A DNA stretch of 64,000 nucleotides from a virus. Taxonomy: Duplodnaviria > Caudoviricetes. Below are positions 1 through 64,000 of the stretch, one piece after another. The notes below the pieces were generated by a model. It ran no database searches and was not told the origin of the DNA. It saw only the letters and a program-made list of their open reading frames with translations. The translations under genes and the position numbers were made by a program. The first letter of the stretch is position 1, and each line of letters starts with the position of its first letter. The stretch covers positions 1-64,000 of the IMG/VR virus record IMGVR_UViG_3300033074_001499, one strand, 5' to 3'.

Positions 1-81
1 ACTTACAACGACAACACCAAAAAACAAGCTGCATATGATGCTCTTGAAGCCCTGAACATCAACGTTCTAACCACTAATTAA
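1..81 (+). CDS. 3' end of probable head decoration protein (partial)
   Basis: Open frame TYNDNTKKQAAYDALEALNINVLTTN* ending just upstream of the major capsid gene; identity inferred from position. Confidence 0.6.
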   Translation, partial: TYNDNTKKQAAYDALEALNINVLTTN

Positions 82-99
82 TAACAAGGAATAACTGGT

Positions 100-1137
100 A
101 TGCCGATTATCCGCGATTTTACTAATCCTTTTAACATTGCTGACTGGACTCAGGAGCTTCTGATTGTTCCTAACCAGTATGGTAAAATTCAACAAATGGG
201 TCTGTTCCAATCAGAATCCGTTGCCACTAACACTGTAACTTTTGAGCAAATCAATCAGTCTATTGGCCTGATCGGTGATCGTCCTCGTGGTGAACGTAAC
301 AACGTTTCCAAAGACTACACCCGTCTGATCCGCAGCTATGCTCTCCCTCACTTCCCTCTTGATGACGCAATTAAACCTGAAGATATTCAAGGTAAGAGCG
401 CATACGGCGGTTCTGGTGCAGGTATCCCTGAAGTTCTGGATCAAGTTCGTGCTCGTAAACTAGAACGTATTCGTCGTTCCCATGCACAAACTCTAGAGAC
501 TGCTCGTGTTAAACTGATCACCACTGGTGATGTTTATGCGCCTAACGGCACTATTGCTGGTAACTTCTACACTGATTTTGGTGTAACTCGTAAAGAAGTT
601 GACTTTGATCTGGATACCAGCACTACTGAAGTTCTTCTAAAAGTTGAAGAAGTTGTTGCTCATATCCAAGACAACATCAAATCTGGTGAAATGGTAAATG
701 AAGTTGTAGCTTTCTGCTCTCCTGAATTTTTCAGCAAGCTGATCACCCATCCTTCCGTTAAAGCTGCTTATCAATACTACATGAGCACACAAGAGCCTCT
801 GCGTCGGGGTGGTCGTGAACTTGGTAGTGCTGGTGGTCTTGATCGTGAGTTTGTTTGCGGTGCAATCCGCTTCATGGAATATCGTGGTTTTGCTCCAGAC
901 GGCACCCGTTTCATTCCTGCAAACGATGCTTATTTTGTTCCGATGGGTACTACTGAAATCTTCAAGACCTATTTTGGCCCTGCCAACCGTTTTGAATTCA
1001 CCAACACTCTTGGTATGGAAGCCTATGTGTTTGAATATCGCAATCAAACCGATACTGAAATTCTGCTTCAGTCTGAATCTAACTTCCTGAACATTGTACG
1101 TCGTCCTGATGTGCTGGTTCGTGGTTACACTGGTTAA
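100..1137 (+). CDS. Major capsid protein (HK97 fold, lambda gpE-like)
   Basis: 345 aa; gpE-like motifs (LPHFPLDDAIKPEDIQG, PANRFEFTNTLG, LLQSESNFLNIVRRP); strong codon bias; followed by a hairpin. Confidence 0.92.
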   Translation: MPIIRDFTNPFNIADWTQELLIVPNQYGKIQQMGLFQSESVATNTVTFEQINQSIGLIGDRPRGERNNVSKDYTRLIRSYALPHFPLDDAIKPEDIQGKSAYGGSGAGIPEVLDQVRARKLERIRRSHAQTLETARVKLITTGDVYAPNGTIAGNFYTDFGVTRKEVDFDLDTSTTEVLLKVEEVVAHIQDNIKSGEMVNEVVAFCSPEFFSKLITHPSVKAAYQYYMSTQEPLRRGGRELGSAGGLDREFVCGAIRFMEYRGFAPDGTRFIPANDAYFVPMGTTEIFKTYFGPANRFEFTNTLGMEAYVFEYRNQTDTEILLQSESNFLNIVRRPDVLVRGYTG

Positions 1138-1147
1138 TTAAATCCAC

Positions 1148-1180
1148 AGGGAAAGGGAGGGTAACACCTCCCTGTTTCCT
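1148..1180 (+). terminator. Stem-loop downstream of capsid gene (terminator or stabiliser)
   Basis: GGAAA-GGGAGG gtaaca CCTCCC-tgTTTCC inverted repeat. Confidence 0.55.
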
Positions 1181-1197
1181 TATATAAGGAGTCCCGA

Positions 1198-1644
1198 ATG
1201 GCTTTAACAGATGTTGAAAAAGTAAGAATTCTAATTGGGGATGTTCCTAATAGTCCGTTCTACCAATTATTTTCTGATGATGAAATACAAGCTTTTTTAG
1301 ATATGTCCGGTGGTAATGTCTTGCAAGCCGCAAGAAAAGCAGCAATTGCTGCTTCAATGCAATTGGCAGGATATAATATCCGCGAAAGGACTGGTGACAT
1401 AGAGGTGTGGAACTCTCTTTCCACTCAATATCTAAAAGCTTTAGATAACCTAATCAAAGATGTATCTTCCGCAACACTTCCTAATGGATTAATGCCTTAT
1501 GCTGCTGGTATTAGTTGGGCTGATGTTAAAACAAATAACAATAATCCGGATAATGTTCGTTCCCCATTGAGTTTAGTGAAAGTATGTGATGAGCAAGGAT
1601 TATTTTTTGCTGATCCTTTTGGGTGTGAGTGTTCAAATGCTTAG
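1198..1644 (+). CDS. Head-tail adaptor protein
   Basis: 148 aa starting LTDVEKVRILIGD...LFSDDEIQAFL, typical adaptor N-terminus; follows the capsid gene. Confidence 0.7.
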   Translation: MALTDVEKVRILIGDVPNSPFYQLFSDDEIQAFLDMSGGNVLQAARKAAIAASMQLAGYNIRERTGDIEVWNSLSTQYLKALDNLIKDVSSATLPNGLMPYAAGISWADVKTNNNNPDNVRSPLSLVKVCDEQGLFFADPFGCECSNA

Positions 1645-2008
1645 TCCTCAATTTTTGCTTACTAAAAAATTACCTTTTATTATTATCAGGAAAACCCAAG
1701 GAAGTAGAAATGAGTGGGGTGAAGCTGTCCCAGGTATTGAAACAGAAGTGGTTGTAGAAGGTAATTTACAACCTATGGGTAGTAAGGAAATTCTGCAACT
1801 TCCCGAATCTGAACGTACAAAAGAGTGGTATAAGTTTTATACATCTCAAGAAATTAGAACTTTAAAAGAAGGGTTTGGTGGTTGGCAAGCTGATGAAATT
1901 ATTATTGACGGCAGCCGCTTCCGCTTCATGAAAGTTAAAAAATATTCTATGGGGATTCTCGATCACTATCGCGGTGATTGTGCAAGAGTTCCAAGTACAC
2001 CAAACTGA
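1637..2008 (+). CDS. Head closure protein
   Basis: Start moved to ATG 1637 (MLSPQFLL); GxW motif and LQLPESERTKEW; neck module position. Confidence 0.6.
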   Translation: MLSPQFLLTKKLPFIIIRKTQGSRNEWGEAVPGIETEVVVEGNLQPMGSKEILQLPESERTKEWYKFYTSQEIRTLKEGFGGWQADEIIIDGSRFRFMKVKKYSMGILDHYRGDCARVPSTPN

Positions 2009-2016
2009 GGTGAGTA

Positions 2017-2481
2017 ATGTTTGAAATAAAACTCACCAAAGAAAGAGATTTATGGTCTCAACTTTCTAAGATAGAAAACAGTAATCTTGTTTCTAAAACT
2101 GGATTCTTCCCTGAATCTGTTTACGGCTCAGAGAATGACAATTTACCTGTTGCTCAAGTTGCTCAATGGAACGAAGAGGGAACTGAAACAAACCCTGTAC
2201 GTCCATTCATGCGAATTGGATTTGGTTTAAGAATTGAAAGAGGCGAGTATGATAGACTTTTCAATGAGAGTATTGGTCGTATTTTAGACGGAAGAAGTTC
2301 TTTCGTCCAAGAGTATAGGTTTATTGGGAATATTTTTGAAAGGGATATGAAGAAGGTGATTGCAGATTGGAACACTCCACCTAACAGTCCTAGAACGATT
2401 GAAGAAAAAGGATTCAACGATCCTCTGGTGGATAGTCGAACAATGCTTTCTGAAGTTAAATCTAAAGTGGAGAGAGACTAA
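2017..2481 (+). CDS. Neck/tail completion protein
   Basis: AQWNEEGT..NPVRPFMR and PPNSPRTIEEKGFNDPLVDS motifs typical of myovirus neck proteins. Confidence 0.65.
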   Translation: MFEIKLTKERDLWSQLSKIENSNLVSKTGFFPESVYGSENDNLPVAQVAQWNEEGTETNPVRPFMRIGFGLRIERGEYDRLFNESIGRILDGRSSFVQEYRFIGNIFERDMKKVIADWNTPPNSPRTIEEKGFNDPLVDSRTMLSEVKSKVERD

Positions 2482-3023
2482 TGAATTATGTTCCTATTCG
2501 CAGAGCATTAGTTTCTGCTGGTAAAAAAGCTCTCTTTGCTGAATTCCCCACATCTGAAATTATCGTATCTCATTCAAATCCAGATCAACTTTCAGAACTC
2601 CCGGAAAGTTATGGCGTCATTAATATTCTCTCCATTAGCTCTACAGGTAAGACGGCTATTTCAACAAGAGCTGATGAAGATAGTCAAGTTTCATTACAAG
2701 CTCATTACGAAATTCAAGCTCAATTCAGTTTTATAGGTAGTCAATCTGCCGATATGGCTTTTTGTTTCTATCATAACATTAGTGCAAATCCTGTTGTTTT
2801 TGAGGAATTGTATAAAAGTAAAATAGCCTATCTTCGCAAATCAGATGTTAGACGCGCCCCACAACGAAGGGAAACACAATGGGTTGAGGCATTTAATGTT
2901 GATGCAACATTCAACTTCATCGTGAACTACCAGCAAGTTGTTGATACTGTTGATGCAGTAATTCTACAAGACACAATTAGTGGAGAGATTTATACAGTTC
3001 CTCCAAATATTGTTATTCCATAA
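2481..3023 (+). CDS. Tail terminator/neck protein
   Basis: 180 aa immediately upstream of the sheath gene. Confidence 0.55.
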   Translation: MNYVPIRRALVSAGKKALFAEFPTSEIIVSHSNPDQLSELPESYGVINILSISSTGKTAISTRADEDSQVSLQAHYEIQAQFSFIGSQSADMAFCFYHNISANPVVFEELYKSKIAYLRKSDVRRAPQRRETQWVEAFNVDATFNFIVNYQQVVDTVDAVILQDTISGEIYTVPPNIVIP

Positions 3024-3047
3024 ATCAAGATAATAGGACAATTAAAA

Positions 3048-4337
3048 TTGGCTGAAATCGATAACATTGTACAAATTAATATTAGTCGAGAGTCTACACC
3101 AGTAGCAACGGCTAGTTTTCAAATCCCTTTGATCCTATCAACATTCACTAATTTTGCTGAACGTACTCGTGAATACACTGACTTTGATGCTGTAGCTTCT
3201 GATTTTGATTCTACTGACAAAGTATATCAAATTGCTCAGCGAATCTTCGGTCAAACAGCAGGTATTCGTTTCCGTATTCCGAAAATTGTTGTGGGTCGTC
3301 GTCAAGTAAACGAAGTTACTATTGTTCCAGTAGTTTCCGACAACACTCTTTATCGTGTAACCATCAATGAGGTGGATTACACTTTTACTTCTGGGACTGG
3401 TGCAACTGCTACAACAATCACTGCTGGTCTTGACACAGCTATTGGTACTCCAACTGGTATTAATGCTAGTGCAACTGGTGGTGTTTTGACTGTTGGTAGT
3501 GCCACTCCCGGAGCCAACTGGTCTATTCGTACGTCAAGCAATCTCACTGTCACTTATACTGCTCCAACAGAGACTTGGGTTGAAGCCCTTGATGCTGTAA
3601 GCGAAGACAATAATGATTGGTACGCTCTTGTAGCAGAAAGTCATGCAGATGCTGATATTAAATCTTTGGCAGAAACAATTCAAACTCGTCGTAAGATTTT
3701 TGGTACTTCCACCCAAGATACCGCTGTTCCTACAGCAGCTACCACTGATGTTGGTTCTTACCTGAGCGATACTGGACTAGAACGTACTTTTATCACTTAT
3801 CTTCCAACTGCAAATACTCAATATCCTGAAGCAGCTTGGATTGGTAGTCAACTTGCAGCAACTCCCGGATCAAACGACTGGGATAAAAAACAAGGTAGCC
3901 TGATTACTGTTAGTAAACTAACCGACACTCAACGTGCTAATCTGCGTGAGAAAAATGTCAACATGTTTACCAAAGTTGCCGGAGTGAATATTTTCCAAGA
4001 CGGCAATACTTGCAAAGGTTCTCCTATCGATGAAGTAATTTTTATCGATTGGCTTTATGCTCGTCTGCAAGAAGGTATCTACTTCCGTCTGATTAATAGT
4101 CCAAAAATTCTGATGACAGACCCCGGACTAGTGAGTATTGAGAACGAAATTCGTAGTGTCCTTTCTCTTGCTCAAGCCAATGGTGCAATTGATGCTGGTT
4201 GGACTGTTCAGACTCCAAGTGTTCTTAGTATTCCTGAGAATCAGCGCGCTCAGCGTATTGCAGGCACATTTAAATTCCGCGCTCGTCTTGCTGGTTCAGT
4301 GAGAAAAGTAGTGGTGGAAGGGACGCTCAGCGTATAA
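3048..4337 (+). CDS. Contractile tail sheath protein
   Basis: 429 aa, TTG start; IDNIVQINISRE N-terminus, IDEVIFIDWL and ARLAGSVRKVVVEG C-terminus. Confidence 0.9.
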   Translation: MAEIDNIVQINISRESTPVATASFQIPLILSTFTNFAERTREYTDFDAVASDFDSTDKVYQIAQRIFGQTAGIRFRIPKIVVGRRQVNEVTIVPVVSDNTLYRVTINEVDYTFTSGTGATATTITAGLDTAIGTPTGINASATGGVLTVGSATPGANWSIRTSSNLTVTYTAPTETWVEALDAVSEDNNDWYALVAESHADADIKSLAETIQTRRKIFGTSTQDTAVPTAATTDVGSYLSDTGLERTFITYLPTANTQYPEAAWIGSQLAATPGSNDWDKKQGSLITVSKLTDTQRANLREKNVNMFTKVAGVNIFQDGNTCKGSPIDEVIFIDWLYARLQEGIYFRLINSPKILMTDPGLVSIENEIRSVLSLAQANGAIDAGWTVQTPSVLSIPENQRAQRIAGTFKFRARLAGSVRKVVVEGTLSV

Positions 4338-4350
4338 AGGAGCCTAGAAT

Positions 4351-4881
4351 ATGTCAAATTTAATCGGTAACTACGCACCAGATGATTTCGCGATTGTTAT
4401 CACTGTTGCTGGAAAAACCCATCGAATCACCGGCTTTGCTGCTGGTACGTTTGTAAACATGGAACGTCTTATCCCAACTTCTGAACCATATCAGGGTGTT
4501 GGCGATGACGCATTTGGTCGTGTTAAGCGTCGTGTAACAGCTATGAACGTGGGTATTACTCTTCACCAGTATTCCCCTTCAAACACTGTTCTTCAGCAGA
4601 TTCAACTTGCTGATGCTCGTACACCGGGTAACGAATATGTGTTTAGCTGCACCATGAAAGATACCAGTGGTCAAACTGTTGCTTCTTCAAACAACGCAAT
4701 TATTGCAGGGCCACCTACAGTAGATTTTTCAGATACCACTGAAACTCGCACTTGGCAGATTTTCATGTTCGGAAGTGATCTGTTTATTGGTGGCAACATG
4801 TTTCTTGATGAGCCCAATGTTGACATTGTGGAATCTCTCGGCGGTGTTGTCGAAGATCGCTGGAAACTCTCTAGCCGCTAA
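4351..4881 (+). CDS. Tail tube protein
   Basis: YAPDDF...ITGFAAGTFV motif; follows sheath; followed by a terminator. Confidence 0.8.
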   Translation: MSNLIGNYAPDDFAIVITVAGKTHRITGFAAGTFVNMERLIPTSEPYQGVGDDAFGRVKRRVTAMNVGITLHQYSPSNTVLQQIQLADARTPGNEYVFSCTMKDTSGQTVASSNNAIIAGPPTVDFSDTTETRTWQIFMFGSDLFIGGNMFLDEPNVDIVESLGGVVEDRWKLSSR

Positions 4882-4891
4882 AACAATCAGA

Positions 4892-4916
4892 GGGGTCGCA
4901 AGGCCCCTTTTATTTT
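4892..4916 (+). terminator. Rho-independent terminator
   Basis: GGGGTC-GCAA-GGCCCC followed by TTTTATTTT. Confidence 0.8.
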
Positions 4917-4928
4917 CAGGGGTAACAA

Positions 4929-5435
4929 ATGGCTGATCCTTTTAACTATTGTCCTGATGATGTAAATGTTCTAGTCGCTGGTCTCATTTCCCTGAAAGGT
5001 TTTGTTGATGGAACATTTGTAAATATCTCAAAAGATATTGATTCTTTTGTAGCTAAAAGAACACCTGATGGAACAGTAGCAAGAATTTATAATAACGATA
5101 ACACGTATACATTACGTGTAACACTGCATAATGGCAGTGAGTCAAATGATCTTCTCACTAAAATGTGGCAATTAGATCAAATTACAAAAGGAAGAGGGAA
5201 ATTTCCCATCTTCGTTAAAGATTTAAGTGGGACAGATTTAATGTTCTCTCTCACCGCCTGGGTTGAATCCCCTCCAGACATGGTTAAAAGTGCTAGTGTA
5301 GATGGGAGAACTTGGGTAATTCGTTGTACAGAATGCGTGATTAACTACGGCAGTAATACAGAACCTAGCTCAATTCTTAATGATATCGTTAACATTGCAA
5401 CATCTGCTCTTCCTGCATTGGATGGTATTCTATGA
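4929..5435 (+). CDS. Tail tube-like protein (paralog 2)
   Basis: YCPDDVNVLVAG...LKGFVDGTFV aligns by eye to the tube N-terminus. Confidence 0.65.
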   Translation: MADPFNYCPDDVNVLVAGLISLKGFVDGTFVNISKDIDSFVAKRTPDGTVARIYNNDNTYTLRVTLHNGSESNDLLTKMWQLDQITKGRGKFPIFVKDLSGTDLMFSLTAWVESPPDMVKSASVDGRTWVIRCTECVINYGSNTEPSSILNDIVNIATSALPALDGIL

Positions 5436-5896
5436 CAGATATTTTTACATACAGTCCACAAGATGTTGTTTTGGTTGTAGCAGGTTATCAAGTAAAAGGT
5501 TGGGAAAGTGTTCTGATTAAAAGGAACAAACAAGGCTTTCTTCCTGTTGACGGTATTCGTGGAACAAATACAAGGGTTAGGAACAGAAATACATCTTGTA
5601 CACTGATTGTTCCAATTCTGCAAACACAACAAGCCAATGATGTTTTTTCAAGGATTCATGAACTTGATCTTGAAAACGGAACGGGAAGACTTGAACTCAC
5701 CTTAACTGACAAAGGTGGTAACAGTGTGTTTTCAAGCACTGAAGCTTTTATCACATCTTATCCAGAAACAGTTTATTCTGGAGATTTAGAATACAGAGCT
5801 TGGACAATCTACTGCAACACTTCACAATTTTATGTTGGCTCAAATGCCAACCCTTCTTTTAGTCTTTTTAGCAATCTTTTTAGTAATATTATCTGA
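5432..5896 (+). CDS. Tail tube-like protein (paralog 3)
   Basis: YSPQDVVLVVAGYQVKGW; same family motif. Confidence 0.6.
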   Translation: MTDIFTYSPQDVVLVVAGYQVKGWESVLIKRNKQGFLPVDGIRGTNTRVRNRNTSCTLIVPILQTQQANDVFSRIHELDLENGTGRLELTLTDKGGNSVFSSTEAFITSYPETVYSGDLEYRAWTIYCNTSQFYVGSNANPSFSLFSNLFSNII

Positions 5897-5907
5897 GGAA
5901 TTTAACA

Positions 5908-6225
5908 ATGTCTAATCTAGTAAACATTCTAGAATCAGAAGAAAAAGAAATTGATGGTAAGCCGTACACTCTACATGCTTGGCCTGCAACTTTTGCTCTT
6001 GATTTCCTAGAAGCACAACAAGAAAACCTTGAAAAAGGTAAATCAGAACTTTCTCTGATGAAAGAAATTATCATTAAAAGTGTGACAGTTGGCAATGACA
6101 TGTTCACTTCTGCAAGTTTTGATAAACATTTCTCTCGTAAAACAAAACACATGACTCGTGTGTATGAGACCGTACTGGAATATAATCTAGGCGATCTTTT
6201 TACTCAACCCGATTCCGAAGAATAA
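5908..6225 (+). CDS. Tail assembly chaperone (G-like)
   Basis: 105 aa directly upstream of the tape measure gene. Confidence 0.75.
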   Translation: MSNLVNILESEEKEIDGKPYTLHAWPATFALDFLEAQQENLEKGKSELSLMKEIIIKSVTVGNDMFTSASFDKHFSRKTKHMTRVYETVLEYNLGDLFTQPDSEE

Positions 6226-6485
6226 ATAAAGAAGAGTCGGGTAAAGACAAACTTAAAACACCATTACAAAAAGAAATTGAAGACAAATACTCTCAACATT
6301 GGCAAATCTATAGATTGGCTGTGCATGAAAAAGGAGGTCTTCATATGGTGTGTGATCTTGAAACAAAGATCAGTTATAAACAAATGAATAAAATGCTGGA
6401 AATCTTAGACGTTTACGATTCTCTTAAAGAAGAAGCATATGAGAAAGCTAAGAGAGAGGCCGAGAAAAACAATCCAAAGAGCTAA
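6201..6485 (+). CDS. Tail assembly chaperone extension (T-like, -1 frame)
   Basis: -1 frame is open 6186-6485 (...EIEDKYSQHWQIYRLAVHEKGG...NNPKS*); slippery T CTT TTT plus downstream stem; absent from the ORF track. Confidence 0.65.
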   Translation, partial: YSTRFRRINKEESGKDKLKTPLQKEIEDKYSQHWQIYRLAVHEKGGLHMVCDLETKISYKQMNKMLEILDVYDSLKEEAYEKAKREAEKNNPKS

Positions 6486-6513
6486 ATTTTTAGCTTTCTT
6501 ATGAGGAAAATAA

Positions 6514-8741
6514 ATGGCTACAGCTATTACGATAAGAAAGTATACAGTTGATGTTTCTTATAAAATTAATAGAAATTCTGTAAGAAATATTGATAGGTCT
6601 TTTAGAGATTTTGAGAAAAAACTAAGACAGCTTACAAGACGATTAAACAGAGGAATCAGTTTAAATATTGATAGATTTACTATTGATAGACGTAGACTGA
6701 ACATGGCTCTTGGTGATGCTCTTGATGCTGCATCTGGCCGTCTAGCTTTTGAAATCAGCAGATTCGTTGTCAATGATCGAAATCTCCAAGCCTCTTTACT
6801 AAGAGCTTCTAGACGTGTTGGTCGAAATCTAAATCCTCCTAACAATAGACCGCCAAATAACCCTCCACCGCCTCCCCCAAACCCTCAACAACGAAATCCT
6901 CGCGTAATGGGCGGAACTGGGGCAACAAGAGCAGGTGGAACAGCAGGTTTAGCTGCAAGAGCTTATCTTCCTCTTCTTGGATTAGCTGGTGGAGGATATG
7001 GACTTGCTCAGCTTAATCAACGAAATCAACAAGTAGTATCTGCTCAGCTGCAATCTCAAGCTGTAGTTCAACAAGCAGGTGGAACACAAGCTCAAGGTGC
7101 CCAGTCATTTGAATATCTTCGTAGAGAAGCAGATAGAATTGGTTTTGATTATCTACAAGCATCAGGAGATTACAACAAACTAATTTCAGGTTTGACTGGT
7201 GCTGGAGTTGGCTTGGGTGAAAGTCAGAAAGTGTTCTCTGGTTTTGCTGAACTTGCTCGTGTAAATAAACTTGATAAAGTAACACAAAATAGGCTCTTCA
7301 GAGCTTTGAGCCAAGTGGCAGGTAAAGGTAAGCTTCAAGCCGAAGAGCTAAAATGTTAGGCTCGCTATGTAGAAATGCATAGAAAAATTAACCTCTCTAA
7401 TTCGGTGAAACTCCTGATAGGACAATACCGAGCGAAGCCTCTTTTAGAGGAACGTGTAACGACTATCCCGCAAGGGAGTACACTCAAGTGAGTGGAAACG
7501 GGAGGGAAGTAAACAGGTAATGCTGAACTTTAAGATATAGTCTCATCTTATAGGAAACTATAAGCAGTTCATAAGAGAACGGGGAGGGAAGTAACGAATC
7601 CTCCTGAAGATAATGTACAGGTCAAATTGCCGAAGCTCTCCCCGGTGGTACTGCTTTGTTTGCAGAAGCGTATCAAAGACAAATTGGTGGAGATAAAACA
7701 GGACAAGAAGCTATTTCTGCTCTGATGGAAGCAATGAAAAAAGGACAAGTTAAAGGCAGTGTCCTTACTTATGCTGGTCAACTTGCCTCCGAAAGAGCTA
7801 ACGCCGGTGGTGCATTAGGTTCTGCTTCTCAGGCATCTCAAGCAGAACAAGCAAGATTTCAAAATAGAATTTCTGATCTAGCAATTGTTGCTTCAAGCAG
7901 TGGATTAGAGTCTGGTTTTGCACGACTGTTCAGGGCACTGAATGATGGTTTGAAAGAAGCAAACCCAATGGTTGAATCTCTTGCTCGTGGATTTGATACA
8001 GCAAGTAAATACGTCAGTGGATTAATTCTTTCTGTTCAATCCCTCCAAAGATTTTTTCAGGGGAGGGATAGTTTTCTTGGCGATAAGTTGTTCCCAACAG
8101 AAGAAAGTCAAGCAAAGGCATTTGAGGCTTTTTCTAAACTGAAATCTGTCATGGAAGAGATGGATAAGTTATCCTCCAATATTTACAATGGGTGGAACAA
8201 CCTATTTCAATTGATTGATAATAGCACAGTGCTTAGTAAGCTGAATGACACATTATCTTTCTTAGGTAATTCTGCAAACGTTCTGAATAAATTCGCAGAA
8301 GGTGATTATTCAGATGCTGTAAGTTCTGCTAAGTCTGCTGGTAAACGATTTGTAAATACAATCACCACACCGGGGCGTATTGGAGCTAATGCTGTTATTT
8401 CAGCAGCAACAAAAGGAATTGCAGCGCTTGACCCTAGAGTTACGGCAGATCAAGTTACTCCTTTCCAGTTTGGCAAGCCTTTCGATGACGTTCGTTCTGA
8501 TTACGATTGGCGTACAGATTATAAAGCAGAACAAGCAAGATTAGCTGCTCAAACCAGAAATCAATATCCGTTGCCTGGGATCAACCAACCACTTGTCCCA
8601 GGACAAAAAGCAATTGATCTTTCAATTAAAATGGATGTTAAAATTGATGCTGCAAACCCCGAAGACTTTGGTAACAAATTCCAAGAGCATCTGAGAGACC
8701 TAACAAAAGCAACACTACTTCAATTTCCAGTAGGAGAGTAA
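6514..8741 (+). CDS. Tape measure protein, two exons join(6514..7349,7616..8741), 653 aa after splicing
   Basis: Removing the intron restores the frame and the conserved motif GKGKLQAEEL|TGQIAEALPGG. Confidence 0.88.
7350..7615 (+). ncRNA. Group I self-splicing intron (266 nt, no ORF, subgroup IA-like)
   Basis: P1 GAGCU/GGCUC with U.G at the 5' splice site; P3 CCUCUC/GGGAGG; P4 UUCGGU/ACCGAG; P7 GACUA/UAGUC; P7.1 and P7.2; P9 CUUAUAG-GAAA-CUAUAAG; terminal G at 7615. Confidence 0.92.
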
Positions 8742-8742
8742 T

Positions 8743-9525
8743 ATGTCCTTAGCCCTTCGCTGGGGTGAAGATGATAAAGACGAGGGTGGCTTCATTTATT
8801 TGAATGCCACCACACTTTACACCCAAAGTTATACTGGTCAAGTTACAAAACACCCTATTGACAAAGGTGGTAATATAACTGATCACTTTATCAAAAACAA
8901 TCCTGTATTTACAGTTTCTGGTGTCATCACTGGAGATGACATTAACACAAGTAGTTATTTGATTCAAGATTTAGTTGGTAATTCCCCATTTAATGTGGAT
9001 CAAGCCCCTACAGCAGTGAATGTTGAATCTACTGATCTTGGTGTTCTTTCTAATTTCATCCCAACAAGCATTGGTCAATTTCTTCCAAGTGTTGATCCTA
9101 CAGTAGTTATGGATGGACAAAGAGCTGATCTTCTTGAACAAATCAGAGAAGCCTTAATCAATTTGATCAGTGGTGTTAAATATGATGAAAAGATAGGTCA
9201 ATTTAACAGTAATATCCAACTTGTAAGATTGTTTGAATATGATGGTGTTAATTTAAAACGTATTCTAAATAATCTTGTTATTACTTCAATTACTTTCAAA
9301 GAAGACCCTAACACAGGGTATGCTCTTTATCCAGATTTCACTTTTGAACAAGTGACATTTGCTTCCCTTAAGAAAACTAAAATTCCAAAAGATGTAGTGA
9401 ATGCTCTTAAGAAGAAAGCTGCTACAAAAGAATCTAAAGGTAAACAAGACAGCACAGTGAATTCAGGTAATAATCCTCCAAAAACAGATGAAGACCCTCT
9501 TAAAAAGGTGGCTAATGAGATATGA
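8743..9525 (+). CDS. Baseplate/tail tube initiator protein
   Basis: VTKHPIDKGGNITDH motif; follows the tape measure gene. Confidence 0.65.
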   Translation: MSLALRWGEDDKDEGGFIYLNATTLYTQSYTGQVTKHPIDKGGNITDHFIKNNPVFTVSGVITGDDINTSSYLIQDLVGNSPFNVDQAPTAVNVESTDLGVLSNFIPTSIGQFLPSVDPTVVMDGQRADLLEQIREALINLISGVKYDEKIGQFNSNIQLVRLFEYDGVNLKRILNNLVITSITFKEDPNTGYALYPDFTFEQVTFASLKKTKIPKDVVNALKKKAATKESKGKQDSTVNSGNNPPKTDEDPLKKVANEI

Positions 9526-9854
9526 TTAATTATGTAAATATCCCACTGTTTTCCGACCCTTTTTACGATTATTCAATCTCCCTGGAGGGTAATTCATATA
9601 TTGTCCAATTCACTTATAATGAGCGCTCTAGGCTCTATTCTTTATCACTTTTTGATGCTGATTATAATGCAATTGTAAATGGTTGTGCTGTAGTCCCTAA
9701 TTATCCAATTATGAAAGATTATGCCATAGAAAATCTTAGTGGGTTTTTCTGGATGGAACCAAAGAGTGATTTAGTGATTGATAGTTATGAAGAATATCCA
9801 GATCAAATAGATCAGTTTTATAATATGTACTATATTTATGTAACAGAGGGTTAA
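9522..9854 (+). CDS. Baseplate protein
   Basis: 110 aa, YSISLEGNSY...YNER motif; baseplate module position. Confidence 0.55.
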   Translation: MINYVNIPLFSDPFYDYSISLEGNSYIVQFTYNERSRLYSLSLFDADYNAIVNGCAVVPNYPIMKDYAIENLSGFFWMEPKSDLVIDSYEEYPDQIDQFYNMYYIYVTEG

Positions 9855-9855
9855 T

Positions 9856-10743
9856 ATGCTAATTCAAAAGAACAGGAAGTATGAACTAATCATTGGAGAT
9901 TATAAAACAGAGGATGGTTTGTTTATTGATAACCTCCAAGTTTCTTTTGATATTAGCAAATCCTCTGATAATAAAAGTAAAACAAATTCTGCTGCAATTG
10001 AAATTTACAATCTTTCCGATGCAAGTCTGAAGATTCTTCAAACAGACTATCCTGCTGCTGTATTCAGTGCTGGTTATGCTGATATTGGAATTAAAAGATT
10101 ATTTGCTGGGCAAGTCACATTAGTAACCACTCGTAAGTCAGGAACAGACAGAATCACTCAACTCCAAATGGGAAGTGGATATACAGATTTAAATCACAAA
10201 TTAATGAACAGTCTTGTGGCTCCGGGAAGAACGTTAAAAGATGTTATGGAAGATATTAGGACTGCTATTCCTGGCGTGGCTCGTGGCGTCTACAACGGAA
10301 CTAATATCAATAATCCTATACTTTATGGTTATCCTTTAACGGGAACACCTAAAGAAATGCTAAATGAACTTTCACAAAAATATCAACTTGAATGGCAACT
10401 AGAAGATGATGTTTTGTATGTTCATGATAAAGAAAGAGCTAATCGTGAAAACTTCGATTCAGCTTATGTAATTTCTGGTGAAACTGGTCTGATTGAATCT
10501 GCCTACTATACGAACGGTGATATTAGGCGTTCAAAGAAAGATAAAATAAAGAAACAATCTGTTCAGTGGAAAATGCTGTTGAATCCAGACATTCAGGCTG
10601 GAGATATTGTGAAGCTAGAAGATACATTAATTCAAGGATGGTACAAAATTACAGACATTCGTCATAACGGTTCTTGGCGAGAAACCCCTTGGTTCACTGA
10701 ATGTAAGGCAACAGCTATTGAAAAGGTAATTAGAAATGTCTGA
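9856..10743 (+). CDS. Baseplate hub protein
   Basis: 295 aa; FDISKS..NSAAIEIYNLS and AGY motifs. Confidence 0.7.
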   Translation: MLIQKNRKYELIIGDYKTEDGLFIDNLQVSFDISKSSDNKSKTNSAAIEIYNLSDASLKILQTDYPAAVFSAGYADIGIKRLFAGQVTLVTTRKSGTDRITQLQMGSGYTDLNHKLMNSLVAPGRTLKDVMEDIRTAIPGVARGVYNGTNINNPILYGYPLTGTPKEMLNELSQKYQLEWQLEDDVLYVHDKERANRENFDSAYVISGETGLIESAYYTNGDIRRSKKDKIKKQSVQWKMLLNPDIQAGDIVKLEDTLIQGWYKITDIRHNGSWRETPWFTECKATAIEKVIRNV

Positions 10744-11515
10744 TATTCTTCAACCTTTATTTGAAGCTGTAAAAGAAACGACCAAATCAGAAATTTACAC
10801 AGCTATTCCTTGTATTGTTGTAGCATCTGAAAAAGATGGTGCTGATATGATGGTGAGTATTCAACCAACTGTCAATAAGAAAATGGAAGATGGGACAGTA
10901 TCTGAATACCCTACTATTCAAGGTGTACCTGTTCAGTTTCCAACCTCTGACTCTGGTGGAATGACCTTTCCAATCAATGTTGGGAAAACTACAGGATTAG
11001 CTATTTTTTCCATGAGAAGTATTGAAGCTTGGAAAAATGGAAATGGCAGACCATCCGCCCCAACTAATTTTGCAAAACTTGACAAATCTGATGCTATTTT
11101 TATTCCCGGGATTATGCCACAAGGGAATTCTGTAAACAATCCTGCCAAGCATATATATGAACACTCAACAAAAGATGTTGTGATGTTCAACAATCTTGGT
11201 AAGGGAATTGAAGTAGAAGTTAGACTGAAACAAGATGGCAGTATTGCTATTAATGCTAGTAATCAAACTGTGGAGGTTAATTGTGGGGATGCAACTGTAA
11301 ATGCGCAGTCTTCTGTGAATATTAATTCACCACAAATGACAATTGATGTTGGAAATACTCTTTGGATTGGAGATATTCAGTTGCAAGGGAATCTTGTTCA
11401 AACTGGTAATTACACACTATCTGGTGTTGCAACATTTAACGGTATTCCTTTCAATACTCACAAACACACAGGTGTTCAAACCGGTCCCGGAACTTCAGGA
11501 GGGCCTGTAGCATAA
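10736..11515 (+). CDS. Baseplate central spike
   Basis: VPVQFP..GGMTFPI; C-terminal HKHTGV (HxH metal-binding tip). Confidence 0.8.
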   Translation: MSDILQPLFEAVKETTKSEIYTAIPCIVVASEKDGADMMVSIQPTVNKKMEDGTVSEYPTIQGVPVQFPTSDSGGMTFPINVGKTTGLAIFSMRSIEAWKNGNGRPSAPTNFAKLDKSDAIFIPGIMPQGNSVNNPAKHIYEHSTKDVVMFNNLGKGIEVEVRLKQDGSIAINASNQTVEVNCGDATVNAQSSVNINSPQMTIDVGNTLWIGDIQLQGNLVQTGNYTLSGVATFNGIPFNTHKHTGVQTGPGTSGGPVA

Positions 11516-11904
11516 TGGATTTTCTATTAGAAACAAATCCGATTTCTCCAAATAACCACGACATCATTTGGAATAATGGACCACTGACAAAAGAATATGT
11601 GACTAAACCTTTCACAGAAACAGTAGCTCAACGGTTGAAAATCAGACTTTTGACTTTCCAAGAAGAATGGTTTTTAGACACAACATACGGCGTCCCATAT
11701 TTTCAAAGAATTCTTGGTAAGAAAAAAGTAACTAAATCCTCCATTGATCTTATTTTCCAAGAGCAAATTCTTCTTGAGCCCGGAGTAAAAGAAATTGTGT
11801 CTTTTAATTCTACTTTCTCTAATCGCCAATACTCCATGACTTTCCAAGTAAGAGTTACTACAGGTGAAGTTACAACACCTATTAATATTTCACCAATCAA
11901 TTAA
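11515..11904 (+). CDS. Baseplate wedge protein (gp25-like)
   Basis: VAQRLKIRLLTFQEEWFLDTTYGVPY motif. Confidence 0.7.
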   Translation: MDFLLETNPISPNNHDIIWNNGPLTKEYVTKPFTETVAQRLKIRLLTFQEEWFLDTTYGVPYFQRILGKKKVTKSSIDLIFQEQILLEPGVKEIVSFNSTFSNRQYSMTFQVRVTTGEVTTPINISPIN

Positions 11905-11915
11905 GGATTTTTAAT

Positions 11916-13361
11916 ATGGCGTATGGCGTAACAGAACAAGGTTTCGTTATTAAACGACTACCTGAAATTCTTACTGATGACAGAGCCCAAGCTGTCACTA
12001 TCATGCAAGACTTAGTTGAGCCTGGAGATGTTGTAGATACAACAGATAGTTCAGCACTAGGTAGATTAATTTCCCTCAAGGCACCCTCAATTACTTCTTT
12101 ATGGGAGGCTGCCCAACAAGTATATTCTGCATTTGATCCAAATTCTGCAACAGGTATTGCACTAGATAATCTCGTAGCTTATGCTGGTTTGACGAGAGAA
12201 GAACAAACCTATTCTACTGCTTCAATGGCTCTTTATGGAGACAATAACACTCTTATTCCTATTGGCAGTGTTATTAGAAGCGACTCAAATAACCGCTTTG
12301 CTCTTGTTGCTCCGGTAGCTCTTTCAGCTTCGTCTGCTTTTGGTATCACTATTTCAATCAACAGTGTAACCAATAACACACTCTATTCTGTAAGTTATAG
12401 TAATAACACCACCACATCTACTATTAACTATACATCAGATAATTCAGCAACTCTAAGTGAAATTCTGAGTGGACTTAAGTCTGCAATAGATTCAGCCCAC
12501 CCTACATTTACATCAATTGTTATTGGAAATACCCTTGAAATTGAAAAGGTCGACAAGTTTCAATCTGTTTCTTTCTCTGTAACTTCTAATATTGCCATAT
12601 CAAAAGTTGCTGTGATTGGTCAAGCTCAGGCGGAACTTCACGGACCAGTTGTTCAACAAGCCAATACAATTAATTCAATTGTCACTGCGGTGCTTGGCTG
12701 GGATTCAGCGACCAACCCTGCTGCTGCTGTTACAGGTAAGAACAGAGAAACAGATGTTGAATTACGTGAAAGATTTAGAGTTTCTAAATTTGACAGGGGG
12801 ACTAACAGTTTAGATGCGATTTACTCTGCTTTGGTTGGTGTGAGTGGGGTAGAAGAAGTTGTAGTCTATGAAAATGATTCAGACTCCACTGATTCCAATG
12901 GACTACCTCCACAGAGTTTTAAAGCAATTGTTTTAGGCGGAAATGCAATCGATATTGCAAACGCTATTTGGCAAAACAAACCTGCTGGAATTGAAAGTGT
13001 TGGCAACACTTCTGGTACAATCACAGATGCTCAAGGTTTTCCTCGTGTGGTTAAATATCAAACTCCTTCTCCTACGGTTATTTATGTTTCCATGAACTTA
13101 ACAACTGATGGGAATTTTCCAGCAAATGGTCAAGATCAGATTAAATCTTCACTAACATCATATTTCAGTAATAATTTTGGAATTGGAGATGATGTTATCT
13201 ATTCTAGACTATATACGCCAATTAACTCTATTCCGGGTCACCAAGTGAATTCTCTGACAATAGGAACTTCCGCTGCTCCGGTAGGAACTTCTAATATTCC
13301 AATTGCCTTTGATCAGATTGCCAGTCTTAGTGATATCAATATAGTAATTACCACAACTTAA
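11916..13361 (+). CDS. Baseplate J-like wedge protein
   Basis: YGVTEQGF N-terminus; GKNRETDVELRER and LVGVSGVEEVVVYEND motifs. Confidence 0.85.
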   Translation: MAYGVTEQGFVIKRLPEILTDDRAQAVTIMQDLVEPGDVVDTTDSSALGRLISLKAPSITSLWEAAQQVYSAFDPNSATGIALDNLVAYAGLTREEQTYSTASMALYGDNNTLIPIGSVIRSDSNNRFALVAPVALSASSAFGITISINSVTNNTLYSVSYSNNTTTSTINYTSDNSATLSEILSGLKSAIDSAHPTFTSIVIGNTLEIEKVDKFQSVSFSVTSNIAISKVAVIGQAQAELHGPVVQQANTINSIVTAVLGWDSATNPAAAVTGKNRETDVELRERFRVSKFDRGTNSLDAIYSALVGVSGVEEVVVYENDSDSTDSNGLPPQSFKAIVLGGNAIDIANAIWQNKPAGIESVGNTSGTITDAQGFPRVVKYQTPSPTVIYVSMNLTTDGNFPANGQDQIKSSLTSYFSNNFGIGDDVIYSRLYTPINSIPGHQVNSLTIGTSAAPVGTSNIPIAFDQIASLSDINIVITTT

Positions 13362-13373
13362 GAGGAATTAAAT

Positions 13374-14168
13374 ATGGCTGTAAATCCTTTTGAGATTGAA
13401 AAGTTTCTAGAAGAAGCAAGGGATAGAGTAACTGAACAATTTAAAGATAAAGATATTTTTGACAGATATCTTCAGATTCTTTTGTACGACTCTCTTGAGC
13501 TGCAAGAAGTTTTTAGACAACTGATGCAAGAGCGATCAATTGACACTGCTGTTGGTAAACAGCTTGATATCATTGGTGAAATTGTTGGTCAACCAAGAGA
13601 TTTAATTGACACAAGTCTCCTTCAATATTTTGCTTTTGATGGCTATTTAAACGCAGAGAGTTTTGGAGATTTGAACAACACATCTCTCGGAGGCATTTAT
13701 TATAGTCTAGGTGATCCTTTAAGCGGAAACACACTTTTAAATGACGAACAATATAGACTTTTCATTAAAGCTAAAATCATAAAAAACACTAGTAATGTGA
13801 CGCCTAATCAATTGCTTGATTTTTTAAAATTTGTGTTTAATTCTCCATACAACAGCATTACAGAACTAGGTAATGCTAAAATGATTTTGCTTGTTGGAAA
13901 ACCTTTAAGTAATTTTGAAAAAATCTTACTGACATACCAATCCATTTCATCTGGCTATCCTTCAAGATTTATACCAAAACCGATAGGTGTAGGTGTAGAG
14001 TTTGGACAATTTGATTACGAAAACTATTTTGGGTTCCAAGGATCACCTAACGCTAAAGGGTATGGTGATTTACAAATTATTTCTGCTTATGGTTATAACT
14101 ATGGGGCAGATTATGGACAAAGTATTGGTAGTTTGGTCGGTGGTGGTAAATTTGCAGAACTTCTATGA
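13374..14168 (+). CDS. Baseplate wedge protein (tail fibre attachment)
   Basis: IDTAVGKQLDIIGEIVGQPR and LNDEQYRLFIKAKI motifs. Confidence 0.75.
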   Translation: MAVNPFEIEKFLEEARDRVTEQFKDKDIFDRYLQILLYDSLELQEVFRQLMQERSIDTAVGKQLDIIGEIVGQPRDLIDTSLLQYFAFDGYLNAESFGDLNNTSLGGIYYSLGDPLSGNTLLNDEQYRLFIKAKIIKNTSNVTPNQLLDFLKFVFNSPYNSITELGNAKMILLVGKPLSNFEKILLTYQSISSGYPSRFIPKPIGVGVEFGQFDYENYFGFQGSPNAKGYGDLQIISAYGYNYGADYGQSIGSLVGGGKFAELL

Positions 14169-14184
14169 TGAGGAAAAATAAATA

Positions 14185-15405
14185 ATGGCGCTAATTTCTA
14201 AACCAGATTACACTTATATTTGGTCAAGCGGTGGTAGTAAAATATCTCCCACAAATACAAAAATTCAAATAGGTTGGACTGCTGAAGTCCCTCCTTTTCA
14301 ATATGAGAACTGGATTCAAAATCGCCAAGATCAAGCAATTGCTCATATTTTTCAAAGGGGTATCGCACAGTGGGACGGGCTGACTAATTATGAAGCTAAT
14401 GTTTGTTATGTGACAGGTACAGATGGTCTTGTCTATAAATCAGTAGCAGCATCAGGCCCAGCAACCACTAGTCAAGACCCTGTTACCGATTCAACTAACA
14501 CCTATTGGACTGTTGCATTTGCTGTACCAGGCGCGTTTTTGACTGAATCTGATGGTGATAACAGGTATCTACAGAAGTCAAATAACTTACAAGATTTACC
14601 TAACATAGTCACTGCCAGAACAAATCTATCTGTTTATTCCAAGGCAGAGAGTGCTGATTTGTTTTCACAAACAGGTATAGTATCTTCTTTTTCCAATTTG
14701 AAATTGAGTTCTACCGGATCGAGTGGGCTGGTTTCTGTAACGGCCGATGAGCTGGTTGTTAAAAACTCTTCAAATAATAAAACTAGGATAGTTAGAAACA
14801 TAAATCTTAGTGCCAGTATTGCTGTTTCTGGTCTCGGAGGAATTGACACAGGTGTAGTTTCTTCCAACACTTGGTATGCTATTTGGGTGGTTTATAATGA
14901 TACAACAAGTACAGCAGGTGTAATTTTGTCTCTGGAATCAACAAATCCCACCCTTCCATCCGGATTTGCATTTAAAGCAAGAGTTGGGTGGATTAGGACT
15001 GACTCTACAGCTAATAAATTTCCTTTAAGATTTTACCAAAAAGGGAAAAAAGTAAGGTATTCTGTCGCCGCTGGGACTAACGTTACAACACCTAGAGAAA
15101 TTGCTGCCGGAACCACAGGTGGTCAGTCTACCTATGTATCTGTTGATCTTTCTACGTTTGTCCCATCCACAGCTGTCGCCGTTACAGTTTCTGTAAGGGC
15201 ATCGAGCGTGGCAAGTACAGCCACCTTGGCCCCTTCCGCAGGTTACACTTCTTCAAACGCCCCGCTAGTTGCTTCAAGTTCTGGTGGAGGTGTGCTTGTA
15301 GCCCCGAACGGGGAAATTGTTTTGGAATCTGGACCAACTATTTTTTACTCCAGCGACCAGGCCGGCACGTCTGCACAAATTTACGGATGGGAAGATTCCA
15401 TTTAA
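14185..15405 (+). CDS. Tail fibre protein
   Basis: Conserved N-terminus (GWTAEVPPFQYENWIQ); Ser/Thr/Gly-rich beta-type C-terminus. Confidence 0.75.
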   Translation: MALISKPDYTYIWSSGGSKISPTNTKIQIGWTAEVPPFQYENWIQNRQDQAIAHIFQRGIAQWDGLTNYEANVCYVTGTDGLVYKSVAASGPATTSQDPVTDSTNTYWTVAFAVPGAFLTESDGDNRYLQKSNNLQDLPNIVTARTNLSVYSKAESADLFSQTGIVSSFSNLKLSSTGSSGLVSVTADELVVKNSSNNKTRIVRNINLSASIAVSGLGGIDTGVVSSNTWYAIWVVYNDTTSTAGVILSLESTNPTLPSGFAFKARVGWIRTDSTANKFPLRFYQKGKKVRYSVAAGTNVTTPREIAAGTTGGQSTYVSVDLSTFVPSTAVAVTVSVRASSVASTATLAPSAGYTSSNAPLVASSSGGGVLVAPNGEIVLESGPTIFYSSDQAGTSAQIYGWEDSI

Positions 15406-15432
15406 TGGAATTTTTGTATTGAGGAGCTTATC

Positions 15433-15738
15433 ATGAGTTATGCAGTAAGAAAGGACCAGAAAGGTTATAGGGCAGTGAGCGGTATTGAGGATGTTTACGA
15501 TAACGAATATTATAGTGAAGTAATTCCTGACCTTAACCCTAAAAAGACATTTGAAGAAGATTTACAAGAATTGGAAAATCAATATACAAGCGATGTTGAT
15601 AGTATTATACGAAATTTTAATATTGCCACTTTAAATAATAATGAAGAAGAAATTTCAATTTTAAAGAAGAGTTGGGGTGTTTTAAAATTAAAGTATGATG
15701 AGGATATTAAAAAATTGAAAAAATATCATAAAGTATAG
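15433..15738 (+). CDS. Tail fibre assembly/chaperone-like protein
   Basis: MSYAVRKDQKGYRAV start; directly downstream of the fibre gene. Confidence 0.5.
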   Translation: MSYAVRKDQKGYRAVSGIEDVYDNEYYSEVIPDLNPKKTFEEDLQELENQYTSDVDSIIRNFNIATLNNNEEEISILKKSWGVLKLKYDEDIKKLKKYHKV

Positions 15739-15744
15739 AATTTT

Positions 15745-16230
15745 ATGAAAATAAATTCATTTCTTGCAAAAAACCTTTCGGCTCTAGGATTGTCCTCTGC
15801 TCTTGTAATTGCAGGAGCAGGGACAGTTTCATATTACGAAGGCAAAGAGAACAAAGTGTATATTGATCCTGTTGGAATTCTAACCAGCTGTTATGGTCAC
15901 ACAGGTCCTGAACTTAAAACTGGTCAAAAATTCACTGATGAGGAATGTATTGACCAGCTCGCTGAAGACCTGTTATCTCATGATCAAGGAATGATGAAAG
16001 CTATAAAAGTCCCTCTTACAGATTATCAACATGCTGCTTTCCTTTCTTTTTGCTTCAATGTGGGAATAAAAGCTTGTACATCCTCTACAGCATTTAAATT
16101 ATTAAATGAGGGTAGATATGCTGAAGCTTGTGGACAGTTACTTCGTTGGAACAAAGCAGGCGGTAAAGTTTTACAAGGCTTGGTTAAAAGAAGAGAATCA
16201 GAGTACAAGGTTTGTACTGGTCAAATTTAA
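15745..16230 (+). CDS. Endolysin, GH24 lysozyme, probable SAR type
   Basis: Weakly hydrophobic Gly/Ala/Ser-rich N-terminus then YYEG...YIDPVGILTSCYGHT; LRWNKAGGKVLQGLVKRR. Confidence 0.9.
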   Translation: MKINSFLAKNLSALGLSSALVIAGAGTVSYYEGKENKVYIDPVGILTSCYGHTGPELKTGQKFTDEECIDQLAEDLLSHDQGMMKAIKVPLTDYQHAAFLSFCFNVGIKACTSSTAFKLLNEGRYAEACGQLLRWNKAGGKVLQGLVKRRESEYKVCTGQI

Positions 16231-16243
16231 ATAAGAGGTAATT

Positions 16244-18631
16244 ATGACACAACAGCAATCTCCTTTCATTGGTGTAAAATATGGGTGGGGTTATGGAGAA
16301 GATAATTGGAATGATGGGATGGATGAGAACCTTGTAAAATTCTCATTTATGTTTGATGGAAATGTTGACCAAATAACTAACACTCTCCCGGCTTCCCCAG
16401 CCCAAGGACATGCTTTATTTAATACAACAGATAATAAATTTTACTATTTTGTTAATTCTTTTTGGTATAATTCTCCTTGTCCAAAGAATTTTATTTTTAA
16501 GATTAAATCAACAGGAGATTTCTATCAATTTAATGGAACATCCCCTCTTAAAATTGATAACCCTTCTGAAATTGAATCCCGACTAGATTCAGTCGAGCTG
16601 ACACTATCTTCATTAGGTACAGCAGCTTTTGAAGATAGTGGTTATTTCGCAAAAGATTCTGATTTAATTGCTGCAAAAGCTGAGGCGAAAAATTATACAG
16701 ATGCTCTTAAGTCTGATTTAGCAAATACCTCCGATGTCCAAAAAGGGACTGCTCTTGTTGCCAAATCCCTTCAGAATGTAAATTCAATAGCTTCTTTAAA
16801 GACCATTCTTAAAACCTCTCCTAGTCAGATGGCTAATGTTTTGGGATATTATACACCAGGGGATGGCGGTGGTGGGATTTACTATCTAGATAGTGCTGAT
16901 ACCACAAGTTCGGACAATGGAGGAACAATAATCGTAGCAGCCGATGGAGCGCGGTGGAAACTTGTTAATGATGGTAAAATTAGTCTTGCTCAATTTGGAG
17001 CAAAAGGCGATGGCGTATCAAACGACGGGCCGGCTATTACCTCTGCTGTTTCTGCTTTAAGTGGTCTCCCGATTTACGTTACTCGGACTCCTGCCGGTGG
17101 GCAGTACGCAATCACATCAGGTTCAGTAGATTTATCTGGCGTAATTTTTATTTACGAGCCTGGAACTCGCGTCTTTGCACAAGGTGGCGTCATCACCAAT
17201 CAGCCAAATTTCTACTCTCTTTTTGCGGGCAATAACAATAGCGCAGGCCGCACCAGCAGGTCCCATGGCTCTATTCAGGAGCTGAGAGATGTGTTGACCG
17301 GTATTGCATATGGTTCTGGCGCTGACACATACGCAATAAACCGCATACGCATTTATAACGACAGGCTCGACGCGGTGAGCGATCCTGCATCCGGGACAAA
17401 AGTAGATGGTCTGCTTGTTCATCAGAGCTTTGGCGGCAGCGGAACAAAGGGCGGACGGCATTCTATTGAGGGCATCCTAGATCAGACCGGGACAACCGAT
17501 TCGGACAACACGGACCGAAACTATGCGGCAGTCGTGGGTCTCGCTAGAACATCTACAGGAGATGGTGGGGCTCTTGGTGATGAGAAAGGGGCTTATTTTG
17601 GCGGCAACTTCTACGGCTCTCTGACCAATGGGGCGATGAACTGCTACAACGTAACCGCCTGTGAGTTCAACGTGGCAATTAGCTCAGGAGCATCTGCTAA
17701 ATATCGCTCTGGAATTCAAGTTGTTGGCGGCGGCGCCAGTCGTGGAACTGAAACTGATGCAGCGATATCAGTGTCGAACCTAGGGGGAGCGTCGGCTTTT
17801 TGGAAAGACGGGATTTTATTTGGCCGACAAAATGGACAGCCCTGTTTCAATTCAACCAGCAACGTAATCACAGTGAATCAGGAAACACTTGATCGGGTCA
17901 TTAACCTGGAAACAGTTGGCACTGTAAACCATCTGATCTATCACCCCACAGTCAAGATGACGCCGAGCTTCCTCGATATCACCGCTCAAAGCCCAAGTGT
18001 ACGACTGGGAGCAAGCGGTGTTGCGAACACTCCATTTATTCGATTCAGAAGTGGGGCAACCACTGCTCCAGGTTATGACACGCAAATGCTGGCATCTGGC
18101 GGAACTGGCTCGGACGGAGCTGGTACGCTAACATTAACTGGCTCAACAGTTGCTGTTAGCGGAATTATTCGGCCAACTGTGGACAACACTTCTTCATTAG
18201 GAACTACTTCGTTCAGATTCTCAGTTGTATATGCTGGAACTGGCACCATCAACACTTCCGACCTGCACGAAAAACAAGACATCCGCGCAATAAGCGAAGC
18301 GGAGGCTCGCGTTGCTGCCAAGCTTAAAACTCTAATCAAAGCGTTTCGCTTCCGAGATGCGGTTAAGCAAAAAGGGGATGATGCGCGCATTCATTTTGGC
18401 GTGATTGCCCAGGAAGTTAAAGACGCCTTTGAAAAAGAAGGATTAGACCCCTTCCGCTATGCTCTTCTTTGCCGTGATGAATGGGAGGCCTGCGAAGAGG
18501 TGGCGGTTAATGAGTACGATGAAGAAGGGAATGTGACAGGGTCGTCAGTAGCTCAACCTGCGCGAGAAGCTGGAAGTCGTTACGGAATTCGATATGACGA
18601 GCTTATGGCTTTCATAATTAGCTCGCTTTGA
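16244..18631 (+). CDS. Tailspike/second receptor-binding protein with C-terminal Peptidase_S74 chaperone
   Basis: GYYTPGDGGGG head domain, FGAKGDGVSND beta-helix start, SDLHEK...HFGVIAQEV...YGIRYDEL chaperone domain; elevated GC. Confidence 0.85.
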   Translation: MTQQQSPFIGVKYGWGYGEDNWNDGMDENLVKFSFMFDGNVDQITNTLPASPAQGHALFNTTDNKFYYFVNSFWYNSPCPKNFIFKIKSTGDFYQFNGTSPLKIDNPSEIESRLDSVELTLSSLGTAAFEDSGYFAKDSDLIAAKAEAKNYTDALKSDLANTSDVQKGTALVAKSLQNVNSIASLKTILKTSPSQMANVLGYYTPGDGGGGIYYLDSADTTSSDNGGTIIVAADGARWKLVNDGKISLAQFGAKGDGVSNDGPAITSAVSALSGLPIYVTRTPAGGQYAITSGSVDLSGVIFIYEPGTRVFAQGGVITNQPNFYSLFAGNNNSAGRTSRSHGSIQELRDVLTGIAYGSGADTYAINRIRIYNDRLDAVSDPASGTKVDGLLVHQSFGGSGTKGGRHSIEGILDQTGTTDSDNTDRNYAAVVGLARTSTGDGGALGDEKGAYFGGNFYGSLTNGAMNCYNVTACEFNVAISSGASAKYRSGIQVVGGGASRGTETDAAISVSNLGGASAFWKDGILFGRQNGQPCFNSTSNVITVNQETLDRVINLETVGTVNHLIYHPTVKMTPSFLDITAQSPSVRLGASGVANTPFIRFRSGATTAPGYDTQMLASGGTGSDGAGTLTLTGSTVAVSGIIRPTVDNTSSLGTTSFRFSVVYAGTGTINTSDLHEKQDIRAISEAEARVAAKLKTLIKAFRFRDAVKQKGDDARIHFGVIAQEVKDAFEKEGLDPFRYALLCRDEWEACEEVAVNEYDEEGNVTGSSVAQPAREAGSRYGIRYDELMAFIISSL

Positions 18632-18710
18632 TTCCCATAAACAACAGAGTATCGTAACAACGTACTTGAGATAGCACACAACATCTAAGATGTTGTGTGT
18701 GGAGATTTAT

Positions 18711-18962
18711 ATGAAAAAATTAGCAAAAAATTGGAAAGTAAGACTCTTAAAAAGCTATTCAAGTTACTCAATGTTAGCTAATGTCCTAGTTGCTATTTCC
18801 ATTTCTGGTCTTTCTGTGCTAGGAGTTTTATCAAACTCCCTTGCAATTCCTATTTTAACAATTGTTGCTATTTTGTTTGGCCTTTTCGGATTGATTGGGA
18901 GGGTTATTGACCAAGGCCTTGATGATTTACAAAAGGAATTAGAGCATGATAAGAATTCTTAG
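18711..18962 (+). CDS. Putative holin
   Basis: 83 aa, basic N-terminus and two hydrophobic segments; upstream of spanins; SD GGAG at 18701. Confidence 0.55.
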   Translation: MKKLAKNWKVRLLKSYSSYSMLANVLVAISISGLSVLGVLSNSLAIPILTIVAILFGLFGLIGRVIDQGLDDLQKELEHDKNS

Positions 18963-19356
18963 TGGAGCCTTGATTGTTTTAATTGTTTTGTGTTTAAGTT
19001 TTATAGGACTTTCTTACCACTTTTATAAACAAAAAGCACAACTAGTTACTCAGCTATCAACTGCCGTAGAAATCAATAAACACATGCAAGAATCCCTAGT
19101 AATTAGTGAGAAACGATGTGAAATTGATAACTCCATCAGTAAAGAATTAGTTGAAGAAAAGAAAGTAATTGTAAGTGAAGCAGAAAAGAAAATAGACAAG
19201 ATTTCCTCTCTGAACGTCACAAAACAAAAGAAAGAGGAAGTGGTGAATGAAAAGAAAGATTATGTTGATCTTGATGCTGTTTTGCCTCCAGAGCTTACAG
19301 GCTTGCTCGACGAAAGTTGTAGTGGAGCGAGAGGAAGTTCCTGTGTTTCTCCCTGA
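18946..19356 (+). CDS. Rz: Inner-membrane spanin
   Basis: N-terminal transmembrane segment then coiled-coil; overlaps a lipoprotein gene. Confidence 0.7.
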   Translation: MIRILSGALIVLIVLCLSFIGLSYHFYKQKAQLVTQLSTAVEINKHMQESLVISEKRCEIDNSISKELVEEKKVIVSEAEKKIDKISSLNVTKQKKEEVVNEKKDYVDLDAVLPPELTGLLDESCSGARGSSCVSP

Positions 19357-19534
19357 TTCGCTGCTCATTCATCCTTGTCAAGCTCAAGCCTCTGGTGACA
19401 CAGTAAGATCATTAGCTAAAGCCTATGTTAAGAATAATTCTTGCATAGAACAATACAGGCTTCTTGTAGAGAAGCAAATCAAACACAAACAAGAGACGAA
19501 GGTGTTATTCGATGGCAGAAAACACAGTAAATAA
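19247..19534 (+). CDS. Rz1: Outer-membrane lipoprotein spanin
   Basis: Signal peptide with LQAC lipobox; Pro-containing periplasmic part; overlaps the Rz 3' end. Confidence 0.7.
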   Translation: MKRKIMLILMLFCLQSLQACSTKVVVEREEVPVFLPDSLLIHPCQAQASGDTVRSLAKAYVKNNSCIEQYRLLVEKQIKHKQETKVLFDGRKHSK

Positions 19535-19811
19535 ATTATCTTCAATGTGGGAAAAACTTGCCTTGGGTGTTCTCACTCTTCTTCTTGGTCTTGTTCAGAT
19601 GCAATATACATCAGACAGGACAGAGACTCGTCGAGAAGTTGAGAAACTAAATACACAAGTGTTAGAGCTTTATCGTAGTTCTGTTACAAAACAAGAATTG
19701 AAAGAGCTTGAAGATCGCCTCACCAAGAATGTTGAAGGAATTCGTTCTGATATCAGAGGGATTCTTAATCTTTATGTGGACGAAGGTGTGCGCAGACAAG
19801 GCGGACGTTAA
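19512..19811 (+). CDS. Single-pass membrane protein, lysis-associated
   Basis: One transmembrane segment plus coiled-coil; in the lysis cassette. Confidence 0.5.
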   Translation: MAENTVNKLSSMWEKLALGVLTLLLGLVQMQYTSDRTETRREVEKLNTQVLELYRSSVTKQELKELEDRLTKNVEGIRSDIRGILNLYVDEGVRRQGGR

Positions 19812-19815
19812 TTAA

Positions 19816-20220
19816 ATGTCAGAAAAGGAAGATGGTATGTTTTTTAAAGCCCTGACAACTGTTGTCAATTTAACCTTCCTTCTTCTATCTGTCACAATTC
19901 TTATTATCCTTCTTAGGAATGAGTCTTACAGATCAGATTTAAAAAATTACGAAATAGCTCTTCAGACATTTCAAGAACAATTTCGTAAAGTGAATGATGG
20001 GAATATTCACTATTTTGAAACCAGAATAAATAGGCTGTCAGACAATCAAGACAGCTACCAAAATACAACATCTTCTAGGCTTGACATTCTAGAAGTGAAA
20101 GTGCAGAAGCTAGAGCAACAGAACAAACTAAATAACAAAATTATTAATAATAACAATTCTTCTGCTGTAATTGTGAATGGTAAACCAGAGCTTTATTCAG
20201 AGACAAAAGAACAACAATAA
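19816..20220 (+). CDS. Single-pass membrane protein
   Basis: One N-terminal transmembrane segment plus coiled-coil; last gene before the convergent terminator. Confidence 0.5.
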   Translation: MSEKEDGMFFKALTTVVNLTFLLLSVTILIILLRNESYRSDLKNYEIALQTFQEQFRKVNDGNIHYFETRINRLSDNQDSYQNTTSSRLDILEVKVQKLEQQNKLNNKIINNNNSSAVIVNGKPELYSETKEQQ

Positions 20221-20276
20221 GAAGAGAAAAGAAGATTCATTTTCTATTTCTCCACACATTCCTCAGAAAAACTAAA

Positions 20277-20310
20277 CCCCGGCTCTGTCAAAAGAGACCG
20301 GGGCTTTTTA
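20277..20310. terminator. Bidirectional terminator between convergent operons
   Basis: CCCCGG-CTCT gtcaaa AGAG-a-CCGGGG with T-run downstream and A-rich tract upstream. Confidence 0.8.
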
Positions 20311-20956
20311 TTATTTAAATTTTATATTGCCATCCGAGTTGTTATCGTCGATGTAAACATAGTCGTATGCACAAGTTGAAAGATCAGCCAAAGAATGAGC
20401 TAGGTCAACAATGAAACCTAGCTCGATATTTTCACCTACTACACGATTGTTACACCAAGCCAGGAGGTCAGACATGATATCAACTTCAAATTGAGATTCT
20501 AGTTTGATGATAACAGGTTTAAATCCATCTTGTTCTTGAATTACTTTCATGTTTATTTCCTCTTAAATTTAATTTTATTTAGAAGATTTACAATTTCTGG
20601 TACAACCATAAAGCACAGCAGGAAAGCAGCTACCCAGCTTGATGCTGTGACAACAGCAGTCCAGCGCAACACTTCTCCTACTTCAATCACAACTCCATCG
20701 TAATAATCCATGATTGTGAGTATCATTGCAAGTATAAAAGCTACTAAACAGCCTGTCAAGTAAATACTCATTTTACAACCTCCCATTCTCCAATTGGACG
20801 ACGAATTTTAACAAAAGCTCCTTTCTTTCCTCCACCTTCTTCCCACTCTTTGATCCAATCATCAGCTTGGTCTTCAGACATTCCGCCTTTATAATAACCT
20901 CTAACTTCAGATTCAAAAGTATCTGAAATATGAGTAACACCATATTCGTAGCTCAT
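20311..20956 (-). other. Three small hypothetical CDS (20311-20550, 20553-20786 membrane protein, 20768-20956)
   Basis: Closely packed ORFs with SD-like sequences. Confidence 0.6.
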
Positions 20957-20980
20957 TTAAAATTTCTCCAAAATTCATAA

Positions 20981-21020
20981 AAGAAAAACCCCACCAAAGC
21001 TTTTTGCTCTAGTGGGGCTG
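20981..21020 (-). terminator. Terminator downstream of nrdB
   Basis: Minus strand: GCCCCACTAGAGC aaaaa GCTTTGGTGGGGT followed by TTTTCTTT. Confidence 0.7.
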
Positions 21021-21023
21021 ATA

Positions 21024-22049
21024 TTAGACTACTTTGAAACGCTTGTCAAGTAGATGTTGGTATTTTGAGTAATCAATCTCTCCAACCAATCCAAGATGGT
21101 TGTAACTGGTAACACGCTTCTCAAAGAAGTTATCATGTTTTTCACCACTAAGAAGCCATTCCATCCAAGGAAGAGGGTTCTTTCTTACTTCTTCAGCCGT
21201 TAAATAACCAAGCTGAAATAGTCGAAGCTCTCCGAGAAAAGCAATGTAATTTTTTTGCTGATCTGTAGACATATCCTCATCTTCACCTTCTTTGCTTAAA
21301 AGGTTAATAAACTTATGCTCAGCTTCAACATACCCTCTTACAAGCTTCTCAATAGCCTCTTTGAGAATTTCTTTTTCAACTTCGTCTAGCTCTTTTCGTC
21401 CCTCTTTGAATGTGCGAATGTTATTTGTCACATGTTCTTGTTCGTCTGCTAGGCTCCATTGGTTGATATCATTGAATCCAATTTGCCTCCCAAATCTTTT
21501 CAGATTCAAAAGTTTTGAAAATGCAGCAAATAAACCAATACCTTCACCAAGAAGAATTTGACCAAGACCAATTAGAGCATTGAGTTCATCACGATAGTGA
21601 GCTTTGGTTAAATCTTCTCCCATCACATCAAGCTTTTCTCTCATCTCAGCATATTCATGGAATGAGGACCAGTCAGCATCCATCAAACCATAAGTTTCAC
21701 CAGCAAGAGCATAAGCCCTTTGATGCGTAACTTCACGAGCTGCGAAAGTCAGCATCATATTACTGATTTCATTATTCTTGAAATATGGGAGAATTTTCTT
21801 ATATCCACCAGCAACAGTTTTATCCATTTCAGTGAACAGAGGAAGAATCAAATCAATCTTTCGCTTGTTTACTTCATGGCTTACTGTCGGAGTTGCAAGA
21901 CCATCTTTGCTGTTATATTCACGAAGATCATCTTGGAGTTCAACTTGATGAACATCCCAAAACATACCAATTGAATGTAGCTTAGCAGCTTCAACAGCCC
22001 ATGGATATAGAAATGGTCGATAAGCTTTGCTTTCTTTAAAAACACTCAT
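21024..22049 (-). CDS. nrdB: Ribonucleotide reductase class Ia beta subunit
   Basis: EVTHQRAY (radical Tyr), GEGIGLFAAFS and DEQEH diiron motifs. Confidence 0.95.
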   Translation of the reverse strand: MSVFKESKAYRPFLYPWAVEAAKLHSIGMFWDVHQVELQDDLREYNSKDGLATPTVSHEVNKRKIDLILPLFTEMDKTVAGGYKKILPYFKNNEISNMMLTFAAREVTHQRAYALAGETYGLMDADWSSFHEYAEMREKLDVMGEDLTKAHYRDELNALIGLGQILLGEGIGLFAAFSKLLNLKRFGRQIGFNDINQWSLADEQEHVTNNIRTFKEGRKELDEVEKEILKEAIEKLVRGYVEAEHKFINLLSKEGEDEDMSTDQQKNYIAFLGELRLFQLGYLTAEEVRKNPLPWMEWLLSGEKHDNFFEKRVTSYNHLGLVGEIDYSKYQHLLDKRFKVV

Positions 22050-22061
22050 TATTTCACTCCT

Positions 22062-23921
22062 TTAACCATGACAACTCAGACAACCATCTTTATCATATTC
22101 GATTCGTTTCTTAACCTTCACAGCATTAAGAGGACGCTCTTTACCTGTTCCAACATCCGCTTTAACAGGCTCCTGTGCACGACAATAATAAAGACTTTTC
22201 AAGCCTTTTTCCCAAGCATAAATATGAACATCTGACATTTGTTGAGCAGTAGTAGTTGCCTGGAAGAAAAGATTTGTTGAAATTGATTGACAAACATGCT
22301 GTTGTGCATTGGACGCTAGTTCTACAATCCACATAGGATCAATTTCACGAGCAGTAGCGAACACAGCTTTCTCATGATCTGATAGTTGTTCAATCCATTG
22401 GACGCTACCTTCTTCTTTTACAATCCTTGCCCACGTCTCTTCATTATCGATTCCATATTTTTGTAAAACTGGTTTAAGATATTTGTTCTTGATCAGAAAG
22501 CTCCCAGCCCGGCCCTGACTCACAAAACCGTTACTGGCCCAAGGCTCCCTGCTAGGAGATGCACCAAGAATACTGGCAGAAGAAGCATTCGGAGCAATTG
22601 CAGTAAGGTGACTATTTCTAAAACCACTTCCACGACAATCAGGAGCCTCCCCCCGCAAAGCGCCAAGACGAAGACTTTCTTTCTCAGCTTTTTCTTTAAT
22701 GTATGAGTGGATCATTTGAGTATGAGACACTGCACTATTAAATCCACCAGATTCAAAAGGAATCATCTTGCTTTGCAAATAACTGTGCCAACCTAGTGTT
22801 CCAAGGCCAAGGGCTCGCTCTTTGGTTGCAGAATTAACTGCTCGACTGATACTTGGCGGAGCAAGACGAATAAAATACTCCAGAACATTATCAAGAAAAC
22901 GAATCAAATCTGCAACAATATTAGTATCTTTCCATTCATCAAATTTTTCAAGATTCAGACTACTCAAGCAACAAACAGCAGTTCGTGAAAAGCTTGTCAT
23001 TAGTGTAATTTCAGAACAGAGATTACTTTGTCGAACTTTGTAAGTTGGTTTAGTAATTTGCTTAGGAAGATTTCGATTTACTGTATCAATGAAAAGAATG
23101 TAAGGCTCACCAGTTTCAAAACGAGTTTCCATTAAGTGTTTCCAAACATCACGAGCCTTTACTTTACGGCCAGTAGGTCCGTGTTTTGGATCGACAAACT
23201 CCAATTCTTCATCGGCGATAACAGCGAACATAAATTCATCAGGAATATTCAACCCATGGTTCAGGTTAAAACATTTCTTGTTTTCATCCCCACGAGTTGG
23301 ATTTCGCATATCCATAAACATTGCTAGTTCTGGGTGATTAATATCCAAATACATAGCCATACTACCACGACGAGAAGCTGTCTGACGGTAAGCAATAGTC
23401 ATGTTATCATAGTCCCCAGCATGAGCCATTACACCAGTAGATTTTTCATCAGGGCTCCTATTACCAGCGTAGATACCAACACCACCTCCCATCATAGAAA
23501 GCTCTTTAGCTTCTGCTGAAGTTTTGGTTAATCCACTCTTACTGTCATCAATATAAGAAAGGAAGCAAGAAATCGGCATACCACTAGGCTCTACGTTTTC
23601 TTCCAACCAATCACCAGCTTCTTCAAATTGTTCTTCAGTGAACGTCGGCCAATCAATCTCTACAGCGTTTGTTTGAACAGGGCTTGCATACATGAAATAT
23701 CCCTGTGAAACATAGTCGTAAATACGTTGAGCAAAATCGTAATCACCAAAACTATAACAAACCGCAGCACGAGCAAAAGTTTCTTGAGGGCTGTTCTCTT
23801 TTTCTGTCTTATAGAAACCTTTTGCTGTGAGCATAACCAATCCTTGTTCTGGAAGGTTATTGTCTCGTGAGTAGTCAATAATAATTCCAAGGTGTTCTTT
23901 TACATCTTCTTTCACTTTCAT
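22062..23921 (-). CDS. nrdA: Ribonucleotide reductase class I alpha subunit (no obvious ATP cone)
   Basis: PISCF, SNLCSEI, AIAPNASSA, KSLYY, C-terminal CLSC. Confidence 0.95.
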   Translation of the reverse strand: MKVKEDVKEHLGIIIDYSRDNNLPEQGLVMLTAKGFYKTEKENSPQETFARAAVCYSFGDYDFAQRIYDYVSQGYFMYASPVQTNAVEIDWPTFTEEQFEEAGDWLEENVEPSGMPISCFLSYIDDSKSGLTKTSAEAKELSMMGGGVGIYAGNRSPDEKSTGVMAHAGDYDNMTIAYRQTASRRGSMAMYLDINHPELAMFMDMRNPTRGDENKKCFNLNHGLNIPDEFMFAVIADEELEFVDPKHGPTGRKVKARDVWKHLMETRFETGEPYILFIDTVNRNLPKQITKPTYKVRQSNLCSEITLMTSFSRTAVCCLSSLNLEKFDEWKDTNIVADLIRFLDNVLEYFIRLAPPSISRAVNSATKERALGLGTLGWHSYLQSKMIPFESGGFNSAVSHTQMIHSYIKEKAEKESLRLGALRGEAPDCRGSGFRNSHLTAIAPNASSASILGASPSREPWASNGFVSQGRAGSFLIKNKYLKPVLQKYGIDNEETWARIVKEEGSVQWIEQLSDHEKAVFATAREIDPMWIVELASNAQQHVCQSISTNLFFQATTTAQQMSDVHIYAWEKGLKSLYYCRAQEPVKADVGTGKERPLNAVKVKKRIEYDKDGCLSCHG

Positions 23922-24508
23922 TCCTTATTATTTTCGATATGTTTAAGAATATCTGCTGTAAAGTTACTCTGCTTACTCATAGCTTCAAGATCATCTTTAA
24001 GATATTCATCAATCTCTTCAATCTTGTTTTCCCACGAGCAATGTTCTGAATTAACCCACTGAGGGTCCTTTCGCTCCATGCCTACAATTCGCATACCATA
24101 AATAGGCTCTTTTGTTTTAGAAGTAAATGGCCGATGATAACATTCTTCAAATGTGTAGCCCATCTTAGTACAAAAACCAAGAGAATGCAGAAGAGCATCA
24201 ACCTCTTCTTTGTTATTTCGTTTCATAATACCAACAGCGCCCGGAACGCTGTTGGCTAGATCAATAATGCTTAGGTGACGTGGCGTCATTTATTCTTCTC
24301 CTTCAAATTCTAGATAACTTTCCATAGGCGACAGACCATCAGAGTAATCTTCCATAAATTCTGCACTATTTTCTACAAAAAGGAGAAAAGCATCTTCTTT
24401 CTTTGCAAGCCAAGCACGTCGTTTAATAATATTCAGAAGGTCATTGATCCAGGCTGAAAGAGCATAATCTTCTCGTTCTTTAAAAGGGAATACTTGATTG
24501 TTCATCAT
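23918..24508 (-). other. Two hypothetical CDS (23918-24289, 24290-24508)
   Basis: Closely packed ORFs between thyX and nrdA. Confidence 0.6.
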
Positions 24509-25471
24509 TCAGCCTCGCTTTACATTGTTCGGAATGATTTGCCGATGTTGAATCCAACCCATGAAATTACCAGACCAGATTTTTTGATCTTGATCCATGT
24601 GCGTAGTTCCTTCTTGACAGAGTGCTTCCCAAATTGCATCAGTCCAGTAATCACATTCTGGAATTTTCATTGGTGTGGCTTGGTGCTCGAAAGGACTTGC
24701 ATGAACAGGTTCACTTTCTACCAGTTTTTTATAAATTATTTGAGCTTTTTCAAGACTATCATCCAAGGCACGATATGAAACTTGAGCACAGCAGCTAGCA
24801 CTGGTAGCAAGAGCATCTTTCAGTTTTACCCCATCAAAATCTTCACGGTCTTCTTTTTCCACAAGCCAACTGTGAGTTGCATATTTTTCAGAGTGACTAT
24901 CATCTTTCCAATAGCCATCTGCGTAATAAGGTGTGTGCCAATCCCCAGGATTCAGAATAACAGGTTCACTATTTTCTTTAGCTTCAAGCATCACTTCAGC
25001 AAGACGTTTAATTTCTGGTTGAGCATCTTCATGATTGCGAAGCCAGAAGAAGTTTTCAAACTCTGTGCCTGTTAGAACGGTTTTCATCCATTGATATGGC
25101 TCAAGAATACGATTGACCACTTGCTTGTGCAGTCCAGCGGAAGCCATTGATTCAGCATACTCACTTGCAGCAATAGCTGCTTGATGCCAAAGCTCATCAA
25201 CGTACATAGCATCAACACTATTCAACTCTTCTTTAGCTTGCATCCCAGGTTGATTTTTACCCCAGTGAACAGGCATTGCTGGATCATTCCGTACTTGTTC
25301 AATCATTTTACCAATTGGGATAGCACGACTACTTGCAGCATTACGGCTGAACATCCGATGCGTCATTAGTTCTGAGTGAATAAACCGAGGATACTGAAGT
25401 TCAAACGTAATAATCTCTTTGCCATTAACACTTGATTTGGAATGAGCAATAATTTTAGCGCTAATTTCCAT
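24509..25471 (-). CDS. thyX: FAD-dependent thymidylate synthase
   Basis: ELMTHRMFSRNAASSR ThyX motif; HASPFEH. Confidence 0.92.
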   Translation of the reverse strand: MEISAKIIAHSKSSVNGKEIITFELQYPRFIHSELMTHRMFSRNAASSRAIPIGKMIEQVRNDPAMPVHWGKNQPGMQAKEELNSVDAMYVDELWHQAAIAASEYAESMASAGLHKQVVNRILEPYQWMKTVLTGTEFENFFWLRNHEDAQPEIKRLAEVMLEAKENSEPVILNPGDWHTPYYADGYWKDDSHSEKYATHSWLVEKEDREDFDGVKLKDALATSASCCAQVSYRALDDSLEKAQIIYKKLVESEPVHASPFEHQATPMKIPECDYWTDAIWEALCQEGTTHMDQDQKIWSGNFMGWIQHRQIIPNNVKRG

Positions 25472-25698
25472 TAGACATATTCCTCCAGCTTACCAACACC
25501 ACGAATAATCTTCACTTCATCTCCTTCATAAATCAGAGTAGTTGGAAGAGATTTAATATTGTTCTCCATACAAAATTCCATGTTTTCATCAGCATCAATT
25601 ACTTGATAAATCACTCCATTTCGAGTGAGCATATCTTTGAGGACCCCACATTGTTTACACCAACTACTGCTTACAACTTTAATTGTACGATTTGACAT
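25471..25698 (-). CDS. Glutaredoxin/thioredoxin (NrdH-like)
   Basis: WCKQC CxxC motif and SLPT cis-Pro motif. Confidence 0.8.
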   Translation of the reverse strand: MSNRTIKVVSSSWCKQCGVLKDMLTRNGVIYQVIDADENMEFCMENNIKSLPTTLIYEGDEVKIIRGVGKLEEYV

Positions 25699-25843
25699 AT
25701 TCCTTTTCTCCTTCTTCTCTTTGTAATTCTTTTAGACATTCTTCCCAGGAAAGCGGGATATTAGGATGAAACTCAAACATCATACCACTTTCTTTCAAAG
25801 CTTTATAGTCTTTTTCTGTTTTAATATAGTCTTGCCATTTCAT
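25679..25843 (-). CDS. Hypothetical protein, 54 aa (MKWQDYIKTE...)
   Basis: Hand-translated ORF below the track cutoff; plausible composition. Confidence 0.55.
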   Translation of the reverse strand: MKWQDYIKTEKDYKALKESGMMFEFHPNIPLSWEECLKELQREEGEKEYVKSYN

Positions 25844-25845
25844 GA

Positions 25846-25923
25846 TTATGGGATAAATTCACTCAAATCTACTTTAGGATGATTGACGGGTTTTGCTATC
25901 TTGCCATCAAACATTGAAACCAT
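25846..25923 (-). other. Second copy of the NTP-PPase C-terminus (MVSMFDGKIAKPVNHPKVDLSEFIP*)
   Basis: 15/19 aa identity to the end of the 26580-27068 product; SD AAGGAGGT 8 nt upstream of ATG. Confidence 0.75.
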
Positions 25924-26575
25924 ATACCTCTACCTCCTTTTCTTTTCTAACCTCAGCAGCTTTATCAAAATCTTCAAAATATCCAGTGTAAACCCTCTTA
26001 TTATACTTATTAATATAAGCACACCACTTATTCATAGCCTTGGACCAATAAACTCCAGTAACCCCCGATGTGTTTTTACTAGATGTTTTCCTATTATACG
26101 ACTGAATTGTCCTGTCTGCCCACCTACAATTTTCTGGAAAATAACCAAGATTCGGGTCAATTCTGTCTAAAGAAGTTCCCTCAGGACGTTCTCCCATGTC
26201 AGCAAAGAAATTTTCGAAAAGAATCCATTCTTTACAAACTTCAATATTGCCATAATATAGTTTTTCACGTTCTGTTGGATTTAGGCATCTATGTAACATT
26301 GATTTCCAACTTTGCCAAGTGGGTGTTTCTGACATTCCGTGATTCTGTCTAGGAAGGCCGGTAATTGTTTGATAGATGCAACCACAAGATTTCGTGTGAC
26401 CGTTCATCAGATTTGCAGAGTCGCAATCAAACACATTTCCACAAAAACATTCTACGACGAATCTTTTTCTACCATATTTCTTTTCAGGAGAGGTCTTTTT
26501 AAAATAAATATTTTTTATTTTAAGGTCATTGTAAACGTCCCCCTCTTTTAGTTGTGGATAGTTTATTTTCGGCAT
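25907..26575 (-). mobile_element. Free-standing HNH homing endonuclease with C-terminal AP2-like domain
   Basis: CFCG...SCGC zinc motif, SLDRIDPNLGYFPENCRWA HNH core, NTSGVTGVYW AP2 domain. Confidence 0.9.
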
Positions 26576-26579
26576 ATTT

Positions 26580-27068
26580 TCAACCCCTCGGTATCATTTT
26601 TGAAAGATCAACTTTTGGAAAATCTACAGGCTTTGCGATTTTTCCAGAAAGAAGTCTAACCGAGTAGAAGGGAAGACCATTCAAAATAGAAGTTTCGATA
26701 GTGTATTCCATATCATCTCGATTTTCTAGTTTTTCTTTTTCTTCTACAGCCTGATAATAACTATCAAACACTTTCTTTTCATTGTTATCAATGATTGCTT
26801 GCATTGCTCCAGAAACATCAAATCCTGCTTTGTCTAGAATATCCATAAACTTAGACAAAATAATAAAAGTGTCCACAACGCCATCGATCAGTTCAACAGG
26901 ATCACCATAATCCGATGCTTCAACAGTTTCAGAAGCTTCTTCTACCAGTAATTTAGCTTGAAGAGTGACAGCCTGCCACCACTCTTGCGTATCATAAACA
27001 CAATCCTTTACACCAGCTTTAGTGTTCCAATCATTAATTGCTTTGTAGAATTTTACGAGGTCTTTCAC
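26580..27068 (-). CDS. MazG-like/all-alpha NTP pyrophosphohydrolase
   Basis: LLVEEASETVEA...ELIDGVVD acidic motif; GKIAKP C-terminus. Confidence 0.75.
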   Translation of the reverse strand: MKDLVKFYKAINDWNTKAGVKDCVYDTQEWWQAVTLQAKLLVEEASETVEASDYGDPVELIDGVVDTFIILSKFMDILDKAGFDVSGAMQAIIDNNEKKVFDSYYQAVEEKEKLENRDDMEYTIETSILNGLPFYSVRLLSGKIAKPVDFPKVDLSKMIPRG

Positions 27069-27080
27069 TTTTTCTCCTTA

Positions 27081-27617
27081 CTAATAATAAACACAGATTT
27101 CTTTTACAATTCGTTCATCCCACACACTAAACTGATGCATTACAGCACACTCATCAGATTGCGTGTAGGGAGTATTATACAGCACTCTTTTCTGAGGTTC
27201 AAACCCTTTCAACACATCAAGCCTGTCATCAATCATGCATTCTACAGCTTTATTCATCACATGTTTTTTATGACAAGCAACATATTCATGCATGAAAGGG
27301 AAATGTTCTTTCAACCAATAATATTTACTTTTTGTGTGATTACCTTTGATTCTTGAAATGAAAACAATTTGGAAATGTTTAGACAATTCTTTAAGGCATT
27401 CCACGCTCCCTTCGATAGGTTGAAATTGAGAGTAATCAAGTTCTCGCCAATATTCATAGGGATCGTCAACACCAGCAAATTGTGTTCCAAGATTATAAGG
27501 AGGTGATTCGTAATCTCCGAGAGGATATTCAACAGAACACCTCTTTTTGAGCCATTTCCTCCAACCTCTGTCAGAAGGACATACTGTCAGATCAACATCC
27601 ACACCGATGATTCTCAT
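27081..27617 (-). CDS. HAD-family 5'(3')-deoxyribonucleotidase
   Basis: GVDVDLT (DxD) and MIDDR motifs; start reassigned to MRIIG at 27617. Confidence 0.8.
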   Translation of the reverse strand: MRIIGVDVDLTVCPSDRGWRKWLKKRCSVEYPLGDYESPPYNLGTQFAGVDDPYEYWRELDYSQFQPIEGSVECLKELSKHFQIVFISRIKGNHTKSKYYWLKEHFPFMHEYVACHKKHVMNKAVECMIDDRLDVLKGFEPQKRVLYNTPYTQSDECAVMHQFSVWDERIVKEICVYY

Positions 27618-27633
27618 TTTATTTATTCTCCTA

Positions 27634-28293
27634 TTAAGGTTTTTCTTTATATTGCAATTCAAGAATGAGTTCAAGATAATGAATAGCTTTTTTAATGTCC
27701 CCTGCTCCGTTTTTATCTTTATGACGAGTGACATATTTCACGACATTACCCTGAAAATAATCCAAATTGTTTGCATGAATGTATTCAATAGGTTGAATCT
27801 TGCAACCTTTATAATGCGTACCACTGATTTGTTTATCTAGAGCAGAACCTGAAACAATATCTACAATTTCTTTTGTTTGTTCAGTGTTGCGCAATGCGTC
27901 ATATGTTTTTAACACTTCAAACCGATTCTTACTCACTTTGCAATTGATAATGCTATCCGTAAGAAGCTCTCTCACTTGATAAACATATCCCCATTCTCCC
28001 TCATCCTCAAAAAGCACTTCGTATGCATAGCCAGGAATTAGTTTCCTGAATCCAACAGCGTTGTCGGAAAGTTTTACAAATTTCTGGGATTTGGGTTTGA
28101 ATACTTCTTGAAGGGCTGGAGTTTCTACCCACCAGCGTTCTCTTTTATTACTCACAGAGCTTAGTTCATAAGAGCCATCTTCCGCATCACAAGCTTTGAG
28201 TAGACCGATTGTTCCAACCTCAAAATAGTGTTCCCCTAACTGTTCCTTATCATTATTTTGTCCAACAACTCTAAAATAGCGTTCTTCACTCAT
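27634..28293 (-). CDS. DUF3310 (SaV-like) domain protein
   Basis: QISGTHYK..IQPIEYI..FQGNVVKYVTR..KNG..DIKKAIHYL motif. Confidence 0.8.
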   Translation of the reverse strand: MSEERYFRVVGQNNDKEQLGEHYFEVGTIGLLKACDAEDGSYELSSVSNKRERWWVETPALQEVFKPKSQKFVKLSDNAVGFRKLIPGYAYEVLFEDEGEWGYVYQVRELLTDSIINCKVSKNRFEVLKTYDALRNTEQTKEIVDIVSGSALDKQISGTHYKGCKIQPIEYIHANNLDYFQGNVVKYVTRHKDKNGAGDIKKAIHYLELILELQYKEKP

Positions 28294-28328
28294 ATTATTT
28301 CTCCTGAAATTAATTAGCTTGTAAGAAT

Positions 28329-28357
28329 ATTATCGCATGTATTTGTCTACTTGTCAA
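28329..28357 (-). promoter_or_regulatory. Sigma70-type promoter
   Basis: TTGACA-17 nt-GATAAT on the minus strand. Confidence 0.7.
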
Positions 28358-28364
28358 ACAATAT

Positions 28365-29138
28365 TTAAAGATATTTATTCATTAAATAATCAAGAGATAC
28401 TGGCATAGGAAGTCCAAAACCATCCTCAACCTCGTTGAGTACCATAATACCTCTGAAGTGGTTATTTCCCTGATAACCCTTATAATACTCGTCGAAAGGA
28501 TAACAAGCGCCGTTGATAATACCAATCTGCATTTTACCGTCAAGGGTTGGATGAATAGCCATATCAAGTAATTGTTTATGCCCAACAACAAAAGAACGAC
28601 CTACAGTTTTTAATTGACTTAAAGCATTTCCCCCATAGGGTTTACCGCTGAAAGGGTTTGCTAAGTAATGGACGTAAAAGATGCCATCAATCTCTACAGG
28701 TTTAAGGAAAGGAGCAACTTCCCAACCATACTGCTCAAGGTTTAGTGTTTCTGTGCCAACAAAACCGCTAAGTTCTGGCATGTCATTGGCCAACCTATCA
28801 AAACGATGTTCGTGATTTCCAGTGCAAAAGACCATTCTGGGAGAATACACTTTCTTTCTGAATCGACGTTGTTGCTGTTGGAGAATCCTTACTGGCTCAA
28901 GGAGAAGTTCCATACCTTTGTTACCAGCTTCAATATCTGCAATCAAACGTCTACCTTCAAAAGATTTCTTACCTTTATCATAACTACTCAAAGACTCAAA
29001 ATCATAATGATCACCGATATGAATAATAACATCTGGACGTTTATCTGCAATGTATTTACCAATTGCTTTCATGTAACTCATATCATGATTTGGTTTACAT
29101 TGTGTGTCTGCTACAATTAAATGACGTTTACCGCTCAT
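28365..29138 (-). CDS. Calcineurin-like metallophosphoesterase
   Basis: ADTQ, IGDHYD, GNHE and VGHKQ motifs. Confidence 0.85.
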   Translation of the reverse strand: MSGKRHLIVADTQCKPNHDMSYMKAIGKYIADKRPDVIIHIGDHYDFESLSSYDKGKKSFEGRRLIADIEAGNKGMELLLEPVRILQQQQRRFRKKVYSPRMVFCTGNHEHRFDRLANDMPELSGFVGTETLNLEQYGWEVAPFLKPVEIDGIFYVHYLANPFSGKPYGGNALSQLKTVGRSFVVGHKQLLDMAIHPTLDGKMQIGIINGACYPFDEYYKGYQGNNHFRGIMVLNEVEDGFGLPMPVSLDYLMNKYL

Positions 29139-29150
29139 TAATACTCCTTA

Positions 29151-30131
29151 TCATTCATAATGTGGATTTGAAAAACTGAATGCTGCTGGGGTGTCTTCCC
29201 TGTATCCTTCCCATTTACTATTAAAATCACACCAATAATCTTCTTCTCCCTTTTCTAAATCATTGTAAAATTCTTCTTGATTTTCCAGAGGAATCAAATA
29301 CCAATGACCATCATCATCTCGCACAAAACACCAACGTTTTTCTTCCATTTAATTCTCCAAATCATTATCAAAAATACATTCAAGAAGAGTGATGTAATGT
29401 TCTGCGATTGTGTCATAAGCAATTTGTTTTTGATGGGCATTCAATGTATAAAACCCATTCTGCACTTGCCTTGTTAGTTCAACATGACGTTTCCAATCAA
29501 AAGGAACATTTTCTTCTTTCTCTTCTGTTTTCTTTTTAAATAGCTCTACAACATTTCCAGGATAATTAGACAATCTGATTCATCCATACAAGAGAAAACA
29601 CACAAAGCTGTAGTAGTTCAGAATACAAATAATTATTCATCGCACCCTTACCTTTCCAGAAATTACATCTTGGACAAGTTGGTCTAAATCAAAAACTTTA
29701 GCATCAGCTTGTAAACTCTGACTGTATTCAATTGAGCTTTTCAGAATAATACGAATTGCATCCATCTGACCAGCAGTTAATTCAGAAATAGTCATTGTGA
29801 ATTTTTCACCATCTTTTGAAGAGTATTCTACTTTCATCTATATTGTCTCCGTGATGTGGGCATTAAAAACAGGCAGAGGATTATCTACTGCGTCCAGAAT
29901 TGATTTTGCAAGATTTGGATTATTAAAAGCGTCTTCCAATTCCAGCAGAGTGTTTTTAATGCACTCTCTTCGCTCCAAACCTTGCGGAAAGGACAAAGTA
30001 CCACTATCAATTGCTTTTGTGATTTTATCAAGTTCAAATGTGAAGTGTTCTTTTTCTAAAATTTTATCCACTTTAGCTTCAATACGAGCTAATTGAACAG
30101 AAAGCTCCGTATACGCCTCTTCAGTTCTCAT
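29151..30131 (-). other. Four small hypothetical CDS (29151-29348, 29349-29573, 29637-29837, 29838-30131)
   Basis: Closely packed ORFs with SD-like sequences. Confidence 0.6.
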
Positions 30132-30649
30132 TTATTTCTCCTTAGAATTTCTCTCACTTGCTCTCGTCTTTGCGCTGCATTTGATTTTGGAATTTCATTA
30201 TTCTCTTTAATGAATACTCTGTCTTTCTTTGATTTACAAATCTCAATCACTTGTTTTTCAATAAAAGCATCTTCTAGAGGAATACTAAGTTTTTGGGATA
30301 ATGTAACAGCAGCGTGACAATCTTTACACAATTCTCTCAAATCATCAAATGTAACCCAAAGAATCATTTTACTCCATTCAGTGAAAGATTGCCAATCTTT
30401 AAAACCATAACCACCTTCAATGTGGTCCACCTCACAATCTCTTGATTGTTTTCCACACATCTCACAATCACTCACCCAAACATCCTTGTTATTACGGCCC
30501 ACAGGGGCCTTATATCGACGAGATTGTTTGTAGGCTATCTTGATAGGGTGGCGAGTCCAAACACGTCTAATTGAGCTTCTTAGCCAATTAAAATAGGCTT
30601 TTTCATCTTTCCAAACGTGAGGAACATCGTCCCATGGATTTCTACTCAT
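30128..30649 (-). CDS. HNH-type endonuclease (probable core gene, resolvase or packaging-related)
   Basis: CEMCG...EVDHI...LCKDCH motif. Confidence 0.65.
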   Translation of the reverse strand: MSRNPWDDVPHVWKDEKAYFNWLRSSIRRVWTRHPIKIAYKQSRRYKAPVGRNNKDVWVSDCEMCGKQSRDCEVDHIEGGYGFKDWQSFTEWSKMILWVTFDDLRELCKDCHAAVTLSQKLSIPLEDAFIEKQVIEICKSKKDRVFIKENNEIPKSNAAQRREQVREILRRNK

Positions 30650-31388
30650 TTGCAAAATCTCTTGGAAAGTTCAGATTAGCAAATTCTCCAAAAATTTCAA
30701 ACGCTCTTTTATCATAGTCTATGGCGGCTTCAATTTCCGTGTCAAAAACTTTATCATAAGATATATCATTTATCGTCAAACTTGAAATCCACTTCCCTCT
30801 CTCGCACCAAACACCTTTGTAAGGACTTCCACTTTTTGAAATCTTTTTAGAAGAATTTCTTGCGTTTTGTTGAGGTGTTACAACCCTTAAATTTTCAATT
30901 CTGTTATCATTGGGGTCATTGTTAATATGATCTAACATCCCCTCTGGGTCTTCGCCTGTAAGAAGTTTCCAAATTATTCTGTGACCTTTAAATAGCTTAT
31001 TACCGAATCTAATTTCTAAATAACCGTTTCTACTATGATAATGACCGGCCACCTTCCCTTCAAATTTTGCATTAAATATTTTACAGCTTTTTTCATTTTT
31101 GAAATGTGCTAAAGGCCTGGAACGCCAAACCAACTCACCTGTTTTAAAAACATAATCAAAACACTCTCTCAAATAATCTTGTGACGGTAGGTTTTTACCT
31201 TTTGGGTTGAAATTTTGTTTTGCCTTACTTCCGTTCTGTCTCCATCTACTGGTCACGAGTCTTGCACATTCCACACAAGAACCACTCTCAACTTTCCTCT
31301 GTGCAATGTGTCCATTTTTACATGGTTTACCAGTAAAATAACGAGTAAACCCAAGGTCTATAGCTGTTTTTCTGTCTATTATTTCCAT
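30642..31388 (-). mobile_element. Free-standing HNH homing endonuclease with AP2-like domain
   Basis: RYFTGKPCKNGH..CVEC N-terminus, HRIIW..LDHINNDPNDNRIENLR core, YKGVW AP2 domain. Confidence 0.9.
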
Positions 31389-32383
31389 TAGATAATCCCG
31401 TGGTTTAAGAGAACATCCTTCAGTTCAATTTTATTTTCAAGTTCTTTTTTAGTTCGTAACATTCTAGCAAGATGCCAATTTTCAGATGCAACGTAAAGCC
31501 AGTCGATTTCAAACTTATCGCCTCGCCATCCTTCAATAATTTTAGGTGCGGGATAAAGCATCTTATACACGGCAACAATGGCCTCTAAAGCTTGCTTATC
31601 ATTTGTACAGTTGACCAAAGCATAGTATGCTTTTTTATCGCCCCATCGCTTATCACTTGCGGAGTTAGCAGCATATCCATCTGCTTTATCTGAAGCACAA
31701 CATTGCCAGTAGAAAAATATACGTCCCTCTCCTCTGACTTTATTCTTCGAGTCTAAAAATAAATGCCCAAATTTATTACAGTTGACAATTCCACGATGTT
31801 GTTGATTACGATCCCAGACATTAATTGGACAACCCCAGAAATCTTTATCTTCAATAAGAGCAAAACGATCTGGACGTTTAAAACACTCAATAACTACACG
31901 ATCATCGTTTTCAATCTGAGTTACAATCTCTGCATTAAATTTTTTCTTTAAATAGTGAGACACTTCTTCCAAAAGTAAAGGCTTTAGAAGACTCTCTCTA
32001 TCTTTATATTTCTGAATTGTGGACAAATCTACACGAAAAGATTCTCCTTCTCCAAGGAAAGCTAAATAATTTTCTGCACCAGAGAGCTTCAAATCTTTTT
32101 CTACCATAACCCTAGCTGTGTGCAAAACATTCTCAATAGGTTCAGCACGCTGGATATCTTCATATTCAAATTCATCCCAAAGAAAAGGGCTAGTACGATT
32201 TTTATTAATTTCTGCTAATTTCCCTCCTGATTTTTTTAAGTGGTGGCCGTAAAAATCCGTACGTGTTGGTAGCTCCAGTGTCCTGCCTGTGGTTTTGTGA
32301 GTAATCAGTACAGATCGCGACTCTCCGGCAGCTGCTGCGTGGTACTTATACAGGTCAAGATCGACAATTGCTGTTTTAGTCAT
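31388..32383 (-). CDS. 5'-3' exonuclease (T7 gp6-like)
   Basis: AIVDLD N-terminus; ENDD, DKDF and DKADG acidic motifs. Confidence 0.8.
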   Translation of the reverse strand: MTKTAIVDLDLYKYHAAAAGESRSVLITHKTTGRTLELPTRTDFYGHHLKKSGGKLAEINKNRTSPFLWDEFEYEDIQRAEPIENVLHTARVMVEKDLKLSGAENYLAFLGEGESFRVDLSTIQKYKDRESLLKPLLLEEVSHYLKKKFNAEIVTQIENDDRVVIECFKRPDRFALIEDKDFWGCPINVWDRNQQHRGIVNCNKFGHLFLDSKNKVRGEGRIFFYWQCCASDKADGYAANSASDKRWGDKKAYYALVNCTNDKQALEAIVAVYKMLYPAPKIIEGWRGDKFEIDWLYVASENWHLARMLRTKKELENKIELKDVLLNHGII

Positions 32384-32505
32384 TGTTCTTCTTCATAAAG
32401 CTGAATCAAATCATCAAGACAAGGGACATGATCTTGCAGAAAATCAATCAACCCTTCATACCATTCAATAATTTCATCTTTTGTCTCTGTATCATTAAAA
32501 TACAT
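32380..32505 (-). CDS. Small acidic protein, 41 aa
   Basis: Hand-translated MYFNDTETKDEIIEWYEGLIDFLQDHVPCLDDLIQLYEEEQ; overlaps both neighbouring genes by a few bases. Confidence 0.55.
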   Translation of the reverse strand: MYFNDTETKDEIIEWYEGLIDFLQDHVPCLDDLIQLYEEEQ

Positions 32506-32797
32506 GTGCACCTCCTTTCACTACAGGAGTGATACCTGTAATTTTCTCAAACTTTTCTGAAGCTTCTTTAACGTTTTCAACCAACTCTTTAAGAGGTACT
32601 TCATTCATTATGTGAAAACCAATAAACCATTCTTCTTTAGGGCTGTCATAAGCTGGACTCATGTAATCAAAATAATATTCAATGACCTCATAAATATTAC
32701 CAAAAACATCATCAGAATCACACTTTTCTTTTAGCCATGATTCCATATCTGAATAGTGGAGTCCAACCATCAGTTTGTCACGAATGTCTCTACTCAT
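32495..32797 (-). CDS. Hypothetical protein
   Basis: 100-aa ORF closely packed with its neighbours. Confidence 0.6.
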   Translation of the reverse strand: MSRDIRDKLMVGLHYSDMESWLKEKCDSDDVFGNIYEVIEYYFDYMSPAYDSPKEEWFIGFHIMNEVPLKELVENVKEASEKFEKITGITPVVKGGAHVF

Positions 32798-33048
32798 TAT
32801 TCCTCTCCTGCAAGTTCTTCGTATTTCTTGAATACAGCAATCGCTAACTCTTTCTTTTCATTAAAATCTTGCTTTGCTTTTAATTTTGCAGCTTGCGCAA
32901 TCACTTTAATCTCATCACTGGCAATGCCACTTGGATTGTCTTCGGGATGATATTTAACATCAGCTTTCAGTTGACGAATATCTTCAGACAGAGTGAGTTT
33001 TTCAGCTTCTAGTTGTGCTAGACGATTAAATAGTTCTACTTCTTTCAT
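32797..33048 (-). CDS. GapR/DsbA-like dsDNA-binding protein
   Basis: RLAQLEAEKLTLSEDIRQLKAD helical pattern. Confidence 0.5.
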   Translation of the reverse strand: MKEVELFNRLAQLEAEKLTLSEDIRQLKADVKYHPEDNPSGIASDEIKVIAQAAKLKAKQDFNEKKELAIAVFKKYEELAGEE

Positions 33049-33059
33049 ATTATTTCTCC

Positions 33060-33664
33060 TTAGAAATTAACGATTTCAAATTTAGTAATGTAACCACCTT
33101 GCCGATGTAGTTTTCTAACAGCATCAATAAAATCGTAGGGTGTCTCATAGGTTCGACCTTTACCAACTTTTTCGTATTCGCAAAATACATGAATGTTTTC
33201 AGGGCACATTTCTTTGTAAAACACCCCACTTACAAACACCGTTTGAGTTTTTCGTTTAAAGAAATCAAACATAATATTCTCCTTTATTCAATCTATAATA
33301 ATGTGACAGTTTTTAACTTCTACTTTGATTCCAAGCTCTCGAAGAAGAGCTGGAACATCTCTTACATAATCAAAGTCCCAAAAATTACCAAAAGCTATAG
33401 TACGACCATTAATCAGCACCTCAAGCATTTCAGTATTTTTATCCACCAAGAAATCAACTTTATCAGTCATTCCTTATCCTCCCAAAATCCAAAATTCATA
33501 AAACCATCTGAATCTTTTTGAAATTGGAGTTTAGCATAATCTACACAGTCTAGTTCCATGTCGAATTTCTCAAGGATAGACCATGTGTGATTGTTTGGGA
33601 CAAGGTGGCCAAGAATTACATTGAGAATATAATATTCACGCTCTGTTAGCTCTACATTAATCAT
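33060..33664 (-). other. Three small hypothetical CDS (33060-33272, 33288-33470, 33467-33664)
   Basis: Closely packed ORFs. Confidence 0.55.
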
Positions 33665-33678
33665 TTAATTTTCCCCTT

Positions 33679-33710
33679 TAAAAGAAAGGGGAACAATGTT
33701 CCCCTTATTT
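33679..33710. terminator. Terminator downstream of the SSB-like gene
   Basis: GGGGAAC-AAT-GTTCCCC flanked by A- and T-rich tracts. Confidence 0.7.
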
Positions 33711-33720
33711 ACCTGTTACA

Positions 33721-34710
33721 TCAGAAAGGAATATCTTGATCGAAAGAATCAACATCCATAGCTTCCTTTTCTTGTTTTGACAGCTTTTCCTTAGCTACCG
33801 GAACGGAAGGTTCTTCTTTTTGATTATTAGATTTAAGGACGTCTAGAGCTTTTTGAAGATCACTGCCTTCAAAATTCTGAGCCATACGCATAGTGTTCAC
33901 TACACTTTGACGAAGTTGTTTTAGAATTTTAGGGTCTTGAACTCCTTTAAAATTAACGCCATAAATATATTCCTGGGGCAGCTCTGGAATCATCGGCACC
34001 ATCACATCGGGCACTTGACCAGATAGTTTAATCTTCTCATTCAGGTAATGTTTACCACCTGACTCTTGCAGGAAGACCTGCACTTCAAAAAGAGCAGCTT
34101 TACCGAGAAGTTTACCAATCATGTGTGGTTTAAAACGACCATTCTCATCAAGCACATCAGTAGCAGATGCCAGCTTATGAATCTGAGTGTTAGATTTAAA
34201 GCTCCATGAGCCGTCATCATTCCGAACTTCTTTTACATTATACGGCTTGCCAACAACTTTTCCGATTTCTTTAATGTAGAATTCTCCGTTCAATAGAAGA
34301 CGCAGCGGATGCTCTTTTGAGTCTTCGTCTCCAAAAAATTGCCCTTGATTAATCATGACCCCTGGGAAATCCACAGTAAATGCTACCTGTTGACAAGGCT
34401 TTACTTTCCAGCGTTTGTAACGAGTAGGAACACCTTTGTCATTTGGCAGTGTTTCAAAGTATTGCTCTGGATTTTTCTCTAGCTCTGCTGCTTCATCAGC
34501 CTCATCCCCTTTGAATTCCATTTTAGCATCTTCTTGAGCCTGGAGACCAAGATCAATTACACCACTGATGATACCGATCATCGCCTTAGCTTTTTTCTGA
34601 GTGCCAACTTTTTCAACAATGTATTTAGCACGAGCATCCCAGTCAACTTGAGGACGATCAGAATTATTAGCAGTGTTAGTGTTTACGTTTTCAACATTAA
34701 ATTCAAACAT
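33721..34710 (-). CDS. Probable single-stranded DNA-binding protein
   Basis: 329 aa in the replication module; acidic aromatic tail DVDSFDQDIPF. Confidence 0.6.
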   Translation of the reverse strand: MFEFNVENVNTNTANNSDRPQVDWDARAKYIVEKVGTQKKAKAMIGIISGVIDLGLQAQEDAKMEFKGDEADEAAELEKNPEQYFETLPNDKGVPTRYKRWKVKPCQQVAFTVDFPGVMINQGQFFGDEDSKEHPLRLLLNGEFYIKEIGKVVGKPYNVKEVRNDDGSWSFKSNTQIHKLASATDVLDENGRFKPHMIGKLLGKAALFEVQVFLQESGGKHYLNEKIKLSGQVPDVMVPMIPELPQEYIYGVNFKGVQDPKILKQLRQSVVNTMRMAQNFEGSDLQKALDVLKSNNQKEEPSVPVAKEKLSKQEKEAMDVDSFDQDIPF

Positions 34711-34795
34711 ATTATTTCCTTTTTGCAGTTTTTAAGTTTTGAGACTTCGCTCAGTTTTGGTGTTGCAATAATCAAGTATTGCTACTTGAATTCTT

Positions 34796-35822
34796 TCAAA
34801 GCTTTTTAAGCTCGCGGTAGATTGATTTTTCACAATTAGCAACTAGACCAATTGTGTGCACATAATAAGGTTTCACATTACCAGTCAGATCAGTGAAAGC
34901 ACGAACATTTTTATACACCACTTCGTATTGTTCATAAGGAAGACCAACAGAAGCCTTCTGAGCGATTTTACGTAGAGCTTTAGATTTACGAGCATTCATT
35001 ATTTATTTTCTCCTTTATTTAAGATTACGATTTGTAATCACACCAATAGTGACAGCAATGAGAATCAGAGTTAAAGCAATTGTAAGAGGAATCCAAAAAG
35101 GAGACAGTACCCATACCCAACTCCAAGTTGCAACAACACCAATACCAGCAAGTTTTAGCGTTACAAAAATCAGACCAAGAATTCCAAAGATAGGAAATTG
35201 AGTAGATTTATTCATTTTATCGCACCACACTATCAAAAGCTAGACGAACAATCACTTGTTTGTGACCATGTTGTTTTGCATATCGTACGTTATGACGAGC
35301 AGATTCACGAGTGGTGAAAATATCAATCAAACCCACGTCTTCATCAATAACAGCCCAACCCTTTACATTATTTACGTCACGTTTAAATTGTTTCATTTAC
35401 TTTCTCCAATCAAATCACATTATCAATTAAACGTTTATAACGGTCTAAATCTTCATCGTCTTCTTCCAAAGTCTGGTCAATATACATTTCATCAATTTCA
35501 AAAGGACTAAGACTGATTTCATCACTTACAAGATCGAAAGCGTGTTCTTCCGACTCAGCATTAGTAACAAGAAATTCCGAATAAGCTTTTACCCTCACAA
35601 CATAATTAGTCATTGTAGTTTCTCCAGTTTATCTTGCAGTTCTTTAATTTGACGTTCAAGAGATTTCTTTACAAACTCTTTGTCAGCCTTCTCCACTTCA
35701 AGCTTTAGGTCTTCTTCTGCAATCCAATATTCATAGCCTGAGCTGGTCGTTAAATTTACACCCTCGTCGCACAAGTCATTCACAATCACTTCAATCTTAA
35801 ATTTATCACCAATTTTAAACAT
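34796..35822 (-). other. Small hypothetical CDS cluster (34796-34999, 35015-35236 membrane protein, 35410-35613, 35610-35822)
   Basis: ORF track; promoter at 35857-35884 upstream. Confidence 0.55.
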
Positions 35823-35856
35823 TTATTTTCTCCTTTGTTTTCAACACATGGCATCT

Positions 35857-35884
35857 ATTGTACACTAAAACAAAAAGATGTCAA
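35857..35884 (-). promoter_or_regulatory. Sigma70-type promoter
   Basis: TTGACA-16 nt-TACAAT on the minus strand. Confidence 0.7.
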
Positions 35885-35900
35885 GCTTTATTTTACACCA

Positions 35901-38453
35901 TCAATGGCAATTTTCCCAATTTCTTCCTAGCATATATCCTGCCGTCAGATCAATAACCATATTGTAATCCTTACCTGATTGATTAACAGCTTCGATAGCT
36001 AGTTGCCCTGCCTTACAATACGCTACATAAAATCCTCCTTTTGGGGATGGTTTAACATCACTCCAAATTTCACCGAACTCTGTAAAACGCAGATTCTTGA
36101 ATTCTTCTGTTTCCTCTTTAGTTTGAAACATTTTAAATTTTACAGATTTCTTGTTCACCTCTAATTGTGCTTCGTCATGGTAAGCAATTAGTTGTTGACA
36201 AAAATCTTGAGTGGTCAAATTGTCAGAAAAGAAATCTACAAGAAGATTATTCTCTTTCAACTTACGATCATGAATCACCATAGCTCTTTTAGCACAAATA
36301 ACACCAGCACTTTGAAATTTACTGTTAAGAATTGCGTGAGCTGATCGCGTAGGAACAAGTCGGCCATCAATCCCTACAATACGTTTCTTATCAAAAGAAG
36401 TCCATTCTTTGTTCAACGCATCTTTTAGTTTTTTCAAAGGAGCGGCAGCTTCCCAAAAAGCTTCAAAAATCTGATTACCTGTCTCTACATCACAACCAAT
36501 AGTCTTGGCAATTTTTGGACCCTGCGCACCGTAGGTTGCTCCATATTTTACAGCTTTTGCAGGAGAACGTCCAAACTCCCTGGCAATAATTGCAGAAATC
36601 TTCTCAGCCATCTTAGTATGCACGTCATTTGGTTTATCCAAAAGCAGAGAATTACAATATTCTTTCTGATTACCTTGCTCGTATGGCCAACAGAAATTAG
36701 CCTCCTCTCGTGCTTCTAGACTATCAAAATCGTAACCAATTTGATAACAATCGTCGTCTACCCCAAACATAGCTCGCATGTTAGCACCATAAAGAGATGT
36801 TACACGAGGAATGTTTGTTACTAACCGATGTTTGAAACGAGATGTTGCAGCGCCGCAGGTATCAGCAGGAGTTGGAATACGTCCATCTTCTCTTACAGCA
36901 GCTAAATAACCCTTCTCTGGTTCTTCGTCATCCTCCCAATCAGCACCGCCGCCTAGAATACTGTTACGGCGGTGCCTGTAAGTTAGATATTCTGTAATAT
37001 CAGTGATACAATTTAATTCTTCTTTAGAATTGGCAAGTTCTTGTAGATTAGGGCAAATTTCTTTTTCTTGTCCTACGGTAAAACTAGGATTTGTTAGTAC
37101 ACGAATTCCCCCACGGCGTTCGGTACGTTTGACAAGCTCGTGTTTTAGCTTGTTTGCAATACTTTCTTTGCTCATTCTAGGGCCTACACTGATACCCAGA
37201 TGTTCACAACGATCTTTACAAAAATTACTATCTACTGTTTGCTCTACGTAGCGTTCAATAGCCGCTTTGAGTTTTTCAGGAGGTAGTCTGTTCTTTTTAA
37301 CATCTACAGTCAAATCTTTTTCCTTATATTCAGAAGGAGCCCAACCCAGGCCAACCAACCATTCTTTAATGTGTGTTGTATCATTAATTGTGGCTTCCAT
37401 ACTGTTAACTAAAGGTTCTAATGGTAGAGGAAGACTGTACTCTTTACCTTCAAACAAAAACAGATTCTCTTTAATCTCTGCCCCAATTTTTTCTGCAAAT
37501 TTAATAAGGTTTGAAGATATATCACCATTCTTTTTAAACTGAATTTTTGGGGGAGTAAAATCAGACTGAACTTTCTTTGTGGCGGTGCGGGGAGGAAGAA
37601 TTTTCTCAATCTTCTCTTTACGTTCCTGCATTAATTTATCAAGTTCATCCAAATTTCTTTGTGCCAAACCCATATCAAACTTGAAGCCTCGGTGCTCTTG
37701 TCGAGTAACCAACTCAGCAACAGCTTTTTCTAATTTGATTGCTTTATTCCATTTATCGTTCCATCCGTATAATTTCATCTCTTCATCAAGCTGCTTAGCT
37801 ACAGCTTTATTAGCCTTAACGTCCCAAATGTTGTAATAAAGCATATCTGGACCGAAATGTTTAAATCGTTCCTCTTGTGGGATATGTTTACGGAATTGTA
37901 TTTTTTGTGCTTCTCCTTTTTGTGACAAATTGTCCAGAGAGTGACCACCAAAACGATCAGGATTCAAAGTTTTTGAACGCACCAACGTATCATCAAAAAT
38001 TACTTTCTTACCGTCCCAATAGTCATCACCCAATTCTTTATCAATATTCATATCCACTTCTACAGAATAAGGAATATTCCAGTAAAGTTTTACAGCTAGT
38101 AGGTCATAATTAATTTGGTTGTGAGCAATAACTTTACTATTTTCCGGTATTGCTTTAACAAAATTAGGGAATTCCTCCAATTTTTTATGAATGTAATTTA
38201 CAGGTATATACCCTGCCTCAAGTTTGTAAGTAATCCCTTCTACAGTATGAATATACTCACGACCATCGAAATTATATTTTTCTCCGTCGTGAAAACCATA
38301 CAAATACTCTTTACCATTAATCTCTACAGACACAACAATACAGTGAATTTTAAAGCTATCCTTGAGCTTGTAAGGAACGCTTGTATAATCAATACTCTCA
38401 CTATTCAAAAGATTGTTGGCTTCGATATCCCAAACAATTTCCCAAGGTTGCAT
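35901..38453 (-). CDS. Family A DNA polymerase with 3'-5' exonuclease (T7-like)
   Basis: WDIEAN, AHNQINYD, motif A DFDSLEAR, motif B KAVKYG (Tyr at the Pol I 762 position), motif C YHDEAQ. Confidence 0.95.
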   Translation of the reverse strand: MQPWEIVWDIEANNLLNSESIDYTSVPYKLKDSFKIHCIVVSVEINGKEYLYGFHDGEKYNFDGREYIHTVEGITYKLEAGYIPVNYIHKKLEEFPNFVKAIPENSKVIAHNQINYDLLAVKLYWNIPYSVEVDMNIDKELGDDYWDGKKVIFDDTLVRSKTLNPDRFGGHSLDNLSQKGEAQKIQFRKHIPQEERFKHFGPDMLYYNIWDVKANKAVAKQLDEEMKLYGWNDKWNKAIKLEKAVAELVTRQEHRGFKFDMGLAQRNLDELDKLMQERKEKIEKILPPRTATKKVQSDFTPPKIQFKKNGDISSNLIKFAEKIGAEIKENLFLFEGKEYSLPLPLEPLVNSMEATINDTTHIKEWLVGLGWAPSEYKEKDLTVDVKKNRLPPEKLKAAIERYVEQTVDSNFCKDRCEHLGISVGPRMSKESIANKLKHELVKRTERRGGIRVLTNPSFTVGQEKEICPNLQELANSKEELNCITDITEYLTYRHRRNSILGGGADWEDDEEPEKGYLAAVREDGRIPTPADTCGAATSRFKHRLVTNIPRVTSLYGANMRAMFGVDDDCYQIGYDFDSLEAREEANFCWPYEQGNQKEYCNSLLLDKPNDVHTKMAEKISAIIAREFGRSPAKAVKYGATYGAQGPKIAKTIGCDVETGNQIFEAFWEAAAPLKKLKDALNKEWTSFDKKRIVGIDGRLVPTRSAHAILNSKFQSAGVICAKRAMVIHDRKLKENNLLVDFFSDNLTTQDFCQQLIAYHDEAQLEVNKKSVKFKMFQTKEETEEFKNLRFTEFGEIWSDVKPSPKGGFYVAYCKAGQLAIEAVNQSGKDYNMVIDLTAGYMLGRNWENCH

Positions 38454-38462
38454 AATTTCTCC

Positions 38463-40304
38463 TTAAAAATCAATTTCCTCGTCAATTTGACGAGGATTTT
38501 TGTCTAGCCAGTCTTCCAAATCGTAAAGACGATGGCTTTCATTGCAATAGTAGTAACGACCAGCATCAGGTGCAGTACGCCCAGACCAGCGACATTTAGT
38601 GATTTTCATCCGTGTAGTATTTCGTTCCACAGGGTCTTCAGCTTCTTTATTTCGCATGAAAAGCATATTACAAGAAGCACTTTTAAAGATTGATGATGAG
38701 CCTAAAAAATCTTCCTCATATAGTTCTGCTCCAGTAGAATTAGCTTGTGCACCGCCACTATTTTTACGAACATGGTTAATATTCACAAAAGTAACCTTGT
38801 GACTCTTAGTGAAACCTTTCATCCATTTCATAAAAACAGCCTGACCTTCAGTTGAAAGACCATCCAATACATCTTGAAGCGGGTCAAGAATAATAATCTT
38901 ACACTCACACTCAATAACAAGACGACTGACTTGCTCTTGAAGGTCTTCTACACTACCGTCGCGTTCATCTACCAGTTTAAACCGATCAGAGCCATCAGAG
39001 TGACAGAACAACTCAAACTCTTTCTTCTGTACATGCTCTTGTAGTAGGAAATCACGTTTTTCTTCTACTGTTTCAATTAGATCAATTTTATACCCAACAT
39101 GACGCGATAGAAGCTTAATCCCATATTCACCACTTTCAGATTCAAGACTTACAACACCAATTTTGTAAGGACTATTAAAAATCCAGTAGTAAATACACTC
39201 ATCAATAATTGTACTTTTACCGGCACCGCTCATTGACCCAAGATTTACAATCCTTCCAAGTGGTATACCCCCTGCCATAAGTTTCTGTGCTTTGTGCATA
39301 AATGGCGGAAGAGGAATTTTCTCAACAAGAGCACTTTCCATGATTTTATCGGGAAGTTCAGAACTCCCAACAATACCCACAGGTGAATATTCCCGAGCTT
39401 TATAATAGGCGTTGATTACTTCTTTCTCTTTACCGGCTCCAAGAGCATCATTAGCATCTTTTTCGGAAATGTTCATAACAAATAGCTTCCGCTTAGGAAC
39501 TACCTTAGAAACTTCTTCAAGAGCTTTCATACCCGCCTTATCTTGATCTGGCAGAAAGATGATCTTGTTAAACCGATTTAACCACTCATACTGCATTTGT
39601 AGCTGCTTATGTAGACCACCCTCACCAATAGTAGAAGAAACTACAGGAACTTCTTTATAGCCTTTCGAAGTCATGTAATCATTCAGCATTTGGTAAGTTG
39701 CCATAGCGTCATGCTCGCCGGAAGTCACAACAACTGTATCAGACTGAGTATTCATGAATTTAAATTGCATAAACAAATCACAATCCTTACCAGTCTCCCC
39801 GTAAGGGCTAGTGAAGTCTTTTGGGTGTTTCCTCACTTTATAACCTGTTAGTTTACCTTCCTTAGTACAAGGATAGTAAGTGGCAGAAACATTCCCGTCT
39901 TCCTCGTTATATTCATAACGAACGCCGAAAGGTTTACTCGTATCTGTACGAATCCCACGGTAACCTTTACTTTCTACACCAGTAGATGCTTTGATCTTAG
40001 CATGAACTTCATCATTAAATTCTTTACCCACTAAATCCTCCCAATTAAACACTTCTTCTCGTTTATAACGCTCTGTATCACCAGTTATTGATTCGTAAAT
40101 CTGCACAGCTTTTGGAAAGCTACAATTCTCCATTTCCATGATAAATTTAGCAGCATCCCCACCATCGTTACACGCCCCATAACACCAATAACTATCTTCA
40201 TACACGTGAAGGGATGGTGTAGCTTCTCCATGAATAGCACAACACGCTTTGTTATTAGAATTAACATGTCCGCAGTAGTGCTCGATGATCAATTTTATAC
40301 TCAT
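38463..40304 (-). CDS. Primase-helicase (T7 gp4-like)
   Basis: N-terminal Cys/His zinc domain, TOPRIM SGEHDA and PDQD, Walker A GSMSGAGKST, ILDPL and HVRK. Confidence 0.92.
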   Translation of the reverse strand: MSIKLIIEHYCGHVNSNNKACCAIHGEATPSLHVYEDSYWCYGACNDGGDAAKFIMEMENCSFPKAVQIYESITGDTERYKREEVFNWEDLVGKEFNDEVHAKIKASTGVESKGYRGIRTDTSKPFGVRYEYNEEDGNVSATYYPCTKEGKLTGYKVRKHPKDFTSPYGETGKDCDLFMQFKFMNTQSDTVVVTSGEHDAMATYQMLNDYMTSKGYKEVPVVSSTIGEGGLHKQLQMQYEWLNRFNKIIFLPDQDKAGMKALEEVSKVVPKRKLFVMNISEKDANDALGAGKEKEVINAYYKAREYSPVGIVGSSELPDKIMESALVEKIPLPPFMHKAQKLMAGGIPLGRIVNLGSMSGAGKSTIIDECIYYWIFNSPYKIGVVSLESESGEYGIKLLSRHVGYKIDLIETVEEKRDFLLQEHVQKKEFELFCHSDGSDRFKLVDERDGSVEDLQEQVSRLVIECECKIIILDPLQDVLDGLSTEGQAVFMKWMKGFTKSHKVTFVNINHVRKNSGGAQANSTGAELYEEDFLGSSSIFKSASCNMLFMRNKEAEDPVERNTTRMKITKCRWSGRTAPDAGRYYYCNESHRLYDLEDWLDKNPRQIDEEIDF

Positions 40305-41479
40305 TTAATCACAAAGTTCCTTATACATATATTCATATTCTTTAAGACGAATAATTTCATCGAGCATCAAATGAAATAATTTATCACCCAAAACATTTGA
40401 TGTACCTGCATACCAGTGTTCTCCATTTCGATATAAAATCGTTTTATAAGTATTTCCATCACGAACAACCTTATATTTACCATTATCAAACTCAAAAACT
40501 TCTTCCATGTTTAATCCTCTCTTGTTTATTTGCAATTACACAGGCATGATTTGTTTTTGTATCAAAGCCCATAACAACAGTTGTTTTCCAACCATCCTCA
40601 ATTGAACTCTCTACTTTGATAAAGAGTGTCTTATTGTTTAAGACTTCCCAATCAAATTCTAGAGCAGGCGGGAAAGTTTTTGATAGCTTATTAATCATTT
40701 ACTTATACTCCTTACGATATCCCGCATCGTATAGGCCAATCATGGCTTGCTTGAGGACGCTATAAAGACCTTTCATGATGACTGAATTTATATCGCCTGG
40801 AGGGATTACATGCATCATTTCCTCAATCGCCTTTTCCCGCTCTTCCTCTGCGACCTGCTCGGGGGTGCGGATAGGGCGGAACTGGCAACTACGAACAGGA
40901 CATGCGAATTCGTCAGATTCATCGCCCTCGAACACAACAATTCCTGAGCCCATGTAGTTGATTTTGTGGATTACCCAGTTGTTATGCCCGCTGTGCATCA
41001 CTTCACACAGCGTCCCAACCGGAGGAAGACCCTTACCATCCCATTCAATTTGTTTTTCTTCTTCTAGGTCTTCACCAGATTTACTAATGAATTCATTTTC
41101 ATACCAATGAATATCATAACTCTCATTCCAATCCCCATCGTACCAAACAAACCAGTCTTTTCCAGATTTTTTAATCCAAGTATTATAATAATCTGCATTC
41201 TCAGGTAGGAAGTGTGTAGTTCCTTCTGGAGCAAGTTCCCAATTTACAGAAACTGTAGTCATTTAAATCCTCCTAATCAATAGAAATTGTAGAACAACCA
41301 ATGTCGTTGTCATCACATTCATTATCGTACAAATATTCATCTCTGTCAATAAGAGAATATTTCTTATTTTCTTCTGCGATTTCTTTATCAAGAAGTTTCA
41401 AATATTCTTTTTCATATGAATGGTCAATAACAGAGGACTTGTTAAAGAAGTCCATATTCTTCTTCACTGGATTTTTCAT
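40305..41479 (-). other. Hypothetical CDS cluster (40305-40535, 40492-40698, 40699-41262, 41273-41479)
   Basis: 40699-41262 carries W..APEGTTH and WDGKGLPPVGTLCEV motifs recalled from Pseudomonas phages. Confidence 0.6.
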
Positions 41480-41480
41480 T

Positions 41481-42563
41481 TTACCCTCTTTTAAATTTAC
41501 GAATGAATTCTGATTTTGTGTAAGCGTTCACCACTTTAACATCACCCATCAATTGATATTGAGATTTATACAATTGATGTTCTGGGGGAATGTCTTTGCA
41601 TTCAAGCTCAAGAATACAATCATTTTCATTATAGATGGCAGAAAGAACATCGTGTCCATAACATGCATAAACACCTCTCTTACCACCGTTCACAAATTCA
41701 CCAACCACATATTTAAAATTATTGTCATATGAAGATTGATAAATCCCTTCTTGATTGGTCCTTTCCACATTCTTAAAGAAAATATTGTCAGAAACAATCC
41801 GATCATCTTTCTCTTTACCATATAGAGCAGAGATATCATAGAGTTTATCAAAAGTGAAGTTGTTTTCTGGATAATCTACGGCAGATGCTTCAATTTCATG
41901 TAGAATTGAAATAGCTTTATCTAGTGAAAACTCTTCAGATTCTGGGAAAATCTTATCGAGATTCAAGCCATACATTCCTCCAACATGGTCTTTAAGCTTT
42001 TCCCAACTATCAATTCCAACTCCAGCAACAGTGAGCATAATTTTAAGAAATTGGGGTTTAGAGATTTTATAGCCTTTATCTGTGTATTTTTGAACACGAA
42101 TAGCAGAGATAATGGGATAAGCTGTTTTCTCATTAAATTCTAGATATTTCTGACTGTTGTGCTTCATGAAATCATCATGGAATACAAACTGTTCCGTTGA
42201 AAACTCAAAAGCTCCCATATTACAGGTGAAATCAAAGTCATTGAAAATGTCTTCTACAGTTGGGAAGAATTTGTACACAATTACTTGTACATCCTGTCCA
42301 GTTCCATTGTCGCGGAAAAGAACAGATTTATTTGTAATATTATGCCCAAACAGAGAATATTCGTATTCATGCTCTAGAAGTTCAATGAGCAATTGGAAAT
42401 CACTAACACTTCGGAAATAAACATCTACATCATTTACTTCACGATTGCAAAAAAGAGAAGTGATAGCCCCACCTGCAATAATAGCATTAGATTCTTTCAA
42501 AAGATCATAAACGTTATTGGAAATAAGTTTTTTCAGTTTAATTAGTTCTGATTTATGTTGCAT
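41481..42563 (-). CDS. Pol beta-superfamily nucleotidyltransferase (tRNA nucleotidyltransferase-like)
   Basis: IAGGAITS...NDVDVYF signature; DFDFTCNM. Confidence 0.75.
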   Translation of the reverse strand: MQHKSELIKLKKLISNNVYDLLKESNAIIAGGAITSLFCNREVNDVDVYFRSVSDFQLLIELLEHEYEYSLFGHNITNKSVLFRDNGTGQDVQVIVYKFFPTVEDIFNDFDFTCNMGAFEFSTEQFVFHDDFMKHNSQKYLEFNEKTAYPIISAIRVQKYTDKGYKISKPQFLKIMLTVAGVGIDSWEKLKDHVGGMYGLNLDKIFPESEEFSLDKAISILHEIEASAVDYPENNFTFDKLYDISALYGKEKDDRIVSDNIFFKNVERTNQEGIYQSSYDNNFKYVVGEFVNGGKRGVYACYGHDVLSAIYNENDCILELECKDIPPEHQLYKSQYQLMGDVKVVNAYTKSEFIRKFKRG

Positions 42564-42581
42564 AATTATTCTCCTTTAAAA

Positions 42582-43145
42582 TTAAATTTTATTTTTATAT
42601 TCTTCAATAACTTTCTGAAGAACAATAGACAATTCATCATGATAAGCGCTTATCATTCTTGCCCTACCTAGAAACTCTTTAGGAACATCCCTGCCACAAT
42701 CATCACAACGAACAAAATGTCCAAATCCAATATCATAGTGATTGTCATGAGGACAAGGACCATTTTTATTAAATTCCTTTACGATATCATTTAGAATTTC
42801 TTCGCTAATCATTTTTAATCTCCATTAAAAGTCATATTCTTTAAAAATCTTATTAAATTCTAATTCATGTTTCAACGAATCAATTTTCTTTTTAACTTCT
42901 TTTTGTTTATTTTGCTCTGTTTTAGAAACTTTCTTGTTATTGTAGTAATTCTTTTCAATCTTGCAGTTACGACAATCCCCACAGGAAGTATAGCGGTATT
43001 CTCCACCACATTTTACACAAGGATTGTAATAGAACATCAGTCTATGGGTCACTGCATCTTGCTTTGTCACAAATGCATTACCTGTAAGTTGAATAGCTTT
43101 TTTAATAAAATTAGAAAAAACTTCGGATTTATCTTTTCTTTTCAT
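42582..43145 (-). other. Two Cys-rich hypothetical CDS (42582-42812, 42825-43145)
   Basis: CxxC pairs; the second resembles the N-terminal zinc module of the 30642 HNH. Confidence 0.55.
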
Positions 43146-43188
43146 TACGTTTTCCTCTGAGACTCATTAAAATCACTTGATACACCCT

Positions 43189-43269
43189 ATCATACAGCAA
43201 AATTTCAGCTTGTCAACAGAAAATATTTCTATCACAGCTTGTTGACAAATAGATAAAATGTGGTACAAT
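43189..43269. promoter_or_regulatory. Divergent sigma70 promoter pair
   Basis: Minus: TTGACA(43211-16)-16-TATGAT(43189-94); plus: TTGACA(43242-47)-16-TACAAT(43264-69) with extended TG. Confidence 0.8.
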
Positions 43270-43275
43270 GGTGGC

Positions 43276-43645
43276 TATGAATGTCTTGTTTACATTCTCG
43301 GGATAGGAAATTGTGGGTAAACCTGTTCGTCTTTATCCTTAAAGAGCTGAATCAAAGCATGGCTCGACGTGAGAGATTGCCTGTAAAGGTTGGTAGCACA
43401 CGGCTAGGACTCCAGCTATTGGGAGGAAAGCTACCACGGAAAATAGTACAATGCAAGCTATTTTCTACCTCGCACCTTTGATTGGTGTGCCTCATGAATG
43501 AGGGGAATATTGTGGCTCCGAGGGGAATATGATTCTCTTGTTGACAGATTCTGAAGGGTAATCTATAGTCTGTTCTAGGCGCATTAGTGCGTATGGATGG
43601 GCTAGGGAGATTGCTACCTAGAATTTGTTCACCAAGGGGAATATT
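43276..43645 (+). ncRNA. Candidate structured non-coding RNA or long leader
   Basis: Directly downstream of a strong promoter; more than 10 consecutive hairpins; 3x AGGGGAATAT; no ORF with a convincing SD. Confidence 0.45.
43541..43569 (+). promoter_or_regulatory. Sigma70-type promoter
   Basis: TTGACA-17-TATAGT. Confidence 0.6.
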
Positions 43646-43662
43646 ATTAGGAGATATAAGAT

Positions 43663-44046
43663 ATGATTAAAGGTAAACGTAACCAATTAGCAAATGTTGG
43701 TAATAAATTCCAAACAGAAGTGAAGAAGGTTGTCTGTGTCTGTTCTGCTGGACTTCTTCGTTCTCCAACAGCAGCTAATGTTTTGCATATTAAATACGGT
43801 TTTAATACTCGGGCTGTAGGAGCAGATAAAGAATTTGCACTGATCCCTCTAACACAAGCTTTGATTTGGTGGGCTGATGAAATTGTTTTTGTAAATCGGG
43901 ATGCATTCGATATGCTAGATGAAGAAGAAAAACAAGAAATTGAAGATGTTGGTGTAAGAGTGACAATCCTTTCAATCGAGGATGATTTTGATTGGATGGA
44001 TGCAAATCTACGGTGTGAAATTCTAGAGCAATATGAGAATAAATAA
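43663..44046 (+). CDS. Low-molecular-weight protein tyrosine phosphatase-like protein
   Basis: VCVCSAGLLRSPTAA (CX5R P-loop). Confidence 0.75.
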   Translation: MIKGKRNQLANVGNKFQTEVKKVVCVCSAGLLRSPTAANVLHIKYGFNTRAVGADKEFALIPLTQALIWWADEIVFVNRDAFDMLDEEEKQEIEDVGVRVTILSIEDDFDWMDANLRCEILEQYENK

Positions 44047-44048
44047 AA

Positions 44049-45338
44049 ATGATTCTCACGAGATATAAGGGAAATTTCAAGCTAGAAATGCATTTCACAG
44101 GATGGTGGCATGTTTGTGTACATATCTATCAAAAGAAGAAATTACTATGGATTTTCCCCTATTATTCTCGTGTTTGGACAACATATAGACAAGAGCTTGG
44201 AACACTCCTTTCTCTGGAGCATTCTCCTAAATGGGGATTGACAGATGAAGAGAAGGGGTTTAATGTAGCTATGCAAGAATATGAATATTTTCTTAAACAG
44301 TGGGAGAAATGGAAATGAATATTAAAGAATTTCTTGAAAATAAAGGTTATGTCTTCTGGAAAGAAGATAGGGAAAATGAAGGTTCATACCGATCACAATC
44401 TATGAAATTTCAAAAAAGGATTAATAACCCTGATATTCCTGTGTGTGAATGTAATGAAAAACTTTTTATCAATGTTGGATATCACTTGTTCGATATTGGG
44501 AGTGGTGTTAATGAAACGTGTACAATCAGTATTTGTGCTGAGAATGAATCTTCTGATTGGTGTGATCTGAATATTTATAGTATTTCTGTGGACAAATTTA
44601 AACAAAACATTAATTATTATGAAAATAGTCTTATTACAATGTGGGAAGTATTTTATGATGGGGCTTGACAGCCCCTTTTATTTTTTCTAAAGTATTTACA
44701 TCAAGCCACACAGAGGAGATAAAAATGATTTACGAAATTCAGAAGAATAATGGTGAAAGTTTTCAAGTTAGAACTGAAGCATATCCAAATATTGACAGTA
44801 ATGGAATTATTTATTTCTATGAATCCACAGAGGAAGGTCCTAGGGCTTCATTGATCTATAAACTAGCCGAGGGTGATTCAGTAGTTTTTGTTTGCGATTA
44901 AGGAGAAATAAAATGAGTGTTTGCACTAAAGGTTGTATTGTCACTGATAATAAAAATGCATTCTTTTTCAAAGATGTTTTTGAAAGCTGGTGGAAAAATG
45001 TTCTAGAGTGGAAGAATATTCAAGGATGGCATGAAATGCGAGAAAGAGGATTTTCCACTTCCCCAACTATAGAACTTGTATATAGTTGCCATGCGCTGAA
45101 AATCTTCTTCAAATACGAAAATGAAGACAGGCAAATGTTTGTCATTTTCGATTGTGATTGTGATCTTCGTATTTATGAAGAAACTGAATCAGAATGTATT
45201 TGGATTAGTCTAGGTAAATGGGGACACAACGAAGAAATTATTCAAAGCCTTCTTGAAGAATTCAAAAAACATTCTGAAGTGGAGAAAGTTTATATTGACA
45301 GGGATGATAGTGATGATGTAGGATTTGAACAGCTTTAA
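44049..45338 (+). other. Small hypothetical CDS cluster (44049-44318, ~44315-44668, 44725-44901, ~44913-45338)
   Basis: Tandem ORFs with SD sequences. Confidence 0.6.
44660..44693 (+). promoter_or_regulatory. Composite terminator/promoter element, copy 1
   Basis: GGGGCT-TGAC-AGCCCC-TTTT hairpin containing TTGACA; TAAAGT 17 nt downstream. Confidence 0.75.
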
Positions 45339-45356
45339 CAATCTGAGGAATTTCCT

Positions 45357-45854
45357 ATGAACATCTTTGCCACTAACGAATGCCCTGTAAAATCTGCTCA
45401 GGACCATTGCAATCGCCATAACGTCAAAATGATTCTTGAACTCGCACAGATGCTTTCTACAGCTCATTTCGAGCTTGATGGAAATATTGTTGGGTACAAG
45501 CCTACACATAAAAACCATCCGTGCTCTATATGGATTCGGCAGTGTTCAGGTAATTACAAATGGGGTTATGAGCATTTCAAAGCTTTGTGCGATGAATACA
45601 GCTTTCGCAGTGGTAAGATTCACAAGACGTCAGAATTACTAGAATTACTGGGGAAAATACCCTCTAAAATCGCTTTTGGTGACAGGACACCGTTTGCTAT
45701 GGCTATGCCTGAAAACTACAAGAAACTGGGTATTTTTGATCAGACAAAAGCATATCAAGCCTATCTAAATGCTAAATTCAAAGAATGGGCTTGCAGAGAA
45801 AAGCCGCTTGCTGTAGAGTGGACCAAACGAAACAAACCGGAGTGGGTAAAATAA
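45357..45854 (+). CDS. Pyrimidine-dimer glycosylase-like family protein
   Basis: MNIF...VKMILELAQMLSTAH...YKPTHKNHPC motif. Confidence 0.6.
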   Translation: MNIFATNECPVKSAQDHCNRHNVKMILELAQMLSTAHFELDGNIVGYKPTHKNHPCSIWIRQCSGNYKWGYEHFKALCDEYSFRSGKIHKTSELLELLGKIPSKIAFGDRTPFAMAMPENYKKLGIFDQTKAYQAYLNAKFKEWACREKPLAVEWTKRNKPEWVK

Positions 45855-47482
45855 TGTACACATATCAAGACATGAAGTCTGCACTAAGATGGTGGGTGCA
45901 ATTAAGTGATGAACATAAAAATTCTATCAAAAAAGAAAGAAACATTAAAATTATGCGGGATATTGTCTGTTATTGGGTTGATAATGTGAAATTTTGCAAA
46001 TAGGAGAAAATAGAATGTCTATGTATGGTGAAGGTGTTGTAGAAATTGATCTTGCTGATTTCTGGAAATATGTCCATGAACAGCATCCATTTATTGGGGA
46101 AGTTCAATATGGAGTTCCTCGTGTAAATATTTCAAACAACACTATTGAAATTGATGTAGCTTTTGATACTCTGAATCACCCTACCGACTGGGCTGTGAAA
46201 AGTAAGGTTTTCCTTCAATGGAAGGAATTACGGGAGAAATAAAAATGAAACTAGACAATTATCAAATTGTATTAATTCTTTTAATCTTGGCTTGCATTGG
46301 TATTCTATTGAAATGTTATTCAGTTGATGTAAGGGGGTATAAATCTGTCTTTGAGCAATGTAAGCAGTTGTCAGGAATTGTTGTAAAAGATGAAAATGAC
46401 AAATATATTTGTATTCGTGAGAATTGGAGGAAATAAAAATGGGAATGTCTGACATTGAGAATTTGGATTTTATTATTTCCAGTAAAAAAACTCAAATTGA
46501 AAATGGAATTGTTGAAATTCAACGACAAACAATCGAAGCACAGAAGATTAATATTAAAGCTTTAGAAATCTTGATTGAAGATTTAAAAGAAAAGCTTGAT
46601 AAAGAGAAAGAATACAGGGAAACTCTTGAGCAAATCATCTATGAATTTGCAGTGAACGGGAATTAAATATGAATATTCTAGATTTTAAAGAATGGCTTGA
46701 ACAATTTCCAGATGATACAGAGATTGTAATTACTGTTAGTAAAAATGAATATTCCTATGGGGAATATTATGAATTTGTGTCATATGAAATTTTTGATTCT
46801 GAAGATTTTCATCATTGGACTTTTATTAAAAAAGACAAAGAACTCCTCTTTGGGAATTAAAATGCAAACACATTACGCTGTTTTCCAAAAGCAATTGATT
46901 GAAGCTGGATATGAATTCAAGAAAGACAACAATGATGATTGGATTTGTGTTGACAAAGCTTCTAAATGTGTTGTAGCATTGCATCGTCAGCTTGGAAATC
47001 TTCTTAAGCATCTTGAAAAAGAATTCGGAGAATAAGATTATGGAAATTATTCACAAAACAAAAGTATTTTATCGTGAAAGTACTTCCGAATGGATCATTG
47101 AAAATGATATTGTCATAGAAAGTGTGGGTGATTTTCTTTTTAGAGTTCCTTTAAAATACATGCCAAATATTGAAACTGTGATGCAAGAAAAGAACAGGAC
47201 AATGCAAGAAATTTATATTGGCTATATGCTTAAGGGAGAATAGAAATGCTTCATAGAAATTCAAAATTGCTTTACAGCTATTTCTATGAATTGGCTGTAA
47301 CTATTGTAAATGCAGACAGTGAATACATGATTGGATATACGTATGGGAAAGCATCTACATCAGCTTCATGGGCTAATTTTAAAACAAAAGAAATTTCAGA
47401 AAAAGAATTTTATAATTATAATAAATTTATAGCTCAAATTCATGATATACGATTGAAAGAACTTGGTTATGAACTTGATTGA
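45854..47482 (+). other. Cluster of small hypothetical early CDS
   Basis: About 8 tandem ORFs of 48-83 aa with SD sequences. Confidence 0.55.
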
Positions 47483-47831
47483 TTATTGTATTGAAAAAGC
47501 AAAAGAAATCCCATATGTGAAAGGACAATACAGACTCTATTCTGTGATTACAGATAAGAGAGGAAGAATTGTATCTGAGAGTGCGAATTCTTATTGCACT
47601 ACGCACCCTAAGCAATTCTATGCAGCTAAGAGAGTAGGGAAGCCTCTGAAACAATTCCTCCACGCAGAGTCGAGTGCGCTAATTAAAAGCAAAGGAAGGG
47701 GTTGTAAACTTTACGTTGCTCGTGTATTGTCAGATGGAACACCAGCAGATGCGATGCCTTGCCTTGTTTGCCAGATGATGGTAAAATTGCATGGTGGAAT
47801 TAAATCTATAGAGTATACAACAGGAGAATAA
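47463..47831 (+). CDS. Zinc-dependent cytidine/dCMP deaminase-like protein
   Basis: HAE...PCLVC motif. Confidence 0.75.
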   Translation: MVMNLIDYCIEKAKEIPYVKGQYRLYSVITDKRGRIVSESANSYCTTHPKQFYAAKRVGKPLKQFLHAESSALIKSKGRGCKLYVARVLSDGTPADAMPCLVCQMMVKLHGGIKSIEYTTGE

Positions 47832-47833
47832 TC

Positions 47834-48363
47834 ATGTGGAATTGGCCTAAATCTGATTTCTTTAAAAAAGAATTGTTTTCTATTATTGAAGAAATGAAAA
47901 AACAAGATAAATTGAAAGAAGGGTATTCTTCAAATTATGCTATTGATGCGATTGAAGATTTACAATACGCTATTTTGCTTAGTGTGATTGCTACTGAGCA
48001 ACATTGTCAGACTTGGCTTGACTTTGTAGCAAAAGAAGATTGTGATATTGAATATCAAGATACAATTTATGAATTTGTAAAGAAAGTGAATAAAATTCTT
48101 TCAGAAGAACAATGGAGTTTTGAATAATGTTCACCGTCTTTTTACTTACATTTGCCGTTGCCTTGAGTGTTATTGCAACTGGTCTTATTTCAGTCTTAGT
48201 TTCGTCTTTTATTTTAGAAATGAAAATTAATTGGATTGTAAAAATCATCCTAACTGCTCTCGTGTTCTCTTTTAGTGTTTCAATTAGCACTGTTACTGCA
48301 ATTTCAGTTGCTGATTATTTCTTTGAAGCACCAGAAAAACAGCTTGACAACAAAGAAAAATAG
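47834..48363 (+). other. Two hypothetical CDS (47834-48127; 48127-48363 membrane protein)
   Basis: ORF track; the second has two hydrophobic segments. Confidence 0.55.
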
Positions 48364-48371
48364 TGTAAAAT
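48344..48371 (+). promoter_or_regulatory. Promoter for the tRNA locus
   Basis: TTGACA-16-TAAAAT, ending 18 nt upstream of the tRNA-like gene. Confidence 0.7.
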
Positions 48372-48389
48372 AGGTGGTATAAAGAATTT

Positions 48390-48469
48390 GCGGGTATATC
48401 GGCTCTGCCTTCTAAGCAGTTGAAACCGTAACTGGACACATGTAGATTCGAGTTCTACTGCCCGCGCCA
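48390..48469 (+). tRNA. Atypical tRNA-Arg(TCT) lacking a canonical D-arm
   Basis: Acceptor GCGGGTA/TGCCCGC + GCCA; T-arm GTAGA-TTCGAGT-TCTAC; anticodon arm CTGC-CTTCTAA-GCAG; only ~7 nt between acceptor and anticodon arms; ~21-nt variable region. Confidence 0.7.
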
Positions 48470-48514
48470 AACCTAACCCACTTAATTGTGGGTTTCCATT
48501 TTATAAGGAAAAAC

Positions 48515-48697
48515 ATGAATTGCTTGAATTGTGGTAAAGAAAGCTCTAATCCTAAATTTTGTAGTAGGTCTTGTTCAGCTTCTTTTAATAATAAAATAGC
48601 CCCTAAAAGAAAAAGGGTTTGTAAAATCAAGGGCTGTCAAGAAATTGTTAAAAGTTACAGGTGGGAAGAGGTTGACAAACGTAAAAGTACACACTAA
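48515..48697 (+). pseudogene. Truncated HNH-endonuclease-type zinc-finger ORF between the tRNAs
   Basis: CLNCGKE...KFCSRSCSASFNN N-terminal module with no nuclease core; stops at 60 aa. Confidence 0.5.
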
Positions 48698-48731
48698 AAT
48701 GTATTTGTATTAACTCATAGGAACCAAATTA

Positions 48732-48806
48732 GGGCCTATAGCTTAAAGTAAAGCAGCCTGGCTCATAACCGGGAGGACTTAGGAGCGTTACCTATTGGGC
48801 CCACCA
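48732..48806 (+). tRNA. tRNA with CAT anticodon, probably tRNA-Ile2 (lysidine)
   Basis: Full cloverleaf GGGCCTA...TGGGCCC-ACCA; loop CTCATAA; C4:G69 and C5:G68 TilS determinants; atypical T-loop AGCGTTA. Confidence 0.85.
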
Positions 48807-48830
48807 AACAAAAATAGGAGAAATATTAAA

Positions 48831-49475
48831 ATGAAAGTAGAAATTGTTAGTTGTAGTAATCCGAGGTATTGGTATTTTTACAATGTGGGTCAAGTTCTTA
48901 ATGTTGAAGAACATCCATATTTTTCTGATTTGTACAAAGTTCCTGATGGAACCGTACTTTACAATTCAATCAGAATTGATGATTGTAGAGAAGTATTTGA
49001 AGTAATTCATAAAACAAAAGGGAAAATTGAAGTTATTGAAAGCACCGAACTATGTTATCAAATTGCTGGAAAAGCTGAACTAGTTTGGAAAGGCTATTGT
49101 CAACCAATTAAACAGGAGAAAGAGATGAAACAAGAATTTATTAAATCCGATCTTAAGAATTTTATGCGTGTTAAATATCGTGATGGATCAATGCGGGTCT
49201 TCATTGAAGGAAGATTCTATGCTCAAACCGCATGTTTGAATCATGTAGACAAATACACCCAAGAATTGTATAGGGACGACGGTATAGAAGATCCAACCGA
49301 TATTATTGCTGTTTATGATGAGCCTATTACGCGGGTTCTGAGTGAAGATGTGTACGGGAAATTAATTTGGGAACGAAAAGAGAAATCACAGCAAGAAATT
49401 GAACTAGAAAAACTTCAACAACAAATTAAAGAGCTTGAGAAACAAGCTCAGAAACTTAAGGAGACTCTTAAATGA
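48831..49475 (+). CDS. Hypothetical protein with C-terminal coiled-coil module
   Basis: SD TAGGAG; C-terminus KSQQEIELEKLQQQIKELEKQAQKLKE. Confidence 0.65.
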   Translation: MKVEIVSCSNPRYWYFYNVGQVLNVEEHPYFSDLYKVPDGTVLYNSIRIDDCREVFEVIHKTKGKIEVIESTELCYQIAGKAELVWKGYCQPIKQEKEMKQEFIKSDLKNFMRVKYRDGSMRVFIEGRFYAQTACLNHVDKYTQELYRDDGIEDPTDIIAVYDEPITRVLSEDVYGKLIWERKEKSQQEIELEKLQQQIKELEKQAQKLKETLK

Positions 49476-49813
49476 AAATTAATCCTGATGAAGTTGTAAG
49501 TGTACATCTCACTTATCGTCAAATTGCCAAACTTTATGCAATTATGGGCAGAGCCAGTGGTTGTGGTGCAAGTTCAGCTTGGGGTTTATTCAAAGAAATT
49601 CTAAAAGATTCTAAACAAGAAAAATATAATAATTTTATTTATCCAAGATGCAATGATGATGTTGTGGAGTATTCAAAATATCAAGATGAGTGGGAAAAAA
49701 TTATCTTTGGCTCTCCTAAGTCTGAAGCTGAAATTCAACTAGAAAAACTTGAAGATAAAATTAAAGAGCTACAAGAAGAAGCTCAAAAATTGAAAGAAAC
49801 AATGCAAAAATAA
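49472..49813 (+). CDS. Hypothetical protein with the same C-terminal coiled-coil module
   Basis: C-terminus KSEAEIQLEKLEDKIKELQEEAQKLKE. Confidence 0.65.
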   Translation: MKINPDEVVSVHLTYRQIAKLYAIMGRASGCGASSAWGLFKEILKDSKQEKYNNFIYPRCNDDVVEYSKYQDEWEKIIFGSPKSEAEIQLEKLEDKIKELQEEAQKLKETMQK

Positions 49814-49820
49814 TTTCATA

Positions 49821-49854
49821 GGGGCTTGACAGCCCCTTTTCTTTTGTCTAGAAT
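49821..49854 (+). promoter_or_regulatory. Composite terminator/promoter element, copy 2
   Basis: Same 20 nt GGGGCTTGACAGCCCCTTTT as copy 1; TAGAAT 17 nt after TTGACA. Confidence 0.78.
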
Positions 49855-50469
49855 TTAGCTATCAGAGACAAACAGAGGAAATTCAAATGAAAGGTTATGA
49901 GATTGTAAAGAAAAATCCCGATGGATGGACAAGAGCTTATGTTGTTTTGTGGGGAGGGAAAGAAGTAGCACAATTCCGCTATAAAGATAGCGCTGAGTAT
50001 TACATTAAAGAGGATCGAATGAATAGGAATAGAACAAAATGATTTTTCATCAGTGGCTGACAGATTTCTATCAGAATCGGAAAGAGCAACAATGCATGAG
50101 GCTTGGACAAGCTTTCTGTAATGATTTTATTTACAAACCCTTTCCTGAATTATATTATGAAAAAGATGAGCAAAAAGCTGTTGACACAATCAGTAAATGG
50201 CTTTATGATCACAACTACCTAACCACACTTCCTCGTAAAATAGGAGAATAAAATGAAAATTAAATTTGAAAACTCTAGTTTTAAACCTATCACTATCATC
50301 ATCGAAACACAAAAAGAACTTGACCAGCTTGTTGCTATGTGCAATCATTGCAATTTCGCTCATGAACATGAAAGTAACATTTCAACTGATATTTACTATG
50401 AGCTTGAAAGTTTTGTAAAAACTAAATATCGTGCCGATAATGCTATCGCTCTTTATGAGGTAACTGAAG

Positions 50470-50709
50470 ATAAAAATTGAACAAAAAGAAGCTGTATTTA
50501 GTCCTGTAGTTATCACTCTGGAAACTCAAGAGGAAGTAGATCAAATGTATTCAATCATGTATTGGAATTGTATTGTCAGTGAGAGTACACAAGTTGAAAT
50601 TGATACTTCAATTGAAGGCTACTTGTCTGGTAAAGCATCTAGTATCTCGCCTAAATACTTTCCTGAAGAAGGTAAAGTGGTGTATTTGAAAGAAAAGGAG
50701 GTGAATTAA
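50470..50709 (+). CDS. Hypothetical protein with non-AUG start, paralog of the upstream gene
   Basis: Open frame (I)KIEQKEAVFSPVVITLETQEEVDQ; GAGGT 8 nt before ATA; absent from the ORF track. Confidence 0.55.
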   Translation: MKIEQKEAVFSPVVITLETQEEVDQMYSIMYWNCIVSESTQVEIDTSIEGYLSGKASSISPKYFPEEGKVVYLKEKEVN

Positions 50710-51075
50710 ATGTCTTATATTAATATTGCAATGGATCAAGAAGAGTTTCTTAATTCTGTAGATTTTAGTTCTCTAACGCACGATCAAAGTTATCAGATTA
50801 TTAAATCCATTGATGACAGCGTGGGAGATTATGATTTTACAAAATACATTGCTAAAAATGCTTTGGAAATTTGCATTAATTGTGTGAAAGCTGATAATGC
50901 AGATGAAGAAGATTTTGAACTTCTTAAAAATGAAATCATGAGTCTTTTTGAGAAAGAATTTTAAAGGAGAAATAAAAATGGAACTAGCTTCAGATGGCGT
51001 AGATGTTCTTAAGGCGCTGATGAGTAAAGCTAAAAAAGAACTAGAAAAAGAAGAAAAATAAGCTTGACAATACAC

Positions 51076-51119
51076 TACCGCTTATGTACGATGTTTGTAC
51101 GTAGGCGGTATTTTTATTT
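51076..51119 (+). terminator. Terminator overlapping promoter 51064-51092
   Basis: TACCGC-ttatgtac...gtacgtag-GCGGTA followed by TTTTTATTT. Confidence 0.65.
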
Positions 51120-54100
51120 GGGTTTATTTTAAGTGGAGAAAATAGTAAAATGAATAGAGCATTTTACAGGGTTTGGGGCAAATACTTTGGCTATCCTGAG
51201 TGCTGTACACAAGAAATGATTTCTTTCTATAAAAGAAATCCGAATAAATTTTATGGTCAGTTTGTTTTTGAATCGGAAAATGGTAGAAAATTTGATGGAA
51301 CAGGGTTTATTCCTTGTAAAAAATGCAATAAAAAGAGTTTAAAAGAGCTAGAATCCACAATAAATAGAAATAGAATTTGTTTAAAGAAATTTCCTCAAGA
51401 AGAGAGCATAGACATTTCTTTAAATTTCATAGAAAAATCAAGTAAATTTTCTAAAGTTGAAAAGAAATTAATAATGAGTGTTTATTTGGAGAAAATAAAT
51501 GAAACCAACTAAGCTTTTCCATTGCACAACGCCAAAGAAGGCAAAGCTTTATTCAGGAACTGGACACATCTGCCTTCCTGTAAGAGGTTTTGAAACATTT
51601 GAGGGTGCTCTTGCTTGGTGTGTAAAAACAGGGAGGACAGTGGTTTTAGAGGTTAGTGGTTGGGAACAAGAGGAAATTCATAAGCTACCTGACCACCACA
51701 ATAAATTTTCTAATGCATTTTGGGTTGACAAAAATGTAACCGTGTGGCACTGTGTATTCAGTGCAGATAAAGACGCTTGAGGATACAAAATGAGACAGTA
51801 TCTTATAGGTTCGTGGAACAGCGCGGATGAATATGATTATTCTGGTGAGCAATTGATGGGAGCCAGGAATGGGAAATCAGTGTGTGCTGACCACATGCTA
51901 CCTAATGGCATGGCTAACATCTCTCGTTATGGGGATGCCCCTAAAGCAAAGCCTAAGAGGCGTGCCATTGGTGATAGAATCGACTTGGCTAATGCTCATT
52001 ATGAGCGTATGGAAGCTATGAGCAATGAGCTAGACAATGCTTATTTTGCTGGCGAGATGGACGATGAACGTTATGCATTGCTCCGTATGAAAATGAATGA
52101 AAGGCTTTCTAAAGCCTGGAAACGTCTTTCCAAGGAAAATGGGTGGAATGAAGAAAAGAAATCTTCTATCAATCCTGAAAAACCAATAGAAAATCACAAT
52201 AAAAAGAAATCCTTGACAAACATCCTAGCACAAGCTATTCTCTTCGTAACAAAACAGCTAATTACTAGGGCTACAGTAGACAAAAATGGATTTATTCTTT
52301 CAACCATATCTACCCTACGTCCTGATAACAGCGTGCGTAAAATGTGTGAGAAACTACAATTAATTTAGGAGATTGAAATGAAAGATTTTACTGCTGTAGT
52401 TCTTGGTCTTGTCGGTGGAATTGGAATTTTCTTAATTGGCGCTACCATTAATACATTTGGCGACCCTACGCAAGAACAGATTGGGCACACTTATGGTGAT
52501 CTTGTCAATATGAAAAAAGAATGTGAAGAAGACTTGCCAAGAAATCAACAATGCACTGTCCTTGTTCAATATCTCCCTCAACAGGAAGGAAAATAAAATG
52601 CAAAAAGCAACTGTTTACATTTATGAATCTCTGAAAGATTATGCCAACAGCAAGTGTGTTGTAGAACTCTCAGGTGTTACTAATGTTGGTAGCACTGTGG
52701 CTGGAGGCTATTTCTTTGCAATTGGCGAAGAACAAGAAGAACAACACGCTTTTCCTCCAGACACTATTTTTGTCATCATTGCTCAGGAATAATTAAAATG
52801 AAAAAACAATCTCACAAAGAATCTAATTCTTGGATGTTTGAAGAAGAAAAGAAAATCTCCAAGAAACAGCATAAAGCTTTCCGGGATCATCGCAAAGCAA
52901 AGCGTAATGTGTGGGAGAGTAATTAAATGGGTATTATTAATTTTCTTGCGTGTGTTTTCATGTGGTACACGTTGTCTGGTATGTGGAAACACATTAGGAA
53001 ACAAGAAAAATTCATTATCGGAGTGATTTTCCTTGTAAATGCTGGTTATGTGCTGTATGATCTTTTCAAATTACTAAACTAGTGGTGAATAAAATGCGTT
53101 ATCTTGAGCAATTTTACATTGACAAAGCAATGGAATGCAAAGACAATAACGATATGTTTGGATATGCATATTGGATGCAATGTGCCTTCGATGTTTCATC
53201 TATTGAAGAGGATATGTAAAATGAGCAATGAAATGTATGTTGTGATTGGTGAAGACAAAGAAAGCGGAGAAACTTGGATTTGTGAAACTGGGGACTATAT
53301 TAATCCGAAGCAACTAGTGAGTAAAGAAGAAGCAGAGGAATTCGTTAAAGCTTTTAGTGAAATTTTCGATTACGCAACATATCGCATTGCAAAGCTTTCT
53401 TGGCTTGATTAATTATGATTAATTAATAGGAGAAAATTAAAATGAATGTAGATGACGTTAAATACAAAATTGAAGTGATGCAAGCTTATGTTGAAGGGAG
53501 ACAAATTCAATTTGCCATGAGATATGGCGAGGACTGGGATCATGTTTCAGATAAATTTAATTATCTTAGTGTAGATACTAACTTGGTTGTATCTTTGCAA
53601 AAATAAACCTTATTGGGATGACGACCACGCCCAGTCTCCTGGGCATTACTGAGGAAAGGACATGAGCAACAAAGTCAAGATCAACCTTTATATAGGCACC
53701 GGCTTCTCCGGGCGCAAATACGAAGATCACGAATATGTAGATCGTAATGAGTGGGAAGCGATGAGCGAGAAAGAACAGCAAGATTATCTTGATCGAGCGG
53801 CGTTGGACTTTCTTGCAAACCACATTGAGTGGTCGGCTTACGTGGATGAGTAACCCGGCGCTCTGGCTGTAGCGGGGCTATGTATGAGGAAATGAGATAA
53901 GTAAGTACGCAACAGAAGACAGCCTTATGCCGGCCTGGTTTTGAATAGAAATTCTATCGAATTTCTCTTTTCAATTAAAACAATCAATGAATAATTTTTA
54001 GCCTCCTTGCTTGACAGCTTGGGGGCTTTTTGTTTTAATTAGCTCAACAGCAAACGAAACCCCGGAGAACAAAGACATGTTAAATAAAGACCAAGTTGTC

Positions 54101-54365
54101 AAGGAACTTGAGAAATTCGAGATAAACGGGATATCCAAGGTTGTTTTCAAAGTGATTGATTACAGCGATAATCGTTTTGCACCTGAGAAAATAGCCTACC
54201 GTGTTTTCTACACTGATTGGTTTGGCAACCGCAGAAAAGTTACATATTACCCGAATACTCTAGGTTTTCAATGGAGCTAAGAATTAACAAAAAAGCTTGA
54301 CACCCTCTGCAACACACATTAATATGAAGCTGTAAACAAAACATACGTCCCAGGAGGACAAGAAA

Positions 54366-54737
54366 ATGAACGCTAATGTAATTGCTCTGATTGCTTCTTT
54401 CGCCAAAGCTAACAAAATCGGCAAAGCTAAAGTGGAAGCCTTCGTCTCTGAGTTGGTAGAGATGATGCCTCAAGCTTCTAGTAATAAAGTGGGTCGTAAA
54501 GCTTCTGTTGAGACTGTCGAGCTTCGCAATAGCGTGATGACTGCTCTTGATGAACTGAAAGACGAAGCTTTCACTGTCAAGGAAGTGGCTGAAAAGCTTC
54601 AAGCTGAGCCCATCCATATCCACAACGCTCTGAAATTCTTGAAAGAAAATAACAAAATCTCTCTTGACGTTGTTGGGAAAGCTGAGGTAGAATCTGGAAA
54701 ACGTGGTAAGAAACCTGTTCTTTACAAGGTAGCATGA
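54366..54737 (+). CDS. Winged helix-turn-helix DNA-binding protein
   Basis: FTVKEVAEKL...IHNALKFLKENNKI...GKRGKKPVLYKV. Confidence 0.6.
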   Translation: MNANVIALIASFAKANKIGKAKVEAFVSELVEMMPQASSNKVGRKASVETVELRNSVMTALDELKDEAFTVKEVAEKLQAEPIHIHNALKFLKENNKISLDVVGKAEVESGKRGKKPVLYKVA

Positions 54738-56333
54738 TGACAGAAGACCAAGCTAGATTGCAAAAAGCCTGTAAGATGTTAGAGCAGGCTTTAGCAGCGC
54801 TAAATCCCAATAAAAGACTTGCGCTTGAAATCAAACAATTTCTAAACTCAGTAAGGAATTTGAAATGAAATATGAATTAGAAATTATCCCAATCAGTGGA
54901 TTTCAGGATGAACATTTGGAAGTTTTCCACAATGAGCTTGAATTGAAAAACTGGCTTGTTGACAATGGTTTCAAATCTCATGTAAAATTCACTGACTATC
55001 AAGGGTTTATTTCACCTACTGGTGATATAGCTATCTGGAGAACTCAACAATGAATAGTCACTTGCAAGCCATGATTGAACGTGCTAGCATCTCTGAAATT
55101 GAGAATGCAATGCGAATAGCTTTTCTGTTTTCTCCTAGCTTCTATAGGGCTCTTGAGAAAGAAAAACAAAAGAAAATGCAAAATAGTAATTGACAGCAAG
55201 ACAGACAAGGCTTAGAATTACTCCATCAAGACAACAAACGTAATCGGAGATTCATCATGCAAACTCTCATCACTAAATACTATAGCCCCACTAACACCAA
55301 GCCTTCTCGTATCAAGGTGACTAGCTGGAAAGGCAGTAAATTTTATAGCCGGGATTACAGCTTAGGTGTTAATGACAATCATGTTTTTGCAGCAGCCCTT
55401 TATATCGGGAATCAGCTCAACACTCAGGATCACGAATGGAAGATTGTAGCGAAAGGCGAAATGCCTGATAACACTGGTAAAGCATTCATCATCGAATAAA
55501 GGAGAATAAACAAATGGTATATCAAGGCATTAAAGCTACGGAGCTTATCAAGAAACTTAAAGATATGGTTGATAAGCATGGTGATCGTGAGGTTATTGTA
55601 AACGGAGGAGATTATCCCGAACCTTGTTCTGGTGTGATTCTACAAAAGGATGACAATAACCCGTATGTCCCTAAAGGCACGTTCAAGATTTACTAATAAG
55701 CATAAGCCCCTACCCTTGGGGCTTTTTAATATCTAAAATTTATAAAAATCTTTCAAAAATAGCTTGCATGTCCTCGAAAACCTGGCTAGAATGAGCACAA
55801 CAAAGCAAGAAAGCTTCCTCAAACACTAAAACAAGGTAATTCAAAATGACTCTTACCCAAGCTGTGATGAAGAAAAACGCACTTAAGAAACAAGGCATTC
55901 GCTGCCAAATAAAATGTCTGCATGGCTCTAATGATTCTGCCTTGTGGACTGTACTGGTAAAAGACATAGACTACTGTGATGCATAAAATTTACAGGAATT
56001 TTTAGAAAAATTAGTTGACGCGCAGCGTAGCTTCAATTAAAATCTAATCATCAAAAGCAAAAACCCAAAGGACACCAATCATGAAAGTTTCCAAAGGTTA
56101 TAACGGCTACAAAAATTACAACCAGTGGAATATCTCTCTATGGATAAACAATGATGAAGGGTTGTATCGGATGGCTAAGGAATATGTGTCTGTGTACAAT
56201 CGCAAAGAAGCAGCACAAGCAATGCTTGATGATCTGAAAGAGTATGGAATCACTCACACACAAGATGGTGTTAAATTCTCCAAAACTGGTATCCTGGCTG
56301 CAATGGTGGGAATGTAAAACATACACCCTTTAC

Positions 56334-56427
56334 GAGGTTGTAGCTTAATTTAAAAGCAGCGAGGAACACAGAGGCTTCATAAAAGCCAATGCATCCGTCA
56401 ATGCAGGTGCAAATCCTGCCGACCTCA
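56334..56427 (+). ncRNA. tRNA-like RNA with extended anticodon arm and no encoded CCA
   Basis: Acceptor GAGGTTG/CGACCTC; D-arm GCTT-AATTTAA-AAGC; T-arm GCAGG-TGCAAAT-CCTGC; ~45 nt between the D and T arms. Confidence 0.6.
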
Positions 56428-56436
56428 CTCTATTCT

Positions 56437-56466
56437 GAAGCCTCCTTGATTGGAGGCTTTTTTATT
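56437..56466 (+). terminator. Rho-independent terminator
   Basis: AAGCCTCC-ttgatt-GGAGGCTT-TTTTATT. Confidence 0.85.
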
Positions 56467-57640
56467 CCTAAATTCTAATAAATTTTTCTACAGAAAAGGC
56501 TTGCATCTGATTCCTCAAGCTGTATAATGAACCCATAGAAAGCAAAAACATCAACACAAGGAATACTGAAATGACCATCTACTTGAACCTGAAAACCTCT
56601 CAAGGTCGTGAAACTGTAGACCAGATCGACAAGCAAGACGGACAATCTAACAAGGAACATCGTGCGTATATTCGTAACATGGTGAAAGAATATCACTTGG
56701 CTGGAATGAATGTTTACACTAGCTCCCGCTGCTGTGCCAACTGGAATAGCAAAAATGATTGATTGGACTAAGGCACCAAAAGAAGCCACACACTGGGCTG
56801 ATGACAGATGGTACAGTAATTTGCACGGTGGGTGGTATCATTGGAACAATGTAGGATTGTGGATCATGTGCAGTCCTAGCGCATCTAGAATATCTGAAAT
56901 GATTGAAAGAAAAGCTTGATAGCCTAGAGCCTAGTCTGTAAGATAGACCCATCTTAAACAGAAAGCCCTACAGGAAAACACAAAATGCGTACAGAATGGC
57001 AAGCTGCAATCTCTCTGATCAAAGATGCTATGTCTTCCTCTCGTTCTGTAAGCAAGCAAGTTATAAAAACTTCTTTGCAAGACAAAGCTTCGATGGTAGA
57101 ATACGCTAAAGCTCAAGGGAGCTACGGCAAGAAAGCAATGTTCACTGTTCAATAACCAGACAATCAGAGGATGACGTCATGCTAGCTTGGGCTCTTGTAA
57201 TTGGATTGAACATTAATGGAGATGTTTACGAGTCTATCCCTTACAGCTTCACTACGGAGCAAGAATGCTGGAAAGCAGCAGAGAAATACACTCCGATGAT
57301 GGATGAACAAGGAGACTTTGCTCTGTGTTCCCACATGTATCTGAAAGAGAAAGACAGCAAATAGCTTATTTGCATCAAATAGCCTACAGCCAATAGAAAA
57401 ATTCAATTAGACGCCCCTTCACTGGGGCATTATTATTTACCCATACAAAGCAAACACAGCGGAGTAACTCAAATGTCCTACGTAGCCAAGAATCCTAAGA
57501 ACCAATCTCTGGTAGACGAATTTGTTATGCGTCTTGAACGTGAAAAGCATGTCATCTCCAAACGTCTTGTTTGGGAATCTCTGATTAAGCAAGCTGTAAA
57601 CAGCGAGAAAGTGATCTAAAGATTTAAACAACATTAAACG

Positions 57641-57674
57641 AAAGCCCTGTAATGCTCTTACAGGGCTTTTTCTT
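57641..57674 (+). terminator. Terminator closing the early region
   Basis: AAAGCCCTGTAA-tgctc-TTACAGGGCTTT followed by T-run. Confidence 0.85.
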
Positions 57675-57679
57675 TGTCT

Positions 57680-58612
57680 TGAATAATGTATATGTTGTCA
57701 TGCAATGCATGACAGCTTAATACAACACAATGCTATGCATTGAATATGTTCTCAACACAAAGCAAAGCTTTGTAGTGTCTATTCTTCAATACATAGTATT
57801 GAATGTCCAATACGAAGAATAATTCAATAAAATATCTTGTTTTTATTTGTATTGTTCTTCTTTATTTAGCAATGATTTATCATTAATTTTATTAGTTAAT
57901 GTTAAGCCTACTCTTTCTTTTCTGTCAAGAAAAGGAATTAATATCTAATATTGTTTACAATAAAGCTTAATTATTCCTATATTATTTATAATATATCTTT
58001 ATTCTTGTTCTATAATTTATTTATAGAATGTATCCATCCATAGCGTAGCTATACACTGTCCCCATCTCATGTGTGTACACACATATTATATACAACTATC
58101 TATTATTTAATAATGCTACCGTAATTAAATACAATCAATTATGTAGTTCTATTATGTTCTAATTAGTGCATTTAACATATAACAGCTTAAGGACAATCAG
58201 TGGTGTATGTATATCCTGAGATAGAACTAATCAATGAGTGTCATTGCATTGAGTGCTCTGTATGTTAACGATATGTCCATTGGCAAGCCAATGATTAGTG
58301 TACAAGACGATATTTTAAAATTTTAGTTGACAGATGAATGGAGGTGGGGTAGAGTGTTAAGCTACTCAGAGATCAATCTTAAAATTTTACTATCGATCTT
58401 ATAGGATACCCATATATGAATCCTACTGCTGATATTTCCTATCATTGATATTTCAACAGATATAAAAATACCCCTGTATTTCTACAGGGGGTTTGGGACA
58501 TTTTGACTGGAATGAATTATTGCACTTCGCACTCATATATAATATAGGGGTAAAAAAGTGCACTTGTATGTTTTACAGGGTGCACCAAGTTTTATACGAA
58601 ATAAAGTGCACT
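57680..58612. repeat. AT-rich non-coding region with an array of short perfect inverted repeats and GTGCAC palindromes
   Basis: Inverted repeats at 57696-714, 57728-42, 57757-73, 57785-803, 58040-52, 58069-84, 58232-46, 58278-93; GTGCAC at 58558, 58580, 58606. Confidence 0.7.
58464..58490 (-). terminator. Terminator for the leftward right-arm transcript
   Basis: CCCCTGTA-tttc-TACAGGGG preceded by AAAAATA (U-run on the minus strand). Confidence 0.7.
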
Positions 58613-59171
58613 ACTTGTTTATACGCTCATCCATGATTTCTGTCAAAAGCTCTATTCTATCCATTCTACGTTTAAGAGTTTCACCTTCCACGTTAGGTTT
58701 TAGATATTCTAATAATTCGTATTTAACAGAAGACGGAGATGTTTCAGGGAATGTATCACAATACCACCTTATCAGATTGTCCAACTCATCCTGCATGTGC
58801 AGGACATATGCACAGAAAGCTTGATAGGATTCTTTAGGCTTTGTGGTTGAAAGCCAATCTGGTCTAAACAAACAATCAGGATTTTTAGATTTTGCTTTGT
58901 TTCTAATATATCGTATTTGATCTTTGGAGAGTTTCTTGTCTTTGTTGTATTTCATGATCACTCCATTGGCTTCATATACACTCACCCCTTCTGGTATTGT
59001 TGCTAGACGTATAAGTTCATTAAGACATTCATCATCTTGCTCTGATTTGAGCACTCCTTTTAGATTTCTCTTACACCAATCAACAGAAACAGCCCCATTT
59101 AAGGAGCTGGATATTTCTGCATACGTCATACCACTCTGTCTTAAGGCGATGGCTTGTTCTCTAATATTCAC
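58611..59171 (-). CDS. N-terminal HTH DNA-binding protein
   Basis: REQAIALRQSGMTYAEISSSL..VSVDWCKR HTH pattern. Confidence 0.65.
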   Translation of the reverse strand: MNIREQAIALRQSGMTYAEISSSLNGAVSVDWCKRNLKGVLKSEQDDECLNELIRLATIPEGVSVYEANGVIMKYNKDKKLSKDQIRYIRNKAKSKNPDCLFRPDWLSTTKPKESYQAFCAYVLHMQDELDNLIRWYCDTFPETSPSSVKYELLEYLKPNVEGETLKRRMDRIELLTEIMDERINK

Positions 59172-59173
59172 AT

Positions 59174-62100
59174 TTAAATTTCCTCTTCTTCAAATTCAAA
59201 ATGAACTAATTCCCAAACAGCCTTGGATATGGCTTTATATTGTTTTGTATTAGCAAAAACATCCCAATCAACTCCCATAGAGTTAGATAGGCTCCAATCC
59301 AGGCAATTCATAATACTATCGTGTTCTTTGTATTTATCGTTCATAGTCTTACACTCCCAGGACCATCCCAATTATGTACCACTTTAATTAGTTTGTTATT
59401 GCAAAACAATACAGCTTCTTTTCCATGCACCCAAGCTTCAATTGTGAATGTACAAAATGCTCGTCCTGAAATCCTCCCAGGACAGTTGAATGGACCTGCT
59501 GTATTACTGACTGTTTGAGGGTATGCCCAATATTCCATTTCATGATAGTTCACATTATCTTTTCCAAACACTTCCACCAGTTGTTCGTAGGCTTGTTCCT
59601 GAGTGTATTCAACACTCTTTTGTTTATTCATTTATATTCTCCTTCGTTTCTGTAGCTTTCAAAAACCCCTTTCCCATCACAATTGATACAACATTCTGAT
59701 TGAAATACTTTTTCTCCTTCGCAAGCAGGGCAAAACCATCCACTGATCCATCTGGGATTGATTTTATATTTTGTTTCTTTCATTACAACAGATACAGCTT
59801 CTCCCATGTTTTCCATTCATTTTGTTTAATTCTCCACCCCACCCAAGTCATCCAGTCAGATGCATACGTGTTTTCATGTAAAGCAGTGTTTGGTTTATTC
59901 ATACAATCTCCACTTCAATTCCAAATTCTTTTGTTAGCTTCTTTAGCTCTTCCAGGGTCATGCAATACAGATAGCTATCTCCATAGGACATATCTCCTTG
60001 ATGTTGTTTTATTGCATGGATGTAGTAATCTTCTTCATCCAAGGCTGGTCCTAAAAGAGCATTAACATCTTCACTTCTATAGAATGAAAGCCATGAGGGT
60101 AGACAGCAATCACACTCAGGTTCATAAAGATACCCCTCATCGTAGAACGTATATTTAGTCATTTTTCCATCCCATCTTATTCCAATAATTGAATTTATCA
60201 GCTACAGCATTAGCGTGTTTCTTGTCAAAACATCTAGACAACGTGTAGCCATCCCTAATACGAGCAACAATCCATTTCTTGTTCTTACATTCTACTTTAC
60301 AATACATAGAATTTTCCTACTTTCTAAAACCTCTTCGATTTCTATTTGAAAAATATCTGAACATTTTTCATAGATTGAGGGAATATCTTCATTTGGTTCT
60401 GTAGTGGCACACATAATGGAGTTTGGAAGATCGAGGCGCTCATACCAAAAATATTCTCCAGCCATTTTAACCTAATATAAAATACAAAAATCTGTTGTAT
60501 TTTTCATTTTAACTTCACAAACCCAACATTTATACTTCATAAATTTCACCACCAATAATTATTGTATTGTGTAAAAACATAAGGGATTGGTTTTCTCTCT
60601 ACAACCCCTGTGTCTTTTTGAATAAACATTCTATATCCAAATTCAAAATAGCCGACACACTCCCAATTCATATTATCCTCCACAAACAATTGAAGCCTCA
60701 ATCAAGAGGCTTGTCTATTGTACCGTACAATCTCATATTTTCCATCATCTGTTCCGCATCTTCACAAGCACGCTGAATTTCTTCATCAGATGGTTGATAG
60801 TGATTTTCTGAAGAAGTTGAACATTCCAGCCACTCTTTTAGAGTGATGGACTTTTCCTTATTTTCCTGAAGCCTTTCAATTGCCTCTTCAATTGAGTATT
60901 TGTCTAGTCTCTCTTCAACAGTTTTAAAATATTCTTCATCAGTCATCACTTTTATCCTCCATATTCGATTCCACAATCTTATCTCTCCCACGCTTAGTCA
61001 TTGCTTTTGATTTGTCTTTTGAAACATTCATAACAGAATAACACACCTTCACGTATTCTCCAAGAAGAACATCATCATGCTTTATTTCATTAGGAATCTC
61101 AATCTCTTTCCTAGCTGTAGCACAGATATACCACCTCATTTCCTCTCGTGTCAAGGAAGATGGAATTAGAATATGTTCTCCTGAAAGAGCTTTCTCCATC
61201 CTTTCCATGTCGAAATTGATTTCATCAGTCATCTTCTTCCCATTCTCCGATAGCCTGATAAAGCTCACACAAAGCAGATGTAGCATCCATTAATGCTTTT
61301 GCACAACGTTGATTCCAGATAGCAGGATGTGGTGGACGATCTGTGAATTCCTGATCTGGATCAACAAAACCAAGACTTTGTTCAAGCATAACAAGCATCA
61401 TGTGTGTGCGATCGAGGCCTTCATGTTGAAACCACTTATCAATCTTTTCTTGAGTCATTCTTCTTCTCCTTTAACATCCCCGAACTCACCTACATATTTG
61501 TAGTAATGTGTAGTAGAGAGGTCAATATCAAAAACATTGCACATATCTAGACACTGCTTGCATGGGTTGTTATCTGTACAACCCTGAGGATTGTTTTCTT
61601 CACAATAAGAAGTAATAGCTAGAAATCTGGTCATTTTTCTTCCTCCAAAGCTTTATACAGTTTTTCATAATTCTCATCAACAATAGCTTGCTCTTCTTTT
61701 GTTAGAGATGACCAAGGAATTTCCCCTTCATAATCCATTATCTCATCAAAAGAGGCTTTTGGGAAGCCAACAACCCATCCATAATCAGACAGCTTTGAGA
61801 ATTGCATTTCCATCCCTGTCTTTAAGTTTTTGTAATAGTAATGTACAGGATCAATTTTCATTTATCTATTTCCATCCAATCAATAAATTCTTGTCTTTGT
61901 TTAAAATACTCTTTTTCTCTATCCCTCTCAATTTTATTTTTTACGGCCAAACCTACAGCATTATTTTCATCAGGATTCATCCAATAGACATTGCAGGTAA
62001 AACCATAATGAGGGTCTAAATAAATTTCAATTTTAAGGTATTCTTTGCTCGACTCATTCTTAAAAATTTTAAGATTGTACCACTGAGGATCGTTTTCTCT

Positions 62101-63988
62101 TTCTAGGTAAATCGTAGGATGATCTTCATCAATTCTTTTAATGATTTCAATTACAGGTTGTGAAATTTTCATGCAACACCATCCACAAACATTCTAATTA
62201 AAATATTATCTACAGCTTTCAAAATATTATGTCTAGTTTCAAAATCTTCTACATCAAACGCGAGCTGTGTAATTTCATTTAGCATTGGACGAAATTCTCC
62301 GAACACAGCCTCAGCCATAGATTTTCTTGTTTGATATTTCACCATCCCCAGCATTTCTTTATCGTGTTGAGTGACGATTACTTTCTGAGAAAGAGCTACA
62401 CTAATATCATAGCTGATGTTATATGAAGATGGATTCTGAGGATAGCGTTGCTCAGTCCAACTATCTTTGACATTCACGAATTTAGACAACACAGGTACAT
62501 AATATCGATTTTCATCTTGTTTAGCTTGTACGAGACGAATTAGTTCACTCATTTACAATACACTCCCATAACACGTTGACGTTCTTTAGTTTGTTCAATT
62601 TTAGATTTAGCTTCACTTTTCTTTTTACGTCTATCTTCCACTCTTGCAATTCTTTCTGCAAGAACTTTCATTCTTTTATTCACTTCTGAAATTACATATT
62701 CCTTTTCTTCTTCAGTCATCCATGTTGGAAGAGGACTGTCATTTTTAAATGATAAGGGCATAGGTTGAGCAAATTTACCAAATTCACTACACCAGTAAGT
62801 TCGTGCTACAAGCAAAAAACATTTTTCCCCTGTTTCATTATCAGTAAAATGAAATGCATAAGAACCCCACACACCACTTTCATGCCATTTCATACTCCAT
62901 CTTCCTTTTTCATCAAAAGTTTTTACAATTGAATAAACAGGCTCTGAGATATTGGCAGGCGGTGGGTTCTTTGATTTAAACCAATTAAACATCGTCAATC
63001 CCCATTTTATAAATTTCTGTTAGTCGAATACGTTCTTTCTGATTGTTTCTCTTTGTACGAACATCTTTTAAATATTTTAAACGCTCAACTCTCTCTTTTA
63101 CAATCTTCTCCACTTCTTCTACCAGATACGCAAGCTCATCTTCAGTAGCCCACAGCAAATTTTTAGTGTTGACACGGTACTTGGTGGAATGACTGAATTC
63201 ATATGCATCAACTTCATATTTTTCTTGTGAAACTAAATCCAAAAGTTCCAATCGAACACGGGTATATGTACCACGATCTTCTTCAGGATAACTTCTTTCA
63301 GTCTTAAATCGCCTTGGAGTTTGTTTAAAGCATTTAAGAAATGAAATAACAGGCTCAGAAATATGCTCATTGAAAACTGGTTCTTTAATCGGCTCTTGTT
63401 TTGATATAAAATCCCTAGCATCTCGTTCTGTTTTAAATCCCGATTTGTATAGATTATAATCTACAGTAAATATGTGTTTATTATCCCTTGTCCTCTCTTC
63501 TTTATAACATTTCACATAAACATCGTAGATAGTGTTTTTAAAGATAAATCCTTTCACAGCTTCTCGAATTGTATAATCAAGCAGGCCGTTCATTTCTTCC
63601 ACCTCCAAAGATCATTCATTTCTTTAAAAACTGGCTGCATAATTTCTTGTGCAAGCTGTTCACACAGATTTTTGTACACTTTATCAAGATGTTCTTTCTT
63701 ATCCTCCAATAAATTATCAAGTTTTGTTTTCACTTGATATTCTTTACCATTCAAAACAAACTTGACAATGTAAACTGTCTCATAGTTTACAGGATTTTCA
63801 AAAGCAATACAAGCAGCACTGAGTGTATTATTGGTTGTGGAGACACTTCCTACAATACTTTTTAAAGATTTCTCCCTCATTTCTTCCAAAAGCTTCAAAC
63901 TTTCATCTGTTGGAGCACGTTTTTCTGTAATATTCACATTTTTAGTAATTTCACGAGTAATATGCTGGTCATAATAAGTATCAAACAT
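59174..63988 (-). other. Array of ~17 small to medium hypothetical CDS on the right arm
   Basis: Closely packed minus-strand ORFs in the track; no recognisable catalytic motifs. Confidence 0.6.
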
Positions 63989-64000
63989 TAATATTTTCTC

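Follow-up and report, generated by a model that had tools for sequence, protein, structure and literature searches.

The window analysed here comprises the first 64 kb (64,000 nucleotides) of an 84,314-bp IMG/VR record (G000), a metagenome assembly with an estimated completeness of 91%, and belongs to an uncultured, contractile-tailed phage of about 84 kb. Between a tail assembly chaperone and the baseplate genes, the position expected for a tape measure, lies a gene for a tape measure protein (TMP) which is split into two reading frames (Table 1). According to its profile matches the gene is a TMP gene: exon 1 matches PF20155 (TMP_3) with 41.3 bits (cut-off 41, profile positions 12-112 of 192), and TMP PHROGs match both exons. 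The chaperone-like ORF and the 56-aa ORF following it may perhaps represent the usual chaperone frameshift pair. A cultured close relative of the phage was not found, and the best TMP matches in the phage database are those of Pseudomonas myophages with 25-41% identity. One homologue of exon 1 (P0156) is encoded on an 88-kb contig that carries the NCBI name Chitinophagaceae MAG, and this name gives a weak hint at Bacteroidota as hosts of the phage group.

Table 1. Features of the tape measure locus and of the intron, with positions in the window
Feature	Position	Strand	Basis or remark
Tail-assembly-chaperone-like (TAC-like) ORF, 105 aa	5908-6225		upstream of the TMP gene
56-aa ORF	6315-6485		just 5' of the TMP gene, after the chaperone-like ORF
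TMP exon 1	6514..7349	+	278 codons and the first 2 nt of a Leu codon
P1	GAGCU 7345-7349 / guide GGCUC 7359-7363	+	Rfam alignment
Group I intron, 266 nt, ORF-less	7350..7615	+	RF00028, 84.1 bits; removal restores the alignment
In-frame UAG	7357..7359	+	8 nt into the intron; terminates the 281-aa unspliced product
P2 hairpin, GAAA loop	7365..7382	+	Rfam alignment, fold
P3	7392-7397 / 7500-7505	+	encloses the catalytic core 7392..7505
P4	7402-7407 / 7426-7431	+	
P5	7412-7422	+	
P6/P6a	7433-7454	+	
P7	GACUA 7461-7465 / UAGUC 7538-7542	+	
P7.1, GCAA loop	7466-7477	+	
P7.2	7481-7494	+	
P8	7506-7531	+	followed by J8/7 AAGAUA
P9, GAAA loop	7547-7564	+	
P9.1	7567-7580	+	RNAalifold, with covariation
P9.2	7582-7605	+	
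Terminal (omega) G	7615	+	3' splice site between 7615 and 7616
TMP exon 2	7616..8741	+	last nt of the Leu codon, 374 codons and stop
Dit-like (Dit_like), Pam3-gp18-like (Pam3_gp18) and baseplate-hub genes	8743-10743		downstream of the TMP gene

The upstream frame (ORF 6514-7359) encodes 281 aa and ends with ...AEELKC before its stop codon. The initial annotation had placed this stop within a 266-nt insert, had expected a truncated 281-aa product from unspliced mRNA, and had proposed a splice junction giving a protein of 653 aa; the stop and the junction lie exactly where proposed, and the truncated product follows from the sequence. Joining 7349 to 7616 results in a stop-free 653-aa frame reading ...KLQAEELTGQIAEALPGG..., and this spliced TMP aligns gap-free across the EEL/TGQI junction (the slash marks the splice position) with 30 homologues that have no insert. 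These proteins are 606-720 aa long, and their best local alignments with exon 1 show 53-88% identity. In the profile phrog_5255, exon 1 corresponds to positions 330-427 and the frame from 7617 to positions 428-547, so that the profile passes from 427 to 428, unbroken, across the 266-nt gap. The intron is located after the second base of a Leu codon in the most conserved motif of the TMP (...GKGKLQAEEL/TGQIAEALPGG...), where a predicted homing target in an intron-less gene would read GAAGAGCT/TACAGGTCAAAT. Because the bases beside the junction differ, the conserved Leu-Thr cannot be recovered with any other splice-site pair, and only the junction 7349/7616 gives Leu-Thr-Gly-Gln as in the homologues. 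For annotation this means that the ORFs 6514-7359 and 7656-8741 should be combined to one TMP gene, join(6514..7349,7616..8741), of 653 aa.

The insert is a genuine group I intron. The Rfam model RF00028 (Intron_gpI, curated gathering score 50 bits) matches the plus strand at 7340-7564 over the full model (positions 1-253) with 84.1 bits and E 6.2e-20, and this is the only match in the 84-kb record. A single-sequence fold recovers most of the helices (z = -2.8), and with both values taken together the match lies far beyond chance. The anatomy given in Table 1 combines the Rfam alignment, the single-sequence minimum free energy fold and an RNAalifold consensus of seven compact introns. Every core helix is present, including the P3-P8 and P4-P6 domains, the guanosine-binding helix P7 and J8/7. 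The complete core that had been described beforehand, with a U.G pair in P1, GNRA caps, the P7 strands GACUA/UAGUC and a terminal G, was thus interpreted correctly. The 5' splice site follows U7349, which forms the U.G pair with G7359. Since P7.1 and P7.2 are placed between P7 and the 3' strand of P3, and P9.1 and P9.2 follow P9, the intron can be assigned to subgroup IA, where it appears IA2-like, IA1 and IA2 not being formally separated by this assignment. The ORF list contains no sense ORF, and hence no homing endonuclease ORF, within the 266 nt.

The intron family supports this structure. In alignments whose structure is partly derived from the window sequence, P1 and P2 are paired to 94.8% in eight family members with 7 of 12 pairs changed on both sides (5 of 7 for P2 alone), and P9 and P9.2 to 98.4% in nine members with 10 of 14 pairs changed on both sides; controls with slid partners stay far lower, for P1 and P2 at 21-44% paired and at most two pairs changed on both sides. 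RNAalifold detects compensatory changes in 36 of 48 consensus pairs of the seven compact introns. The U.G splice pair is kept in all eight family members, and the guide sequence co-varies with the exon even at a shifted, downstream insertion site. Eight same-site introns could be read at the 3' end and all of them end in G, before exon UAC or its equivalent. In family members at the window's site the reading frame continues for 1-7 codons into the intron before it meets a stop. The covariation suggests that the RNA structure of these introns is under selection.

It is very unlikely that the element is a decayed remnant which has lost splicing, in which case the two TMP parts would be synthesised as individual polypeptides or the phage copy would be defective. 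Such a remnant would suit the weak P10 (about 2 bp, 3' exon UA with UA upstream of the guide) and the absence of a homing endonuclease, whose loss precedes loss or decay of the intron in the homing cycle, and splicing in the window phage is deduced from DNA rather than read from RNA. However, a decayed intron would hardly reach 84 bits over the full model and retain every conserved junction motif. The exons speak against it as well: between the window and its sister genome L004, both of which carry an intron, dN/dS is 0.10 in exon 1 and 0.07 in exon 2 at dS values of 0.83 and 0.70, and these ratios indicate strong purifying selection on either exon, with the two frames related to each other as in intact homologues. 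Constraint at the protein level on both halves over such a substantial divergence means that the halves must still be joined. Furthermore, the first in-frame start codon of exon 2 (ATG, GTG or TTG) is the TTG of codon 14 at 7656, and the TMP_3 domain is cut in its middle part, at position 112 of a profile of 192.

Studying related TMP loci from IMG/VR reveals that occupied and empty alleles coexist. While 75 of 80 loci are uninterrupted, five are interrupted (four contigs plus a duplicate), four of them at the window's site and one 15 nt downstream. The split is found at the identical nucleotide in L004/L009 (which are one contig), L078, L082 and L083, and 15 nt downstream, at ...TGQIA/EALPGG, in L079. 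HNH_3 ORFs are present in the inserts of L004 (236 aa), L078 (240 aa) and L079 (227 aa), and also in L119. In the sister genome L004, whose TMP is 84-92% identical, the same-site intron has 1116 nt and carries its HNH_3 ORF in the P6 loop. At the gathering threshold RF00028 misses the ORF-bearing introns of L004, L078 and L079, and at E 0.01 their signals are weak or absent, because the ORF splits the model; they were identified by aligning their ends. The introns of L082 (3304-4038) and L083 (3310-4043) are also inserted at the window's site and contain a 134-aa Endonuclease_7 (PF02945) ORF instead of HNH_3. Judged by these ORFs, the endonuclease class has turned over at one TMP insertion site.

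An independent 88-kb contig, L119 (IMGVR_UViG_3300011768_000001), harbours two introns on the minus strand (5840-4556). The first is compact, ORF-less, inserted at the window's site and 74.5% identical to the window's intron in an alignment of 263 nt; a 16-nt micro-exon (TACAGGACAATTGGCT) separates it from the HNH_3-bearing second intron at the downstream site. In a collection of 5.8 billion proteins exon 1 matches 91 clusters of 220-471 aa (E <1e-20), and by their C-terminal tails 56 end just after EEL, which is the window's site, 28 after TGQ(I/L)A, which is the downstream site, and three one codon before EEL. The last three (P0187, P0205 and P0211, ending ...LMS/...) point to a further insertion site 8 nt upstream, as read for intron 1 of the Vibrio phage ICP1 (see below). 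Interrupted TMP alleles are thus a common minority, as expected of a homing site. A BLAST search with the intron gives matches in 701 phage records, many of them from Staphylococcus phages.

Comparing the window's intron with that of L004 reveals a difference between periphery and core. The first 43 nt (P1-P2) are 97.7% and the last 109 nt (P8 to the end) 95.4% identical, values above those of the flanking exons (84-89%), while BLAST aligns nothing in L004 with the 112 nt that P3 encloses. A simple deletion origin from an L004-type intron was therefore rejected. The closest relatives of the P3-enclosed core are instead found in the L112 intron (88% identity over 102 nt) and in the L111 intron (90% over 73 nt). 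The former (5939-6621) resides in a T7-like terminase large-subunit gene and has a SegE-type GIY-YIG ORF; the latter (8601-8800) adjoins a TMP gene of the PhageMin_Tail type (PF10145). Both P3 strands have changed together, from CUUCUUU/AAAGAAGG in L004 to CCUCUC/GGGAGG in the window. By its sequence the window's intron is thus a mosaic of an L004-like periphery and a P3-enclosed core from a compact intron lineage, and since the core is unmatched in L004 and the P3 strands are co-changed, a core replacement and not a deletion separates the two introns.

That this mosaic is only an assembly chimera, joined from reads of two introns in one sample, is extremely improbable. The record is indeed a metagenome assembly, and ends 95-98% identical to the L004 intron around a core that matches other intron lineages are what such an artefact would produce. 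However, the switch points coincide with the two P3 strands, which are complementary to each other within the window copy, and only short sequences are shared across these points. In addition, a compact intron whose core is of this kind occupies the site in the independent contig L119 too, and the pattern of different cores at one site has been published for isolate genomes (PMC2504315).

If the mosaic is taken as real, the ORF-less intron could have arisen by a module swap, a reading that we offer tentatively and hold to be possible rather than probable. In this case an HNH-bearing TMP intron would have exchanged its P3-enclosed core together with the endonuclease gene for the compact core of another lineage, keeping P1 with its guide, P2, P8 and P9-P9.2 as periphery; the cores closest to that of the donor would be those in the T7-like terminase gene and in the unrelated TMP family. 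If true, intron recombination between genes would be a route by which phages purge homing endonucleases and keep an allele that is competent for splicing and immune to cleavage.

The initial annotation had regarded a tape measure gene as an unusual host for a group I intron, and in this point it was wrong. Group I introns (IA1/IA2), some without a complete endonuclease gene, had been described at three TMP sites in prophages of the B. cereus group (Tourasse and Kolsto 2008, PMC2504315), and the TMP gene was later called "another frequently interrupted gene" (Barth et al. 2023, NAR Genom Bioinform, PMC10448857), in a study which also demonstrated splicing of the TMP transcript of ICP1. The B. 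cereus-group introns (TMP-IVS1, IVS2, IVS3a and IVS3b) differ from the window's in that they interrupt siphovirus-type TMPs of more than 1200 aa from phages of Gram-positive hosts, at other insertion sites. TMP-IVS3a and IVS3b have near-identical P1 and guide sequences and a central core that is only 54-62% identical (PMC2504315), so that in TMP-IVS3 the periphery is conserved and the core swapped as in the window's intron. As both TMP introns and their splicing have been published, no new question is opened by the present case; what it adds is a further example, from an uncultured phage and with a mosaic core.

Other known introns share the architecture or the variation in ORF content. The IA2 introns of phage T4 td and nrdB and of Staphylococcus phage Twort have P7.1/P7.2, P9.1/P9.2, GNRA caps and the J8/7-P7 consensus AAGAUAUAGUC like the window's intron, but their host genes encode nucleotide-metabolism enzymes or other proteins, and T4 td has a GIY-YIG gene in P6. 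For the lysin intron of Streptococcus thermophilus phages, ORF-containing and ORF-less versions at one site within a phage population are known (Foley et al. 2000, as cited in PMC8541194). The window's family resembles it, because here too ORF-bearing and ORF-less versions share one site. The ORF-less lysin introns are reportedly simple deletion derivatives, whereas the window's intron differs in the whole P3-enclosed core.

[quoted passage not shown] ICP1 has three introns and two micro-exons in its TMP gene, the window only one intron. In the ICP1 TMP locus (L089) Rfam detects three group I signals, of which TMP intron 1 scores 77.9 bits, below the 84.1 bits of the window's intron. The exact ICP1 junctions given here were derived by us from L089 by P1 pairing and protein alignment and are not taken from PMC10448857. 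Read in this way, intron 2 starts after GAAGAACU, has the guide GGUUC and a near-identical P2, and would occupy the same phase-2 position in EEL as the window's intron with a compensating change of the guide (GAACU/GGUUC). By the same reading intron 3 would be at the downstream site, like the introns of L079 and the second intron of L119, and intron 1 would be 8 nt upstream. The spliced TMP has no tblastn match (E 1e-5) in the Vibrio phage loci, the TMPs being too diverged, and the homology of the sites in the Vibrio phages follows from the reading of the motif and P1 pairing.

The same hot spot is seen in the Vibrio phages K470 (L001, OZ196312; two introns, ~3990-5448) and HNL01 (L002, MZ456352; three introns, 3990-5608), in whose TMP genes the group I introns follow each other in tandem with micro-exons of about 16-33 nt between them. 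Their GenBank records show an HNH endonuclease and individual CDSs named "hypothetical" or "tape measure", but mark no intron. The HNH frame of HNL01 is broken into two ORFs (4776-5039 and 5078-5428). In the upstream intron of both phages no convincing P1 with a U.G pair was found, and its 5' boundary is approximate only. The correction proposed for the window applies to many database entries, namely to K470, HNL01 and dozens of metagenomic clusters which are annotated as split or hypothetical. With the uncultured phage group added, one short, highly conserved TMP motif is seen as a recurrent landing pad of group I introns in very distant myoviruses, at which not only the presence of an intron and the endonuclease class but even the ribozyme core are subject to turnover.

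Taken together, we are highly confident that 7350-7615 is an intact, ORF-less, IA2-like group I intron of mosaic composition in the TMP gene, and that it belongs to a family of introns which would home into a TMP hot spot; splicing, homing and immunity are deduced from the sequences. The late transcript would fold into the ribozyme, and an exogenous guanosine would attack 3' of U7349, kept in place in P1 by pairing with the guide GGCUC. Exon 1, once released, would then attack after G7615, giving an mRNA for the 653-aa TMP, so that tail assembly would depend on guanosine-initiated self-splicing of a late transcript. On unspliced RNA ribosomes would halt at UAG 7357-7359, ahead of the ribozyme core. 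A design in which partial splicing sets the ratio of full-length TMP to a functional 281-aa second protein hardly deserves credit, since the in-frame stop that all family members have a few codons into the intron is the rule in phage group I introns, 75 of 80 loci without an intron cannot make such a product, and the intron-encoded tails vary by lineage (KC, NVRLAA, ECRLAS). The usual explanation of such early stops is that they prevent ribosomes from entering the ribozyme.

The intron belongs to a family that would use HNH or Endonuclease VII-type nucleases to move into the TMP hot spot. Lacking a nuclease gene, the window's copy depends on passive spread or on help in trans; the initial annotation had likewise stated that mobility would need an endonuclease in trans, and the homing endonucleases of the relatives could serve this function. 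Because the intron splits the target site, it probably protects its own allele from cleavage.

Past the end of the window the record G000 contains two HNH_3-like open frames, at 77111-77386 (+) and 69249-69590 (-), of 203 and 382 aa, with 43% and 28% identity to the L004 intron enzyme over part of its length. From this similarity they may be free-standing homing endonucleases, for which an action on the TMP site has no support. ARAGORN calls no tRNA across the whole window. Rfam gives two tRNA matches in it (48732-48803 and 56334-56427, 41.4 bits each), and in the second of these a 34-nt insert replaces the anticodon arm.

Follow-up and report, generated by a model that had tools for sequence, protein, structure and literature searches.

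A probable homing cassette with a substitute gene end in the MazG-like gene of a bacteriophage

Homing endonuclease genes are usually thought to persist in essential genes only within a self-splicing intron or intein, and otherwise to lie harmlessly between genes. The locus considered here, part of a 64,000-nucleotide stretch of phage DNA (the window), raises the question of why a MazG-like NTP pyrophosphatase gene should possess two 3' ends, one attached to its body and the other lying directly behind an endonuclease gene. All genes of the locus are on the minus strand, and its features are the following (L numbers denote loci of other phages).

26580..27068, minus strand: hybrid MazG-like NTP pyrophosphatase gene (27068..26580 in reading direction), 162 aa, GTG start, ending in SGKIAKPVDFPKVDLSKMIPRG and the stop codon
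26659..27068, minus strand: native part of the MazG-like gene (nt 1-410), about 92% nucleotide identity to endonuclease-free L005 throughout, ending after nt 410
26580..26658, minus strand: foreign 3' end brought by the cassette as replacement for that of the MazG-like gene (RLLSGKIAKPVDFPKVDLSKMIPRG and the stop codon), only about 63% nucleotide identity to the native end of L005
26584..26589, minus strand: Shine-Dalgarno-like GAGGGG for the endonuclease gene, within the extra Arg-Gly codons of the replacement end and 8 nt before the ATG at 26575, read directly from the letters
25907..26575, minus strand: free-standing endonuclease ('HNH') gene, 222 aa, stop TGA at 25909..25907
25846..25911, minus strand: stranded native MazG 3' end (FDGKIAKPVNHPKVDLSEFIP and the stop codon), beginning at TTTGATGG, 97% nucleotide identity to the contiguous end of L005 and L102
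25846..25923, minus strand: 25-aa ORF, MVSM plus the stranded end (MVSMFDGKIAKPVNHPKVDLSEFIP and the stop codon), overlapping the endonuclease stop, with a second in-frame ATG at 25914
25932..25939, minus strand: AAGGAGGT, 8 nt upstream of the ATG (25923) and lying in the endonuclease codons for E-K-E-V
25679..25843, minus strand: 54-aa gene, the native follower of the MazG stop (TAA-TC-ATG), the same gene in the same place directly after the native end in L005

We consider the locus very likely to be an intron-less homing cassette of the gene-end-replacing type, whose mobile unit consists of ~79 nt of foreign MazG 3' end, in which the ribosome-binding site for the following gene is contained, and a free-standing gene for an AP2-type HNH-like endonuclease. 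The insert measures 747 nt (26658..25912) and carries the foreign 3' end first and the 222-aa 'HNH' gene after it. The last 24 codons of MazG are thus a foreign substitute, two codons longer than the native end, while the original last 21 codons are stranded directly behind the endonuclease gene, and the TGA inside TTTGATGG is the endonuclease stop codon. Such a locus would represent a third way of persistence in phage, in which the element enters a coding sequence and supplies a substitute gene end.

Several lines of evidence place the host gene among the MazG-like, all-alpha NTP pyrophosphohydrolases. Its product matches phrog_671 (E 6e-16) and phrog_2144 (E 2e-11), PHROG families of nucleotide pyrophosphohydrolase or MazG-like proteins; the conserved acidic metal-binding residues E43, E44, E59, D62 and D66 are invariant across 28 homologues; and relatives in GenBank bear the annotation nucleoside triphosphate pyrophosphohydrolase or MazG-like. 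The Pfam PRA-PH match is weak (20.6 bits, just under the cut-off of 21.3). The foreign replacement end keeps the invariant family residues K143, K146, V153 and P160. A megablast search of the locus against GenBank phages gave no match.

Two gene ends and the empty site

The first-pass annotation of this DNA had described two copies of the MazG C-terminus around the HNH gene, the downstream one overlapping the HNH stop, and the sequence confirms this arrangement. Compared codon by codon, the attached and stranded ends share 15 of 21 aligned residues and 39 of 63 nucleotides; of the 15/19 identical amino acids reported earlier, the 15 stand and the denominator does not (15/20 over DGK..IP, 15/21 as aligned). 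Most synonymous positions do differ as had been stated, 12 of the 15 conserved residues using another codon. The likeness of the stranded piece to a MazG end is evidently not a matter of chance, since tblastn with the MazG protein recovers the piece on its own (E = 1e-5 to 2e-5) and since it closely matches the native end of a relative at the nucleotide level (97%).

That relative, L005, and a second one, L006, are close to the window phage (MazG bodies 92% identical to that of the window) and lack the endonuclease. In both, FDGKIAKPVNHPKVDLSEFIP and its stop codon are contiguous with MazG and are followed directly by the 54-aa gene, which supports the earlier suggestion that a cassette stranded the ancestral DGK...EFIP end; endonuclease-free loci with the SGK...IPRG end, which would have pointed the other way, were not found among the relatives compared. 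Homology to L005 breaks off at gene nt 410 and restarts at nt 418, which corresponds to window position 25911. The stranded copy differs from the native end of L005 by two synonymous changes (97% nucleotide identity), the flanks are 92-97% identical, and the attached copy reaches only 63%; the best match of the replacement end to any native end found is 68%, to L100. The MazG of Pseudomonas phage vB_PsaM_M1 (M1) ends in FDGKIMKKVGFVPVNLDEFVP and a stop codon.

These identities leave practically no chance for a duplication in place, or for the reversed polarity in which SGK...IPRG would be the native end and DGK...EFIP the foreign one. Such an origin would account for the presence of two copies and for nothing beyond it, whereas it is the downstream copy that is nearly identical to the native end of relatives, and synonymous divergence to saturation is unreachable by duplication in place while the flanks stay at 92-97%. 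The empty site of L005 and L006, together with the identities of both copies, refutes both variants. A target-site duplication as the source of the two copies is likewise ruled out, the copies being only 62% identical.

The attached end had also been called a recoded copy, and this description has to be given up. Identical codons are used at three of the 15 conserved residues, against about five expected by our rough estimate from codon degeneracy, which is near the level of saturated divergence and rules out deliberate synonymous recoding. Given an identity of at most 68% to any native end found, the upstream copy is best read as a diverged foreign homologue with saturated synonymous sites, foreign rather than recoded.

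The sequence CGATTTGATGG stands at the junction in empty alleles and is absent from every endonuclease-bearing allele. The residue before GK is S, Y or F instead of D in all five endonuclease-bearing lineages; the association of D with absence of the endonuclease is weak (D in 0/5 of the bearing lineages, against roughly 17/29) and not phylogenetically independent.

Recurrence of the insertion and a proposed route

The informative relatives came from a large protein collection and its contigs. Endonuclease homologues 49-72% identical to that of the window occupy the same place in other phages, and the family is found at this position in at least two other MazG lineages, in some also with a stranded end. 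In L090, L091 and L092 the endonuclease is 72% identical to that of the window, and the L090-type cassette is present with a frameshift in L097 and L098; in all five a cassette-type end (...IPRS and stop) precedes a stranded M1-type end, FDGKIMKKVGFVPVSLDEFVP and stop, with the joint at TTTGATGG. L095 and L096 combine a 54% identical endonuclease with another cassette end and the stranded end KMQDNKIMKSVDFVPVNLEDYVPKE and stop. In the L090 group, where a native-type end is available for comparison, the stranded copy is the lineage's own end. A junction similar to that of the window, ARG-GGT/AGT-stop-ATG-CCN, recurs in L090, L095 and L099. At the joint of L097 and L098 the TTTGA is doubled; we do not count this as an independent insertion, as slippage by 5 nt in a decaying copy could account for it just as well.

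Recent mobility is seen in L090 and L091, which are identical at every nucleotide over a stretch that opens ~115 nt ahead of the endonuclease start and closes with the endonuclease gene, while their flanks are 60-90% identical or unalignable. A fully identical block of gene end and endonuclease in otherwise divergent phages is the mark of recent transfer. The left boundary of the foreign sequence varies (nt 410 in the window, ~nt 365 in L090 relative to M1) and the right boundary is fixed. Remnants are present where a small ORF follows MazG (window, L090, L095) and missing where ThyX follows directly (L093, L099), a pattern that matches the endonuclease-free relatives (L005 and M1 versus L007).

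The gene-end-replacing type is recognised by an insertion in the 3' part of a gene with an empty site in a close relative, by a foreign piece that completes the gene while the stranded native piece is closer to relatives, and by the same element and site in diverged hosts. We find the first in comparison with L005 and L006, the second in the identities of 97% versus 63%, and the third in the window, L090-92, L097-98 and L095-96.

Could the endonuclease instead be a mere passenger at the joint of an ordinary mosaic recombination, with the displaced end a scar of homology-facilitated illegitimate recombination? Plain recombination joints can yield displaced gene ends, and the nucleotide-metabolism module is a hot spot with many HNH-type genes at various positions, such as upstream of MazG in L104, L110, L120 and L123 and next to ThyX in L005; the endonuclease activity of the protein, moreover, is only predicted. 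We nevertheless regard this as highly improbable, as at least four diverged MazG lineages have a member of this endonuclease family at one and the same position, their joints lying no more than a few nucleotides apart, the limits of the fully identical block of L090 and L091 are exactly those of gene end and endonuclease together, and a duplicated end occurs in none of the 31 MazG loci retrieved from IMG/VR, which lack the window's endonuclease. These 31 loci resulted from a search with the MazG alignment, and none has that endonuclease directly downstream. A search of IMG/VR with the endonuclease protein gave 80 loci (best identity 50%), none adjoining MazG. No donor of the window lineage's cassette was found in IMG/VR or the protein collection, the closest endonuclease being 72% identical. 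Gene ends carried by the cassettes of different lineages form no group of their own (pairwise nucleotide identity 57-68%, near saturation), a divergence too great to reveal joint descent of cassette end and endonuclease.

How would a homing cassette come to leave the native end behind? The predicted endonuclease would cut endonuclease-free MazG alleles close to CGA/TTTGATGG, a position that we infer from the joints. The left break end would recombine with an endonuclease-bearing donor inside the conserved MazG body, giving a co-conversion tract of variable length, and copying would proceed across the donor gene end and the endonuclease gene. Donor and recipient would have different genes behind MazG, so that long homology is lacking on the right, and the right break end would be joined where TTTGA(TGG) offers a short match immediately behind the endonuclease stop; with this joint at the cut, all sequence to the right of it would survive as the stranded end. 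For two reasons, the split in the site and the different sequence of the foreign end at this point, the hybrid allele would no longer contain the target, and it is presumably resistant to cleavage and thereby immune. Empty site, filled site in several lineages and decaying copy can here be examined together, and the locus shows one route to chimeric phage genes. It also offers a compact, testable system for break repair with long homology on one side only, whose components are a protein of 222 aa, a target that the joints suggest to be roughly 20 bp long, and alleles predicted to be resistant and sensitive.

The endonuclease and comparable systems

The 222-aa protein matches phrog_374 'HNH endonuclease' (E 3e-58), and its model (pLDDT 86) comprises a Zn-ribbon or SH3-like N-terminus, an atypical HNH-like middle domain and a C-terminal AP2 DNA-binding domain. 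In the model, residues 168-222 take the AP2 fold (Z 7.0, rmsd 1.9 A over 52 residues to 2gcc; Z 6.9 to 7wq5; Foldseek probability 1.0), which identifies this domain as AP2; the Pfam AP2 (PF00847) match is weak in the window protein (E 0.02), and several homologues do reach an AP2 match. The middle domain is less readily placed. Pfam HNH families do not match the protein even at E 10, a PDB sequence search gave no match, and Foldseek against the PDB recognised the AP2 domain and nothing for the middle domain. Residues 77-163 align to the HNH restriction enzyme PacI (3m7k_A; Z 5.2, rmsd 2.9 A, 75 residues), below the trusted level. The motif reads LDRID...NCRW...Q..N, with an Arg (LDRID) in place of the canonical first His of H-N-H; 38 homologues all share this Arg138 at the place of the HNH_3 His, and a nearly invariant His79-Gly80 lies elsewhere in the protein. 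Nuclease activity is a prediction. A 370-aa paralogue in the same genome bears a canonical HNH_3 domain in front of a module equal to the whole 222-aa protein, and because this catalytic-type domain is separate there, the 222-aa protein could be mainly DNA-binding and mobilised in trans.

In domain layout and setting the protein resembles, by description, the 'IPA-HNH' proteins of ICP1-like phages. As characterised in the parts of PMC10448857 drawn on here, these have an HNH-like domain too diverged for Pfam HNH_3 followed by a C-terminal AP2 DNA-binding domain, and their genes adjoin essential or conserved phage genes and boundaries of genetic exchange; replaced and stranded gene ends are not among the features described in those parts.

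The gene-end-replacing layout itself is well known in fungal mitochondria, and we came upon no published account of it for phages. Its nearest known counterpart, the mobile endonuclease ORF (mORF) of fungal mitochondria, creates gene hybrids in atp6, atp9, cox2 and nad3 of Glomus sp. (PMC3630166) and in atp6 of Allomyces macrogynus, as cited in that paper. There, as in the window, an endonuclease ORF has entered the 3' part of a functioning gene, neither intron nor intein being involved; the gene is completed by foreign coding sequence for the C-terminus, and its native C-terminus lies stranded behind the insert. The figures are also comparable: the native piece is 91-98% identical to a close relative in Glomus and 97% in the window, and the much more diverged inserted piece 64-81% and 63%, respectively (PMC3630166). 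Unlike the mORFs, however, the window element resides in a bacteriophage rather than a mitochondrion, its endonuclease is AP2-type HNH-like instead of LAGLIDADG or GIY-YIG, and it is a separate cistron with its own Shine-Dalgarno (SD) sequence after the stop of the hybrid gene instead of being fused in frame; in addition, several lineages and the empty site place both window joints within a few nucleotides.

Among phages, intron-less homing is documented for free-standing endonucleases, the Seg and Mob proteins of T4 (reviewed in PMC2988022) and mobE (PMC2790892). The window shares with Seg and Mob a free-standing endonuclease gene between or beside conserved genes, a carrier allele that differs at the target, and, as far as its spread can be inferred, a break in the endonuclease-free allele with co-conversion of flanking markers (PMC2988022). 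With T4, homology on both sides leads to conversion of the flanking sequence, and a duplicated gene end does not result (PMC2988022), and the word stem 'duplicat' is absent throughout that 2010 review; the right-hand window joint, in contrast, is non-homologous or rests on microhomology, and the native end stays behind. Gene-splitting insertions, namely mobE in nrdA of Aeromonas phage Aeh1, mobA in T4 gene 39/60 and seg43(25) in gene 43 (PMC2988022), also put an HNH or Seg-type endonuclease gene inside a phage gene of nucleotide or DNA metabolism with no intron. These systems yield two polypeptides, both needed, with nothing duplicated, and the split nrdA and gene 43 products were shown to assemble into active enzyme (PMC2988022), whereas the window gene is whole by virtue of the supplied end and the downstream piece is redundant. 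The likeness to mobE-split nrdA drawn in the first-pass annotation is accordingly a loose one: it holds for an intron-less insertion in a nucleotide-metabolism gene, and fails for a split into two needed pieces without duplication.

The nature of the stranded piece

Is the stranded end still used? Most likely it is a young, functionless relic. A translated 25-aa peptide had been proposed earlier, and its SD motif and ATG are indeed real: the ATG at 25923 follows AAGGAGGT at a distance of 8 nt, and 5 nt separate a further ATG (25914) from the endonuclease stop. Both ATGs, however, arise from endonuclease codons, TAT-GGT and AAT-GTT. A functional peptide is improbable: conserved Tyr-Gly codons (TATGG) produce the ATG incidentally, and one relative, L097, has its remnant in the endonuclease frame behind the stop and without any ATG.

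Seen more broadly, the SD and ATG in the last endonuclease codons could make the piece a real small gene, encoding a functional peptide or acting as a translational relay; in the latter variant, ribosomes would be handed on from the endonuclease stop to the 54-aa gene, whose translation natively restarts at the stop of MazG. We find this unlikely, though it is not without attractions. The 54-aa gene has no SD-like motif in its upstream sequence GAATTTATCCCATAATCATG and overlaps the remnant's stop region as TAA-TC-ATG, AAGGAG occurs in remnant-bearing L090 and L095 and is absent from remnant-free L093 and L099, and the site is not hidden by RNA structure, a scan around the joints having found nothing above shuffled controls. 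Yet AAGGAG encodes Lys-Glu, about a quarter of such pairs would read AAGGAG under even choice between the two codons of either residue, and since the window and L090 share the motif by descent there are only two independent cases. A relay is unneeded in L090, L091 and L095, where the downstream gene has its own SD; a peptide would be redundant beside an already complete hybrid gene; and the remnants are too young for selection to show, given the fully identical L090/L091 cassette. Promoter-like and terminator-like sites around the joints do not exceed those of shuffled sequence, which fits a cassette transcribed with the neighbouring genes.

A relic of this kind may still serve the element as right-hand homology in further homing. 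A stronger version, which we hold to be quite unlikely, makes the stranded end a working part: a right-hand homology arm towards any phage with a MazG end, irrespective of the gene behind it, and at the same time the site of SD-driven translation that restores the stop-restart coupling of which the endonuclease insertion deprived the 54-aa gene. Were this the case, a homing element without splicing would mend the host operon in two respects, its coding sequence and its translational wiring.

The remnant of L095 was called as a 30-aa gene by a gene-calling pipeline, which would speak for the small gene. The arrangement as a whole, with a substitute end attached and the native end left over, accounts for short orphan phage ORFs that duplicate the terminus of a neighbour, some of which are annotated as genes.

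The displaced MazG end and its empty site

The window comes from an IMG/VR virus genome of 84 kb, to which Pseudomonas phage vB_PsaM_M1 (Ounavirinae) is the closest GenBank relative, with a MazG identity of 54%. The genes concerned are arranged as follows:

27734..27081, minus strand: NT5C-type nucleotidase gene
27068..26580, minus strand: MazG-like NTP pyrophosphatase gene, 162 aa (phrog_671, E 6e-16; Pfam PRA-PH slightly below the cut-off)
26575..25907, minus strand: 'HNH' gene, 222 aa, after a 4-nt spacer from MazG (phrog_374, E 3e-58)
25923..25846, minus strand: short ORF, 25 aa
25843..25679, minus strand: small gene, 54 aa, without a match in Pfam or PHROG
25698..25471, minus strand: glutaredoxin-like gene, 75 aa (Pfam Thioredoxin_3 / Glutaredoxin)
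25471..24509, minus strand: ThyX, 320 aa

A small ORF also occupies the position of the 54-aa gene in vB_PsaM_M1 (61 aa) and in the M1-like phage L090 (62 aa), with a common ...LP[LF]SW... motif.

The MazG-like gene terminates in LSGKIAKPVDFPKVDLSKMIPRG, and the short ORF reads MVSM-FDGKIAKPVNHPKVDLSEFIP up to its stop. This second, stranded copy is found by tblastn (E ~1e-5), and 15 of its 21 residues, aligned codon by codon, are identical to the attached end, which bears out the duplication around the HNH gene described in the first-pass annotation. The native state is preserved in two IMG/VR contigs, L005 and L006, which carry a MazG gene ~92% identical in nucleotides to that of the window and lack the endonuclease. 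Here the gene ends in FYSVKRFDGKIAKPVNHPKVDLSEFIP, with the 54-aa gene directly after it as TAA-TC-ATG. Identity between the window and L005 stays at ~92% as far as gene nt 410 (window 26659) and is ~63% beyond that; homology restarts exactly at TTTGATGG (L005 gene nt 418, window 25911) and continues at 90-98% across the 54-aa and glutaredoxin-like genes. Therefore, a 747-nt segment (26658..25912) stands in place of 7 nt of the ancestral MazG gene. The endonuclease stop TGA (25909..25907) falls within TTTGATGG.

The downstream copy is the native end: it is 97% identical in nucleotides to that of L005, with two synonymous changes. The attached copy is foreign. The earlier proposal that a cassette stranded the ancestral end is thus upheld: both endonuclease-free relatives carry the native end contiguous with the gene, as had been predicted, and none was seen with the attached type of end.

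The suggestion that the attached end is recoded fared differently. Different codons are used at 12 of the 15 identical residues (nucleotide identity 39/63), and the three codons left identical are close to saturated divergence, for which we roughly estimate ~5 from codon degeneracy. We therefore reject purpose-made recoding. No native end found exceeds 68% nucleotide identity to the attached end; the nearest is TGKIAKPVNFPKVDLSKFVPKED of L100. The attached end keeps the invariant residues K143, K146, V153 and P160. It is a diverged homologue, its protein similarity kept by selection on MazG. L100 lacks the endonuclease; there the junction of the native MazG end with the following gene (which starts MPKPF...; L100:3480-3520) reads CCAAAGGAGGATTAATGCCTAAA and closely resembles the cassette junction CCAAGGAGTTAATATGCCTAAA of L090, where the endonuclease begins MPKM.... 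The left part of the cassette and its start codon may derive from an L100-like junction.

Recurrence and a possible route of insertion

Closer homologues of the endonuclease exist in a large protein collection than in IMG/VR. In the M1-like phages L090, L091 and L092 (endonuclease 72% identical to that of the window) MazG ends in FYSVRNYYGKISKPVNFKGVDLKPFIPRS, the endonuclease ends in YGFNV with its TGA within TTTGATGG, and FDGKIMKKVGFVPVSLDEFVP follows, 90% identical in nucleotides to the M1-type native end (FDGKIMKKVGFVPVNLDEFVP in vB_PsaM_M1); the stranded piece thus matches that lineage's own native end. L095 and L096 (54% identical) combine the cassette end FGKVSKPVNFNVVDLKRFLPKG with the stranded end KMQDNKIMKSVDFVPVNLEDYVPKE. 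In L097 and L098 the L090-group cassette has a frameshifted endonuclease and the joint AATGTTTGA-TTTGATGG, with TTTGA present twice. The decaying copy in L097 (3001-3680) is frameshifted near codon 130, and with its TTTGA doubled the stranded end falls into the endonuclease frame, past the endonuclease stop. Across the loci compared, the attached end is always of the foreign kind, at least two codons longer, and contains the endonuclease RBS in its last codons.

The 5' halves of the L090 and L091 MazG genes are strongly divergent, as are the downstream genes, yet the two phages share 100% nucleotide identity from ~115 nt before the endonuclease start through its stop, a sign of recent mobility. 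On the left, the foreign sequence extends to a variable limit (nt 410 in the window, ~nt 365 in L090 versus M1); on the right its limit is constant, at TTTGATGG. A variable left and fixed right limit is the pattern expected of break-induced gene conversion with a one-sided variable co-conversion tract.

What could be the mechanism that leaves a gene end behind? Stranded ends are confined to loci in which the gene after MazG is a small ORF (window, L090, L095; empty relatives L005 and M1). They are absent where ThyX directly follows MazG (L093, L099; empty relative L007): in L093, L094 and L099, whose endonucleases are 62% and 49% identical, the endonuclease lies directly between MazG and ThyX without a stranded piece. 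Because the stranded end tracks the gene downstream of MazG, we propose a mechanism based on one-sided homology. Ordinarily the element would be a free-standing gene behind MazG, cutting endonuclease-free alleles ~70 nt upstream, near CGA/TTTGATGG, and being copied in via two-sided homology. If the attacked phage has another gene downstream, long homology would exist on the left side only; the right break end would be joined at a short TTTGA(TGG) match past the endonuclease stop codon, and all sequence right of the cut would be retained as a duplicate. An existing remnant could then serve as right-hand homology in further homing. CGATTTGATGG is missing from each of the five endonuclease-bearing lineages, in which the residue before GK is S, Y or F instead of D (D in 0/5, against ~17/29 of the others, an association between non-independent lineages). 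The absence of CGATTTGATGG and of D fits, as an association only, immunity of the carrier allele.

The endonuclease and the remnant reading frame

The structure model of the 222-aa protein, which is confident (pLDDT 86), has an N-terminal SH3/Tudor-like barrel followed by a conserved cysteine cluster, CxC...CGC, which we read as a zinc ribbon; a middle domain (residues 77-163) with a weak likeness to the HNH restriction enzyme PacI (Z 5.2); and a C-terminal AP2 domain resembling the GCC-box binding domain (Z 7.0, rmsd 1.9 A over 52 residues). This architecture fits the atypical HNH + AP2 class that Barth et al. named IPA-HNH (PMC10448857). The nuclease assignment is weakened by the lack of a match to Pfam HNH models, by an invariant Arg (in LDRID) where the canonical His is expected, and by a 370-aa paralogue in the same genome (L004:1489-2601, minus strand; G000:C1 ~68.7-69.8 kb, outside the window), in which a canonical HNH_3 domain (residues 116-158, E 4e-8) precedes a fused module that matches the 222-aa protein over its whole length at 40% identity. 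The paralogue raises the question of which domain cuts in this family. Nuclease activity of the 222-aa protein is predicted from its spread.

The first-pass annotation also suggested that the stranded piece may be translated as a 25-aa peptide. The signals stand: AAGGAGGT (25939..25932) lies 8 nt upstream of the in-frame ATG at 25923, a strong SD with good spacing, a further in-frame ATG is at 25914, and no RNA structure hiding the start site was found, so that some translation is plausible. A function for the peptide, including a relay of ribosomes from the endonuclease stop to the 54-aa gene, is nevertheless unlikely. The 54-aa gene, without an SD of its own, is natively restarted from the stop codon of MazG, in keeping with a relay, but each of the genes downstream of the remnant in L090, L091 and L095 is preceded by an SD. 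AAGGAG recurs in L090 and L095 and is absent from the remnant-free L093 and L099; however, it codes for Lys-Glu and is common to the window and L090 by descent. Both ATGs arise incidentally from the conserved Tyr-Gly and Asn-Val codons, the remnant frame in L097 has no ATG, and the remnants are too young for a selection test.

Known systems and neighboring homing elements

The feature is real and its initial interpretation largely right. Among known systems the fungal mitochondrial mORF comes closest, as it likewise supplies a foreign end and strands the native one: an endonuclease ORF with a foreign C-terminus enters the 3' part of atp6, atp9, cox2 or nad3, and the stranded native piece is 91-98% identical to a relative as against 64-81% for the inserted piece (PMC3630166, which also cites the Allomyces atp6 case). 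In phages, intron-less homing and gene splitting are known from mobE, mobA and seg43(25) (PMC2988022, PMC2790892); gene ends replaced and stranded in this way did not turn up for phages in a limited literature search, which is no proof of absence. The window element belongs to a known kind, of which it is a new, phage-borne variant, and its value lies in an unusually complete comparative series: the site when empty and, in three lineages, when filled, the remnant-free state and a decaying copy.

Same-family endonuclease genes also lie directly upstream of MazG, rather than downstream, in the related phages L007 (3425-3967, its AP2 part apparently truncated), L104, L110, L120 and L123. The MazG neighborhood is a hot spot for this family. 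In L005 (4944-6153), a different, canonical HNH_3 gene (179 aa) is flanked by the glutaredoxin-like gene and a 227-aa ThyX, whose type differs from that of the 320-aa ThyX of the window. This arrangement has the look of a second gene replacement associated with an endonuclease in the module. Another homing element in this nucleotide-metabolism module is an intein in the ribonucleotide reductase large-subunit gene of the related phage L099 (5219-6690), which holds a LAGLIDADG domain according to precomputed Pfam matches.
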